From the IMG/VR virus record IMGVR_UViG_3300037692_000062, positions 1-51,289 of that record: a DNA stretch of 51,289 nucleotides; one strand, 5' to 3'. A program made the translations under genes and the position numbers. The notes under the pieces are model-generated. The model ran no database searches and was not told the origin of the DNA. It saw only the letters and a program-made list of their open reading frames with translations. Of the stretch, positions 1-51,289 are shown one piece after another; the stretch's first letter is position 1, and the number at the start of each line of letters is the position of its first letter. This DNA comes from a virus (Duplodnaviria; Caudoviricetes).

Positions 1-198
1 GAAACCGCAGTCTAGGAGGACACCATGACTGAGAGTATGAAACTACATCCGACATTGCGTCATGCTACGCTTGAGGACGTACCATTCATCGTCGATCTGG
101 CTAAGGAGCTGGCTAAGAACAGTCCGTATGACGACATCGGGATCGACTACGCCAAGACCCGTCAGATGATGGAGAAGTTCGTAATCGAGGGTCAGGTG
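1..198. repeat. Terminal overlap, copy 1 (circular assembly)
   Basis: 1-198 matches 51092-51289 except G79 vs A51170; it cuts through genes, so it is probably an assembly overlap rather than a true terminal repeat. Confidence 0.95.
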
Positions 199-501
199 GA
201 ATACCTCGCACTTATCTCTCATGATAATGGTGAGCCGGTAGGTGCGATCTTTGCCTACGCCTTCGTGCCGCTGTTCTCCAAGAATAAGGTAGGGGTTGAG
301 GTCTTCTTCTACGTGAAACCCGAATATCGGAAGAGTCAACGTGGACAAGATTTGCGCAAGGCTTTCGAGTACTGGGCCAATTTGGTCGGTTGTAAACATG
401 TTCAGGGCGCTATCCTTTCAAACTCTCCAGAAGGTATGGAGAAGTTCTGGGAGCATAGCGGATATAAGCTCTCAGAACAGGTCTTTATGAAGGAGTTGTA
501 A
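25..501 (+). CDS. GNAT-family acetyltransferase-like protein in the virion module
   Basis: LRHATLED N-terminus, FYVKPEYRKSQRG acetyl-CoA loop, KFWEHSGY motif; AGGAGG RBS; lies between nozzle and internal virion genes. Confidence 0.8.
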   Translation: MTESMKLHPTLRHATLEDVPFIVDLAKELAKNSPYDDIGIDYAKTRQMMEKFVIEGQVEYLALISHDNGEPVGAIFAYAFVPLFSKNKVGVEVFFYVKPEYRKSQRGQDLRKAFEYWANLVGCKHVQGAILSNSPEGMEKFWEHSGYKLSEQVFMKEL

Positions 502-502
502 T

Positions 503-1093
503 ATGTCGGCTGCTGGACTTATCGGCACAGCCTTGTCTCTTGTCGGCACTGTTGTCTCCACTGTAGCTCAGAACCAGATGGTTGCTGAACAAACAGCAGC
601 GAGTAAGCGGGCTGAGAACGCTCGTGAACAACAAATGCAGCTAGAAGCTCAGCGTCAGCGTAGGATTTCTGTTCGGCAGGCATTGCTTGCTCGAAGCCAG
701 TCTCTTGCCGTCGGCACAGCACAAGGCGCTCAATACGGCTCTGGTGTGGCTGCTGCCATGGGTGGCGCTGTCGCACAGGGGCAGGAAAATCAATCGAATG
801 TCAACTCTGGTGAAATCCTCGGTGGACGCATCTTCCAAGCCAATCGGGACTACTTCGATGCCACACAACGCGGACAGGCGGGCATCTCTCTTGGTCAGGG
901 TATCTCCGCCTTGGGCGGGGCTATCGTCAGTAATGCTGGCGCCATCGGTCGTCTAGGTGGGAATATGTCTGGGAACGTCGCGGGACAAACCCCGACAGTC
1001 CAGACATTTGGAAACTCCAATGCTGCTCCTCAGCCCGCACCTATTCCATGGTTTAGGACCAACTACCAGATGCCTCGGGCATTCGCTGTTTAA
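503..1093 (+). CDS. Internal virion (ejection) protein, T7 gp14-like position
   Basis: Ala/Gly/Gln-rich, hydrophobic N-terminal helix, coiled coil; first of the internal protein genes. Confidence 0.65.
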   Translation: MSAAGLIGTALSLVGTVVSTVAQNQMVAEQTAASKRAENAREQQMQLEAQRQRRISVRQALLARSQSLAVGTAQGAQYGSGVAAAMGGAVAQGQENQSNVNSGEILGGRIFQANRDYFDATQRGQAGISLGQGISALGGAIVSNAGAIGRLGGNMSGNVAGQTPTVQTFGNSNAAPQPAPIPWFRTNYQMPRAFAV

Positions 1094-1107
1094 CCTCAGG
1101 GGATACA

Positions 1108-4100
1108 ATGGCTAACGAAGTCACACTGTTTCAGCCGCCTCAGCCCCAAATTAGTTTCACTGGGGAACAGCCGACACAGTTAAATCAAGATACCGTCGAT
1201 ACACTCACGGAGAAGTACGACTACGCTCTTGGGGATACGTCTCCCGGAAGAGACTATCTTGTCCAAAGCTTCTGGCTTGGTCATGAACGTCGTATCCGTG
1301 ATATGGCAGCCATTCAAGAGGCAATGGCGCAGAGGCAAGAACGTAGTAAACAAGTCCTTGGTGTTACTAATCTCGCTGCGTCTGAAGGTCGTTCCTTGAC
1401 CAGTGAAGAGCGTCGCTTTGTCTATGACACCATGAATGCTCCAGTCGATGCTGATCCGAACACTGTCCTTGAGAGGATGTTTGCGGCTAGGTTTATTGAC
1501 GAAGCCGCACCTGCTGAGAAGCTCGCAGCGATGGAGGAAGACCCGCAAGCCACAGAGATGGTCGACGCCCATGGCAAGGATTTCGTAGCCAAACAGCAGG
1601 CTGCTATGCGTGTCGCTGAGGATATCCAGGCTCGGCTGCAACAGAATAACTGGCTGAACACAGGTACAGATTTCCTCAAGGGGTTGGTGCCGTTTTGGAC
1701 GTGGGCCAACGTTCACAGCAAGTTCGAAGGAGTGAAATCTGACGGTTTTCTGACTGGTGATAATATTACTCAGCAGGCAAGAGGTGCTTACCTTCTTCCT
1801 CTCGACCAGTTCCAGAGAGAGCTTCAGTCGACAGTCGATGAGATCGCAAAGACGAACATTCTCGATGCGGTGTACTATGCAAATGCCATGGTGTCGTACT
1901 CGTCTTCAGATGAACTCTGGGACAACGTCTTTACTGGCCTTGACGCGCTAGACGTCGCCACGCTCGGTGCTGGTGCAGCCATTGGGGTTGCAGGCAAGGT
2001 CTTGTCTGGGGGCTCGGCTGTCACGAAGTATGCCAATCGTGTCAAAGCAGCGACTCGTGGCATGGCCAATCCGAAAGCGAGTAAGTCGACACAACTCGTT
2101 CTCCAAGGGGATATCCCAGAAGCGGCCAGAGAGCGTGTCAAGACAGCTTTTGCTAATGTCGGCGCGTCTGTCTCAGATAGTACTGGCAGCTCGACATCGC
2201 AAATGCGTGGGAACATCGAGGCCCTTGCGTCTAGGCATGGCATGCTTAATCCGAAGAATTACGTCGATGATCCAGGAACGTTGTCTAATGAAATGGCAGC
2301 CCGTCTTCAGGATGACCTTGCGGCAAATAAAGACCTGATCATCAGCACGATGGTTGATCTCCAAGTCGTGCCGCATATCATCGAAGAAGCTGCGATACTC
2401 AAGGGCATGGAAAACGCGGAGAGTAATTTCCGCAGGACCTTCCGCTACCTCGAAGACGCCATCGTTGACATCACCCCTGTTCGGGAAAGTGATGAAGTCT
2501 TTGGTGGTGTTGATCACATCAGCATTCTTCTTGGAAAAACCGATGCGGACAGCTTTAAGTCTCCCGAGCAAGCACAGTTCTGGGCCAACGATGCGTATTC
2601 TCTTGTCCCCGGCAGCTATAACATCGTCAACCGAGACGGGCACTATTACATCCAGATGCGGAAGAACGTCGATGAAACGGCATTGTCCGTCACCGATCTT
2701 CGCCTTGGAACAGGTAATGCGACGCAAGAGACATGGTTGAATGTCTTCATCGGTTTCCTTCGCAACCCTGATACACTGTTGTCTGATCCGACTGTGGCGA
2801 ATAGAAAGGTCGCGACGTACGGTGGCAATGCTGTCGCGAAGCGCCTTGAAGAGGTTCTCAAGCCCATCACCAAGCTGAGCAAGAATCAGGTTGAGAAGCT
2901 CAAGACAGTTATGGATCACGCTCGGTTTGAGTTTCGGAACGTCCAGACGCCAGACGGCAAGATCGAACGTGTCCGTGGAAAGTTCTACGACAACGTCGGT
3001 GAATTCGAGAGGTCGTATTTTAAAATCCACGGGGATATGCCTTCGTACGACGAATCTCTGGCCTATTTCTCATTCCGTGATGTCATGGACTGGGACTTCT
3101 TGCAGAGGAATCTCTCTGTGCGCCGGGACAAGGACCGCCTTGGTATCGAACAAAAGGCGTTTACCTTTACGATCCTCGACAAGAAGGCCCAGACGAGTAC
3201 TGTGTCGTCTTCGTTGTTCTTTGAAGGCAGGACACTAGAGAACCTTCCGCACACAGGAACGACACCGTTCACTGTCGGTTGGGTGCGTCCAGAAGATGGC
3301 AGCCTCCGCTTTAATTTGTCTACGAAGATGCGGAAAAACGAGTGGGATGAGCTTGACGAAGCCATTGCAAGCGGGAATTACGAAGTCATACAGGTTGCCG
3401 ATCCAAAGTCGCGTCCTTTGAATGAACTCCTGCAATCTGGCGGAGAGCCGGTTGAATACCTTGTCGTGCGTGACATCAAGACGAAGCCGTTGAGCTCCGA
3501 TCAGGTTGCGTACAATGAAGGTGGCCACTGGAACTACCCACAAAACGGTTGGTACAGTAAGCAGCCGTCTGTCCATAACACAAAGTTCGGGAGGAAGGTC
3601 TACGACGGTGATACCGTTCTGCATTACTATCCTGCGGGGGCTCAGGGCAGGAAGTTCAATCAGGCATACGAAGCGGGCCGGCAACTCATCAAAGACGTGG
3701 CCGCACGGAAGGTTTCCATTGCTGCTGCTGATCGGTGGATCAGTACGCATCTGCCGTATGACAATTTGAACGCATTTATGAAAATCTTCCGCAGCAAGGA
3801 AAATCCGAATGCAGCATTTGATATTAACTCTCCATTCATCCTCACCCCCAGCGGTGTGAGCGCTGCCGATGCCCTTGATTTGAAGAGTGTCTTCGGAAGA
3901 GATGTCGTCAATGTCAGCCGGTCCGATCATAATCTCACAGGCTACATCAACAGTAAGTACACCCAGCAACGTGGAGAGCGTGTTACCAGCATCCTTGAAG
4001 CAGGGACGGAGAGCAATCCGTTGTTCGCTTTGACAGGCGCACCCCTGCTAGACAGTATGGAAACTCTCCGACTGTCTGCGACACAGATCGCCAAAGACCG

Positions 4101-6000
4101 GTTCTACGAAGACCTGAAGCACCAGTCAATTGAAGACTGGATCGCTCAATTTGGTCGCATTATCGATGCGTCTCCGGAGCAACTTCGTGCCGACCCGATT
4201 AAGTATCTAAAAGGCGTCGAGAATAAACTCACCATTCGTGAGGGTTCTGACAAAGCGGTTATCTCCGCAGCCTACCAGTCTAGGCGGGCATTGCTGCAAA
4301 TCCTTGGCGAGCCTACTGAGGATGCCCTCCTCGCTCGATGGGCAAAGCAGAAGATCATTGACGAGCTCTACAGAACTCGTGGATTGAAGTCTGTAAAGTC
4401 TATCGAACCGTTGTTGTGGGACAGCAATCTTGATCCTGCGGCGATGGCGAGGTACGTCACCTTCGAGGCTCACCTTGGGTTGTTTAATCCGACACAGGTC
4501 TTCCTCCAAGGCATGGCTGCTTCCTTCGCCATGGCAATCGATGGTAATCCGGTTCGGGCTGCTAGGGCTACCCATGCCTTCTGGAGCATGCGGATGCGTG
4601 GCATGGCTGTCGACGGCAGTAAGGCACAAGGCTGGTTCTCAAAGCAGGTCAGTAAAGCGCTGGCTATCGACAACGACGTCATGGACGAGATGTATACGTT
4701 GTGGAAAGAAAGTGGTGCAGCGTTTATCGAAGGTGAGTTCGCTAACCTCGATAACTACCTCAATCCGGGAATGTTTATGGACAACAGGACGGGCAAGCGT
4801 GCGTTGCGTGCTGGCGAGTTCTTCTTCCATGAAGGCAACGGCATCCACCGTGGGACTTCTTTTACACTGGCGTACCTCGCATGGAGAGACGCCAATCCGA
4901 CGGCTAAGCTTACGAATGCTGCCAAACGTCAGATCATCGACAGAATGGACAAACTGTATATCAATATGTCCCGAGCGAGTAATGCATCGTGGCAACGTGG
5001 CTGGCCAAGCATTCCTACCCAATTCTTCTCATTCCAAGCAAGGATGAGTGAACTCCTTTTGGCTGGTACGTTTGGCGGTAAGGCGATACTTACCCCAGCT
5101 GAGAAACTCAGGCTTATTGTCGTGAACTCAGCGTTGTTCGGGATACCAGTCGGTACTCTCGGGACTACGCTAGGCGTGGCTTTTCCGGCCTACGACAGCA
5201 TTAAGACAAAGCTTCTTGAGGAGGGTGTGAACTTTCAAGAGCCGATGTGGGACTTGTTCATGAATGGGTTCATGGGTGCGGCGACACAATGGGTCTTTGG
5301 AGACAGTTATGACGTCTCAAGCCGCATCGGTCCCGGTGGCCTGTCTTGGGCAGAAGACTTGTGGAACCTCGACTTCATGCGGGCACTAGGCGCGTCACCG
5401 AACTTCTTGAACGACGTCATGTCTCTCGGTAGCCCATTCCTCGCATCTGCGGCCAGTCTCTTCAACGAGAACCCCGATGCGAGATACGAACCGTCTGAGC
5501 AGGACTTCCTCGAAGCCATCCGGGAGGTGTCCTCTGCAAGTCATTTCCTTCGTGCGATGTACATCTTTAACACCGGGAAGTGGAAAGATCGAAGGGACGG
5601 TCTGGTCGGTGTTGTCAATGACCACGACATCAGGACGACAATTGCGGTAGCTCTTGGGTTGACGCCCAGCGATATCGCAGACACATACCTCAAGGCTGAC
5701 AGCAACAAGAAAACACAAGAGGCACAGAATGCAATACGCCGTGAAGTCATCAAGAATTACCGCTATGGTGTCGACGCGTATTCAGACCGGAAGTGGGACC
5801 AAGGTGATCGGTACTTTAGAAACGCCGTGGCCCTTATGATCGGTGGTGGCTTTGACGAGCAGAAGCGTGGGGAGGTCTTCCGTGAAGCGATTAAGTACAC
5901 CGCGCCGCTTAGTAGGCAGGTTGAGATGGAGTTTATTCGAAATGATCCTAAGAAGCGGTTCCAGACGTATTTGGACAAGGTCAGTGAAGGAGGAAACTAA
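1108..6000 (+). CDS. Large internal virion protein (1630 aa)
   Basis: Size, position and helical composition typical of podovirus ejection proteins. Confidence 0.7.
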   Translation: MANEVTLFQPPQPQISFTGEQPTQLNQDTVDTLTEKYDYALGDTSPGRDYLVQSFWLGHERRIRDMAAIQEAMAQRQERSKQVLGVTNLAASEGRSLTSEERRFVYDTMNAPVDADPNTVLERMFAARFIDEAAPAEKLAAMEEDPQATEMVDAHGKDFVAKQQAAMRVAEDIQARLQQNNWLNTGTDFLKGLVPFWTWANVHSKFEGVKSDGFLTGDNITQQARGAYLLPLDQFQRELQSTVDEIAKTNILDAVYYANAMVSYSSSDELWDNVFTGLDALDVATLGAGAAIGVAGKVLSGGSAVTKYANRVKAATRGMANPKASKSTQLVLQGDIPEAARERVKTAFANVGASVSDSTGSSTSQMRGNIEALASRHGMLNPKNYVDDPGTLSNEMAARLQDDLAANKDLIISTMVDLQVVPHIIEEAAILKGMENAESNFRRTFRYLEDAIVDITPVRESDEVFGGVDHISILLGKTDADSFKSPEQAQFWANDAYSLVPGSYNIVNRDGHYYIQMRKNVDETALSVTDLRLGTGNATQETWLNVFIGFLRNPDTLLSDPTVANRKVATYGGNAVAKRLEEVLKPITKLSKNQVEKLKTVMDHARFEFRNVQTPDGKIERVRGKFYDNVGEFERSYFKIHGDMPSYDESLAYFSFRDVMDWDFLQRNLSVRRDKDRLGIEQKAFTFTILDKKAQTSTVSSSLFFEGRTLENLPHTGTTPFTVGWVRPEDGSLRFNLSTKMRKNEWDELDEAIASGNYEVIQVADPKSRPLNELLQSGGEPVEYLVVRDIKTKPLSSDQVAYNEGGHWNYPQNGWYSKQPSVHNTKFGRKVYDGDTVLHYYPAGAQGRKFNQAYEAGRQLIKDVAARKVSIAAADRWISTHLPYDNLNAFMKIFRSKENPNAAFDINSPFILTPSGVSAADALDLKSVFGRDVVNVSRSDHNLTGYINSKYTQQRGERVTSILEAGTESNPLFALTGAPLLDSMETLRLSATQIAKDRFYEDLKHQSIEDWIAQFGRIIDASPEQLRADPIKYLKGVENKLTIREGSDKAVISAAYQSRRALLQILGEPTEDALLARWAKQKIIDELYRTRGLKSVKSIEPLLWDSNLDPAAMARYVTFEAHLGLFNPTQVFLQGMAASFAMAIDGNPVRAARATHAFWSMRMRGMAVDGSKAQGWFSKQVSKALAIDNDVMDEMYTLWKESGAAFIEGEFANLDNYLNPGMFMDNRTGKRALRAGEFFFHEGNGIHRGTSFTLAYLAWRDANPTAKLTNAAKRQIIDRMDKLYINMSRASNASWQRGWPSIPTQFFSFQARMSELLLAGTFGGKAILTPAEKLRLIVVNSALFGIPVGTLGTTLGVAFPAYDSIKTKLLEEGVNFQEPMWDLFMNGFMGAATQWVFGDSYDVSSRIGPGGLSWAEDLWNLDFMRALGASPNFLNDVMSLGSPFLASAASLFNENPDARYEPSEQDFLEAIREVSSASHFLRAMYIFNTGKWKDRRDGLVGVVNDHDIRTTIAVALGLTPSDIADTYLKADSNKKTQEAQNAIRREVIKNYRYGVDAYSDRKWDQGDRYFRNAVALMIGGGFDEQKRGEVFREAIKYTAPLSRQVEMEFIRNDPKKRFQTYLDKVSEGGN

Positions 6001-8081
6001 TGGCAGCCTTTGATGTAAAACCAGCTGAACAGCAGGTCCCGAACTTCACCGGTGCGAGCCAAGGTATTCGTGCCAGTGCAAATACTGGTCTTGGTGACTT
6101 GTTCAAAGGGTTGGCTGCCACTCTAGATATGGGCATCCAAGAGGCAGACAGGAACGAGCAGCAGAAGATACAGAACGACATCTTCGATCAGGTCGACACG
6201 ATCAACAACGAGTTCGGTGTTGGTGACGCCACTGATTTACAGGCGGATGCAGAGGCCCCCGCAAGGCCTGCACAGCTGGAGTCTGCTGGGGAGCAGCTCG
6301 ACAGGCTACAGGCTGCATACGAAGCGGGTGTCCTGAAAGAAAGCCACTACTGGGCACGTATGAACAGTATGGTGCGTCAGCTTCGTGGAAAGTACCCCGG
6401 TTATCGCCCTGAGATTGATCAGATGGTTTCTGGCATCGTTGGTGCTAAGCCTGCGAATGCTCTCAGGAATGCGTTGTTTAACGAGTGGAGCGCAGCGTCA
6501 GCACAACAGAAATCTGTCGGTGATCTCGCTGAATGGATGGCTAAGTCAGGTACAGTCAAGCTTCCGTCGGACTACTTCCTCCGAGTTCAGAATGGTGACC
6601 CGTACAGCTACACAGAGCTCCTTGCTAGCCTGACTGATCAGACAAGCCAACAGGCTGAGGTCAGCAATCGCAGGGCGGCTCTCGCACTACAGGCTGACCA
6701 AGGCACTGCAAACGAAAAACAAGCGGAGAGTAACTTCCGTGTTGAGGCTAACCAGATGGTTGTCTCCCTGCTTCAAGACACGGGTTTGCAAGTCGGGAAG
6801 AACTTCCAACAGTTCAGAGAGAAACTCCGCGAGTACCAGAATAGTGTCATAGGTGGCAAAGGCATTGACGCCACTGAGCTCGTGGCGCTGTCACAGGGCT
6901 TTGAACAACTCAAGAACGACCTCAATCTTGCCCTTCTCCAGAAGTACAACGAGACTTGGGATGGTGACCCCAACCACAGTTATGTCGCTCTCTTGGAGAC
7001 TTCAACCCGGGACGACGTCATTAAGAACGCCCTAGGCCCTGTCTTGCTGATGCAGGCTGGCTTGACTGGTGATAAATCGATCAGTCTTGTCGAGAGTACA
7101 CAGGCGTATCTCGAAGCGATGAAGGCTCAAGACAAGCGGAAAATCCTTGATGGCTATCCAGTCATCCGTGAGTTGTCTGCGTTGGCGGATACTCTTGGAC
7201 CGTCGTTGTCGTCTTCCCTTCTCGGGCTGTCCAGTGGTGTCGAAAGTGACCTCGCCAAGGCGTTGATCGACATGCACGATGCAGAGATTTTCCAAGGCAA
7301 ACCTACGACGGTTACCGATATGCTCAGCACAGGTGTCTCTACTGGTCAAGGACCCGACTACTACAACAGCATCATCGACCGTTGGACTGGTCTTGTTGAT
7401 GCCGTTCGTTCAGGGGATGTCCCTCAAGAGCAGCTCGGGCAGAAAGCCAAGGCGATGTTCTCTGTGTCGTCTCAGGCAGTGCTTGCTACAATGGACGAAG
7501 GCTCTCAGTATGAGTACTTCCGTCGAGTTACGAGTCCGATAGTGACACAACAGATGCTGTCCCTGAAGAACGCTGGTGACACCGAGGCGTGGCAATACTA
7601 CCAGTCTTGGGTTACTGGCGCGTTTATGTCACTATTCCAGAAAGACGTCACTGATCTCCAAGGGTTCAACACCGATCCTGTGATGCAAGGCATGACAGTG
7701 ACTTGGGACCCGAAGAACCTCGCGTTTAAGTTCAAGCTCGGAAGTGACTATGGTGCAACACCTCCGGGGACACACTTCGGCGGACCCGGTGATTTTCCAA
7801 TTGGCTTTGGGGCATCTGGTGATATCGGAAGCCGGCTTAATACTGCGATCAGGAACGTCGCTCCGATCTTTACAGAGAACGGTGGTGACGTCGCTCAAGA
7901 GGTCTTTATCATCCTCCAGCGGATGGGTTTCAATCCGTCTGCCAAGAGGAATAAAGCGATTGGTGACGCCATGATCGAGTCTCTTGGTAGGACACTGATG
8001 AGTGGCAGTCTCCAAAGTCGTGGTGCTGTGACTGTCCCTATCATGGATAACCGTCCGGAGGTGAACACCAATGGCCGTTAA
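6000..8081 (+). CDS. Internal virion protein (693 aa)
   Basis: TAATG coupling to the previous gene; helical; position. Confidence 0.6.
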   Translation: MAAFDVKPAEQQVPNFTGASQGIRASANTGLGDLFKGLAATLDMGIQEADRNEQQKIQNDIFDQVDTINNEFGVGDATDLQADAEAPARPAQLESAGEQLDRLQAAYEAGVLKESHYWARMNSMVRQLRGKYPGYRPEIDQMVSGIVGAKPANALRNALFNEWSAASAQQKSVGDLAEWMAKSGTVKLPSDYFLRVQNGDPYSYTELLASLTDQTSQQAEVSNRRAALALQADQGTANEKQAESNFRVEANQMVVSLLQDTGLQVGKNFQQFREKLREYQNSVIGGKGIDATELVALSQGFEQLKNDLNLALLQKYNETWDGDPNHSYVALLETSTRDDVIKNALGPVLLMQAGLTGDKSISLVESTQAYLEAMKAQDKRKILDGYPVIRELSALADTLGPSLSSSLLGLSSGVESDLAKALIDMHDAEIFQGKPTTVTDMLSTGVSTGQGPDYYNSIIDRWTGLVDAVRSGDVPQEQLGQKAKAMFSVSSQAVLATMDEGSQYEYFRRVTSPIVTQQMLSLKNAGDTEAWQYYQSWVTGAFMSLFQKDVTDLQGFNTDPVMQGMTVTWDPKNLAFKFKLGSDYGATPPGTHFGGPGDFPIGFGASGDIGSRLNTAIRNVAPIFTENGGDVAQEVFIILQRMGFNPSAKRNKAIGDAMIESLGRTLMSGSLQSRGAVTVPIMDNRPEVNTNGR

Positions 8082-9405
8082 TCCGATTACACCGTTGAAA
8101 GAAACCCCGGGGTATACAGAAAATCCGTACTCTCCTGAACAATCTTCCCTGACTAGTGGTAGACAAGAGGGTGTCGTCTCCCCACCGCCACCTTCGGAAG
8201 CCGCAGGAAGTCCTCCACCTGCGCAGGCCCTAGTCAGGGAGGGCTTCTCGTATGATCCAGGCGGCCCTTCAGGTGGCCCTCAGACTCAGGACGTCACAGG
8301 GAGCGGGTTGTCTCAGGCGATCTCTGGGTTGCTGGAAACTGTGGCGCCGGAGGAAAGAGCCCCCGAGTACACCGAGTACAACTCTGTCCTCGACTCTCTG
8401 GACTTCGAAGGTGTTCCTGCTGTAACCCGGTTGTCATCTTTGAATACTGCGACGGCAACGAGTGCATCTTCAGCCGAGTCATACACGAGTGTCATTCCAA
8501 GCATTGTCGGAAATAAGAAATCTGGACAGTCTCCAGCGGCTGGTTCTGTTGTCGCGTGGGATTCGGGCTCAGCCGGTGGCATCGGAGCGGCTGATCCAAG
8601 GAACTTCCTAGCGACACAACCGAAAACACAGGCCCAGATGCGTGCGATATCCGCAGCATTCGGCTTGCCGTTGAGGATTACACCGCATGGCGGGACACAA
8701 CCCGATGCCCGATCTGGTACCAGCCAACACTCTTCCGGTGGCGCTGTAGACGTGTACATCGCTGATTATACCGATGCCCAGAAGCAGCAGCTCGTTGCCG
8801 TCGCTATCGCTACAGGGGCCAGAGGTCTTGGTAGTTACTCAGCTGGTGACGGCAAAGGGACGCTGCACATTGACTTCAGAAATGGTGGGAAGAACTTCGG
8901 GGACGAAATCCCCGGAGGCATCGCATTGTGGCACCGAAACCAACCAGGGGTTGACGATCCGTGGACTACGGGTCCAGATTGGTACGTCAACGGGATCAAG
9001 GATGGTGTAAAACTCCTGACACAAGGCACTCAACAGACTACACGATCAGTAAACCCCAGCGACCTCGTGCCAAGTACCGCTGCAAGCCCTTCAGGAGCCC
9101 GTGCAGAGGCAGAAGGCACTGACCCTATGGTAGGGTACCAGAATAATCTAAATTCGCTCCAAGAGCAGCTATTCAGCGACAAATCGCTATCCCTGTCTTT
9201 TGACAAAGCAATACGGACGTATCTCCCCGGTGTTAACCCAGAGAAATTCGTCCGTGAAAATTGGGGCGATCTCTTGAAACAGCAGGGCCATGAGGTCAAT
9301 TGGTTCACTATGAACCTAGGCCATCTGTCAGACATTCCTGTCGAACAACGGCAGATAGTCACCGAGAGTATAGCCCCGTTCCTAGGGCTTAAACCACCGG
9401 CCTAG
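8071..9405 (+). CDS. Putative virion protein with peptidase M15-like peptidoglycan hydrolase domain
   Basis: SQHSSGGAVDV (HxxxxAxD) and TLHIDFR (HxD) Zn ligands, GLGSY motif; Pro/Ser-rich N-terminal region. Confidence 0.7.
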   Translation: MAVNPITPLKETPGYTENPYSPEQSSLTSGRQEGVVSPPPPSEAAGSPPPAQALVREGFSYDPGGPSGGPQTQDVTGSGLSQAISGLLETVAPEERAPEYTEYNSVLDSLDFEGVPAVTRLSSLNTATATSASSAESYTSVIPSIVGNKKSGQSPAAGSVVAWDSGSAGGIGAADPRNFLATQPKTQAQMRAISAAFGLPLRITPHGGTQPDARSGTSQHSSGGAVDVYIADYTDAQKQQLVAVAIATGARGLGSYSAGDGKGTLHIDFRNGGKNFGDEIPGGIALWHRNQPGVDDPWTTGPDWYVNGIKDGVKLLTQGTQQTTRSVNPSDLVPSTAASPSGARAEAEGTDPMVGYQNNLNSLQEQLFSDKSLSLSFDKAIRTYLPGVNPEKFVRENWGDLLKQQGHEVNWFTMNLGHLSDIPVEQRQIVTESIAPFLGLKPPA

Positions 9406-10046
9406 CCCCAAGCCTCAGCCATCGCGTTCGCTATTCCTTGGTACGTCCTTGCTCGGTCCAGACCCCTCGTTGGGCTTGGGCCGAGTTTGTTTTGTCCGCT
9501 GTCCGTCTGGTTTGCCCACCGTTTCTTCCCGTTCACGATACGTGGTTGCACCCAAGTATCTTCCGATGGAATCGATAAGGGTTGCAGATTTTTCAACCAT
9601 AGGCATGTCCTCTTGCTTGCGTCATCGCCAAATTGATACGGCTGGACAGTCTGAGAATACGGAGGAAGATTGGCATACTTATGCGGAATCGGGTTCTCAA
9701 TAGCGATACGAGGGATATTCGCATTCCACAGTGCGTAAAAGAATTCCGACGCTTCAGACATTTTACCCCACCGAGGACCGACGTAAAATCCCGGATCAGT
9801 ATCTTCCCACAACCAACGCACACCGCTGTTACACAGGTACGTGCACGGCGGGTGTGCGATCATCAAATCCCATTCATGAGGATAGTGCTGGTACGCAGTG
9901 TTCGAGAGTGTGAAGACATCACCGCAGAAGTGATACGGGCTTCCGTCTTCAGCAGGGAGGAGGTCACACGACCAAGCGTTATGACCCTTAGCGCGGAACG
10001 CTTCACGCACAACGCCAGAGAACTCACAAGCGACTAAGACTCGCAT
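9402..10046 (-). CDS. Small phage DNA cytosine-C5 methyltransferase-like protein
   Basis: VLVACEFSG (variant motif I), AHPPCTYL (catalytic PC), IENP, QPYQFG, KRTCLW. Confidence 0.75.
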   Translation of the reverse strand: MRVLVACEFSGVVREAFRAKGHNAWSCDLLPAEDGSPYHFCGDVFTLSNTAYQHYPHEWDLMIAHPPCTYLCNSGVRWLWEDTDPGFYVGPRWGKMSEASEFFYALWNANIPRIAIENPIPHKYANLPPYSQTVQPYQFGDDASKRTCLWLKNLQPLSIPSEDTWVQPRIVNGKKRWANQTDSGQNKLGPSPTRGLDRARTYQGIANAMAEAWG

Positions 10047-10294
10047 ACTAACCTCTCTATTTTCAGAATCGTCCCTTTCAAGACGAGCATTTCATTCCTA
10101 CTGTCACCATCTTCTGTCAATGTTGACGACAACAAGAGGTAGTCTTTCGTCTCTTTGATGAGAACACCCACCGTCTGTATCTCAATGGGTGTCAGCTCCT
10201 TCTTGACGGTCCTCGTTAGACGCCAAGACGAAGAACCGTACGTCGTATGATCAAGCCACGTCACAAGGTATCGTGCCTGCTTCTTGAGTTTCAT
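10034..10294 (-). CDS. Conserved-looking small phage protein (WxD...TVG pattern)
   Basis: Overlaps both neighbours, AAGGAG RBS; beta-rich pattern. Confidence 0.6.
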   Translation of the reverse strand: MKLKKQARYLVTWLDHTTYGSSSWRLTRTVKKELTPIEIQTVGVLIKETKDYLLLSSTLTEDGDSRNEMLVLKGTILKIERLVCES

Positions 10295-10506
10295 GCTGGT
10301 ATCTTCTCCTTTGCGTGAATCGAGACGAAAGCTGTGACACCCTCGTCATCCTGTACGACAGACAAGTCGGTCACCTCTATCTCTGAATTCATCTTACGTC
10401 GAGTAGACGCGACTAGCCCGTTCAAAGCACGTAGGACGTCTAAGTACGACTCTCTCGTGACTTTGTATTTCAGCGTGCCGTTAGTGACGCCAACGAGTTT
10501 ACTCAT
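10291..10506 (-). CDS. Hypothetical protein
   Basis: TGATG coupling to primase-helicase and ATGA coupling to the next gene. Confidence 0.6.
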   Translation of the reverse strand: MSKLVGVTNGTLKYKVTRESYLDVLRALNGLVASTRRKMNSEIEVTDLSVVQDDEGVTAFVSIHAKEKIPA

Positions 10507-12047
10507 CAGAAGCTCGTCTCCCCTTCAAAGCGCTCTTCGAGGACGTACGTCTCGGGGTTGAAATACAACCTACCACCAGGTCCCGTCCTTCCAGTGAACC
10601 TATTCTTGCTCACAGAGAGGAGTGTCGTATTTCTCTCGATTTCATTTTCTGAAGTCAGCTCACGGAAGAGGTCAACACGAAGATCAGCGACCTTTGACAC
10701 ATTTCTGCTGCCCCGTGTCTTACCATCGTCATTGACGTGCGAGATCATGAACAGCGAGAAGTCCAATTCTTCGACCATCATAGCCAGTCGAGTGCTGATG
10801 TAATCCAGAGCCCGACGCTCGTCCTCACCTTGCAGACCTGTTACAGCCATAGTGATATGATCAAAGAAAATGTATTTGCAATCGCAAGCACCAGCAAGAA
10901 ACCGAACAGTGCTGAGAAGAACGTCAGGATCATCACTACCAAAATGGCTATAGATGTGGACACGCTCATCACGCCCTGTAGCCACACGGAGATGCTTCTT
11001 GAGGTCTTCTTTACTAACGGCAAAATCTGGGAGATGAACAGGTTGTTTGATCTCATAGTTGACGATGCCTTTCAAAGTCCTTGCTTTGTTCTCTTCAAGA
11101 TGGATGATCCCGATGTTATCGTTTGTCTGTTTGAGGATGTGGTATTCCAAGGCCCGGAGAATCTCGGTCTTACCAATGCCTTCCATGGCGGTCAGTAGGA
11201 CGACCTCACCAGTCCTGATGCCATACGTCAACTGCTGCATCCTCTCCCAAGGATAAGGGATTGCAGGCTTCGTATTGTCATTGTCAATGATACTGTCGAA
11301 TTCAGCATAACTACCTACGATACCCTCAGGGAGGAACCGCTGGCTAGCCCACCAAGCTCGTATGAAGGCGTCTTCTTTACCAGCGGTGAGATAAGCGTTA
11401 GCGTCCTTCAAGGACTTGTCGAGCTTGACGACGTAAACCTTATTGAAGTCAAACAACCTCGCGATCTTGTCCATCGCCTCTTGACCGGGAATGTCAGCAT
11501 CAAGAGCGAGGTAAATCTTCTCGAATGAGTTGATGTAGTCGTACGCCTTCGCGCATTCACTCTTTGCACTACTCGCGGATTGGACGCCAACTACGGGATA
11601 CTTCTTCCCGTTCATTTGGAAGGCTGACATCGCGTCGAAGTAGCCTTCGGTGATCGTAATCGCCTTGGCAGAGCCAGCCGGAAATTTATCACTTCCGAAC
11701 AACGAAATACTGCCGTTGTCCTCTCCTTCTGAGACGAATGCCTTCGTATGCATATCACGAATGAGAGCCCGTCCGTTGGGCATGGGGAAGACTACAGCGG
11801 AAAGGTCCCCGTCGTTTTCAAAGCGACCCTTGACACTGTAGAAAGTCAGGACGTCTTGGTCAATACCCCGGACTTTGCCGGGAATGTTCTGAGTTGTCAT
11901 TATCACCGATGCCTTCTTGTGTGCACCATTATCAAAATACGTACCGCACTTAAAGCAGAAGCCGTGACCATCTCTAGCCACGGCGTAACTGCTATTTCCT
12001 TCCCCACACGGGCAGGGTTGATCAGTCTTGAGCCAAGCGCTCATCAT
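10506..12047 (-). CDS. T7 gp4-like DNA primase-helicase
   Basis: N-terminal Zn finger CPC...CFKC, Toprim ITEGYFDAMS and LALDAD, Walker A AMEGIGKT, DnaB motifs IFFDHI, ISHVN, RGS. Confidence 0.93.
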   Translation of the reverse strand: MMSAWLKTDQPCPCGEGNSSYAVARDGHGFCFKCGTYFDNGAHKKASVIMTTQNIPGKVRGIDQDVLTFYSVKGRFENDGDLSAVVFPMPNGRALIRDMHTKAFVSEGEDNGSISLFGSDKFPAGSAKAITITEGYFDAMSAFQMNGKKYPVVGVQSASSAKSECAKAYDYINSFEKIYLALDADIPGQEAMDKIARLFDFNKVYVVKLDKSLKDANAYLTAGKEDAFIRAWWASQRFLPEGIVGSYAEFDSIIDNDNTKPAIPYPWERMQQLTYGIRTGEVVLLTAMEGIGKTEILRALEYHILKQTNDNIGIIHLEENKARTLKGIVNYEIKQPVHLPDFAVSKEDLKKHLRVATGRDERVHIYSHFGSDDPDVLLSTVRFLAGACDCKYIFFDHITMAVTGLQGEDERRALDYISTRLAMMVEELDFSLFMISHVNDDGKTRGSRNVSKVADLRVDLFRELTSENEIERNTTLLSVSKNRFTGRTGPGGRLYFNPETYVLEERFEGETSF

Positions 12048-12394
12048 GCTGCCTTGATTTTATTCGCTCCGGATGAACGCCACAACGCAAGAAACTCTGG
12101 TGTGGCTGGCGAATTTGAAAGTACGCTCTCCGGTTTGTCGTCAATCCAGATGTCAGGCGTGCGATGCTCGGACATGGCAAAGTGCGTCATCCACCACTTC
12201 TTTGCGACACCGTCCGTGTAGTAGACATCAACCTGTTTTGCGACCTCATCAAGAAGCTCACACCGATCAAAGGCACTGTCCCTAACAGTCACGATGAAGA
12301 CCTCGACATTGAACACCCGACATAGCTCTATAAACTCGAACCAAAAAGCGGGATCAAGAGTAAACGTGTTATCAAAGTCAAGCGCTATCTTCAT
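12044..12394 (-). CDS. HAD-superfamily phosphatase-like protein
   Basis: Start reassigned to MKIALDFDNT (DxD motif); IVTVR and WIDD motifs. Confidence 0.75.
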   Translation of the reverse strand: MKIALDFDNTFTLDPAFWFEFIELCRVFNVEVFIVTVRDSAFDRCELLDEVAKQVDVYYTDGVAKKWWMTHFAMSEHRTPDIWIDDKPESVLSNSPATPEFLALWRSSGANKIKAA

Positions 12395-12695
12395 TTTCAA
12401 TCTCTTTCTGAAGGAGGGCGAGAGCCCGCCAAACCATTTTTGCTGAGTGCCGCAGTCCATCTGTGTCGAACTTACCTCTGTCAATGAAGTGTCGCATCAA
12501 CGCATCGGCCTCATCCGTGGATTTCTCCCGAGCCCAGTGTAGTGGCTCTCCGGGGTTGTGTTGATCATTCCCGGCTTTGCTGACCTCTGCGACGGCAAGA
12601 AGCGCGTCCGGGAAGTAGTCGACTACCCCAGTAGCCACTGGTCGGTTCTTCCGCTCCTTGGCGTCCGTAGGGACCTTAGCGAGGGTATTGGCCAT
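12378..12695 (-). CDS. dATP/dGTP diphosphohydrolase-like (DUF5664-type) protein
   Basis: Start reassigned to MANTLAK (TGATG overlap); YFPDALLAVAEVS...G..QH...HW...DALMRH...RHSAKMVWRALALLQ pattern. Confidence 0.7.
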   Translation of the reverse strand: MANTLAKVPTDAKERKNRPVATGVVDYFPDALLAVAEVSKAGNDQHNPGEPLHWAREKSTDEADALMRHFIDRGKFDTDGLRHSAKMVWRALALLQKEIENEDSA

Positions 12696-13186
12696 CAGCA
12701 GCTCCCGAGGTTCAAGTCTTTGCCGGTCAGAGGAATGAGACCGATGGGATAAACCGTCCTGTCGACGTCCGTCGTGCCATCGAAGCCACGCTTCTTCAGC
12801 TCGTCTTGGACGACCTTCGGGTACTTCTGGAATACCCACGTTGTCATGGCAGTATCAAAACCAAGGGGGCGGTATACACCGTGGAACCAGAATGTACCAC
12901 CATCGTCACAAATCTTATCGAGGTCTGTTTTCAATAGGACAAACGTACATGCCGAGAAACAGTCACCGTGTAGGCGGTAAGATGCCCCCTTCTCGGCTTC
13001 CTTTTCGTACCTTTCGAGGTACTCCCAGATTGAGCCACCAGGGTTGGTGAAAATAGTTTCTTTGCCCACACTATCAAAACCGTAAGCAAGAAAAAGCCCA
13101 AGCAGACTCCCTGCAACAACAGCCGAGACTAGCAAAAGCTTCGTCGGATCATAGTCACGCAACTTTGATATCAGTTTCTTAAACAA
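12695..13186 (-). CDS. Membrane-anchored ClpP/crotonase-fold-like protein
   Basis: TTG start after AGGAG; N-terminal hydrophobic helix; NPGGS, GDCFSACT and FWFH motifs. Confidence 0.55.
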   Translation of the reverse strand: MFKKLISKLRDYDPTKLLLVSAVVAGSLLGLFLAYGFDSVGKETIFTNPGGSIWEYLERYEKEAEKGASYRLHGDCFSACTFVLLKTDLDKICDDGGTFWFHGVYRPLGFDTAMTTWVFQKYPKVVQDELKKRGFDGTTDVDRTVYPIGLIPLTGKDLNLGSC

Positions 13187-13196
13187 ATGGTGTCTC

Positions 13197-13442
13197 CTAA
13201 TCTTGACTTCCGTCACGCTTCGGTTGGCGCGATCTGTTTTCTTTCTTTGACACAACGCGTGTCTTCTTGCCTAGTGGCCCCTTTCGATTAGAGCCAGCGT
13301 GATCGACTTCTTTGCCATCACCCTTCTTCACTCTACCAGCACGAGCAGCCTCCCGACGGGCCTTATTCCGTTGTGCCCTCCGCTTCTTCTGCTCTGGCTT
13401 GGCATGGTATTCTTGGTATTCTTTCTTGTAATCTCTTGCCAT
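13197..13442 (-). CDS. Small basic HNH-like protein
   Basis: RDYKKEY...RAQRNKARR...GDGKEVDH...NRS pattern common in podoviruses. Confidence 0.6.
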   Translation of the reverse strand: MARDYKKEYQEYHAKPEQKKRRAQRNKARREAARAGRVKKGDGKEVDHAGSNRKGPLGKKTRVVSKKENRSRQPKRDGSQD

Positions 13443-13443
13443 G

Positions 13444-13530
13444 TCAATTCCCTATTCTAATTAAAATGAACGGGACTAGGATTACGATGATGACAACTGT
13501 GGAATACCACAGGGGATGGTGCTTACGCAT
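13444..13530 (-). CDS. 28-aa membrane micropeptide (not in ORF track)
   Basis: MRKHHPLWYSTVVIIVILVPFILIRIGN; fills the gap between neighbours. Confidence 0.5.
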   Translation of the reverse strand: MRKHHPLWYSTVVIIVILVPFILIRIGN

Positions 13531-13705
13531 TATCCCATCGATCCCAGTCCCGTACAGTTACCTCAGTAGGCTCGGGCTTCTTCCCCTCGATCCTTCGAGG
13601 TTTAGGGCCGTTAACTCTGAGGTCTTTGAACACACGGTTTCGTTGTCGCTTTGCACGAACTTTTTCTTTATAGTCTTGTCGGTCCTGTGCCCAAATTCTA
13701 GTCAT
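13523..13705 (-). CDS. Small basic hypothetical protein
   Basis: Abuts the upstream stop; GGAG RBS. Confidence 0.55.
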   Translation of the reverse strand: MTRIWAQDRQDYKEKVRAKRQRNRVFKDLRVNGPKPRRIEGKKPEPTEVTVRDWDRWDNA

Positions 13706-13858
13706 TCATAACTCCGGGTATTTAATCATACCTTCTTGGATGAGGAAAGCGAGGACTTCAAGCTCGGTGAGATTGTTCATTTCTAGGATGTCGAGAAAGT
13801 CGATGTCCTCCAGAAGCTGCTCAGCCATGTCCTCATACCTGTCGGTGTCGCCAAACAT
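13706..13858 (-). CDS. 50-aa acidic protein (not in ORF track)
   Basis: MFGDTDRYEDMAEQLLEDIDFLDILEMNNLTELEVLAFLIQEGMIKYPEL; TGATG overlap upstream. Confidence 0.6.
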   Translation of the reverse strand: MFGDTDRYEDMAEQLLEDIDFLDILEMNNLTELEVLAFLIQEGMIKYPEL

Positions 13859-14625
13859 CATTCACCACCATATTCTTTCTTGAGGCGAGCGAGAGACACC
13901 CACTCAAGATCATAGTCCCCGTTCTCGACGTTCTTCTTGATAACAACGCCACGGTTCCACATCTTACAGATTTCATGACCGGCCCAATCTGCGTCGTAAT
14001 CCATGTATACACCAGAGATCAATCCGTGCATACGCTTGCCCAGCATATCGGTCCTAGTGCAATAATCAAGGACATGAAGGTGACCTACGGTGACAGACTG
14101 GAACTGTTTTGTCAGGAGGGAGTACGCGGGGTGTTCTCCGGAAATTGGCCGTCCCATAACACCTGAGATTGCATAGTGGGCATAGATGATCCCGTCAATC
14201 TCAATACTACCAGGCGTACCGCCGGTATACCGTACGATGTCTTGGTAATTACGATCCAAATCGAAGTCATTGAAGGACACGGCCCCATCAAATTCCGGTG
14301 AATATTCAAGCATACGCCTTTGCCGTTCTTCGTGGTTCCCTTCGATAAAGACAGCCCGAGGACGCCGTTTCTTAGCCCTACGAATAGGCCCCCACATCCG
14401 CTCATCAAAATCAAGCCCAGCAGCGATGTCTTTCTTATAGTTCCTTCCATGAAACGACGCCTTTCCTTTGTCGTAGCCGGACAGAGATGGCATATCGAAC
14501 ATATCGCCCATGTTAATAACGACATCAGGGCGAATGTCTAGAATGAGCTTACCGAGGTAATCCGCACGTTCATTGGAATGGTCGGGATGCGCGTGGGGAT
14601 CAGGAATAATGAGATGGGTTGTCAT
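13858..14625 (-). CDS. Calcineurin-like metallophosphoesterase
   Basis: IPDPH, MGDMFD, EGNHE, AHY, VGHLH motifs; start at MTTHL (TAATG overlap). Confidence 0.85.
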   Translation of the reverse strand: MTTHLIIPDPHAHPDHSNERADYLGKLILDIRPDVVINMGDMFDMPSLSGYDKGKASFHGRNYKKDIAAGLDFDERMWGPIRRAKKRRPRAVFIEGNHEERQRRMLEYSPEFDGAVSFNDFDLDRNYQDIVRYTGGTPGSIEIDGIIYAHYAISGVMGRPISGEHPAYSLLTKQFQSVTVGHLHVLDYCTRTDMLGKRMHGLISGVYMDYDADWAGHEICKMWNRGVVIKKNVENGDYDLEWVSLARLKKEYGGE

Positions 14626-14786
14626 TAGTGCGCCTCCTGAACCCAAATAGAGCAGTACCGAACACAATGCGTTAAAAGAGTGTCTTCTGCAAAATACGTG
14701 GCTTCTTCAATATCAGCGGCGTACGGAACCAGCCCTTCATAAACAACATGAAGCTGCTCGTCTGTGGCAATAAAGTGATATTTCAT
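14625..14786 (-). CDS. 53-aa hypothetical protein (not in ORF track)
   Basis: MKYHFIATDEQLH...VQEAH; overlapped at both ends (ATGA, TAATG). Confidence 0.55.
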   Translation of the reverse strand: MKYHFIATDEQLHVVYEGLVPYAADIEEATYFAEDTLLTHCVRYCSIWVQEAH

Positions 14787-15109
14787 GTCCGCTTCCTTTT
14801 CTTGTTTTTCTTGGGCGGGACGAACCAGCCAGTATGCGAATTTAGTAAGTACGTACCTGCACGCCGCAAGAGTAGGCCGTCAGTGTGCCGTCCGATAACG
14901 AACTTATTGCAATAAGTACAGAGAAGTCCTCTGATTTCCCCCGTCTTGTGATCATGATCGACTGCAAGTCGCACGGAGAAAGACGACTCATGTCGTCCAC
15001 AAACTTTGCAACAGTATTTCTGACGTCTACGTAATTGGTCATACTGTTCAAGCGTAATGCCGTATCTTCGTCGGTAGTATGCATCGCGTTTTTTGTCATC
15101 TGGTGTCAT
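14783..15109 (-). CDS. Recombination endonuclease VII-like nuclease
   Basis: RYGITLEQY..., CKVC, LAVDHDHKTGEIRGLLCTYCN; start at MTPDD. Confidence 0.88.
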   Translation of the reverse strand: MTPDDKKRDAYYRRRYGITLEQYDQLRRRQKYCCKVCGRHESSFSVRLAVDHDHKTGEIRGLLCTYCNKFVIGRHTDGLLLRRAGTYLLNSHTGWFVPPKKNKKRKRT

Positions 15110-15171
15110 GCGAACAACAGGAGAACGATAACAGCAATCAGAACAATCCAAAGAAAATCATCATCTTTCAT
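15106..15171 (-). CDS. 21-aa membrane micropeptide (not in ORF track)
   Basis: MKDDDFLWIVLIAVIVLLLFA; TGATG and ATGA overlaps at its two ends. Confidence 0.55.
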   Translation of the reverse strand: MKDDDFLWIVLIAVIVLLLFA

Positions 15172-15659
15172 CACCGGACCCTCAACTCTTCGATATTTAC
15201 AGGAGTGTAGTCGATTAGTTCGACACACACACTCCGGTAAGGCCCTTCTGGAGAGCCTTGGTCATGCGTATGCCCGTGGATGTTGACACAATCCGTGAAA
15301 ATGCTCTCTCGACGAAGCGGGACGTGGCTTAGATGAAGGCCAAATTCCTTAAAGTGCCGCCAGAGATAAATCTTCTTAAAGTGCTTCAGCAGGATTTGAT
15401 CGGCACCATTGTCGTGATTGCCGAGGATCAGCCTCTTCTGCCCATTCAATGAGGAAAGGACATTGTCGATGTAACCGTTACTTGCCTTCATGTAGACATC
15501 ACCGAGATGGTAGACTTTGTCGCCCGGCTTTACAACGGAGTTCCACTTACTCACCATATCCCAGTCCATCTCTGTAGTAGAGGTATACGGGCGATCACAG
15601 TACTTGATGATGTTTCCGTGGTTAAAGTGGGTATCCGAAATCACCCAGATGTCAGTCAT
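15171..15659 (-). CDS. Metallophosphoesterase
   Basis: SDTHFNH, HLGD, GNHD, SHVP, HGHTH motifs. Confidence 0.88.
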   Translation of the reverse strand: MTDIWVISDTHFNHGNIIKYCDRPYTSTTEMDWDMVSKWNSVVKPGDKVYHLGDVYMKASNGYIDNVLSSLNGQKRLILGNHDNGADQILLKHFKKIYLWRHFKEFGLHLSHVPLRRESIFTDCVNIHGHTHDQGSPEGPYRSVCVELIDYTPVNIEELRVR

Positions 15660-16512
15660 CTTTTACCTCATAGACGTTAGGTTCACGCGTGACTTCTGTC
15701 AGGTAGACAGGACCGGTACTGTACAGAAAAGTCCTCAGACCCGGCCAGCACGAGTGTTTGAACTGGCAGTAGCTACAATTGATACCGAGCTTCCGATTAC
15801 CAGACTTACCGAAGTCCTCGTCTTGGTAGCCACGAGATGGCATCTTCGTCCGAACCAGCATCTCAGTCTTGGCTTGCACGATAGCTGGATAGTCAAAACC
15901 AGCCTTCGTGTGGAAGTCTAGAGTGAGCTTGCCATGTGTCTTGTCCCCAACGAGAAAAGCTGCGAAATCCTTCCTCCTTACCAGCGGGTCATCCTTAGAC
16001 CCTTCGAGATAGAAATTAATCTGAGGAATGTAGCCGAATGCATCGACGTCTGGTGTCAGGTGGCTGGCGAACTTGTCGAATGAGTACGGTGCGGCAGACT
16101 TGGCATCTACGAGCACGCCATCGATTACACCGTCTCTGTGACCAGTTACACCAGCCACCGTGATCTCGTCTTGCTGCCCGGTGACTGAATGCCCGGACAG
16201 CTCGGCGAGAAATAGCAGCACAGCTTCCCACAGATCGCCGATCAGAAACTTCAGGTACGTTGGCCCATCCAACGGCTCACCAGCTTCTGGTCGGTTGACC
16301 GAGAACCAAAGCTTACGGTCGCATTTCTCCCCGATATTACTCGGACGGAGATATGTCCCTACTTTTCTCCCGTCTGGAGATAGCTTTTCTGCCACCACCT
16401 TGGCCACAGAGGCCCCGAAGGCAGTCGCCTGCGCTTCGGTAACCTCTGAACCACTCTTCATGACAGCATAGATGTCTTCGACTAGTGTCGAGATATCTTT
16501 GTCAGAAGGCAT
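15652..16512 (-). CDS. PD-(D/E)xK Cas4-like exonuclease
   Basis: RPSNIGEKCDRKLW, GHRDG...VDAKS, QINFY, C-terminal CSYCQFKHSC. Confidence 0.82.
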   Translation of the reverse strand: MPSDKDISTLVEDIYAVMKSGSEVTEAQATAFGASVAKVVAEKLSPDGRKVGTYLRPSNIGEKCDRKLWFSVNRPEAGEPLDGPTYLKFLIGDLWEAVLLFLAELSGHSVTGQQDEITVAGVTGHRDGVIDGVLVDAKSAAPYSFDKFASHLTPDVDAFGYIPQINFYLEGSKDDPLVRRKDFAAFLVGDKTHGKLTLDFHTKAGFDYPAIVQAKTEMLVRTKMPSRGYQDEDFGKSGNRKLGINCSYCQFKHSCWPGLRTFLYSTGPVYLTEVTREPNVYEVKDD

Positions 16513-16954
16513 ATTCTCCCTCACCTTCCATTGGTTCGTACTCGATAAGACTCGTCACGGCGACGGCGAGGAGTTCGTGGCCCTTGCCCTTGTCAGTATC
16601 GTAGACCCGGATTTTACAAATGCCAGTTGATCCGTTACCGATCTTACGATCACCCAAGTCGACGAAGATAGGCTCACCAGCGTCATCGACACCGTCCTGA
16701 ATCTTCAGAGCAGGGGGGCCGAGGTCCTTCTTGGAGCCGTTGTAAATCTTGTCCTGAGCACGACGAAGCTTAATAAACTCACCTTCACCATCCTTTGCAG
16801 GGCGAATTTTCAGGCCCAAGCCCGAGAGCTTGAATTTCTGCATCGACTCATCGTCGAGAAAGAGATCGAGGGTGTAGTTACCGTACTTCGGGTCCGGCTT
16901 ATCAACCTTGGCCCAGTAGATTACACCTGAAAGGTATAGTACAGAATTTGCCAT
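16502..16954 (-). CDS. Single-stranded DNA-binding protein (T7 gp2.5-like)
   Basis: YWAKV..PD, IGNGS motif, acidic tail ending in Phe. Confidence 0.78.
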   Translation of the reverse strand: MANSVLYLSGVIYWAKVDKPDPKYGNYTLDLFLDDESMQKFKLSGLGLKIRPAKDGEGEFIKLRRAQDKIYNGSKKDLGPPALKIQDGVDDAGEPIFVDLGDRKIGNGSTGICKIRVYDTDKGKGHELLAVAVTSLIEYEPMEGEGEYAF

Positions 16955-16990
16955 TTCTTGTCGTTTCCTTTGACTACTGTCGCGAGACAG

Positions 16991-17263
16991 TTACTGAATA
17001 GTCGGAACTTCTTGTTCTTCATTGTCCATGCGAAGGTAGTTCGCAACAGCGATGAGTTCTTCTTCGGTCGCAGGGCGAACTTCGGTGATTTCAAAACCCT
17101 CTTCACCGTAGACCTCTGTCAGGTCGTGGGCAAGGCGAGAGCGTAGTGCGGCCTCATCCATGTCTGAGTTTACAATCCCGCCGGCTTTAAATGTGAAAGC
17201 AAAAAAATACGGGATAACTGTGGTTTCAGGTTCAATGTCAGGTGCAGTCTTTTCGTCTGTCAT
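16991..17263 (-). CDS. Acidic hypothetical protein
   Basis: AAGGA RBS; same strand as neighbours. Confidence 0.6.
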   Translation of the reverse strand: MTDEKTAPDIEPETTVIPYFFAFTFKAGGIVNSDMDEAALRSRLAHDLTEVYGEEGFEITEVRPATEEELIAVANYLRMDNEEQEVPTIQ

Positions 17264-17266
17264 TTT

Positions 17267-17710
17267 TCATTCCTTCTTTTGGGAACGTTCATGCTCTACC
17301 ATATACCGATAAATCTTAAATATCTCTACTTTAGTGGCATCGCTCTTAATTCGATTTGCCCTTTGGCTGATTACATTTACATTACCCTTTACGTATCCAA
17401 GCTCTGGTTTGACTCTATCGATGCTTGGAAAATGATCACGATCACGTCCATCAAGAGGGACGCCGAGGACAGGGCACACAGTGGGGTAGGTGATATCGCG
17501 AGTTGTTATACTAAAAGGAAGTCCCTTCTTCTTTGCGCGATAACGGCAGCGGGAAATTAGATGCCTTTTTATGTCCTCCCTTGTTTTGCTATACGGACTG
17601 GATTTGGCAAAAGAAGTCATAGCCTTGTGGCTATATTTTAGACTTTCGAGTTTCCTGAACGCCTCAGCCAAATTAAGATCGTCGTCATAGGCGTACCTAG
17701 AAATTTTCAT
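17267..17710 (-). CDS. Free-standing HNH-type (putative homing) endonuclease
   Basis: CPVLG...PSIDRVKPELGYVKGNVNVISQRANRIK; visibly AT-richer than flanks; start uncertain. Confidence 0.75.
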   Translation of the reverse strand: MKISRYAYDDDLNLAEAFRKLESLKYSHKAMTSFAKSSPYSKTREDIKRHLISRCRYRAKKKGLPFSITTRDITYPTVCPVLGVPLDGRDRDHFPSIDRVKPELGYVKGNVNVISQRANRIKSDATKVEIFKIYRYMVEHERSQKKE

Positions 17711-17748
17711 TGGCACTGTTGGCTCGCCTTTCAAACTCCTATATAAAT

Positions 17749-17777
17749 AGAATATCATAAAAATGACGGCCCGTCAA
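17749..17777 (-). promoter_or_regulatory. Sigma70-type promoter
   Basis: TTGACG-17bp-TATTCT with extended -10 TG, upstream of the HNH/SSB genes. Confidence 0.65.
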
Positions 17778-17815
17778 GGGGTAGTATCGCCAACCACTAG
17801 GTGGATCATACAGCA

Positions 17816-19771
17816 TCAATGTGTTTCCTTCCACGTATATCCGTCCTTGCTGTCTCCAGCAAGAGGGAGGTTCATGTTGAGTTGTTCTCCGACGATGACA
17901 AAGGATTCACATTGAACAGATTTCGTGTAATCGACGACTGCACGAAGATCATGCACGAGTGTCTGCCACTCGTCGTGAACCCAGTTGACAAGCTGAAAGA
18001 CGATGCCCTCAGACCGGAGCCGTTTATACCATGTCCTCAGCGCGCGAGCCATAATGACTTTCTCCCCATTCTGGAGATAACCAGCCAGCATCAGATGCGC
18101 ATCGTCACACATGACCTTCCTGCCGTCTAACCCTACGAAGAACCCGTTGGCAGCGTCTTCAGGGATTTTCTTTTTCTTCAATGTCGCAAGGCCGGGGTAC
18201 GCATCAATAAACCGTCCGACTGCTGTCTTGGCTTCATTAAAAGCGCACTCAAGAATCTCGGCGACCTTCCCAAAACCGGCACCCAGCAGCCAAGCGTAGA
18301 TGAACGTCTTCGCTGTGTCTCTCGACTTGCAGACGTCACCTAACAGCGACCTGTGCAGACTATGGATATCCGTGCCCTTCTTCTTATCCCCGTGAACGAT
18401 AGCATCGATCAATCGCGGGTCGTTAACGAGGTGGGCAAAGATTCGCATTTGAATGCCGTCAGCATCAGTGCCGATCAGTCGCCAACCCGGTGGTGCTTCG
18501 AAGAGAGCACGCATCCGAGAATTGATCTCATTGATGTACTTCTGGAAGGCGCTGTCTTTCTCCGACGGCTTCGCTACAGGAATGTTCGCCAGATTTGGGC
18601 GAGCGTGGCTAAGGCGATGAGTCCACGCGCCAATAGGTTGAAACGACCCGTGAATACGGCCGTCTTCTCCGACAAGGGCGAGCCACTCGTCAAGATCAGA
18701 TAGTCGAGAGGCAAGCGTGAGGCGCTCTGCGAGCCTGTGGGCCGCTTCAGGGGCTGAGTCTGGGAGGGTTTTGAGGTTTTCTTCACAGACTCTCCACCCG
18801 GTTCGAGAATACTCTTCAAGGCGCGCCTTTGGCGTAGACTTGTCCTTAAGCGCCGCGATGTGTCCCTTGGTTTTCTCGGTAGGCTTCCATCCAAATTCAT
18901 TCATCCTCTCCACGATCTGACTGGGACTACCGGCATTGAACTCTTCATACTCAATGACGGTAAATGGCCCTCCGGTGAAAACGGATAGATCATTCGATGC
19001 GATACCGATGGCTTCCGAACCCTTCCACCATCGAAAATCCTGTGCATTCAGCGTTCCTTTCTGTGTCAACCGAGGGGTGAGGTCTTTTATAGGCCTACAA
19101 CGCGGTGGGAAGCCCACCAGCAGGAGTTTATCGATCTCGGCTACCCTAGTAGCCAATTCTGCGTAAAGCTCTTCAGCGGCCGCCGTAGCAAAGGGAAAGC
19201 CATTGTCGTGCATCTCGACCGTAATCGAAGCCACGAAGTGCTCCAAGAGAATTGAATCGTGCCACGCCGGGTCATCGCAGAACCGCTTGAACCGAGTAAA
19301 GAAGATCGCAGCATTGACCTCGACATCAGACCTGCACCGTTCAAGCATCGCTGGCGTGAATGTCGAGAAGTCCGTCATATCAGCATGCTGCTTGTGAGAA
19401 CCAATCCGAATACCCCACGCCTCCAAGCTATGGCCACCCCTCAGACCATAGTTGAACAGCCGAGACAGAACAAGGGTGTCAAGAATGAAGTTGTCAGATA
19501 CAGAAACACCTTTATCAAGACGCCTAAGAGCACGAATATCGTAATTAAGAAAATTATGCCCAATAAATACACGGCGGGGCTTGTTGAGAAAAGCCAGAAA
19601 AGACGCCCGCTTATTCGGCGAAGCCAGCGGCTGAATGAATTCACGGATTTCTCCTGTATCTATGTTCTTCGCCACGGCACAATGAAGTGCCGTCGGATTG
19701 ATAATGCCATCGGTCTCAATATCCATGACCCAAGCGTCGCTTAGATCAAACCAATCTTCTCTATCGAACAT
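17816..19771 (-). CDS. Family A DNA polymerase with 3'-5' exonuclease
   Basis: DIETDG, GHNFLNYD, DTLVLSRL, HSLEAWG; PNLANIP; motif A GTDADGIQMR, motif B AKTFIYAWLLGAG, motif C VHDEWQ. Confidence 0.96.
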   Translation of the reverse strand: MFDREDWFDLSDAWVMDIETDGIINPTALHCAVAKNIDTGEIREFIQPLASPNKRASFLAFLNKPRRVFIGHNFLNYDIRALRRLDKGVSVSDNFILDTLVLSRLFNYGLRGGHSLEAWGIRIGSHKQHADMTDFSTFTPAMLERCRSDVEVNAAIFFTRFKRFCDDPAWHDSILLEHFVASITVEMHDNGFPFATAAAEELYAELATRVAEIDKLLLVGFPPRCRPIKDLTPRLTQKGTLNAQDFRWWKGSEAIGIASNDLSVFTGGPFTVIEYEEFNAGSPSQIVERMNEFGWKPTEKTKGHIAALKDKSTPKARLEEYSRTGWRVCEENLKTLPDSAPEAAHRLAERLTLASRLSDLDEWLALVGEDGRIHGSFQPIGAWTHRLSHARPNLANIPVAKPSEKDSAFQKYINEINSRMRALFEAPPGWRLIGTDADGIQMRIFAHLVNDPRLIDAIVHGDKKKGTDIHSLHRSLLGDVCKSRDTAKTFIYAWLLGAGFGKVAEILECAFNEAKTAVGRFIDAYPGLATLKKKKIPEDAANGFFVGLDGRKVMCDDAHLMLAGYLQNGEKVIMARALRTWYKRLRSEGIVFQLVNWVHDEWQTLVHDLRAVVDYTKSVQCESFVIVGEQLNMNLPLAGDSKDGYTWKETH

Positions 19772-19776
19772 GGGCC

Positions 19777-19805
19777 TTGACAGCCTCTCTTATTTATGAT
19801 AAAAT
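19777..19805 (+). promoter_or_regulatory. Sigma70-type promoter in antisense orientation
   Basis: TTGACA-17bp-TAAAAT with extended -10 TG, pointing against the - strand operon. Confidence 0.55.
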
Positions 19806-19811
19806 ATCTTA

Positions 19812-20117
19812 TCAGTGCCCAGGGGTGATGCTACCTACTAGTGAGTTCACTCGAAGTCGGGGCAGGGTCTGAAGTGAACCCGATGCCTGATGCATAATCC
19901 CCCATTTAAATAATGCAACACCTTTGTTGAACCAGCGGATTTCCTTCTTCCCCTCGATGATGTACGCATGGAGGTGTTTCATCCGTGTATCGTGCCCGAA
20001 GGACGATCGTCGCTTGGCGAAGTCATACGCCTGGTCAAGCGAGGAAAGTCCGTTAAACACCTGTCCATCACAAACGAACTGCTGGTATGACAGCATGTGC
20101 GTCTTTGCTTTGTTCAT
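19812..20117 (-). CDS. Hypothetical protein
   Basis: GGAGG RBS, ATGA overlap. Confidence 0.6.
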   Translation of the reverse strand: MNKAKTHMLSYQQFVCDGQVFNGLSSLDQAYDFAKRRSSFGHDTRMKHLHAYIIEGKKEIRWFNKGVALFKWGIMHQASGSLQTLPRLRVNSLVGSITPGH

Positions 20118-20725
20118 TTCAACCTCCAGTTAACAGGCGACGCATCGACGGTCTTCCGTAACCTGTTGACTTCAGAGAATGGGCGGCTGCCCCAAAACCC
20201 CGTAAAGCCGGGGCCTGGGGTACGAATCACCAACGCCTCCTTTGGGAGCACACCTTTGACAAGGATCGCAGGAAGAGGGTCCCAGAGGACGAAGACGATC
20301 TTTTCATCGTAGAGATACGCCGTCTCTAGAATCTCCTTAGCCAGAAGCACCCAACCAACGTCCGTTCCCCTTGTCAAGGTCCGATCCGAGCGTGCAGCTA
20401 TGACATTCCAGAGGAAGACACCATTCTGTGCCCAACGAGAGAGGGAGGCATACTTCGGATAGTTTCCTACGTCGTCTGTGTACTCGTCGAGGAGATCACG
20501 GGTAGAAATCGGGATGTGATCTTTGGCGCCACGAGGGACTGACAGGGCAAGACCGTCAGCGTTCAGCCGTTGTGTATACGCCTTGTCATAGAGAATGACG
20601 CACTTCGTCTTCTCCAGCCGGGTTTCGATCATGGGACGAAAGATGAGCTGCTTGTCTGGGACCGTCTTCGGCCCCGAGAGTTTAGCCCGAAGGTCTGTCC
20701 ATGCCGGTGACCTCCAGAAACTCAT
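20114..20725 (-). CDS. Family-1 uracil-DNA glycosylase homolog with degenerate catalytic motifs
   Basis: Collinear with Ung: KCVILYDKAY, ADGLALS, LSRWAQNGVFLWN, GW, IVFVLW, GFWGSRPFSEVN, PVNW; start reassigned to MSFWRS. Confidence 0.8.
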   Translation of the reverse strand: MSFWRSPAWTDLRAKLSGPKTVPDKQLIFRPMIETRLEKTKCVILYDKAYTQRLNADGLALSVPRGAKDHIPISTRDLLDEYTDDVGNYPKYASLSRWAQNGVFLWNVIAARSDRTLTRGTDVGWVLLAKEILETAYLYDEKIVFVLWDPLPAILVKGVLPKEALVIRTPGPGFTGFWGSRPFSEVNRLRKTVDASPVNWRLK

Positions 20726-20912
20726 CGCTGCCCAACCCTTCGGGGTCTTCGCTGAGGAAGTCACTGATGAGGAAGTCGTCGAGGGCGAAGGAGATGGCGT
20801 CTTTACACTTTTTGCAGATGTAGCCATGTTCTTTTTCATCCCAGTTAAATGCTCGGGGCTTGTCTGATTCATCAAATTCCGAACAATAGTCACAGATAAT
20901 ACAGCGGGGCAT
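20682..20912 (-). CDS. Small Zn-finger protein with acidic tail
   Basis: CxxCxxC and CxxC motifs; AGGAGG RBS. Confidence 0.65.
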   Translation of the reverse strand: MPRCIICDYCSEFDESDKPRAFNWDEKEHGYICKKCKDAISFALDDFLISDFLSEDPEGLGSDEFLEVTGMDRPSG

Positions 20913-20919
20913 GTTCCTC

Positions 20920-21837
20920 CTAGGTTGTGACTCCGATGGCTGGGGCTTCTGCGTCCTTCACCACTCGTTTCACAGTGTGTGCGATACCGTAGTTTTCCTT
21001 GAAGGCAGTGAGGTAATCCTCAAGCGTCGTACCTTCGAGGCCCGGTGCTGTGTTAATTTCAAGGACATACGCTCTGTCCTCGTGCTGATTGTAGATGACA
21101 TCGACAGCTCCAAAATCCAAGCCGGAGATAGCCATGGCTTTCAACGCCTGTATCACGACATCCGCTGGAATAGAAAGCCCAAGCCGTTGGAAGATGAATC
21201 CATTTCTGAGGTTGCGAATCTTGAAGTCGACGTTAGCCTTGTCGATTGGGTTGCCCTCAGCATCAGTCTTTCGAAGCGCTTTCTTCTGCTGAGAGATGAC
21301 CTTACCGTTCATGATGTGGATGCGGTACTCATCCTTCTTGAGCTTGTACTGCACCCAGAATTCTGAGGCGTTAAACCGGTCAGGGGCTTCGTTAAAGAAG
21401 GCAATGTCCTTCCCGCAAGAGCCGTGGGTACTCCGCCCCATGACGGTGATGCCATCGGACAGCCAAGCCGTCGCTTGTGCGAGGTCGTTTGTAAAGACGG
21501 GGATACGTGGACCGTCGGTTGCCGCTTGTGCAAGGTTGAAGAACGCAAGCTTATTTGAGACACCGGCGACACTCTGCGGGCGGTTAATAACCGCCAACCC
21601 GTGCTGGAGGAAAAAGGCGAGCTGGTCGTTAATACCTCTGTGGCCCCAGTTGATAATCTTTCCCGGGAGGGGGTGCGTACCACCACCGAGCTCTCCGTCC
21701 CGTTTTAGTAAGTGGTCGACTACTCGTGAGGAAGGGACCACGTTCTTCATTCGTTTAGCCAGCGCTCTCGCAGACTTCCCAGATTGGTTATAAGGGAAGA
21801 AAATAGTCAGATCACTGGTAGTCATGTTCGTTGTCAT
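20920..21837 (-). CDS. ATP-grasp ligase (RimK-like)
   Basis: IINWG, INRP, SNKL, EYRIH, IRNLRNGF, LDFGAVD, VLEINTAPGL. Confidence 0.9.
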   Translation of the reverse strand: MTTNMTTSDLTIFFPYNQSGKSARALAKRMKNVVPSSRVVDHLLKRDGELGGGTHPLPGKIINWGHRGINDQLAFFLQHGLAVINRPQSVAGVSNKLAFFNLAQAATDGPRIPVFTNDLAQATAWLSDGITVMGRSTHGSCGKDIAFFNEAPDRFNASEFWVQYKLKKDEYRIHIMNGKVISQQKKALRKTDAEGNPIDKANVDFKIRNLRNGFIFQRLGLSIPADVVIQALKAMAISGLDFGAVDVIYNQHEDRAYVLEINTAPGLEGTTLEDYLTAFKENYGIAHTVKRVVKDAEAPAIGVTT

Positions 21838-21845
21838 GGATTCTC

Positions 21846-22889
21846 CTAGAAGTTACTATCGTCCAGCACTGGGGGCTCGGGGAACGCCGGTGTTTGTAGA
21901 GCATTTAACACCGCATCAGGCATAATAAGATCACCGAAGTTCACCGTCCCCCATTCTGGATGGGGTATTGGCTTCATCCGCTTTTTGTACGTGAGAGTCA
22001 CAAACGCTCCATCCTCGACGTCTTCATACCAAAACTGCTCTGGCATCTCAAACTTTCTTTGCGCTTCGAAAATACGTGAGAGATCACAGAGGATATCGTA
22101 ATTCGTGTGCATCATCCGGTTGAGATCAGCGGACGAGAACTGCGACTTCAAGAAATCAGAGGAGTCGCCGAGAAGTCGGTCGAGGAAGGAGTACACCGGG
22201 AGGGCGTCATACGCTGCCAGCAAGTCCTTTGGTGTCATCTTCGACGCATTCTGAATCAGATTGTAGAACAGCCTAGCCCACACCTCAAGAAGGATGGTGT
22301 CAACAATCGGATCGAGGAAGCGAAATTCGAGGCTACCAAAGCGAGACATTGATGCCAAGTTCAGTGCGGCGTACTTATACTGGTCAAGACCAAAGGACGA
22401 AAACAGCCCGTTACTTTGAATCGCAGCCATCAGCGCCGCAGCGATTTCCTCCGCATCCGACATACGGAGACAGAAGAGGTTACCACGTCGGTTAGGCGAC
22501 TGTGTCGCAAGAAGGACCTCTTCGATGAGGTAGTATCCGAACAACGCCGACACGATATCCCGAGCCCGAAGCTTCAAGACATTGACGTGCATATGCGTGC
22601 TACATCTGATTGACAACATAGGTGTGGACTTCGACAAGACTTCGTCAGACAGCTCTTGTAGAGCCTTTGCGAGTCCAGCCATCAGGACGGGCTTCTTAAG
22701 GACAAACTCCAACCCACCTTTACGCAGGGAGTTCTCCCCTTTGACTTCCCAAAGGGATTTGTCCGACGGTGCGGAGAGTCTGCCCTCTAGCTCAAGCTCG
22801 ATGCCGACATCGCCGGCAGGACCTGGGGTCCTACTGGTATACTCCGCTCGAAACTCGGCAAGGGTTGAGTCAAGGCTGTTCGTATACAC
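21846..22889 (-). CDS. Putative amidoligase (glutamine synthetase-like COOH-NH2 ligase)
   Basis: VGIELELE, ENSLR...LEFV, RCSTHMHVN, KYAALN, GSLEFR. Confidence 0.85.
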   Translation of the reverse strand: MYTNSLDSTLAEFRAEYTSRTPGPAGDVGIELELEGRLSAPSDKSLWEVKGENSLRKGGLEFVLKKPVLMAGLAKALQELSDEVLSKSTPMLSIRCSTHMHVNVLKLRARDIVSALFGYYLIEEVLLATQSPNRRGNLFCLRMSDAEEIAAALMAAIQSNGLFSSFGLDQYKYAALNLASMSRFGSLEFRFLDPIVDTILLEVWARLFYNLIQNASKMTPKDLLAAYDALPVYSFLDRLLGDSSDFLKSQFSSADLNRMMHTNYDILCDLSRIFEAQRKFEMPEQFWYEDVEDGAFVTLTYKKRMKPIPHPEWGTVNFGDLIMPDAVLNALQTPAFPEPPVLDDSNF

Positions 22890-23538
22890 TGATCACTCCT
22901 AGGTATTCACCCAAGAAGCCTTCAAGTGAGGCCCTCCGGGTTTTTGTCAAGGCCCCTGCCGCAAAGACAAAGGCGTTTTTATCGGATAAGAACGACCCAA
23001 CCGGCACGAACTTATGATACAGCGTGCTGACGCGGTCGCTCGTTGAGCCGACAAGCATCCAGTTCCTGTCGAAAGAGCCGATGCCCTTTTTCAGGACTTC
23101 CTCGATTGGGGGGTACACACCTTCGATACACTTCTTTACCGGAAGGAGGTCTCTCCAGTGATCGTAACGGTAGCCAGAGGTAAGTCCACGATAGTCGGCC
23201 CTGTCTTTGTTTGGGGTGAATATCTGCAAAGACTTTGGGTTGACGCTCTGCTTCTGCGAACGCTTCGGACTGCGCATCAGGTACATAGGCCCGGAACGTG
23301 TCATGCACCAGCCTAGCGGTGGCGAAGAGATATCCAGCTCTTCATCTGATGAGTGAACGAGCAACGCAGAACTTTCTATGGACGCCTCAGGCTGAGAGAC
23401 ATCAATCAGTCGGACGAGCAAGTCCGGAGTTGCACTGTGACAATAGAACGCCGTGCCTTGGAATCGGACAAACCCACCGACAAGCCGCATGTCGACGTCT
23501 TGAATGGTTTCGTAACGCAGTGGTTTGAGTCTAGCCAT
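22870..23538 (-). CDS. Hypothetical protein of the amidoligase cluster
   Basis: TAATG-coupled; PPLGW motif; inside the cluster. Confidence 0.65.
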   Translation of the reverse strand: MARLKPLRYETIQDVDMRLVGGFVRFQGTAFYCHSATPDLLVRLIDVSQPEASIESSALLVHSSDEELDISSPPLGWCMTRSGPMYLMRSPKRSQKQSVNPKSLQIFTPNKDRADYRGLTSGYRYDHWRDLLPVKKCIEGVYPPIEEVLKKGIGSFDRNWMLVGSTSDRVSTLYHKFVPVGSFLSDKNAFVFAAGALTKTRRASLEGFLGEYLGVISVYEQP

Positions 23539-24401
23539 TATGCTGCCTTCAAGTAGTCCTCGGGAAGAGGGTCAATATTCCACTCACCAACGAGGAAGTC
23601 ATGGTAGTGGAGGAGTTCAGCTCGGGTCAACGGCTCGTCATTGAGGACACGGTTGGTGACAAAGATCGGGTACCTCCAAGACCACAACTTGTAGTCGTCG
23701 TCAAGGAGTTTCATCGTCCGACAAGTCGCATTGAATACCCAACGCTGAAGATCAGGATCAGCGATAAACGCATTCGACAACGGGCGATATTCAACACCGT
23801 ACTTCTTCGGACGGAATGACCCGATCTTTCCATACAGCGTCCTTCTCTTGGTGTCGTCATCCCACAGCAGAGACATCGGATAGAGGACCGTATCGAGTCC
23901 CTTCACCGTTTGACAACAGTCGAAGAAGTGGCTCTCGTCGAGGGGGTCTTGGTCGACATTGCCATCGATCCAGCCAATGTGGATATGCCCCGCACCGGTC
24001 CTGAAGGGCTCTTCCGTAGGCTTGAACTCCTGGACTTTATGCGTATACGCATTGTAATCCGGGTCACAGCCGAAGACAAGAGCCTCGGGTGGCAAGGTCG
24101 AGAAGTAATCCTTGTCGAAGACAGCTGTCGGGATGACACGAAGAGAGAGGTCCGGTGCCTTCTCATGGACTTTGTTGGTCATCTCGATGAGGACAGTCTT
24201 GATATTCGCAAGGAAGTCCTCGACATTATCGGCAGGGTTGATGTTGAATTCCGCAGAGACACCGTCGACTTGCACCGCACCCGATTGCACAGGGAACGGG
24301 GCAAACTTCGAGCCCGGTAGATAGTCGTGAGCGGACACGAACTTCCCTGCTTGGTCCATCAGAAAGAGCTCGGGATCACACCCAATCGTATATTTGATCA
24401 T
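23538..24401 (-). CDS. phiEco32-like COOH-NH2 ligase type 2
   Basis: TIGCDPELFL, QVDGVSAEFNI, FGCDPDYNAY, RTGAGHIHIG, RRTLYGKIGSFRPKKYGVEYRPLSN. Confidence 0.9.
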   Translation of the reverse strand: MIKYTIGCDPELFLMDQAGKFVSAHDYLPGSKFAPFPVQSGAVQVDGVSAEFNINPADNVEDFLANIKTVLIEMTNKVHEKAPDLSLRVIPTAVFDKDYFSTLPPEALVFGCDPDYNAYTHKVQEFKPTEEPFRTGAGHIHIGWIDGNVDQDPLDESHFFDCCQTVKGLDTVLYPMSLLWDDDTKRRTLYGKIGSFRPKKYGVEYRPLSNAFIADPDLQRWVFNATCRTMKLLDDDYKLWSWRYPIFVTNRVLNDEPLTRAELLHYHDFLVGEWNIDPLPEDYLKAA

Positions 24402-24420
24402 TTTTTCCTCAACGTTAACG

Positions 24421-25350
24421 TTAGTTGGCGACAGCGACAGCAACATCAACAGCCTCGGGCTTGTCCCGTTCGGAACGAAGCCAAGACAGGATTACAGGGA
24501 GTTTCTTGACCGGGGCAGGGTCGTATGGGGTCGCTGCCCTCCAAATCTTGGTCGCCAAAAGCGGCGGCCCGGACTTGCCAAAGATGTTCCCGAGTTCGGG
24601 GCGATCATAGGCGTACCGGTCAAAGAGTGTTCCACCGGTGAGATCGAGGGGGTTACCGTCGAACAGCCGGCGAACATCAGCTCGGCTGCTCAAGTAGTAG
24701 TCGTTTCCAACTGAGTACACTCCCTCCGTTCGCCAATCGCTGGCGGGCAAGACTTTCGCATACCACGCCATGACAAAGGCTTCTTGCTCGGTAATGCCAT
24801 CGATCTTCTTGAACTCAGCGAAGCTCTCTCCCGCGTAGGTCGACGAGCGACGAAGGTTCATGAACAACGACACGAGAACCGTCGGCTCAACATGGGTGTC
24901 TTGAAAGATCAGCCCGGTGATCAGCCCATTGTCGTTTGAGACGGTGATGACATCACGACATGCATTCCGCCAAGGAGACAGCGGCCCGATAGCAGCCTCG
25001 ATAAAGGCATTGTGGATTTCGGGCTTTGAAGTGTCTTTCGAGTATTGCCCGACGAGAGGAAGGGCAACAGCCAAGGGATTCCCGTCTGGGAATGGCCAGT
25101 GGAGGTCGCGGGGCTTGCTGATATCGGCGGCATTCGCTGGAAGCGTGCCTTCGCCGTAAGGTCGCATCTCACCGTAGCACGGCTGACTCATACGGGCAAC
25201 GTATTCGAGTTTGTCGCCGTCCTGCATCAAGAATGCAAATGACGTCCCGTGCGGCGTTGAGGCGAATCTTCGAAGGGCTTTGAACCCGCTGTCGATGTCA
25301 TCGACGTACTCTAGGATTTCCCTGCCAGGGTATTGAGAAGATTTAGACAT
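24421..25350 (-). CDS. Hypothetical protein of the amidoligase cluster
   Basis: 309-aa ORF between GATase and ligase; no motif recognised. Confidence 0.65.
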   Translation of the reverse strand: MSKSSQYPGREILEYVDDIDSGFKALRRFASTPHGTSFAFLMQDGDKLEYVARMSQPCYGEMRPYGEGTLPANAADISKPRDLHWPFPDGNPLAVALPLVGQYSKDTSKPEIHNAFIEAAIGPLSPWRNACRDVITVSNDNGLITGLIFQDTHVEPTVLVSLFMNLRRSSTYAGESFAEFKKIDGITEQEAFVMAWYAKVLPASDWRTEGVYSVGNDYYLSSRADVRRLFDGNPLDLTGGTLFDRYAYDRPELGNIFGKSGPPLLATKIWRAATPYDPAPVKKLPVILSWLRSERDKPEAVDVAVAVAN

Positions 25351-25376
25351 GTCTCTCTTTCATTTTGTTAGTCAGG

Positions 25377-26810
25377 TTAGTTAATTGTGACGACCTTGCC
25401 GCCTTGCACAACCTTGGAGACATCTCCCCAAGACTCGTCGTCCATTGTGCACCGGACCCAGTCACCATCGGAATTGTCATAGCAGTCACCGCAAGCGTAA
25501 TAATCGCGGTTCCACCACTTTGTCCGCTCGACTTCCTTGACATCGCTCGGATCAACGATAGTGCCACAGCACATGCAACCGGTGGAGAGCTTGAACGCGA
25601 GCTCAGCAGCAGTCACTGGTTCGGTGCCGTACAGTGGAATGAGCTGATGCTTTGTTGGAATGCTCTCTGGAGCGTCATTCGCTGCCTCTGTGTTCACCGG
25701 AGGCGAGGAATCGACGTCGTCTTTCAGCCAAGCCAATGCCCTGAGGCCATCTGTCGAATGGTGTTGACGGTGGCCTGCGTACTCCCCCGGCTGAGCCGCC
25801 TTGGGTTTGAAAGCTGCCTCTGCTCGTTTGAGCGCATCACTCTTAGCAGCCTCTTCCTTCTCCCACTTGCGCTTTTCGTAAGAAGTACGAAACCTGCCAT
25901 CAGGACAGATGACAGTACCGGCTACGTAATGATCATAGGAGTCTGGCAAGGCATCGTCGTCGCCGTAGATATCACCCATGCCACTGTAGTCCATCCTACC
26001 GTAGCCAGTGCCACCATAACCTGCGGAGACGACCAAAGGGCGCGAGACGGTCGACACCACCGTCTTTACCGGAATCTTTGTCAATTCCGCAGTTTCGGGG
26101 GAGGCTCCGATCTTGAAGGACAACAGCGTATTCTCTTCAAGAGTGAAGACCCTGTCTTTGTCGTCGCCTTTCCACCCCTTGTTCTGAACGTTCATGCTCC
26201 TGTCAACAGCCATCTCCAACATCTCCTTGGTCGAAGACCAGATTAACGTCGTCTGATTGTAGGCGTACGTAAAGTGCAACGGACGCTTGCTGTTGCGTAT
26301 GAAGTTCAGAGTGTTCTCGGCCTTGTCGACGAAGCACAGGGCGTACGTCGTGTCGTAACCAGCGACTTCGTTCAAGGCGCCTTCGAGACCGAGTTCGTTG
26401 ATCAGCGCATACAACGCTTCACTGTCTGTCTCAAAGTCCTTGCTGCCCTTGAACGCCTTCGTAATCGTGCCGTTGTGGACGCCGACGACATTCGGAAAGC
26501 TGAACGGATGAGCGTTCTTGACAGTGATCGAACCTTTCGTAGCCGACCGGGTATGACCGATGTAGCCAATGGTACGAGAACCCTTCGTGTTGTGGTCGAG
26601 GAAGTCCTGGCCGAGCTTGGAGTAGATGTAGCTTGGACTGGGAGCTGTGGTCCGCTGAGAGCGATACCGGTAGGCGCCTCCTTTGGACTCGATGTGAACG
26701 ACGCCGGTAGAGTGTTCACCCCGCCAGACGTTGAGTAGCAGCAAACTCTTGAAGACTTTCTGCTCGGGTGTACCGCAAGACAGGGCGTAAACCCCGCAAA
26801 TTCCGCACAT
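25377..26810 (-). CDS. Class II (Ntn) glutamine amidotransferase with C-terminal extension
   Basis: MCGICG N-terminal nucleophile, RGEHSTG, GHTRSAT, NAHPF, HNGTI, TDSE; C-terminal CxCC...CxxC. Confidence 0.9.
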   Translation of the reverse strand: MCGICGVYALSCGTPEQKVFKSLLLLNVWRGEHSTGVVHIESKGGAYRYRSQRTTAPSPSYIYSKLGQDFLDHNTKGSRTIGYIGHTRSATKGSITVKNAHPFSFPNVVGVHNGTITKAFKGSKDFETDSEALYALINELGLEGALNEVAGYDTTYALCFVDKAENTLNFIRNSKRPLHFTYAYNQTTLIWSSTKEMLEMAVDRSMNVQNKGWKGDDKDRVFTLEENTLLSFKIGASPETAELTKIPVKTVVSTVSRPLVVSAGYGGTGYGRMDYSGMGDIYGDDDALPDSYDHYVAGTVICPDGRFRTSYEKRKWEKEEAAKSDALKRAEAAFKPKAAQPGEYAGHRQHHSTDGLRALAWLKDDVDSSPPVNTEAANDAPESIPTKHQLIPLYGTEPVTAAELAFKLSTGCMCCGTIVDPSDVKEVERTKWWNRDYYACGDCYDNSDGDWVRCTMDDESWGDVSKVVQGGKVVTIN

Positions 26811-27268
26811 TAGTTGCGACTCCAAGATACCGTGCCCTCAGGGGAGGGAACGATCTGCTGACGACGGGGAATCGTCTTCAGGACATCTCGGCCGGTGTAG
26901 ATCCATGCCATGACAGTGTGAGTGTCAGTATTACTTGGAAAACCCTCGCTTGCGTACTCGAAGACCTCGACTTCGATCTGCTCACGGTCGTAAAAATTCG
27001 GAGCACCCTCGTAAGCATCGAGGCGTTTCATCGCGGTGTCGTCAACGACATGGAGTTCACCGACGACGTAACCCTTGTAGTTGGATTTGGCACCGTACAT
27101 GGTGACAACGTCCTGAATCGAGGACGGCGAGACCACGACGGGAAAACCACCACCATACATCAGTGTTGGTACCAGTGTCTTGGCCTTGCCAATCAACGTC
27201 CCATCCCGCATGCCCATGAGAGTGCCATAGACAAACACGAAGTGAGACTGGTTGGAAGAGGTAGTCAT
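26810..27268 (-). CDS. Gamma-glutamylcyclotransferase (AIG2-like)
   Basis: VFVYGTL, GFP, VGEL, LDAYEG, YDR, AWIY. Confidence 0.88.
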   Translation of the reverse strand: MTTSSNQSHFVFVYGTLMGMRDGTLIGKAKTLVPTLMYGGGFPVVVSPSSIQDVVTMYGAKSNYKGYVVGELHVVDDTAMKRLDAYEGAPNFYDREQIEVEVFEYASEGFPSNTDTHTVMAWIYTGRDVLKTIPRRQQIVPSPEGTVSWSRN

Positions 27269-27287
27269 ATTGTATCCTTTTCTAGAG

Positions 27288-27776
27288 TTAGAAGGGAATA
27301 TCGTCATCGAGTTGACGTTCCCGAAATTTGGAGACCCTCTTTTTGAGCTTGGGTCGGGGAACTTGGGCTGCCAAGGCTTCAGCCTCCTTCACAACAGCCT
27401 GCTTGGCCTTTTCCGCGTCTTCCTCAGCGAGGATTTCGCGCTCGTATCCTTCGAGCTTTTTGAGGAAGTCGGGAACGGCGATCTGAATGCCATACGCCTG
27501 GTGGCTGTACTTCGGGTATGTAATCGGGCCGATGACGCTGAAGCCGAACTTGATCAGGGCGTCCACAGCCGGCTTTTGAGTGCTGATCGCCTCACCTTGG
27601 ATGAGGGACTCAATTTCGAGGCCGGGGTGGTTGTAGTGAGCCTGCTGCTGGTTGTAGGCGTTGACAGCACGGCTGAGGCCTTTGATGAACGTCCGCCAGT
27701 CAGGTGCAGTCCCGGAGAAGCCAGAGAGGATTTTGCACGAGCAGGAGTAGGTGCTATGGGAAAGAACGAGAACCAT
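27288..27776 (-). CDS. Hypothetical protein ending DDDIPF
   Basis: First gene after a strong promoter; SSB-like acidic C-terminal tip. Confidence 0.6.
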   Translation of the reverse strand: MVLVLSHSTYSCSCKILSGFSGTAPDWRTFIKGLSRAVNAYNQQQAHYNHPGLEIESLIQGEAISTQKPAVDALIKFGFSVIGPITYPKYSHQAYGIQIAVPDFLKKLEGYEREILAEEDAEKAKQAVVKEAEALAAQVPRPKLKKRVSKFRERQLDDDIPF

Positions 27777-27821
27777 GTTATTCCTATCATCATGGGGTTT
27801 ACCACTGGGCACTGATAAGTT

Positions 27822-27850
27822 ATTTTATCACAGATTGTGACACTTGTCAA
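27822..27850 (-). promoter_or_regulatory. Strong sigma70-type promoter for the amidoligase operon
   Basis: TTGACA-17bp-TAAAAT with extended -10 TG; palindrome TCACA-GAT-TGTGA in the spacer. Confidence 0.8.
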
Positions 27851-27856
27851 TGCCGA

Positions 27857-28099
27857 TTAGATGTCGTCATCCTCAAGGGGGAGGGTGAGACGGATTCGCC
27901 AGAGCTTGTCGTCTTTGATCCAAGCTGCTAGGGCAATAAGATCAGGGAGGTCGCTTTCAGACATCTCGTGAGAAAGGCGGTCATACCACCACAGCCACCA
28001 CGCTTGATCGAAGGTGTCATAAGAGACAAATTCGATTTGTGGTGCTCGAACTGGAATGCTAGGCGGCGACGGCTTCGATGTCGGAGTGGACTTCACCAT
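27857..28099 (-). CDS. Hypothetical protein
   Basis: GAGGAG RBS before MVKSTPT. Confidence 0.5.
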   Translation of the reverse strand: MVKSTPTSKPSPPSIPVRAPQIEFVSYDTFDQAWWLWWYDRLSHEMSESDLPDLIALAAWIKDDKLWRIRLTLPLEDDDI

Positions 28100-28301
28100 C
28101 GTCGGTCTCCTCGGAAGGCACGGGGTCAAGCAAAAGGAATTGGACATCGTTCCCGCACAGGGTACGAAGCTTCCTGATGCCGAGGACAAACGGTGGAGTG
28201 TCCCCGCTGTCTTCAACGAGGAGCGAGACACGCGCCCCGAAGTGGGTATCGACCTTGCCGGTGTCGTCGGATGCGAAAACGAAGAATGTAACTCGGTTCA
28301 T
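28059..28301 (-). CDS. Hypothetical protein
   Basis: AAGGA RBS; operon strand. Confidence 0.5.
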   Translation of the reverse strand: MNRVTFFVFASDDTGKVDTHFGARVSLLVEDSGDTPPFVLGIRKLRTLCGNDVQFLLLDPVPSEETDDGEVHSDIEAVAA

Positions 28302-28326
28302 GATGCGATCCTTTTGGGTTGTGGTA

Positions 28327-28533
28327 TCAGTAGACCCTTACCAGGGGGTTGCGGTTGTTCTGCCTGACACGGGACTTGGTTCGTCCACGAGTGGCGCTGT
28401 TTTGGCTGCCGTTGCCCCATTTCTTTTGGAACAACGCCAATCCAAACGGACGGTCGTGGCCTTTCGGCACACTCCACGAGAAACCACCAAAGCGGCGGCC
28501 CCAGTATTCATTCGATTTGAGAAGAACAGGCAT
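28327..28533 (-). CDS. Hypothetical basic protein
   Basis: AAGGAG RBS. Confidence 0.5.
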   Translation of the reverse strand: MPVLLKSNEYWGRRFGGFSWSVPKGHDRPFGLALFQKKWGNGSQNSATRGRTKSRVRQNNRNPLVRVY

Positions 28534-28536
28534 GAG

Positions 28537-28893
28537 TCACTCCTTTGTGAATTCCTTGAGGACAGCCGCAGTAACAGCAGCGGTGATGCGGGCAACGAAG
28601 TCTTCTAGCCCTTTCGTCTCCTTCCGGGACTCCATTTCTGCGCAGGCGAGTGAGTGGGCTAACCAGTCGGGCCAAAAAAGGGCCCTCTGGAGAGCCTTGG
28701 TGACGCCGTCGGATGTCTTGTGCCAACGTTTGGGATCGACGACGAAACGGATATTGCTCGGCGTCTTACTTGTACCAAAAAGGTGCATAACCACCGTGCC
28801 GTCGGAGATATGACCGATGCATTCGTACACATTGCCCGGACTGGTCTCCAAGGTGTAGGTCTTGTTGGGTTCGAATTCAGAGAAGTCTTTCAT
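28537..28893 (-). CDS. Hypothetical protein
   Basis: AAGGA RBS before MKDFSEF. Confidence 0.6.
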   Translation of the reverse strand: MKDFSEFEPNKTYTLETSPGNVYECIGHISDGTVVMHLFGTSKTPSNIRFVVDPKRWHKTSDGVTKALQRALFWPDWLAHSLACAEMESRKETKGLEDFVARITAAVTAAVLKEFTKE

Positions 28894-28920
28894 GATTTTG
28901 TCCTTGTAACCTATACAAAT

Positions 28921-28976
28921 AGAAAAGCCCCTGTCCACACCAGAGAGCTTCCGCGACTCACTAGTGCAGACAGGGG
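28921..28976 (-). terminator. Long hairpin plus short U-tract (terminator or RNase III site)
   Basis: CCCCTGTCTGCACTAGTGAG / CTCTCTGGTGTGGACAGGGG, about 20 bp with G-U pairs only on the - strand, followed by CTTTTCT. Confidence 0.6.
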
Positions 28977-29022
28977 TGCTAGCAGCGCACAACCGGGAGG
29001 CAGGGGCGTGCGCAGATTCGAA

Positions 29023-29235
29023 TTACATTCCACACAAGTATTTACCTAGGTCGGTTTTGTTTTCCCCGACGCAGTACATGTAGATACCTGGGTGGATGGA
29101 GTTTTTGCGTACCCAAGTCAGACCAAGGCTTTTGAACTCAGCCTCAGCCTTCTCGACCTGTTGCTCTGGTACGGTCACCTGCGCTCCACCGAATTTGGTG
29201 AAACACTCAATGACTTTGTCATCGATAAAGAGCAC
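29023..29235 (-). CDS. Hypothetical protein
   Basis: Likely GTG start just after the upstream stop; start uncertain. Confidence 0.45.
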   Translation of the reverse strand: MLFIDDKVIECFTKFGGAQVTVPEQQVEKAEAEFKSLGLTWVRKNSIHPGIYMYCVGENKTDLGKYLCGM

Positions 29236-29239
29236 AATA

Positions 29240-29515
29240 TCAAACGACTTCAGCGAAGAACGTTCCGTCGTCGTCGTACCCAAAGGTAAGGACACGCCGC
29301 CTATACATGGCAGACTTACAGTCCCCGATGCCGGAGGCAGAAACACGGAAGGTGACGGGAGAGGCGCCGCAGCAATCTTCTTCTGTCAAGCCGATGATGG
29401 CACGGACATTCTCTCGCTTGCCAGTGCGCGCTTTGTAGTCTTCATTCACAGCATCCACCCACTTGCGAATGGCTTGCTTTTCTTCGTCAGTCAGCAGCAA
29501 TGCAGCAGGGAACAT
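29240..29515 (-). CDS. Hypothetical protein
   Basis: AAGGAG RBS. Confidence 0.6.
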   Translation of the reverse strand: MFPAALLLTDEEKQAIRKWVDAVNEDYKARTGKRENVRAIIGLTEEDCCGASPVTFRVSASGIGDCKSAMYRRRVLTFGYDDDGTFFAEVV

Positions 29516-29797
29516 ATCAGTCTCCTTCGTTACGGGCCTTTGAAATGCTCGGTGTTCTCACGGTAGCGATGCTCACCGCACCAGTGGAACCGAGTAGTCG
29601 GCTGCTCAGTTGGGTACCGACGGCAAACGACGACATAAGCAGTGTCCTTTGATCCGGCGAATTCCGGGACGAGGCGCTTTCGATGAAAGACACAGTTCTG
29701 ACACACCGGGGGTGTGCCTTCAGGCCACCCGGCAGCAACAGCCATCAAGTCTAGACTCTCTTGGTATGTGAGAGTTCCCATATCAGTCTCCTTCGTT
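29513..29797. repeat. 19-bp direct repeat of a translation-initiation region
   Basis: CATATCAGTCTCCTTCGTT at 29513-29531 and 29779-29797. Confidence 0.9.
29530..29781 (-). CDS. Small Cys-rich (Zn-binding-like) protein
   Basis: CQNCVFH...CRRYP...WCGEH; AAGGAG RBS. Confidence 0.6.
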   Translation of the reverse strand: MGTLTYQESLDLMAVAAGWPEGTPPVCQNCVFHRKRLVPEFAGSKDTAYVVVCRRYPTEQPTTRFHWCGEHRYRENTEHFKGP

Positions 29798-30049
29798 GAG
29801 ATGGGCAGTCGCCACGCTGCGCCCCATCGCCAAGAGTACGCCAAGAATTCCATAGAGACAAACCGCTGATGCCCACCCTGCGCGCCCAGACCGCCAAGAG
29901 ACGAGGAAATTAGGGTCAGCCTCTTTTAGATTGACAACGAAGTCTGTAAAGTATGCGTCCCAACCAGCCTGAAACGCGAAGGCATCCACACCCCTTTTGT
30001 TATCAAGAAGTGATGCTTCTCCGGCCAGCGGACAAGGCGGAATGATCAT
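29783..30049 (-). CDS. Hypothetical protein
   Basis: AGGAG RBS. Confidence 0.55.
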   Translation of the reverse strand: MIIPPCPLAGEASLLDNKRGVDAFAFQAGWDAYFTDFVVNLKEADPNFLVSWRSGRAGWASAVCLYGILGVLLAMGRSVATAHLNEGD

Positions 30050-30052
30050 TGG

Positions 30053-30265
30053 TTACTCCTGTGTCAGAGTGACGACCTCGCCGTGCCGGAGTGGCAGCAT
30101 ATTCTGGATGCCCACGTTTCGGATAACACCTGTCAAGCCGGTATCGGGGTTGAGACACATATGTTTCGTCTCAGAGAAAACCAAATAAAGGCTCCCAGTT
30201 ATGGAGGAACGCGCTAGATAGGGGTAGGACGGCACTTGCGGAGCGCTGTAGTGTTCAACTTTCAT
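30053..30265 (-). CDS. Hypothetical protein
   Basis: AAGGAG RBS. Confidence 0.55.
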   Translation of the reverse strand: MKVEHYSAPQVPSYPYLARSSITGSLYLVFSETKHMCLNPDTGLTGVIRNVGIQNMLPLRHGEVVTLTQE

Positions 30266-30270
30266 TTCGG

Positions 30271-30720
30271 TTACTCCTTGTTGAGGTGGGCGGTTACACG
30301 ATGCGCAATCGCATCAGTCAATCCATAGTCAGGATCGGTTTGGAAAAAGTGCGGGAGCTGCTCCGGCAACATGTCTGCGTCATCATCAAGGATGGCGTAG
30401 TTGTACGGCTTAGCCGCATACGCCAACAACCACTCCTCAATCTCACAACCTCGGTTGGTAAGCCGAGCCTCTCGAATGCCGTGTTTGTCCAAACGTGGTG
30501 TGTAACCGGAGAGGTGTAGACCTCGGTACTGGAGGACCCGCGCGAGGCGCAGGATGGCGTACTCTGACTTCCGCCATGTACTGGACAGGATGGTATCACA
30601 ACCCGTGTCGTTGACGATCAATGCCAGCCTACGAAGGCACGGTTTCGACAGGGCGTACAACGAATGGCTTCGAGTGGTGTTCAGGACACCGTCAACGTCG
30701 AGGAAAAGATATTTATGCAT
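30271..30720 (-). CDS. HAD-domain protein (Swiss Army Knife RNA-repair-like HAD)
   Basis: LFLDVDGVLN, ILSSTWR, RGCEIEEWL, YAILDD, GLT. Confidence 0.8.
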   Translation of the reverse strand: MHKYLFLDVDGVLNTTRSHSLYALSKPCLRRLALIVNDTGCDTILSSTWRKSEYAILRLARVLQYRGLHLSGYTPRLDKHGIREARLTNRGCEIEEWLLAYAAKPYNYAILDDDADMLPEQLPHFFQTDPDYGLTDAIAHRVTAHLNKE

Positions 30721-30756
30721 GCCCATTCCTATCATCACGGCACTTATTGGTCTGTG

Positions 30757-30933
30757 TTACTTGGTCTCATAGCAGATGCTTTTGGCGCTCCACTTAGAGA
30801 CGTCCTCGCTTTTGATGATGACGTACACAGTGTTGACGCGGGACTGCATCACAGCCCTACCTGGACCGAGAGAGCGAGCATATTCAATGACCGATTCAAG
30901 GTCAGTCCACACGGTGGGTTTTCGCTCTTTCAT
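30757..30933 (-). CDS. Hypothetical protein
   Basis: AGGAG RBS before MKERK. Confidence 0.5.
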   Translation of the reverse strand: MKERKPTVWTDLESVIEYARSLGPGRAVMQSRVNTVYVIIKSEDVSKWSAKSICYETK

Positions 30934-30949
30934 ATCCAGCATCTCCTGA

Positions 30950-31321
30950 TCAGGTGCCGACCTTACCAACACGACGGGTGCGCTCGTTCGAGTACCACGC
31001 CTTAAACACAGCATGGTCGATCAAACCAGTATACACCATGATGGTGTTGCCAGTCTTGGGGTTTTCTGCGGCCTGCGATATCTGCTTTTGGAGCAAAAGA
31101 CCACGCCTTTTCATTTCAAGGAAGAGCAGAGACGTGTTCGTTTCCACTCCATCATCGAAGACGTCGGAGGCGATGAGAAACGCCACCGGCTCACCACGAC
31201 TTGGATGATACAACCGGCTGGCGATTTGGTAGATGGCGCCATTGACATCAGTGATGCCGGACAAAACAAAGACGCCGCAAGACATTGGTGTGCTTGAAAT
31301 CTTGACTCTATCGTGATCCAT
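30950..31321 (-). CDS. Hypothetical protein
   Basis: AAAGGA RBS; SCG and NPKTGN motifs. Confidence 0.6.
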   Translation of the reverse strand: MDHDRVKISSTPMSCGVFVLSGITDVNGAIYQIASRLYHPSRGEPVAFLIASDVFDDGVETNTSLLFLEMKRRGLLLQKQISQAAENPKTGNTIMVYTGLIDHAVFKAWYSNERTRRVGKVGT

Positions 31322-31344
31322 TTAGTTTCCTTTCTTTATAAAAG

Positions 31345-31452
31345 CCCTCAACACGTATTGCTTTGGGAAGCAGGCCCAGACATCCAGGCCGTTGTGGGGT
31401 CGCTGATTGAATTGGGAAACCCTTTCATAACGATCAGCGGGTGTGCTGAGGG
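31345..31452 (-). ncRNA. Candidate structured RNA (multi-stem junction)
   Basis: Closing stem CCCUCAGCAC/GUGUUGAGGG enclosing three hairpins; fills the intergenic gap. Confidence 0.5.
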
Positions 31453-31455
31453 AAG

Positions 31456-31746
31456 CTATCCGACACTGATCCACCCGTATTCTTTGACGAGTTTAGACAT
31501 AGCAGAATACAGGTCATGATCTGTGAGAGTGTCGAGAAGTTTGTCAACTCTGTCCATAGGGACGTTGCACGATCCATGTGTCACGCCACCGCCGTAGTCA
31601 TAACCGCCAAGCATGAGCACAGTACACAAAGGACCAGCCTCTTGATACAACACGATGAACTGGTACCCGGACGTGTCGCTCCAGTCGCCCACAATAACGG
31701 CAGGCCCGATCTCGCGGGCTATTTTCCCTGTTTTGAACGTGATCAT
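31456..31746 (-). CDS. Hypothetical protein
   Basis: AAGGGG RBS, just downstream of the tRNA. Confidence 0.55.
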   Translation of the reverse strand: MITFKTGKIAREIGPAVIVGDWSDTSGYQFIVLYQEAGPLCTVLMLGGYDYGGGVTHGSCNVPMDRVDKLLDTLTDHDLYSAMSKLVKEYGWISVG

Positions 31747-31777
31747 AGCGGACCCCTTTGTTCACATAACGCATTTA

Positions 31778-31853
31778 TGGCGAGGGAGGTAGGATTCGAA
31801 CCTACGACAAGCGGTTTTGGAGACCGCTGCTCTGCCCTCTGAGCTACACCCCC
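31778..31853 (-). tRNA. trnW: tRNA-Trp (CCA)
   Basis: GGGGGTG-TA-GCTC..GAGC-A-GCGGT CT CCA AA ACCGC..GTAGG TTCGAAT CCTAC-CTCCCTC-G-CCA; 76 nt with encoded CCA end. Confidence 0.93.
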
Positions 31854-32035
31854 AAGCTAAACCAACGCCCATCCTCAACAAGGCCAACCCCAAGAAGGGC
31901 AGTCACGACACTACAATCATCGAAGCGACGATCTTCGTAGAGGTAGATTTTGCCCTTCCATGCAAAGGCGCGGGTAGAAACCACGGCATAGTGGTTCTTC
32001 CTATCATAAGGCGACGCACGCTGATAAATCTTCAT
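31844..32035 (-). CDS. Hypothetical protein overlapping the tRNA 5' end
   Basis: ATGA overlap with the upstream gene, GAGG RBS. Confidence 0.5.
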   Translation of the reverse strand: MKIYQRASPYDRKNHYAVVSTRAFAWKGKIYLYEDRRFDDCSVVTALLGVGLVEDGRWFSLGV

Positions 32036-32358
32036 TGCCAACCTCTCGCTTTCCTTCGTTGGATATGATGCGACAAATGCCGGAAGGACCTAGCGACGGC
32101 ATAGTCTTGCCCACCGATCCAATACAACGGGAGTCCATTCCGTCTAGCCCATTCGCAGTACAAGTCTGCGCCTAACATGTCCAAGTCGACGGACAGAGCG
32201 CTGTTCTTGGCGAGGTACTGCAAGTCTTCAGCGTACTTCCGAAAGTAAAACGTGTCGTGCTGACTAGTCGTTTCAGTATTCGCAAGTAATTCGATATCCT
32301 CGGTTGAATACTGAGCCGGAGGCGCAGGCTTGGTGAAATTCCCTGACACGCGACCCAT
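32032..32358 (-). CDS. Hypothetical protein
   Basis: AGGAGG RBS. Confidence 0.6.
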   Translation of the reverse strand: MGRVSGNFTKPAPPAQYSTEDIELLANTETTSQHDTFYFRKYAEDLQYLAKNSALSVDLDMLGADLYCEWARRNGLPLYWIGGQDYAVARSFRHLSHHIQRRKARGWQ

Positions 32359-32366
32359 GCTGCCTC

Positions 32367-32597
32367 CTAAAAAGGGATGTCGGCGAGGTACTCTTTCAGT
32401 CGGTCCTCGCTCGTGCTGATGTTGATCAGGACTTCATCTGGATGAGGCGATGGTTCGGTACTGGTGACCATGCCGTATTGAGCAGCGAGTACTTCCATCG
32501 CTTGCGCTTCAAGGGCAGGGATGAACAATGATATTCCACCCTTGCTCGTGATCGTCTCGATGTGTGTCTCGATGGCATTCTCACGTCTGATCTTCAT
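32367..32597 (-). CDS. Hypothetical protein ending DIPF
   Basis: AGGAG RBS. Confidence 0.6.
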   Translation of the reverse strand: MKIRRENAIETHIETITSKGGISLFIPALEAQAMEVLAAQYGMVTSTEPSPHPDEVLINISTSEDRLKEYLADIPF

Positions 32598-32619
32598 GTC
32601 ACCACCACTCCTATACTAG

Positions 32620-34240
32620 GAACACTTTGGAGCCAGCGCAGTTCTACCAGCTACGCCAGTAGGCTTACGTCTTACAGCGCAGGAGCAGCACCACCTGACT
32701 ACACAAGCGTTGACTGCGCTGGCAAGGATTGGAGGCCCCACCTCAGAGCGTAGGTGAGGCAGTAGTATCTTGGTGACTGACCGGACTAGACAAGCAGCTT
32801 TCTTCAAACGAGCCAGTCCTGTTTTCGCAGCAGACCATGGCTATAGTTTGGCTTTAGGTCTAGTGCTTACATGCTGGACAAACGATGGAGTGCTTACTCA
32901 CCTCGCATTTGCACACACTACAGTAAACTGCGAGGACACTCGCCCTTCTACCAGCGAGTATCCAGTGTGTACCTGTTGATTGACGCCTATGGCGTTCGAA
33001 CTTGCGTTCGTCGTGTCAGTCCCCTCAGGGACCTCCGCTGATGCACCCAGAGTTTAGCACGCCCTGGGTGCACAGGTAGAAGTCTCATTTTACTATATCA
33101 CACTAAATCGGCATTTGGCCTCATGACAAGGGCAATACGAGTATCACGCATTGGCACTCAGCCGGTGCGCCGTGCACCTTCCGGGTTCCCCCGAAATCTT
33201 AAATTGATCTTCTATGGGTGCCCTTGTGCCCCAGGTAGGGTGAGGTAGGGTTAGGCGGCGTTGGCCTTGATGGCCGGAGCAGTGGTCTTGGTCTTCGCAG
33301 GTTCATCGTTCGCGAGATTGAACTGCGAAAGCATTGCTTCCGCCTTGTCGGCGAAGTCGACGATGAGATCACGCACCTTGTCGGAGACATGGACGTCCCT
33401 GGTGTCGGTCGTGGTCAACTGGGTCTTCAGCGCTTTCACACGCTTCAGCAGGTCAGTGTCGCCGATGGTAGCGACTTCTGCGAAGTTGTTCCGGTCGAGG
33501 ACATACATATCCTTCTTCCCATCAGGGTTGATGAACCGGGTTTCGCACAAGCCGACCATGATCTTGGCCTGGTCGGTATTGGGGTTCTTGACGACGTGGA
33601 ATTCGGACTTGCTGAAGGACAGGATTGCTCCCGCTTCAGCCGCCGAGTTTAGGACGTCGGAAGGCATCGCCTTGTTGATATCCTTGCCGCCCAGTCCGTT
33701 GATGATCTGACAGCGGCGAACGTAAAGCCGGACTGCCTGCTGATCGTTCGTCCTGAGGCCAGCGAAGAAAGCGTTGAGCGGGCGGACGTCCCCATGTGTG
33801 GAGACGTGCCACAAGCACGAGATGACAGCGATATGAGCCTTGCGGCCCGCCTCACCGTATGCCTTCAGCGTCGCAGAGATGTACTGGTTGAGCTTGGAGG
33901 CGTCTTTGATGATATCCATAGTAGAGTACCTTTCTTTGCAGGAAGGCACAAGGACACTCAAAGAAGATCGTTTCTGATTAAAAGTTATGGCATTTTAAGC
34001 CGGCACCTGCACCTCGCACTTCAGGGTTTCCCCTTCCGCCGCTACATCGTGAGGCACACCAAGCTCCGTAGAGTGAGGCAAGCCAAGCAATGGTCATTGC
34101 TAGCAAGACGCGCGCGACCGCATTACGGTATTGCAGTGCCACTCTGGCCGGCTGTTCCTATCATCACAAGGTGCGAAGAAGGCAAGAGCCGAGGGCAGGA
34201 GCGAACCCGCATAACGGGTCTTGGTATCGCTCAAGTGCCA
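32620..34240 (-). ncRNA. Candidate large structured RNA containing an ORF
   Basis: About 950 nt without credible genes, packed with helices and GNRA loops; three nested long-range helices enclose CDS 33251-33919. Confidence 0.6.
33251..33919 (-). CDS. Early protein of unknown function (HGD motif), enclosed by an RNA stalk
   Basis: AGAAAGG RBS before MDIIKD; SCLWHVSTHGDVRPLN resembles early proteins of other podoviruses. Confidence 0.8.
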   Translation of the reverse strand: MDIIKDASKLNQYISATLKAYGEAGRKAHIAVISCLWHVSTHGDVRPLNAFFAGLRTNDQQAVRLYVRRCQIINGLGGKDINKAMPSDVLNSAAEAGAILSFSKSEFHVVKNPNTDQAKIMVGLCETRFINPDGKKDMYVLDRNNFAEVATIGDTDLLKRVKALKTQLTTTDTRDVHVSDKVRDLIVDFADKAEAMLSQFNLANDEPAKTKTTAPAIKANAA

Positions 34241-34243
34241 AGG

Positions 34244-34272
34244 ATAGTCTCATACTCCCCTGGCATTGTCAA
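34244..34272 (-). promoter_or_regulatory. Sigma70-type early promoter
   Basis: TTGACA-17bp-GACTAT with extended -10 TG; predicted start near 34238 coincides with the 5' strand of the outermost RNA helix. Confidence 0.6.
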
Positions 34273-34313
34273 TCCTGTTAAGTCACTGGTTTTGTTGAGG
34301 TTCTTAATTTTGT

Positions 34314-34754
34314 TTATCGGTCCGACCAAGTCTTGTACCGGCGGACATTGGGACGAACCTTGTTCCGAGAGTGGGGAGCATTGGCAGCGCCGAGGAGCTC
34401 CGTCTTGTGTTCGGCATTGGCGGCGTTTGGCGCTACAACTAGAGTACGTTCAGGTATAACTTCGAGGTCGTTGTACCTGGCGACAAGAGCTAGCATCGTC
34501 TCGCGTTGCTTTACGATTTGGATGCAACGGATTATCGCTTGGTCTTTCTTGCCTCGCTTGAGGGCATTGGCCAGCCGAACTAGATCACAGTTGATCTTGT
34601 CTTTTAATGACTTGATCTGATGGTCAATGGACTGGCGTGAGGCGTCTCGTGCTGTTGGGTTGAAGTGGCGTTCTGATATGCCACCGTAGCCTACTGAACC
34701 GACGCCAGATGCCTGGCCTAACTCTGGCCTGCCTTTATCGACTAGCGCGCTCAT
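34314..34754 (-). CDS. Early hypothetical protein
   Basis: GAGGTG RBS, ATGA overlap. Confidence 0.6.
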   Translation of the reverse strand: MSALVDKGRPELGQASGVGSVGYGGISERHFNPTARDASRQSIDHQIKSLKDKINCDLVRLANALKRGKKDQAIIRCIQIVKQRETMLALVARYNDLEVIPERTLVVAPNAANAEHKTELLGAANAPHSRNKVRPNVRRYKTWSDR

Positions 34755-34876
34755 AAGCACACCTCAAACATCGATTGTAGTGCGGCCTGGTAGACGTAGA
34801 GAAAGCCCGCACCGTAGGCAAAGCCAACGATAGCGAAGGCTAGCCGAATGATGGCTTCGTTAGACATGTTTGTCAT
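34751..34876 (-). CDS. 41-aa membrane peptide, probable first early gene (not in ORF track)
   Basis: MTNMSNEAIIRLAFAIVGFAYGAGFLYVYQAALQSMFEVCL; AAGGG RBS. Confidence 0.55.
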   Translation of the reverse strand: MTNMSNEAIIRLAFAIVGFAYGAGFLYVYQAALQSMFEVCL

Positions 34877-35181
34877 GGTGTTACCCTTTGGGTTGCACCA
34901 ATGAGCTTAACAGGATTGACAATGTCAAAGAACCGACCGGGCAAGGCCCCGTCAACGTGTAGACTAGACTAGGAATGTGGCAGAAATAAGGCGACATGTT
35001 TAAATCAAATGATATCGAAAGAGGGGGGATGTGGCATGAGAGTTGTAGACGCAAGTATCGTGCCAAACCGGCGGATAGCCTGAGGTTTAGACGAATGGTA
35101 ATCAAATGGTGTGCAAGCCACACTCTGGCATAAATCTTGCATACCAAGGGCAACACGGCTCACACCAGGCCGCGCCATCGT

Positions 35182-35240
35182 GTTCGTTTTGTGTTCCCGA
35201 TGTGTTCGTCTTGTGTACACGATTCGTTTCCGATTCGTTC
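35182..35240. promoter_or_regulatory. Tandem GTTC-N7-GTTC array (alphaproteobacterial LexA-box-like)
   Basis: Half-sites at exact 11-bp period: GTTC 35182, 35193, 35204; GTAC 35215; GTTT 35226; GTTC 35237. Confidence 0.6.
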
Positions 35241-35418
35241 TCCTCTGGGGTTGACCTGGGGGCACCAAGGGGGGCCAGGGGTACCCGCTGCGCGGGGAAT
35301 CGCACCATCCGAATTACTAGCAGAAATTCCCAGACCCCAGTTTTAGAGGAAAAAACCACTCGAAAACCCCGATATCACAAATATTTTCCTCTTTTATCAT
35401 TTTTCTCCTTCCAAGGTG

Positions 35419-35447
35419 TTGACTTTTCCCTAAAAAAGGTGTAGTGT
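35419..35447 (+). promoter_or_regulatory. Sigma70-type promoter for the late arm
   Basis: TTGACT-17bp-TAGTGT upstream of the terminase genes. Confidence 0.55.
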
Positions 35448-35698
35448 ATAGGAGTATACATCAGGAACACGATGTGTATCACAAGGGAACACCCCTCAGC
35501 ACCCTTCATCACTCTCCTATTTAGAGGATAGTGTATATCATAGGGTCATCCCGAGGAACAGCCTTCCTTGTGAATGTTCGTGTAACTAATAGTATACCTC
35601 TGAACCACTGGCTGAACCCCAGCAGAGAAGGAAGGCTGTCGCCGACGGATGACACTCAAGACGTCAGGAGACGACATGAAGATTAGGGACCTACCGTA

Positions 35699-36160
35699 AT
35701 GAACTTCAAGAATGTCAATGGCGTCTGGTTGACTCAAGGCCTCTTCTATGAGACTACGACTGATAAGTCGACAGCGGTCTACTCCATCGAAGACCTTCGG
35801 GAGAAGTACCTCACCATTGCCGATCCTACCGAATACCGATTTGCTACCGAGTGCCTTGGTGGGTGGGACCACTGGATTGCATTGTCAGAGGCATCGTTTT
35901 TTCAGAAATACATCGAGAAGTGGCGTAATGAACTCGAAGTCAAGCTTCGCTCAGCTGCCGTTGCAGGAATCATACTCCAAGCGAACCAAGGGGGCAGGGA
36001 CTCGTTCCAAGCGAACAAGTACCTCGCGGATCGTGGCTACGACAACCCCCGGCAGACGAAAGGTCGTCCGAAGAAAGAAGACATAGCCCGTGCAGCCACA
36101 GAGATGGTCGCTGACAGGCGAAGAGAGGCTGATGACTACCTCCGTGTCATCCCGAACTAA
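35699..36160 (+). CDS. terS: Terminase small subunit (putative)
   Basis: Position before TerL; DPTEYRFA...GGWDHW, WRNELEVKLRS, KGRPKK. Confidence 0.7.
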   Translation: MNFKNVNGVWLTQGLFYETTTDKSTAVYSIEDLREKYLTIADPTEYRFATECLGGWDHWIALSEASFFQKYIEKWRNELEVKLRSAAVAGIILQANQGGRDSFQANKYLADRGYDNPRQTKGRPKKEDIARAATEMVADRRREADDYLRVIPN

Positions 36161-36255
36161 ACTCGCTGTAGCCCCCCTCTGAGGGCGTTTACGGCCCTAT
36201 GGGCCAACGGGGCTGCAAATCGATTTAAACGGTATCTACGATTTACGAGGGCATC

Positions 36256-36438
36256 GTGCAGGACCTATCTTGGAAATTCTGGAACTCTAAACGTGGGGAC
36301 AACACTGTTTCTCACACCTTAGTCGACCTACAATTCGCTGTCCTGCGGTACAATTCCTACAAAGGCAGTAACTCCGATATGCTCGCCCAGTGGCGTAAGG
36401 CAGGATATCCCACTCTAGACGCGATAGTGATTGTCTGA
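36256..36438 (+). CDS. Hypothetical protein
   Basis: GTG start with GAGGG RBS; stop abuts the TerL ATG. Confidence 0.5.
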   Translation: MQDLSWKFWNSKRGDNTVSHTLVDLQFAVLRYNSYKGSNSDMLAQWRKAGYPTLDAIVIV

Positions 36439-37995
36439 ATGGCACGTTCAAGCGCGATGACTAAGCGGGAGCAAATCCGGCAGCTTGCCGAGAATGATCT
36501 CGAAGTCTTTATTCGGCTTGTTCATCCAGGGCGTGTCCTGGGTTCTATCCACAAGGAAGTCATTCAGTGGTGGACACGTCAAGATGCGAAATCTCACCAG
36601 CTCCTGCTTCTTCCTCGTGACCATCAGAAGTCTGCTCTCGTTGCCTACCGAGTCGCTTGGTGGATTACTCGAAACCCCTCGATTCGCATTCTGTACATCT
36701 CGGCGACGTCTGGTCTGGCGATCAAGCAGTTGAAGTTCATTAAGGACATCTTGACTTCAGACATCTACCGGTATTACTGGCCGGATATGGTCAATCAAGA
36801 GGAGACGAAGCGGGAGAAGTGGACTGAGACAGAAATCTCCGTTGATCACCCCCTCCGTCGAGCCGAGGCCGTCCGTGATCCTACGATCTTTACAGCCGGC
36901 CTGACCACGAACATCGTCGGTATGCACTCTGACATCTCTGTCTTTGATGACGTCGTCGTTCCGGACAATGCGTATACCGAAGAAACACGGGGCAAGGTTC
37001 AAGCACAGTACTCTCAGCTTGCTAGTATCGAAGGTGCAGACTCGTCCCAATGGGTTGTTGGTACACGGTACCACCCGAAAGACCTGTACGCAGACATGAT
37101 TTCGATGAGTGTCGAAACGTTCAACGAGTCTGGTGATCTCACAGGTAGTGAACCGCTGTACGAAGTCTTTCAACGAGAGGTTGAGAATGTCGGAGATGGC
37201 TCTGGTGAGTTCTTGTGGCCACGTCAACAGCGATATGATGGTAAGTGGTTTGGGTTCAATACGGAAGTTCTTGCTCGGAAGCGTGCTCAGTATCTTGATC
37301 GGGCACAGTACTATGCGCAGTACTATAACAATCCGAATGCAATCGATGATTCTCCAATCGATCCGGACTTGTTCCAGTACTATGAGCCGACCTTCCTGAA
37401 GCAGCGAGACGGATATTGGCACTACAAAGACCGTCGGTTAAACGTCTTTGCTGCCATTGACTTCGCATTCACACTAGGAAAACGATCTGATTATACGTGT
37501 ATCGTTACCGTCGGTGTTGACTTCGATCACAACTATTACGTCATGGATATCGATAGATTCCGGACAGATCGGATTTCTGACTACTTCGATCACCTCCTTC
37601 GAGCCCATGAAAAGTACGGCTTCCGGAGGCTCCGTGCCGAAGTCACAGCAGCGCAATCCGTTCTTGTCAAAGACCTGAAAGAGAATTACATTCGTCCGTA
37701 TGGCCTTTCCCTCTCTATCGAGGAATTCAAGCCGAACAGAAACCAAGGGAATAAAGAAGAGCGTGTTGCTGCTGTCCTCCACCCGAGGTATGAAAACCAG
37801 CAAATCTGGCACTACAAAGGCGGCAACGTCCAGCTCCTAGAGGAAGAGCTATTGTCACGAAATCCGCAACACGATGACATCAAGGATACGCTGGCTTCTG
37901 CTATTGAGACATCGGTGGCGCCTACTGGCGCTGCAAGACGGCCACAAACTAACGTCATTCAATTGTTTAATGAACGGTTCGGAGGCATCGCGTAA
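36439..37995 (+). CDS. terL: Terminase large subunit
   Basis: LLPRDHQKS Walker A variant, GMHSDISVFDD Walker B, VGTRYH, AQYYNNP, AAIDFA...SDYT nuclease, HDDIKD. Confidence 0.93.
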   Translation: MARSSAMTKREQIRQLAENDLEVFIRLVHPGRVLGSIHKEVIQWWTRQDAKSHQLLLLPRDHQKSALVAYRVAWWITRNPSIRILYISATSGLAIKQLKFIKDILTSDIYRYYWPDMVNQEETKREKWTETEISVDHPLRRAEAVRDPTIFTAGLTTNIVGMHSDISVFDDVVVPDNAYTEETRGKVQAQYSQLASIEGADSSQWVVGTRYHPKDLYADMISMSVETFNESGDLTGSEPLYEVFQREVENVGDGSGEFLWPRQQRYDGKWFGFNTEVLARKRAQYLDRAQYYAQYYNNPNAIDDSPIDPDLFQYYEPTFLKQRDGYWHYKDRRLNVFAAIDFAFTLGKRSDYTCIVTVGVDFDHNYYVMDIDRFRTDRISDYFDHLLRAHEKYGFRRLRAEVTAAQSVLVKDLKENYIRPYGLSLSIEEFKPNRNQGNKEERVAAVLHPRYENQQIWHYKGGNVQLLEEELLSRNPQHDDIKDTLASAIETSVAPTGAARRPQTNVIQLFNERFGGIA

Positions 37996-39794
37996 TGCCC
38001 AGAGGTAGTAAGGTCCTGCAATTTGATCAGATCAGTCTTCCTGATCGGCTAGGTTGTATGATCTCGGATATGTTTGTCAAGTGGGACGAAGGCCGCATTG
38101 TCACAAAGGAGCGGTGGCGCGAGCTGTATAAGTACCTGTACGCCACTGATACCAAGACGACCACGAATGCGTCACTCCCTTGGAAGAACACGACTACGAC
38201 ACCGAAGTTGACCCAGATCAGGGACAACTTGTACGCGAATTACATGGCGAGTATGTTCCCGAAACGGCGTTGGTTGATTTGGGAGGGTGCGAGTAAGTCC
38301 GACGACACGAAGCGTAAATCCGAGGCTATTAAGGCGTACATGACTCATGTCATAGAGTACCCGGGTTTTAAAGAGACTGTGTCTCGGCTTGTCTTAGACT
38401 ACCTCGACAACGGCAACTGCTTTGTCACCGTCGACTGGCTTGATGAAACCGTTGCGCAAGATACTGGTAAAATTCAAACGGGGTACGTCGGTCCCATTCT
38501 TCAGCGGATTTCTCCGTATGACATTGTCATTAACCCGACGTCTCCAGATTTTTCTCAATCTCCCAAGATCGTCCGTTCACTTGTTACTCTAGGCGACGTC
38601 AAGGAAATTCTTGAGCGGCAAACGACAAACGATGGCGAGCGGCAGGTTGCTGAAGACCTCTACCGGTATCTCCAAGAAATCCGCGCTCGTGTCGCCAACT
38701 TTCAAGGCGATCTCAATACGCAAGATACGTTTTATCGGATCGACGGTTTTACGTCCTTCCGTCATTATTTGGAGTCTGGCTATGCTGAAATCCTTACTTT
38801 CTATGGTGACATCTACGATGTCGAAACTGGGAAGTTCTATAAAAACCACATCATCCAAGTTGTGGACCGACATAAAATCATTCGTCTTGAACCTAATCCT
38901 AGCGATTTTGGACACGCTCCGGTTTACCATTCAGGATGGAGAACCCGTCAGGATAATCTTTGGGCGATGGGTCCTTTTGACAATCTCGTTGGTATGCAGT
39001 ATCGTCTTGATCATATTGAGAACCTCAAGGCGGATTTTTTTGACATTGTCTACGCTCCTCCGCTAAAGATCAAAGGATACGTCGAAGACTTTACTTGGGG
39101 GCCGTTTGAGAAAATCCATGTCGGTGATGACGGTGACGTCAATATTATGTCGCCCACAATCGACCCTCTCCAAGCGAACTTCGAGCTTCAGATGCTTGAA
39201 GCCAAGATGGAGGAGCTTGCTGGTGCGCCTAAGGAAGCCATGGGTTTCCGGACACCGGGAGAAAAGACAGCCTACGAAGTCCAACGACTAGAGAACGCCG
39301 CAGCTCGCATCTTCCAGAACAAGATTGCACAGTTTGAAGAGCAGATTCTTGAACCGGCGCTGAATTCTGCATTAGAGCATGCTCGTAGGAAGATGTCAAC
39401 GACTAGCATCCGCATCCTTGATGATGAGTACGGTATCGCAACGTTCAAGACATTGTCTCCACAGGATATCGTGGGTGTGGGTCGCATTCGTCCGGTTGCT
39501 GCCAGGCACTTTGCCGAGACGTCTGAGCGGGTTCAGAATATCACGAACTTCTTCGCTTCTGCCATCGGGCAGGACCCGGAAGTCAGGATGCATATCTCTT
39601 CGATTGAAGTCGCAAGACTCTTCGAAGAACTCCTCGATCTCAAGGATTACAAACTCGTTGAGCCGTTTATTCGCCTGACTGAACAGGCAGAAGCACAGCA
39701 GCTCGCTAACCAACACGCAGAGGAAACGACAGTTGGTCTACAGACCCCTTCAGGATTGTCTCCTGAAGACAGTGACCTGCCGTTTGTAGGATAG
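37995..39794 (+). CDS. Portal protein
   Basis: 599 aa directly after TerL; PKLTQIRDNL, RISPYDIV, RTPGEKTAYEV. Confidence 0.88.
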   Translation: MPRGSKVLQFDQISLPDRLGCMISDMFVKWDEGRIVTKERWRELYKYLYATDTKTTTNASLPWKNTTTTPKLTQIRDNLYANYMASMFPKRRWLIWEGASKSDDTKRKSEAIKAYMTHVIEYPGFKETVSRLVLDYLDNGNCFVTVDWLDETVAQDTGKIQTGYVGPILQRISPYDIVINPTSPDFSQSPKIVRSLVTLGDVKEILERQTTNDGERQVAEDLYRYLQEIRARVANFQGDLNTQDTFYRIDGFTSFRHYLESGYAEILTFYGDIYDVETGKFYKNHIIQVVDRHKIIRLEPNPSDFGHAPVYHSGWRTRQDNLWAMGPFDNLVGMQYRLDHIENLKADFFDIVYAPPLKIKGYVEDFTWGPFEKIHVGDDGDVNIMSPTIDPLQANFELQMLEAKMEELAGAPKEAMGFRTPGEKTAYEVQRLENAAARIFQNKIAQFEEQILEPALNSALEHARRKMSTTSIRILDDEYGIATFKTLSPQDIVGVGRIRPVAARHFAETSERVQNITNFFASAIGQDPEVRMHISSIEVARLFEELLDLKDYKLVEPFIRLTEQAEAQQLANQHAEETTVGLQTPSGLSPEDSDLPFVG

Positions 39795-40051
39795 TGAAAA
39801 ATCTCTCTACAGAATGGACGCGACATCTCAGAGATGAGAACGAGCGTAAGTCTTTCTCGGAGGCGATCAGGAATGACACACTTGTCCTGACACGTCTGCA
39901 AGGGATCATCAGAGAAAAACTCGATGTCCTTGCCCGTGAAGAAGAAACGGAAGATTTCCACGACAGTGGATACCCCTTCCGTCAGCCTTTCAATAATGGA
40001 AGGCGAGCAGGATTAAAGGACATTCTGCGCCTACTTGACTTTATGAATTAA
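39794..40051 (+). CDS. Hypothetical protein
   Basis: Small gene in the usual slot between portal and scaffold. Confidence 0.65.
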   Translation: MKNLSTEWTRHLRDENERKSFSEAIRNDTLVLTRLQGIIREKLDVLAREEETEDFHDSGYPFRQPFNNGRRAGLKDILRLLDFMN

Positions 40052-40065
40052 TAGGAGACAACCCT

Positions 40066-40758
40066 ATGGCCGATATCTTCGAAGACAAACCCGGAGAGAA
40101 CATTCCAGCGTATGAAGAGCTTGTTGGTGACGGTAAGAAATTCAAGACCAATGAAGACGTCGCTAAGAAGATTTTCCACTCTGACAAGCACATTTCTGAG
40201 CTTGAACGGGAGCTGGAAGAGTTGAGAACGGAACTTCGTTCTCGAAGCAACCTTGAAGACATGCTCAAGGACTTGAAAACCGGAGAACAGACGCCAACAC
40301 CGCTAGAACCCGGTCAGGAAGCTAAACCCGAAGTCAATATCAAAGAGGAAGTCAAGAAGCTCCTCTCTGAGCAGAAGTCGCAGGAACAGTTGGAGGCTAA
40401 CGTCTCTGTTGTTCGTGACGGCTTGAAGCAGCGCTTCGGGGATGACTACAACAACCACCTACTCGCTATTGCAAAGGAATTGAACGTCTCTGTTGACTTC
40501 CTTCGTGATGTCGGCGTGAAGTCACCTTCGGGTTTCTTTAAGCTGATCGACAGTGTCAAGGCTTCGGGTCCAATGAAGTCGAATACTCCGCCCCAATCTC
40601 GGGTGGATGCGGCTCATAATCTGGATACGAACTCTGTCCACAATCGAAGGTACTACCGCGAACTGAAACAAAAGGATCGCAACCTGTATTTTTCAGCTCG
40701 TGTGCAGCGGCAGATGTACGAAGACGCAATGCGAATGGGTTCCGAGTTCGATAAATAA
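40066..40758 (+). CDS. Capsid scaffolding protein
   Basis: Charged coiled coil, LVGDGKKFK motif, directly before the capsid gene. Confidence 0.78.
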   Translation: MADIFEDKPGENIPAYEELVGDGKKFKTNEDVAKKIFHSDKHISELERELEELRTELRSRSNLEDMLKDLKTGEQTPTPLEPGQEAKPEVNIKEEVKKLLSEQKSQEQLEANVSVVRDGLKQRFGDDYNNHLLAIAKELNVSVDFLRDVGVKSPSGFFKLIDSVKASGPMKSNTPPQSRVDAAHNLDTNSVHNRRYYRELKQKDRNLYFSARVQRQMYEDAMRMGSEFDK

Positions 40759-40774
40759 CTGAAAGGATCCAATT

Positions 40775-41755
40775 ATGGACTCAACTACCCTTCAGCACCT
40801 GACTCGGTCTAATCTCTGGTCTACTGAGCTTAAGGAAAACTTCGAAGACGAATTGATGGCTTTGAAGTATATTGACTGGCTCGACGGCTTCCCGGATGGT
40901 GAACAGTTCAACATCCCGAGCGTCGGTCAGGCTGAGGCTATGGACTACGAGGAAGGCCAGTCGGTCACCTATACTGATCTTGCGACGGGCAACTTCACGT
41001 TCCGGATTACCGAGTACGTGCAGTCCGGTCACTTCATCACCAAGAAAGCCTTGCAGGACGGTTTCTACATGAGTCAGCTCGTGTCGAAATTCGTGCCGTC
41101 TGAGCACCGTGCGATTATGAAGGTGATGGAGAAGGACGCCCTTCGTATCGGTGTCGAGCGCCAGACGGCGTCCGATCCGAACACCATTGCTGGCGTCTCC
41201 CACCGTTGGGTGGGTACTGGCGTGGATGGCGCCTCTGCCTCGAATGACACGATCTCCGTTGAAGACTTTGCCCGTGCACGTCTTGCCTTGCAGAAGGCGA
41301 ACGTCCCTCTGGTGGGTCTCATCGCAATCGTTGATCCGAGCGTGGAGTTCACGTTCAATACGTTGGCGAATATTACCAACGTGTCGAACAACCCGATGTG
41401 GCAGGGTATTATCTCTGAAGGCATCGGCGATACCACGGGTATGAAGTTCAAAGCGAATGTCTACGGCTTCGACGTATATACTTCGCAGAACCTCGCTACC
41501 GTTTCGGACACCACGATCCACTCGCACACTGTTCCTACGAACAACGTCGCGAATCTGTTCTTCTCGACGGCTCCTGAGGCTGCTCCCTTTGTGGGTGCGG
41601 TTCGTCAGCCCCCGACCGTGGACAGCAAGTGGAACATGGATTTGCAGCGTGAAGAGTACGTGACGACCGCTCGTTACGGCCTCGACCTGTATCGTCCGGA
41701 GAACTTCGTCGTTGTCATCACTGACAACACGATTGCTGTCCCGACTTACGCCTAA
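40775..41755 (+). CDS. Major capsid protein
   Basis: 326 aa; FPDGEQFNIPSVG, YGFDVYTS, TARYG...RPEN; position. Confidence 0.88.
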   Translation: MDSTTLQHLTRSNLWSTELKENFEDELMALKYIDWLDGFPDGEQFNIPSVGQAEAMDYEEGQSVTYTDLATGNFTFRITEYVQSGHFITKKALQDGFYMSQLVSKFVPSEHRAIMKVMEKDALRIGVERQTASDPNTIAGVSHRWVGTGVDGASASNDTISVEDFARARLALQKANVPLVGLIAIVDPSVEFTFNTLANITNVSNNPMWQGIISEGIGDTTGMKFKANVYGFDVYTSQNLATVSDTTIHSHTVPTNNVANLFFSTAPEAAPFVGAVRQPPTVDSKWNMDLQREEYVTTARYGLDLYRPENFVVVITDNTIAVPTYA

Positions 41756-41772
41756 CTAAGAGGAGCTCAATC

Positions 41773-42321
41773 ATGGCTACTTATATCAATGCCGATGGTC
41801 TCCCTTGGAACCTCGGCCTCGACGAAGCTAAGAAAGCCAACATTGGTGCATATACCAATTTTGGTCCGGTGCATCAGTTGGAAGTCCTCGTCAAGTATGA
41901 TGAGCTTCCGGCTGTTGCCGATGCTCAGGTCATTCTCGATGATGCGTTTACCATTCCGGCAGGCGCGTTGATTGAAGAGGTCCAGATTATGACCCCGACT
42001 ACGGCGGTCGATTCTGCTGGCGATGCTCTGACTTTTTGTCTGGGTGTTATCAACCAGGATCGCACGTCGAACCCCGATACAGACTTCTTTATCGTTGACG
42101 CCACTCAGGCAGAGATTAATGGCTCTGGTGTCAATGCGACGGAAGGCTCTATTAATAGTGCCGACTGGGTTGGTGCTGGGGTTAGTGCTGTCACAGCGTA
42201 TAACTACCTAATTACGTGGGAAGTCAATGCTGCGGCGGCTACTGCTGGTCAGTTTACTGTTCGCATTCGTTGGAGTTTCCCTCCGAAGAACTCTGATACG
42301 CTGGCCTATACCAAGTCGTAA
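41773..42321 (+). CDS. Virion structural protein (possible capsid decoration)
   Basis: Beta-rich, IPAGALI motif, follows the capsid gene with a strong RBS. Confidence 0.6.
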   Translation: MATYINADGLPWNLGLDEAKKANIGAYTNFGPVHQLEVLVKYDELPAVADAQVILDDAFTIPAGALIEEVQIMTPTTAVDSAGDALTFCLGVINQDRTSNPDTDFFIVDATQAEINGSGVNATEGSINSADWVGAGVSAVTAYNYLITWEVNAAAATAGQFTVRIRWSFPPKNSDTLAYTKS

Positions 42322-42395
42322 TCGTAATGGCGGAGGAGGGAGACGGGGTGTCCGTCGGCGACACCCTCCTCCGTCGCCCTTGAAAGGATTAATCA

Positions 42396-42875
42396 ATGTC
42401 TAATGTTATGGACTACAGGGGTCTTACGATGCTTGCTAGTAAGTTCGTTGGTGAGTTCACCGGCGATATCACTGGCGATAAGGCGGGCGTCCCTACTACA
42501 TACACTATTGGCTTGGCCGCATCTGCGACTACCGACGGTATGGATATCACTGTGACTGCCAAGGATAAGGACGGGGAAACGCTTACGGGTGTTCATCCGT
42601 TTATTTGGTATATCTCTGAGGCAGACACCGGCATCGGCATCACAGCGGATACATACTCTGGTGACGTCACTACGGTCTCCCCGTCAGGGGGCGAGCTCGT
42701 TGAACTCGTAAGCAAGAAGGTCTTTCTTTGTGTCACAGCAGCGACAGGTATTTGGACCGGTCTGGCTGTGGCTTCTGCCAATCCGACGGATCAATACGTC
42801 GTAGTCATCAACCCGTACACCGGTGGCCTTGTTGTTTCTGCCGTCTCTGGTACAAATTGGGAAGGGGCTGCGTAA
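42396..42875 (+). CDS. Putative virion protein (beta-rich)
   Basis: Thr/Gly/Val-rich; AAGGA RBS. Confidence 0.6.
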   Translation: MSNVMDYRGLTMLASKFVGEFTGDITGDKAGVPTTYTIGLAASATTDGMDITVTAKDKDGETLTGVHPFIWYISEADTGIGITADTYSGDVTTVSPSGGELVELVSKKVFLCVTAATGIWTGLAVASANPTDQYVVVINPYTGGLVVSAVSGTNWEGAA

Positions 42876-43009
42876 TGGGTAAATTTTCTTATGGCTCTGG
42901 AGCGATGATTGGGCGAAAACCCCCTCCGTCTCCTACTGTGACAACGCTACAGGTTGGTAGTACCAATCCTGGAATGGACCTCGTTAAGAAAATTAGGATG
43001 GGCAAGTAA
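42875..43009 (+). CDS. 44-aa hypothetical protein
   Basis: MGKFSYG...RMGK; TAATG overlap upstream, stop abuts the next ATG. Confidence 0.5.
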   Translation: MGKFSYGSGAMIGRKPPPSPTVTTLQVGSTNPGMDLVKKIRMGK

Positions 43010-43558
43010 ATGTCTACCCAACACTCGGACATCACAGACCCCAACATCCATGAACCCAAAGGCGCCTCTACAGCCTCTGTCGGCACTGTGTACGTCTCTG
43101 ACGGAGCTGGTTCTGGTACATGGGGTAAACTCGATGAAGACAATCTCGATACTGTTTCTCTCTACGCAGATATTGAGACGAGTCTTGGTGATGGTACGAT
43201 CTCGGTGACGAGTAAGTACTATATTCACATTGTGATCCCGGATGTGTCGACTGCGCAATCAGTGATCGTGCCTGTCATTGAAGACAGTACCGTTGTTCAA
43301 GCTCGGTGCGTCTTAGGTGGGCCGATCACTGTTGCTGATGCTGCTGTGTCATTCAAGAACTCTGCGGCAGCTAGTATGGGCACCGATGTTACTGTGGCGT
43401 ACGACGGTTCTGCCAAAGGCGATGCGTATACGTTCACAGCATCGGGCAACAATGTTCTGTCAGGCCCGACTTGGATTGAGATTGCGACGGACGGTGGTAG
43501 TACCGATGCGCAGGCGTTGTACATCACCATCGAATTGACGGCGGTGTTGAATGGCTAA
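43010..43558 (+). CDS. Virion structural/fibre-associated protein
   Basis: HSDITDPNIHEPKG...VYVSDGAGSGTW N-terminus. Confidence 0.65.
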   Translation: MSTQHSDITDPNIHEPKGASTASVGTVYVSDGAGSGTWGKLDEDNLDTVSLYADIETSLGDGTISVTSKYYIHIVIPDVSTAQSVIVPVIEDSTVVQARCVLGGPITVADAAVSFKNSAAASMGTDVTVAYDGSAKGDAYTFTASGNNVLSGPTWIEIATDGGSTDAQALYITIELTAVLNG

Positions 43559-44660
43559 GGTCTCGATCACTACACTAGCTAATCTTGATAATCCGGTCTC
43601 AGCGGTTGCGGAGATCAATGCGAATTTCGTCGCCATTCAAACAGCGATTGAGAAGCAGCTGTCCCGTGATGGGACGTCTCCTAATAGTATGTCCGCCAAT
43701 ATGGACATGAATGGCTACCGGATCATCAACCTTCCCGCGCCACTAGCCAGTACTGATGCTGCTAGGCATGGTGACCTCCAAGGATACGTTGATGATGCAG
43801 AGGCTGCTCAAGCGGCTGCTGAAGCCGCACAAGCACTGGCTGAAACGGCACAAGGAAATGCCGAACTAGCGGAGACAAATGCTGAGACAGCCCTGACCTC
43901 TGCTGAAGCGGTGCTGTCGAGTTTGAACGCAAAGTGGCTCGGGGTTGATACCAGCGATCCCACTCTAGACGACAGTGGAACCCCCGTAGCAACCGGCGCC
44001 TTCTACTATAACTCGTCTCTTGGCGTTTTTCGAGTTCTCTCCAGTGGGGTTTGGTACTCTGTTCCCTCTGCAACTCTCGCCGGCTTGTCTGATGTCGATG
44101 TTTCTTCTGTCGCTAACGGGCAGGGTGTGGCGTGGAATTCCACGACTGAGAAATTCGAACCGGTTTCGTTGACTGGGGCCAGAGCTGTCTCGACGTTTCT
44201 CCCGTACGACTCTATCCCGCCTGCTACAAACTACGCCTCTCTCGATATCCGCAATGGGCATCCTGTCTTGGATTTTGATACCACGACAGAAGAAGCAGCG
44301 GTCTTTACTAGCGCCATGGCTGAAACATACGCTGGTGGGGATTTGAAGATCACGTTGTTCTGTTCCGCCACCTCTGCCACGACAGGCACTATCGGCTGGC
44401 TGGTTGCAGTCGAACGTATAGACGCGTCTTCCTTGGACATTGATGCCGACGATTTTGCGACAGCAGTCACAATTACGGCTCAGACGGTCCCCGGCACTAG
44501 CGGACAAATCCTCGCGATGACGGCAACCCTAGACGCACCGACAGAAACCGACGGTGTCTTGGCGGGAGAAGCCTTTCGATTGAAGGTCTCTCGCGACGTC
44601 ACTAATGATACAGCCGCAGGTGATGCTGAACTCCTTCTTGTCAAACTTGAGGAAATCTAG
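43551..44660 (+). CDS. Tail fibre protein
   Basis: LSRDG..PNSM...DMNGYRIINLPAP anchor, Ala-rich heptad stalk, LAGLSDVD repeat, beta-rich C-terminus. Confidence 0.78.
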   Translation: MAKVSITTLANLDNPVSAVAEINANFVAIQTAIEKQLSRDGTSPNSMSANMDMNGYRIINLPAPLASTDAARHGDLQGYVDDAEAAQAAAEAAQALAETAQGNAELAETNAETALTSAEAVLSSLNAKWLGVDTSDPTLDDSGTPVATGAFYYNSSLGVFRVLSSGVWYSVPSATLAGLSDVDVSSVANGQGVAWNSTTEKFEPVSLTGARAVSTFLPYDSIPPATNYASLDIRNGHPVLDFDTTTEEAAVFTSAMAETYAGGDLKITLFCSATSATTGTIGWLVAVERIDASSLDIDADDFATAVTITAQTVPGTSGQILAMTATLDAPTETDGVLAGEAFRLKVSRDVTNDTAAGDAELLLVKLEEI

Positions 44661-45322
44661 TGGCGTACAACTTTGACACCAACGGAGAGCGTATGCAGTG
44701 GGGTACGATTATTCCCACTGTAACCTCAGTTGCGACTGTTTCGGTCTGGATGCGCACTACCAACGCGCCGGCGTCGACGTCGTGCAGCATTGCCAACAAG
44801 TGGTCTACTAGTAGTCGTAACGGTTGGGGTATACTCCTCAGGTCAGACGGCACGATCCAGTTTCAATGCTATGCAGCGTCTTCTGCTGTTGCCGCTCTTG
44901 TCGGCTCTACGAACGTTACAGACGGCGTCTGGCATAACATTCTTGGAACAATTAATATCGCCTCTGGGCAGCCGATTACTTTTTACGTTGACGGCGTGCA
45001 GCAAGCCACGGCGAATGCATCTGCTAACTGGACTGTGTCAAGCACCCTCCCGATAACGATTGGGGATAATGTTGACAGCTTTTGGTCGATGTACTCTGGT
45101 GATATCGCAGGACTGTCGTATTTTCATAATACGACTTTGTCGGCGGATGAAATCAAAGCCATTGGAAAGGGTTTTGATCCGTTGATCGTAGCACCCACTA
45201 AGATCACATTTTACGCACCGCTGGTGGATAGAGATCGTGAGTTAATTTCCAAGACCGCCGCGACTGTATCAGGGACGGTTCCACTGACCGATGGACCACA
45301 AGTCATCCGTGGTCTTGTTTAA
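44660..45322 (+). CDS. LamG/concanavalin A-like domain protein (possible receptor binding)
   Basis: TVSVWM, DGVWHNI, FYVDG, ITIG, GDI...LSADEI. Confidence 0.8.
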   Translation: MAYNFDTNGERMQWGTIIPTVTSVATVSVWMRTTNAPASTSCSIANKWSTSSRNGWGILLRSDGTIQFQCYAASSAVAALVGSTNVTDGVWHNILGTINIASGQPITFYVDGVQQATANASANWTVSSTLPITIGDNVDSFWSMYSGDIAGLSYFHNTTLSADEIKAIGKGFDPLIVAPTKITFYAPLVDRDRELISKTAATVSGTVPLTDGPQVIRGLV

Positions 45323-45336
45323 TTTTTGGAGGAACA

Positions 45337-45969
45337 ATGAAGTACAATCTTGATTTCTGTATGGATAAAATTCTTTCGCACGAGGGCGGCTACGTCAACC
45401 ATCCGAAGGACCCGGGTGGCCCGACAAATCTAGGCGTCACATTAGCTGTCGCGAAGGCGTTTGGCCTCGATGTTGACGGTGACGGTGACGTCGATATCAT
45501 TGACATCAAAAATTTGCGGCGAGAAGATGCGATAAAGGTCTTTAAAGCGAAGTACTGGGATTTGGTCTGGGGAGACCGGTTGCCATCTGGTGTGGACCTT
45601 GCTGTCTTTGATTTTGCGATCAACTCTGGGCCCAGCCGTGCGGTTATCTTCGTGCAGGAATTGGTCGGTGTTGCGCCCGACGGCAAGATGGGTCCGATTA
45701 CGTTCAACGCTATCGTTAGAGCTGATCCTCGTGACCTCATCAATAAGCTGTGTGATAAGCGTCAGGCATTCCTAGAGCGACTTAGTACATTCTCTACATT
45801 CGGCAAAGGTTGGACCCGACGTGTCGCTACTGTCCGCAAAGATAGTCTAAACCTCGTTAAGACCTCCCCGAAGGAAGAGATCAAACCAGAGGTTGAGCTG
45901 TCGGTCAAGAGCGATGATCTGTTCACGATCATCATTCGCATACTCATCAAACTTCTTACGAGGGCATAA
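45337..45969 (+). CDS. Endolysin, glycoside hydrolase family 108
   Basis: HEGGYVNHPKDPGGPTNLGVT, FDFAINSG, FGKGWTRRV; EF-hand-like DVDGDGDVD insert. Confidence 0.93.
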   Translation: MKYNLDFCMDKILSHEGGYVNHPKDPGGPTNLGVTLAVAKAFGLDVDGDGDVDIIDIKNLRREDAIKVFKAKYWDLVWGDRLPSGVDLAVFDFAINSGPSRAVIFVQELVGVAPDGKMGPITFNAIVRADPRDLINKLCDKRQAFLERLSTFSTFGKGWTRRVATVRKDSLNLVKTSPKEEIKPEVELSVKSDDLFTIIIRILIKLLTRA

Positions 45970-46361
45970 TGGGCGGTTTTCTTTCCATCGCAGGGCTCGT
46001 CTTTGGTGGCATCGGGAACTTTGCCATGCAAATATTGACTGGAGACAGTCTGAAGAGTATCTTGAAAACCATCGACAGTGGTTTTGATAATGAGACTGAA
46101 CGAGAAAGAATCAAAGGGGAGGTCACTAAGACTTGGATCGAGGCCCAAGCAAAGACAGTGCAGCGTCGGACGTGGTGGTTCCAACTTTTCTTTGTCATCC
46201 CTCTCGGCGTGTACTTCTCAGCTTGCGTCTTCGATGCGATTACGCACGTTCACTACACCGATCCACTACTTCCTCCTTTGGATAGTTGGGCTGGTTGGAT
46301 CATCTCTGCCTTGTTCGTCGTTGACGGAGGTAAGGCGCTTATCGATGGGTTTAAGAAGTGA
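45969..46361 (+). CDS. Holin-like membrane protein
   Basis: Two to three hydrophobic segments; TAATG-coupled to the endolysin. Confidence 0.6.
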   Translation: MGGFLSIAGLVFGGIGNFAMQILTGDSLKSILKTIDSGFDNETERERIKGEVTKTWIEAQAKTVQRRTWWFQLFFVIPLGVYFSACVFDAITHVHYTDPLLPPLDSWAGWIISALFVVDGGKALIDGFKK

Positions 46362-46636
46362 TGCCTTTTTCAGCCTTTAACTCAACGGAGAAGTTGGTGG
46401 AACGAACAACGGATGGTCTTGCTGTGGGTGCTGTGTCATCGTGGCTCTGGCTCCCATCCTTAAATCAACTTAGCGATATCTCTGCTCAGCTTCTCCCCAT
46501 TGTCGGTTTGGTATGGTTAGTTATCCAAATGGTATACTACCTCCAGGCCAGGTTTCGGAGACAGGAGCGAGAGGTCAGCAACCGTGAAATTGCCGTGACC
46601 AAGAGAGAAGATAGGCAGGACAAAGATGAAGTATAG
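46358..46636 (+). CDS. Holin-like membrane protein
   Basis: One to two hydrophobic helices and a charged C-terminus. Confidence 0.55.
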   Translation: MMPFSAFNSTEKLVERTTDGLAVGAVSSWLWLPSLNQLSDISAQLLPIVGLVWLVIQMVYYLQARFRRQEREVSNREIAVTKREDRQDKDEV

Positions 46637-47393
46637 CCTCTTGAAGATGGTGCAGCTTATCCTGTCCTCTATGGATAGTGATGAGGTTGATTCTATCGAT
46701 GACACGACAGAAGCAACACAGGTCGTGGACATCATTGAAACGACGTACTACGATCTTGCCAGCACCCTCGATCTGCCTGATGAGTGGGACTTCTTTGAGC
46801 TAGAGGCGTCAGGCGACACAACCCGACCAACGAAGATGACCGTTCCGAGTAACGTCTCCCATATCGAGTGGCTTCAGTATGATAACCGGCTGTCAACAAG
46901 TACGGAACGAGACTTGCGAGACTTGGTTCCACTGCCTCGGAAACGCTTCTTTGATCGAATGAATACGCTAGACAGCGCTGACACGAATGTCTACCAGTAC
47001 AATCTCCTAGTGGGCACGGGCGCTTTTGATGTCCGTGGCTACAACGACAGGATGCCGGTGTATTTTACGACTGCTGATGATAACACAATTATCATAGACA
47101 ACTACCTTGCGACGGAAGAGAGCACACTAACCGGCAACCGTACTCATGGTTATGGTCAGCTCATTCCAGTCTTTACAAGATCGAATACATTTATCCCGGA
47201 CTTCGCACCGAGGCAGTTTACGCTGTTTTTCAATGAGTGTAAGTCAACGTGTTTCGTTGATTTGAAGCAGATTGAGAACAGTAAGGCAGAGCAGCGTGCT
47301 CGTAAGGGTTGGGTGCAAGCACACCGAAAGGACCCCCTTGTTCCCGGCGGGAGTATCTACGACGAGATCGGGCCGAATTTTGGGAGGAAGTAA
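46626..47393 (+). CDS. Tail tubular protein A / adaptor
   Basis: LLKMVQLILSSMDSDEVDSIDDTTEA N-terminus typical of T7 gp11-like proteins. Confidence 0.8.
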   Translation: MKYSLLKMVQLILSSMDSDEVDSIDDTTEATQVVDIIETTYYDLASTLDLPDEWDFFELEASGDTTRPTKMTVPSNVSHIEWLQYDNRLSTSTERDLRDLVPLPRKRFFDRMNTLDSADTNVYQYNLLVGTGAFDVRGYNDRMPVYFTTADDNTIIIDNYLATEESTLTGNRTHGYGQLIPVFTRSNTFIPDFAPRQFTLFFNECKSTCFVDLKQIENSKAEQRARKGWVQAHRKDPLVPGGSIYDEIGPNFGRK

Positions 47394-47396
47394 TTA

Positions 47397-47615
47397 ATGG
47401 AAATTCGTTCGTTCGTTCTTGGTAATAACAGTCGAGTGTTCTTTAAGAAGAACCCACGTTTTGGAACATGGTCTGTGTCTTTCGAACGTGGTGCTATCCC
47501 ACAAATTCTCTCCGGTGAGTGGCAGTTCTTCTCTGAACTGTTTGATCGTGTTAACATCTACTTGAGGCACCGAGAGAAATCGAAGACAGAGATTAAGGAG
47601 GAGATCAATGGCTAG
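47397..47615 (+). CDS. Hypothetical protein
   Basis: G.IPQILSG.W pattern; between the tail tubular genes. Confidence 0.6.
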   Translation: MEIRSFVLGNNSRVFFKKNPRFGTWSVSFERGAIPQILSGEWQFFSELFDRVNIYLRHREKSKTEIKEEING

Positions 47616-48321
47616 GAACACTGGGACCGTCGTTCAGAACAATCTGAGCAGGGGTCTCATTACCGAAGCCACAGGTCTGAACTTTCCTGAAAACGCTGTC
47701 ACTGATGCGGATAACGTCGTCTTTGAGCGCGTTGGGAAGGTCCGCAGGCGCAAGGGCATCGATCTTGAGGGCTCTGCAACAGCGATCACTTATGAAGACG
47801 GCGACGGTCTTGTCAAGGAGTTTATTTGGCAGGCTGTGGCTAAGACAGGCGGCTTTACCTTTCTAGTCCTCCAACTTGGGGCTATCGTGTACTTCTTCGA
47901 GTTGACGCAAGAAGAGAGTCTTTCTGCCAACGTCCTCCCTGTGTCGTTAAACCTCAATGAGTACAAGGCCCCCGGCGCGGGTGACCTGTCGTTCACTCCT
48001 TGCAGCTTTGCCTCTGGGGCTGGATATCTCTTTGTTTCTCATCCGTATACTGATCCTATCATCGTGCGCTGGAGTAGCGATGACAGTGTGTTTGAAGCAG
48101 CCCGGGTTACGCTGTACATCCGTGATTTCGAGGGGGTGGATGATGGCCTGGGTGTTGGTGAGCAGCCGACGACCTTGAGTTCAGCACACCACTACAACCT
48201 ACAGAACCAAGGCTGGAATCAGCAGGTTCGCGTAGGCACTGTGAATAACGAAGTCGGTGCTGGCGGCTCTCTGGGTGGCGAAGCCTTGTCTGTCTCTCTT
48301 GGCTGGACGGAGTTGACGTAA
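47608..48321 (+). CDS. Tail tubular protein B / nozzle, N-terminal part
   Basis: RGLITEATGLNFPENA..D..N.......RRRKG start; HYNLQNQGW. Confidence 0.72.
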   Translation: MARNTGTVVQNNLSRGLITEATGLNFPENAVTDADNVVFERVGKVRRRKGIDLEGSATAITYEDGDGLVKEFIWQAVAKTGGFTFLVLQLGAIVYFFELTQEESLSANVLPVSLNLNEYKAPGAGDLSFTPCSFASGAGYLFVSHPYTDPIIVRWSSDDSVFEAARVTLYIRDFEGVDDGLGVGEQPTTLSSAHHYNLQNQGWNQQVRVGTVNNEVGAGGSLGGEALSVSLGWTELT

Positions 48322-49493
48322 TGAGTTTCGGCAGTAAGAAAACGGTTACGGTTGCGTCTGAAGACACCAGTCTTGCAAATCCGATTACCTTCTATACGGG
48401 TAAGGTTGGGAAGTACCCAGCAAATTCACAGATTTGGTGGGCGATGGTTCGTCCGCCGGAGGTTGGTACAGACCGTCCTCCGAAGCAATACCTTGAGATC
48501 TTTGATCCGGCACTACGCCACCAGATTTATACAGGGAATACACCGGCCCCAAAGGGGCATTTTGTACTAACAGCCTTCTACAAAGATCGAAGCAGTGCCT
48601 CTGGTATTGCTAATCTCACGACACAGACCAGCAATGGTGCCCGTCCGCAAGCTGTGGCATTCTACGCTGGACGGGTGTTCTACGGTGGGGTGTTTGCTTC
48701 TGAGTACAATACGAGGGTGTACTTCTCGCAAATTCTTGAGCGTCCAGAGCAGAGTGGGGAGTGCTACCAATCACAGGACCCAACCGCCCAAGACCTTCGA
48801 GACCTCTTGCCGAGTGACGGAGGCGTCCTTGTAATCCCTGAAGCGGTACACATTTACCACATGGCTCCAGTCGGGCAGGACTTGTATGTCTTCGGTAGTA
48901 ATGGCGTGTGGAGGATTGGTGGTAGCTCTGGTGTCGGTTTTCTCGCCAACGACTATTCTGTGAGTAAAATCGCTGGTACACCAGCGTTAAGCAATCTGTC
49001 GTTTGTGGATGTCGAGGGTATTCCAGTTTGGTGGAATCGAAGCAGCATCAATACATTTTCTCCGGATCAGAATGGCGTTCTCCGCGTTGTCTCTCTGACA
49101 GACGAAACCATTAAAACCTGGTTTAATCTCATCCCAGAGGAAAGCAAGTACTACGCCAAGGGCACGTACGATCCGTTGACTGGGTACGTCCAGTGGCTGT
49201 ATCGAAGCACGGAAGCTTCCGGAGAAGACGACATCTTCAATTACGACCGCGTCCTCGTCCTTGACACAAAATCCGGGGCGTTCTCCCCGTGGTCATTGAC
49301 ACAAACCGACCGGATCACCATGAAAGGTATCTTTACCCTTGAGGGCAAGTCCGTTGAACAATATAATGACCCGGTTTACGTCGGAACAGACGAAGTCCTT
49401 ATTGGAACTGATCCGGTCGTGGTTCTCTTAGAGCGCAGAAAAGTCGTACAGTCTAAAGTCAAATACATTGTGAATGTGAGCGAAGATCAATGA
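48321..49493 (+). CDS. Tail tubular protein B / nozzle, central part
   Basis: RPQAVAFYAGRVFY, YFSQ, CYQ..DPT, LYVFGSNGVWRI beta-propeller blades. Confidence 0.75.
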   Translation: MSFGSKKTVTVASEDTSLANPITFYTGKVGKYPANSQIWWAMVRPPEVGTDRPPKQYLEIFDPALRHQIYTGNTPAPKGHFVLTAFYKDRSSASGIANLTTQTSNGARPQAVAFYAGRVFYGGVFASEYNTRVYFSQILERPEQSGECYQSQDPTAQDLRDLLPSDGGVLVIPEAVHIYHMAPVGQDLYVFGSNGVWRIGGSSGVGFLANDYSVSKIAGTPALSNLSFVDVEGIPVWWNRSSINTFSPDQNGVLRVVSLTDETIKTWFNLIPEESKYYAKGTYDPLTGYVQWLYRSTEASGEDDIFNYDRVLVLDTKSGAFSPWSLTQTDRITMKGIFTLEGKSVEQYNDPVYVGTDEVLIGTDPVVVLLERRKVVQSKVKYIVNVSEDQ

Positions 49494-51106
49494 CAATCAC
49501 TTTTTATGACGGCTTCGAAGGCTACCAGAATCAAGGGTTTACCCTGCCCTCTGCGGCCGAGCTTGATATGGGAAAGTACTGGTACCTGAATACGCTGTAC
49601 CCCATTGCAGTCACAAATTCGTCGTATCTTTTCGGTGTTGCCGCTGCTGTTAACGGAGGCCTTCCTTGGCGGTTTGATCGGACCTCTGCTGGCGTTACCC
49701 CAGGAACTACAGAACTTCGCCTCGGCGCTTGGGTGCTCCCTCACGATCCCCAGTCGTCAAGCAACACCCTTGAAATCTTTCGTTTTCGTAGTGATACGTA
49801 CGCGTTTGTCCTGCGCACTAGAAACGGAGGCGACCTCAGCTTTGCTCGACTGACCGATCCAAACGAGTCAAGCACGCCTGTCGCGGAAGAATCCACATGG
49901 ACGGCCGCAGGACTAATCGAGACAGGCACTTGGGTTCACATCGAGTATTATGTCGATTTCACTACAGGTGTCAACGAGGTTCGATTGAATGGCGTCCTCG
50001 TGCATTCATGGACAGCAACAGGAGTAAGCACGCCTACGTGGATTACGCCAAACCTTGGTGACTGGCGGTACACTGACAGCATTGCGAATGTGCCTTGGGA
50101 CTTTCGTATGGACCACTTGTACATGACGGATGGCCCAGCATTACCCACGGACCAAGACATCCTCGCCGTTGGCGTCTTCGCTATCGTTGATCACATCGTT
50201 GCGTCAAGCAATCCCGGACTAAAAGGCACACTCACCATCGGCAGCACACTGTATCAACACAGCACGAAAACACAGGCAGGTTCTAGCAATGGCACTACTT
50301 CGAACTTTGCTAATGGTGTGCACTGGCAATGGATGACTGATCCTAGCGATGGGCAGCCGTGGTCTCAGAGTAAGCTTGACAATGTGACGTTCTTTGGGTT
50401 ATGTTACGGCGCTACAACTGCATCAGGCACAATGCGAGTTGACAACCTCTTCTTGACGTACCTCGATTATAACTCGGGGATGCCGCTTGTTAGGTACTAC
50501 GCCCCTGATGTCGTCGACACGATAGACACCGTTTGGACGCGGTCCGACACAGGTGAGACTTTTGCTGGTCATGTCGATGACATTCCGAGGACCGGTACAC
50601 AGAACCTCACCCTGACAGACAACCTGTACTGTGCTGAACCCGGTTGCATTCGTTTTCGGTATAACCAGCCCGATCCACCCATTCTCGTCACAGGGATCAC
50701 CTTTGCAGAAGAGTTCCGGGAAGATTACCTCGACTGGGTTCGTGTCCTTGGCTCCGACGGCCTCGATTACGAAAGCTATTTCATCTCAGGCTACGGGATT
50801 TACGGTGAAGGAAATAAACAATTCCAGAATAACTATGTCACTGTCAACTATGAGAATGTCGCCAGTGGAGCCGCATACATCCAAGGTTTGTGGGACTACA
50901 CTCTGGACCCCAACACCGGTCGCTGGAGTATGCAACAGCGTGTGTATAAAGACAACCTCTCCGACAGTGACTACAAACACGGCACACGAAAACTCAAAAT
51001 CAGGGGAAGCGGAAAGGCGCTACAGCTTCGCGTTTTGAGCGAGTCTGGTAAGCCGTTCACGATTAATGGCTGGTCGCTTCTAGTGACCGGTGAAACCGCA
51101 GTCTAG
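49490..51106 (+). CDS. Lectin-like beta-sandwich domain(s) fused to nozzle C-terminal domain
   Basis: FYDGFE...WVHIE..V..VRLNG...DHLY N-terminal domain; C-terminal DW...DYESY...KLKIRGSGKALQLRVLSESGKPFTINGWS. Confidence 0.65.
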   Translation: MTITFYDGFEGYQNQGFTLPSAAELDMGKYWYLNTLYPIAVTNSSYLFGVAAAVNGGLPWRFDRTSAGVTPGTTELRLGAWVLPHDPQSSSNTLEIFRFRSDTYAFVLRTRNGGDLSFARLTDPNESSTPVAEESTWTAAGLIETGTWVHIEYYVDFTTGVNEVRLNGVLVHSWTATGVSTPTWITPNLGDWRYTDSIANVPWDFRMDHLYMTDGPALPTDQDILAVGVFAIVDHIVASSNPGLKGTLTIGSTLYQHSTKTQAGSSNGTTSNFANGVHWQWMTDPSDGQPWSQSKLDNVTFFGLCYGATTASGTMRVDNLFLTYLDYNSGMPLVRYYAPDVVDTIDTVWTRSDTGETFAGHVDDIPRTGTQNLTLTDNLYCAEPGCIRFRYNQPDPPILVTGITFAEEFREDYLDWVRVLGSDGLDYESYFISGYGIYGEGNKQFQNNYVTVNYENVASGAAYIQGLWDYTLDPNTGRWSMQQRVYKDNLSDSDYKHGTRKLKIRGSGKALQLRVLSESGKPFTINGWSLLVTGETAV

Positions 51107-51289
51107 GAGGACACCATGACTGAGAGTATGAAACTACATCCGACATTGCGTCATGCTACGCTTGAGGACATACCATTCATCGTCGATCTGGCTAAGGAGC
51201 TGGCTAAGAACAGTCCGTATGACGACATCGGGATCGACTACGCCAAGACCCGTCAGATGATGGAGAAGTTCGTAATCGAGGGTCAGGTG
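51092..51289. repeat. Terminal overlap, copy 2
   Basis: Repeat of 1-198 with one mismatch; contains the truncated 5' part of the GNAT gene. Confidence 0.95.

What the first reader, a model, noticed from the sequence alone, without database searches (positions are those of the whole stretch)
32620..33150. About 530 nt of gene-free, densely base-paired sequence downstream of the enclosed ORF
In an otherwise tightly packed genome this stretch has no credible ORF but many helices (given as + strand text). GCCAGCGCAGT/ACTGCGCTGGC (32632-32642 / 32713-32723) is a perfect 11-bp stem. ACTAGAC/GTCTAGT (32785-32791 / 32858-32864) encloses nested CAAAC/GTTTG and AGCCA/TGGCT. CCTCGCA/TGCGAGG lies at 32901-32907 / 32929-32935, and there is a 10-bp stem at 32934-32943 / 32954-32963. 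TACCTGT/ACAGGTA (32970-32976 / 33072-33078) closes a multi-branch domain with a GCAA tetraloop hairpin (32997-33010) and TGCACCCAG/CTGGGTGCA. A 7-bp GACUGAC/GUCAGUC match (33021-33015 with 32781-32775) could form a pseudoknot. It may be a separate large phage ncRNA, in the size range of ROOL/GOLLD-class RNAs, or the 3' domain of the RNA above. I cannot assign it to a known family.
Basis: partly seen in the sequence, partly recalled or inferred. Interest (0 to 1): 0.7.

Follow-up and report, generated by a model that had tools for sequence, protein, structure and literature searches.

The report
Orphan structured non-coding spacer in phage
A 600-base stretch of a sediment phage genome really has no gene, and its middle 300 bases fold better than chance, but it matches no known RNA family and has no relatives, so it stays an unproven RNA candidate.

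Summary
The window is a complete 51,289-nt phage record. The stretch 32598-33250 lies between two minus-strand genes. It is the longest part of the genome with no coding signal: 604 nt, 32630-33233. At the exact finding coordinates the fold beats 60 of 60 dinucleotide shuffles on both strands (z -3.41 minus, -2.61 plus). Locally, only about 300 nt (32850-33150) exceeds the genome's own background. The rest, including the perfect 11-bp stem, does not.

Rfam gives nothing. No homologue turned up in phage records, viral contigs, genome contigs or five related phage genomes. No listed run holding the stretch is on record as RNA. In 2 of 2 testable relatives of the neighbouring 222-aa gene, the next gene follows at once, so the stretch is not part of that gene's module. 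It also does not pair significantly with the upstream gap.

Best reading (0.4): a structured spacer or leader in the minus-strand early transcript. A new large ncRNA class is not excluded (about 0.1-0.2). Interest is modest.

The parts
32598..33205 (-). Non-coding spacer (called N3 in this report). It lies between the 3' arm of the repeat that encloses ORF222 and the start codon of ORF76, and it contains the finding.
   Evidence: No coding signal. No protein-family remnant. Fold z -2.69 on minus (1 of 60 shuffles as good) and -3.27 on plus (0 of 60).
32860..33100 (-). Structured core. This is the only part whose local fold stability exceeds the genome background.
   Evidence: z -3.68 (minus) and -4.17 (plus), 0 of 200 shuffles. 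The 150-nt windows score -2.6 to -3.8, against 4 of 88 control windows below -2.6.
33026..33088 (-). Long hairpin of 21 pairs with an 11-bp apical stem (33042-33052 / 33062-33072). Three G-U pairs on the minus strand would be A-C mismatches on the plus strand.
   Evidence: Folds. Apical stem mean pair probability 0.98. G-U count read by hand from the fold.
32983..33010 (-). Two tandem 5-bp hairpins, one capped by GCAA (a GNRA loop on the minus strand only) and one by AUA.
   Evidence: pair probabilities 0.96 and 0.97.
32911..32972 (-). Y-shaped element: a 9-bp outer stem, an 11-bp hairpin (32934-32944 / 32953-32963, with one G-U that is C-A on the plus strand) and a 4-bp hairpin.
   Evidence: pair probabilities 0.96 and 0.92.
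33179..33196 (-). 7-bp hairpin capped by a GGAA tetraloop, just downstream of the repeat arm.
   Evidence: pair probability 0.92.
32632..32723 (-). Domain closed by the perfect 11-bp stem. It is real as sequence, but its 150-nt window is not more stable than shuffles.
   Evidence: I2; window 32600-32749 scores z -0.50 (minus) and -1.09 (plus).
32735..32760 (-). 9-bp hairpin.
   Evidence: pair probability 0.93.
33206..33230 (.). 3' arm of the 25-nt inverted repeat that encloses ORF222 (partner arm 33945-33969). It borders the spacer but is not part of it.
   Evidence: 88% complementary. The same design occurs in L002 and L004.
33251..33919 (-). ORF222, the 'enclosed ORF' upstream of the spacer.
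   Evidence: Strong coding score of +0.43 per codon. 169 representative relatives.
32367..32597 (-). ORF76, the next gene downstream. It is an orphan.
   Evidence: Coding score +0.28. The only database hit is itself.
31778..31853 (-). tRNA-Trp on the same strand, 745 nt downstream of the spacer.

Best explanation
The stretch is a truly non-coding spacer of about 600 nt in the leftward (minus-strand) early gene block of a 51-kb phage. I read it as part of the minus-strand early transcript. It would be the long, partly structured RNA between the ORF222 unit and the next cistrons (ORF76, two more small ORFs, tRNA-Trp).

Its central ~300 nt form a cluster of stable hairpins. These would act in cis as a folded barrier or leader that shields the downstream RNA from nucleases. 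They would also set it apart from the upstream unit, whose flanks form a 25-bp long-range helix of the size RNase III cuts.

Shown: it is non-coding; the core folds better than shuffles and better than most of the genome; it belongs to no Rfam family; it is not part of the ORF222 module.

Inferred only: that it is transcribed, from which strand, that the neighbouring helix is processed, and any effect on the downstream genes.
For: - Non-coding by four tests.
- All credible neighbouring genes from 9.4 to 34.9 kb are on the minus strand. No promoter-like site lies inside the spacer: 2 sites in 31500-35000, neither in it, and 2.0 expected by chance. The one terminator-like site inside it is a weak 5-bp stem, and 3 sites were found against 3.2 expected. 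Read-through is therefore the simplest assumption.
- Fold stability: z -3.41 on minus at the exact coordinates, 0 of 60 shuffles. The core scores z -3.68, 0 of 200. Minus-strand 326-nt windows rank 3 and 7 of 312.
- Hints for the minus strand. Four G-U pairs in the two longest hairpins become A-C on the plus strand (read). The minus-strand fold has 3 GNRA tetraloops against 0 on plus, and 0 of 90 shuffles and 0 of 47 genome windows reach 3.
- The adjacent 25-nt repeat enclosing ORF222 recurs with compensatory changes in L002 (26 nt) and L004 (25 nt). 0 of 200 simulated sequences match either. This fits long-range RNA helices in this transcript.
- In TerL-related phages, some low-coding stretches in the corresponding leftward region fold better on the same strand: L014 3280-3884 z -3.78 against -1.71, and L008 4343-4687 z -2.94 against -0.90.
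Against: - There is no expression data at all.
- There is no homologue, hence no covariation.
- Half of the spacer (32600-32850 and 33150-33250) folds no better than shuffles.
- z values near -4 also occur inside ordinary genes: 33600-33749 in ORF222 at -4.01, and 16300 at -4.34.
- The core's z is slightly better on the plus strand (-4.17 against -3.68), and its plus-strand ensemble is better defined (minimum-energy frequency 0.066 against 0.0017).
- One of the three GNRA loops has a 1-bp closing stem with pair probability 0.41. With two loops the count is matched by 2 of 90 shuffles and 2 of 47 genome windows.
- The helix that would pair the spacer's 5' edge with the ribosome-binding site of ORF76 (-23.4 kcal/mol) is not exceptional. 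Other windows of the same transcript do as well or better.
- 600 nt is long for a purely cis-acting element.
- The low-coding calls in the related phages rest on small training sets of 6-9 ORFs. L018 shows no such signal.
Confidence: 0.4

Rival explanations
1. A stand-alone, trans-acting large ncRNA of a new class. It would either be released from the early transcript or have its own start and end. It would fill the niche of ROOL and GOLLD, which are phage-encoded, hundreds of nucleotides long and found near tRNA genes.
For: - It is the longest non-coding stretch in a tightly packed genome.
- It has a significantly stable core with GNRA-capped hairpins.
- tRNA-Trp lies 745 nt downstream on the same strand.
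- ROOL and GOLLD are described as phage or prophage RNAs often near tRNA islands (passages of PMC12286853).
Against: - No Rfam match at E <= 10.
- No homologue in any collection searched, so there is no family and no covariation.
- Only about half of it is structured beyond chance.
- No promoter-like site, and only one weak terminator-like site, was called inside it.
- No palindromic loops of the kind used for kissing contacts were seen among the 16 loops.
Confidence: 0.2
2. DNA with no function of its own, such as the worn-out remains of genes or dispensable filler in a fast-changing early region. The helices would be chance.
For: - The whole early block is lineage-specific. Of 22 window proteins tested against 18 related loci, only ORF222, the TerS-like ORF and TerL found relatives.
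- The flanking ORF146 and ORF76 are orphans.
- Half of the spacer is not structured.
- Similar z values occur in coding sequence.
- All the non-coding stretches cluster at 32.6-35.6 kb, as expected of a decaying or mosaic region.
Against: - No residual coding signal or protein similarity.
- GC content equals the genome's.
- 0 of 200 shuffles fold as well as the core.
- The one large gap of the genome also ranks 3 of 312 for fold stability.
- The GNRA count is strand-specific.
Confidence: 0.2
3. A plus-strand (antisense) small RNA. It would end at the long hairpin 33026-33088, which on the plus strand is followed by A-UUUU.
For: - The core's plus-strand fold has the better z (-4.17) and a well-defined ensemble, with centroid equal to the minimum-energy fold.
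- On the plus strand the hairpin is followed by a run of four U after one base (read).
- A TATACT hexamer lies at 32612-32617 on the plus strand.
Against: - No acceptable -35 element lies upstream of that hexamer (read).
- TATACT is not clearly enriched: 15 found against 8.7 +/- 2.7 expected, and 2 of 100 shuffles reach 15.
- The scan called no plus-strand promoter or terminator in the spacer.
- The G-U pairs and GNRA loops favour the minus strand.
- At the exact coordinates z is weaker on plus, -2.61.
Confidence: 0.08
4. A DNA-level element, such as a replication origin or a recombination site.
For: It is a long non-coding stretch with hairpin potential on both strands. Cumulative GC skew has a local minimum near 33 kb.
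Against: - The global skew minimum is at about 20-21 kb, not here.
- No iterons or other repeat families occur in the stretch.
- There is no AT-rich segment; GC is 0.52-0.54 throughout.
Confidence: 0.07
5. Part of a self-splicing intron (group I or II) that carries ORF222 in a loop.
For: An ORF is enclosed by a 25-bp helix and flanked by non-coding sequence on both sides.
Against: - No intron model matches at E <= 10.
- ORF222 has no reverse-transcriptase or homing-endonuclease domain and no PDB fold match at E <= 0.001.
- In L002 and L004 the ORF plus repeat stand without long flanks.
- The two flanks do not pair significantly.
- Nothing shows that ORF146 and ORF76 are halves of one gene; each found only itself.
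Confidence: 0.03

Closest known systems
ROOL and GOLLD large ornate RNAs of phages and prophages
   Same: It is phage-encoded and hundreds of nucleotides long. It is a non-coding stretch with many hairpins and has a tRNA gene nearby on the same strand (context per passages of PMC12286853).
   Different: Neither Rfam model matches. There are no relatives and no covariation. Only about 300 of 600 nt fold beyond chance. Multimer contacts and pseudoknots are untested.
Leader and spacer segments of ribosomal RNA operons and RNase III-processed phage T7 early RNA. This comparison is from established knowledge and was not tested here.
   Same: It is a non-coding structured segment inside a polycistronic transcript. 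It sits next to a helix of about 25 bp formed by the flanks of the upstream unit. A tRNA lies downstream.
   Different: Processing is not shown. The T7 sites are local hairpins, not long-range helices. No boxA-like signal was established here. The enclosed units are protein genes.
Group I and group II introns with loop-encoded ORFs
   Same: An ORF is looped out of a long helix, with non-coding sequence on both sides.
   Different: No intron model matches. The ORF lacks maturase, reverse-transcriptase and endonuclease domains. There is no evidence of a split host gene. The flanks do not co-fold.
Small mobile elements of phages with short inverted ends and one ORF, such as the mycobacteriophage MPME elements. 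This is recalled and was not checked in a paper here. It is relevant to the neighbouring ORF222 unit, not to the spacer itself.
   Same: It is a single ORF tightly bracketed by 22-26-nt inverted repeats, and it occurs in different gene neighbourhoods.
   Different: No target-site duplication is visible at the ends (read). ORF222 resembles no known transposase. The spacer under study lies outside the repeat.

Membership tests
ROOL RNA (Rfam) | Match to the family covariance model at or above its gathering score | tested here: not met
   The whole window at gathering threshold gives only the tRNA. E-value searches of 32300-34500 and 32598-33250 up to E 10 list no ROOL match.
ROOL RNA (Rfam) | Phage or prophage location, often near tRNA genes | tested here: met
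   It lies in a complete phage record. tRNA-Trp is 745 nt away on the same strand. The context criterion is taken from passages of PMC12286853. There is one tRNA here, not an island.
ROOL RNA (Rfam) | Conserved multi-pseudoknot secondary structure supported by covariation | not testable with these tools
   No homologue was found, so no alignment exists.
GOLLD RNA (Rfam) | Match to the family covariance model, with its conserved 3' region | tested here: not met
   No match. The stretch is also shorter (about 600 nt) than 'many members exceeding 800 nucleotides'.
Group I intron | Conserved catalytic core detectable by the Rfam model | tested here: not met
   No match up to E 10 over 32300-34500.
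Group I intron | Interrupts a gene whose two exons form one reading frame | tested here: inconclusive
   ORF146/148 and ORF76 each find only themselves among proteins of 0.55-1.75 times their length. Neither a fused nor an unsplit form could be found or excluded.
Group II intron | Domain V/VI and domain I-IV models, with a reverse-transcriptase/maturase ORF in domain IV | tested here: not met
   No Rfam match. ORF222 has no Pfam domain and no PDB fold match at E <= 0.001.
Self-cleaving ribozymes, riboswitches, tmRNA, RNase P and other curated RNA families | Match to any of the 4227 Rfam 15 models | tested here: not met
   Searches give only chance-level hits to eukaryotic miRNA, snoRNA and viral hairpin models (E 1.9-9.4, 12.6-16.6 bits against gathering scores of 36-100). 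ARAGORN finds no tmRNA.

The most novel reading that the evidence does not exclude
The early leftward transcript of this phage may be built like a ribosomal RNA operon. Long-range 22-26-bp helices would bracket its protein-coding units for RNase III excision. The ~600-nt piece left between the ORF222 unit and ORF76 would accumulate as a stable, GNRA-rich, trans-acting RNA. That RNA would belong to a new class, unrelated to ROOL, GOLLD or any Rfam family.
Probability: 0.1. Interest if true: 0.7.

Novelty: new member of a known kind. Interest (0 to 1): 0.3.

Why it matters
If the core is a working RNA, it would add an orphan example to the short list of large structured RNAs carried by phages, whose functions are still unknown. 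Together with the neighbouring helix-bracketed genes, it would also point to an RNA-processing layout of early phage transcripts that has been little described.

As it stands, it is a single sequence with moderate thermodynamic support. There is no conservation and no expression evidence. Its present value is as a flagged candidate, to revisit when related phages or metatranscriptomes become available.

Tried and rejected
HOMOLOGUE SEARCHES THAT FOUND NOTHING
- blastn, distant mode, of 32598-34313 against 50,697 phage records.
- blastn of the same stretch against five TerL-related phage records. The best hit is E 0.0385 over 24 nt.
- Sensitive blastn against L002-L005. Only the ORF aligns.
- A single-sequence covariance model of the core (R1) over 19 sources totalling 200,004 bases. 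It found only itself. Over the five related records it found nothing.
- Two stem-with-free-loop patterns, one in viral contigs and one in genome contigs.
- Earlier scan notes by place and by sequence.

NEIGHBOURHOODS
- ORF222 relatives were not found in viral contigs or genome contigs. Only four short metagenome contigs turned up.
- The 56-sequence alignment was too diverse for locus search.

SEQUENCING RUNS
- No RNA holder is listed.
- X1 is probably the source sample. X2 holds a few identical 151-nt pieces of the same phage. There were no joints and no variants.

IDEAS REJECTED
- One RNA spanning both gaps.
- A ribosome-binding-site-sequestering helix 33230-33247 / 32600-32620 as a specific device. 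It is -23.4 kcal/mol but not exceptional.
- A CsrA-type sponge: GGA occurs 7 times against 9.7 expected, and ANGGA 0 times.
- A replication origin by GC skew.
- Repeats or iterons.
- Self-similarity to the rest of the genome. Only the repeat arm matches.
- Recoded stop codons.
- TATACT as a promoter motif.

OTHER
- The ORF222 fold search gave no functional lead.
- A literature search for flanking-repeat RNase III processing in phages returned nothing relevant in the listing.
- The first genome-wide fold scan timed out. It was repeated with smaller windows.
Full report
SETTING

The window is a whole virus record of 51,289 nt, rated 100% complete. It has a terminase large subunit, major head protein and family-A DNA polymerase and one tRNA-Trp at 31778-31853 on the minus strand. 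The credible genes between about 9.4 and 34.9 kb run on the minus strand. The packaging and structural genes run on the plus strand from 35.7 kb.

The finding lies in the gap between ORF222 (33251-33919, minus) and ORF76 (32367-32597, minus). A second gap (33920-34313) lies upstream of ORF222.

IS IT GENE-FREE? YES.

- No ORF of 70 aa or more touches 32598-33250.
- On a codon-usage log-odds trained on 37 long genes of this genome, ORF222 scores +0.43 per codon and ORF76 +0.28. All seven ORFs of 31-69 aa inside the gap score negative, from -0.02 to -0.50. No frame is positive in sliding windows across 32600-33140.
- Genome-wide, 32630-33233 (604 nt) is the longest stretch in which no frame reaches the threshold. 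The only four other stretches of 120 nt or more all lie between 34051 and 35600.
- None of 22 stop-to-stop peptides from the two gaps matches Pfam or PHROGs.
- Reading TGA or TAG as sense opens no frame across the gap on the gene strand.

ARE THE HELICES THERE, AND ARE THEY MORE THAN CHANCE?

The suggested pseudoknot is a nested long-range helix in the minimum-energy fold.

Fold stability against dinucleotide shuffles:
- The 653-nt gap: z -4.05 (minus) and -4.60 (plus), with 20 shuffles each.
- The exact finding coordinates: z -3.41 and -2.61, 0 of 60 shuffles as good on either strand.
- A 241-nt core, 32860-33100: z -3.68 and -4.17, 0 of 200.

The signal is local, however. In 150-nt windows only those starting at 32850-33000 are low on the minus strand (-2.65, -3.80, -2.62, -3.26). 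The six windows starting at 32550-32800 lie between -0.50 and +1.06, and the window starting at 32600 holds the perfect 11-bp stem. The windows starting at 33050 and 33100 score -0.57 and -0.81.

Among 88 sense-strand coding control windows the mean is -0.45. Four fall below -2.6, two below -3.2 and one below -3.8. A window inside ORF222 itself reaches -4.01.

Against the genome's own 326-nt windows, corrected for GC, the minus-strand ranks are:
- 32761-33086: 3 of 312.
- 32924-33249: 7 of 312.
- 32598-32923: 45 of 312.
A window inside an ordinary gene ranks first.

I conclude that about 300 nt are unusually well folded and the remainder is not.

WHICH STRAND?

Energy alone does not decide.

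For the minus strand:
- It is the gene strand.
- The 21-pair hairpin 33026-33088 and the 11-bp hairpin 32934-32963 contain four G-U pairs that would be A-C mismatches on the plus strand.
- The minus-strand fold has three GNRA tetraloops (GGAA, GCAA, GUAA), while the plus-strand fold has none. None of 90 shuffles and none of 47 genome windows reaches three.
- One of the three loops is marginal, though, with a 1-bp closing stem and pair probability 0.41. Two GNRA loops are matched by 2 of 90 shuffles and 2 of 47 windows.

For the plus strand:
- The core's ensemble is better defined.
- The long hairpin is followed by A-UUUU.

IS IT A KNOWN RNA? NO.

- Rfam 15 at gathering thresholds finds only the tRNA.
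- E-value searches of 32300-34500 and of the gap alone list only chance-level hits to eukaryotic and viral hairpin models (E 1.9-9.4).
- ROOL and GOLLD profiles are in Rfam, and these RNAs are described as phage or prophage RNAs often near tRNA islands, with GOLLD often above 800 nt (passages of PMC12286853).
- The context here is loosely similar: one tRNA lies 745 nt away. The models do not match.

DOES IT HAVE RELATIVES? NONE FOUND.

- Phage records: no match.
- TerL relatives in IMG/VR are only 49-64% identical in TerL. Five of their records show nothing by blastn or by a covariance model of the core.
- Two stem patterns with free loops found nothing in viral or genome contigs.
- The flanking ORF146/148 and ORF76 are orphans.
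- The two sequencing runs that hold the stretch are DNA. One is the likely source, and the other holds a few identical pieces of the same phage.
- Covariation therefore cannot be tested.

RELATION TO THE ENCLOSED ORF AND TO 'THE RNA ABOVE'

ORF222 is bracketed by a 25-nt inverted repeat, 33206-33230 / 33945-33969, 88% complementary. ORF222 has 169 representative relatives. Genomic context was available for only four of them, on short metagenome contigs.

In the two contigs that keep both flanks, the ORF is again enclosed:
- L002: a 26-nt repeat at 159-184 / 890-915.
- L004: a 25-nt repeat at 23-47 / 768-792.
The repeats have different sequence, and the outer 8 pairs of L002 are fully compensatory relative to the window. 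0 of 200 simulated sequences reach either. The other two contigs lack the 5' flank and cannot be tested.

In both L002 and L004 the next gene starts 88 and 43 nt after the 3' arm. The long spacer is therefore not part of this module.

The upstream gap is not structured: z -1.05 and -0.34. Folding the two gaps together gains -15.1 kcal/mol, against -9.8 +/- 3.1 (minimum -18.7) when the finding region is shuffled. That is not significant. The '3' domain of the RNA above' reading is not supported.

The intron reading also fails:
- No intron model matches.
- ORF222 has no maturase or endonuclease features. A confident model (pLDDT 92) matches no PDB fold at E <= 0.001. It matches only uncharacterised phage proteins weakly.

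OTHER ALTERNATIVES

- Origin of replication: the global cumulative GC-skew minimum is near 20-21 kb, with only a local dip at 33 kb. There are no iterons and no AT-rich segment.
- Protein sponge: no enrichment of GGA motifs.
- A helix between the pyrimidine tract after the ORF222 stop codon and the ribosome-binding site of ORF76 exists at -23.4 kcal/mol. Other parts of the same transcript equal or beat it.

A WEAK COMPARATIVE HINT

In loci of TerL-related phages, low-coding stretches occur in the corresponding leftward region (small training sets). Four of the five I folded are more stable on the strand opposite TerL than on the TerL strand:
- L014 3280-3884: -3.78 against -1.71.
- L014 479-1140: -2.45 against -1.45.
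- L008 4343-4687: -2.94 against -0.90.
- L008 5017-5343: -2.52 against +0.34.
L018 shows nothing (+1.99 against -1.50).

Some of these stretches are divergent promoter regions, and one partly overlaps an ORF. The hint is suggestive only.

VERDICT

The stretch is gene-free, the helices are real, and the fold is more stable than chance, but only over about 300 nt.

It belongs to no known family and has no detectable relatives. It is independent of the ORF222 module and of the upstream gap.

My odds:
- 0.4: a partly structured spacer or leader within the minus-strand early transcript, acting in cis.
- 0.2: a stand-alone new ncRNA.
- 0.2: functionless filler.
- The rest: a plus-strand RNA, a DNA element or an intron.

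Without homologues or expression data the claim of a ROOL/GOLLD-class RNA cannot be judged. Interest is modest.

Noticed in passing
window 33206-33230 / 33945-33969; L002 159-184 / 890-915; L004 23-47 / 768-792: ORF222 is tightly enclosed by a 25-26-nt inverted repeat in 3 of 3 loci that keep both flanks. The repeat sequences differ and show compensatory changes. The arms lie 20-25 nt from the stop and start codons in the window. This could be an RNase III-size long-range RNA helix or the ends of a small mobile unit. G-U/A-C asymmetry does not decide between them.
   Followed up: partly
window 34261-34282 / 34906-34927: This is the best long-range inverted repeat of the whole genome: 22 nt with 21 matches. 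Simulated genomes reach its score in 1 of 30. It encloses a two-gene unit. One gene is a 41-aa hydrophobic ORF (34751-34876, minus) and the other is ORF146 (34314-34754, minus), joined by an ATGA stop/start overlap. The arms contain TTGACA, and a third copy of GCATTGTCA lies at 35879.
   Followed up: partly
window 32598-35698: All five stretches of 120 nt or more without coding signal lie in this 3.1-kb early block. Only the two repeat-enclosed units show coding potential there. The listed ORF 35546-35872 (minus, score +0.075) overlaps the conserved TerS-like ORF 35699-36160 (plus) and is probably not a gene.
   Followed up: partly
window 35450-35650: A second spot of strong local fold stability, with z -3.7 to -4.1 on both strands. 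It lies in the region between the leftward and rightward gene blocks and holds two TATACT hexamers on the minus strand.
   Followed up: no
window 15972-16460, minus strand, inside the 290-aa gene 15652-16524: This is the most stable fold of the genome relative to GC: rank 1 of 312 at z -3.96. A 150-nt window at 16300 scores z -4.34. It lies within coding sequence.
   Followed up: no
window 33251-33919 (ORF222): A phage protein family of unknown function with 169 representatives at E <= 0.001. The AlphaFold model is confident (pLDDT 92.4) and mostly helical with a small beta hairpin. No PDB fold matches at E <= 0.001. BFVD gives only weak hits to uncharacterised proteins of podoviruses that infect Pseudomonas, Ralstonia, Caulobacter, Rhizobium and other hosts.
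   Followed up: partly
L014 3280-3884 and 479-1140; L008 4343-4687 and 5017-5343: Phages with 49-62% identical TerL carry low-coding stretches upstream of the packaging genes. These fold better on the strand opposite TerL (z -2.45 to -3.78) than on the TerL strand (+0.34 to -1.71). This hints at structured leftward early RNAs as a group trait.
   Followed up: partly
L014 4441-4463 / 4877-4899: A 23-nt, 87% complementary inverted repeat with arms 413 nt apart in a TerL-related phage. It may be another repeat-enclosed unit. Its content was not examined.
   Followed up: no
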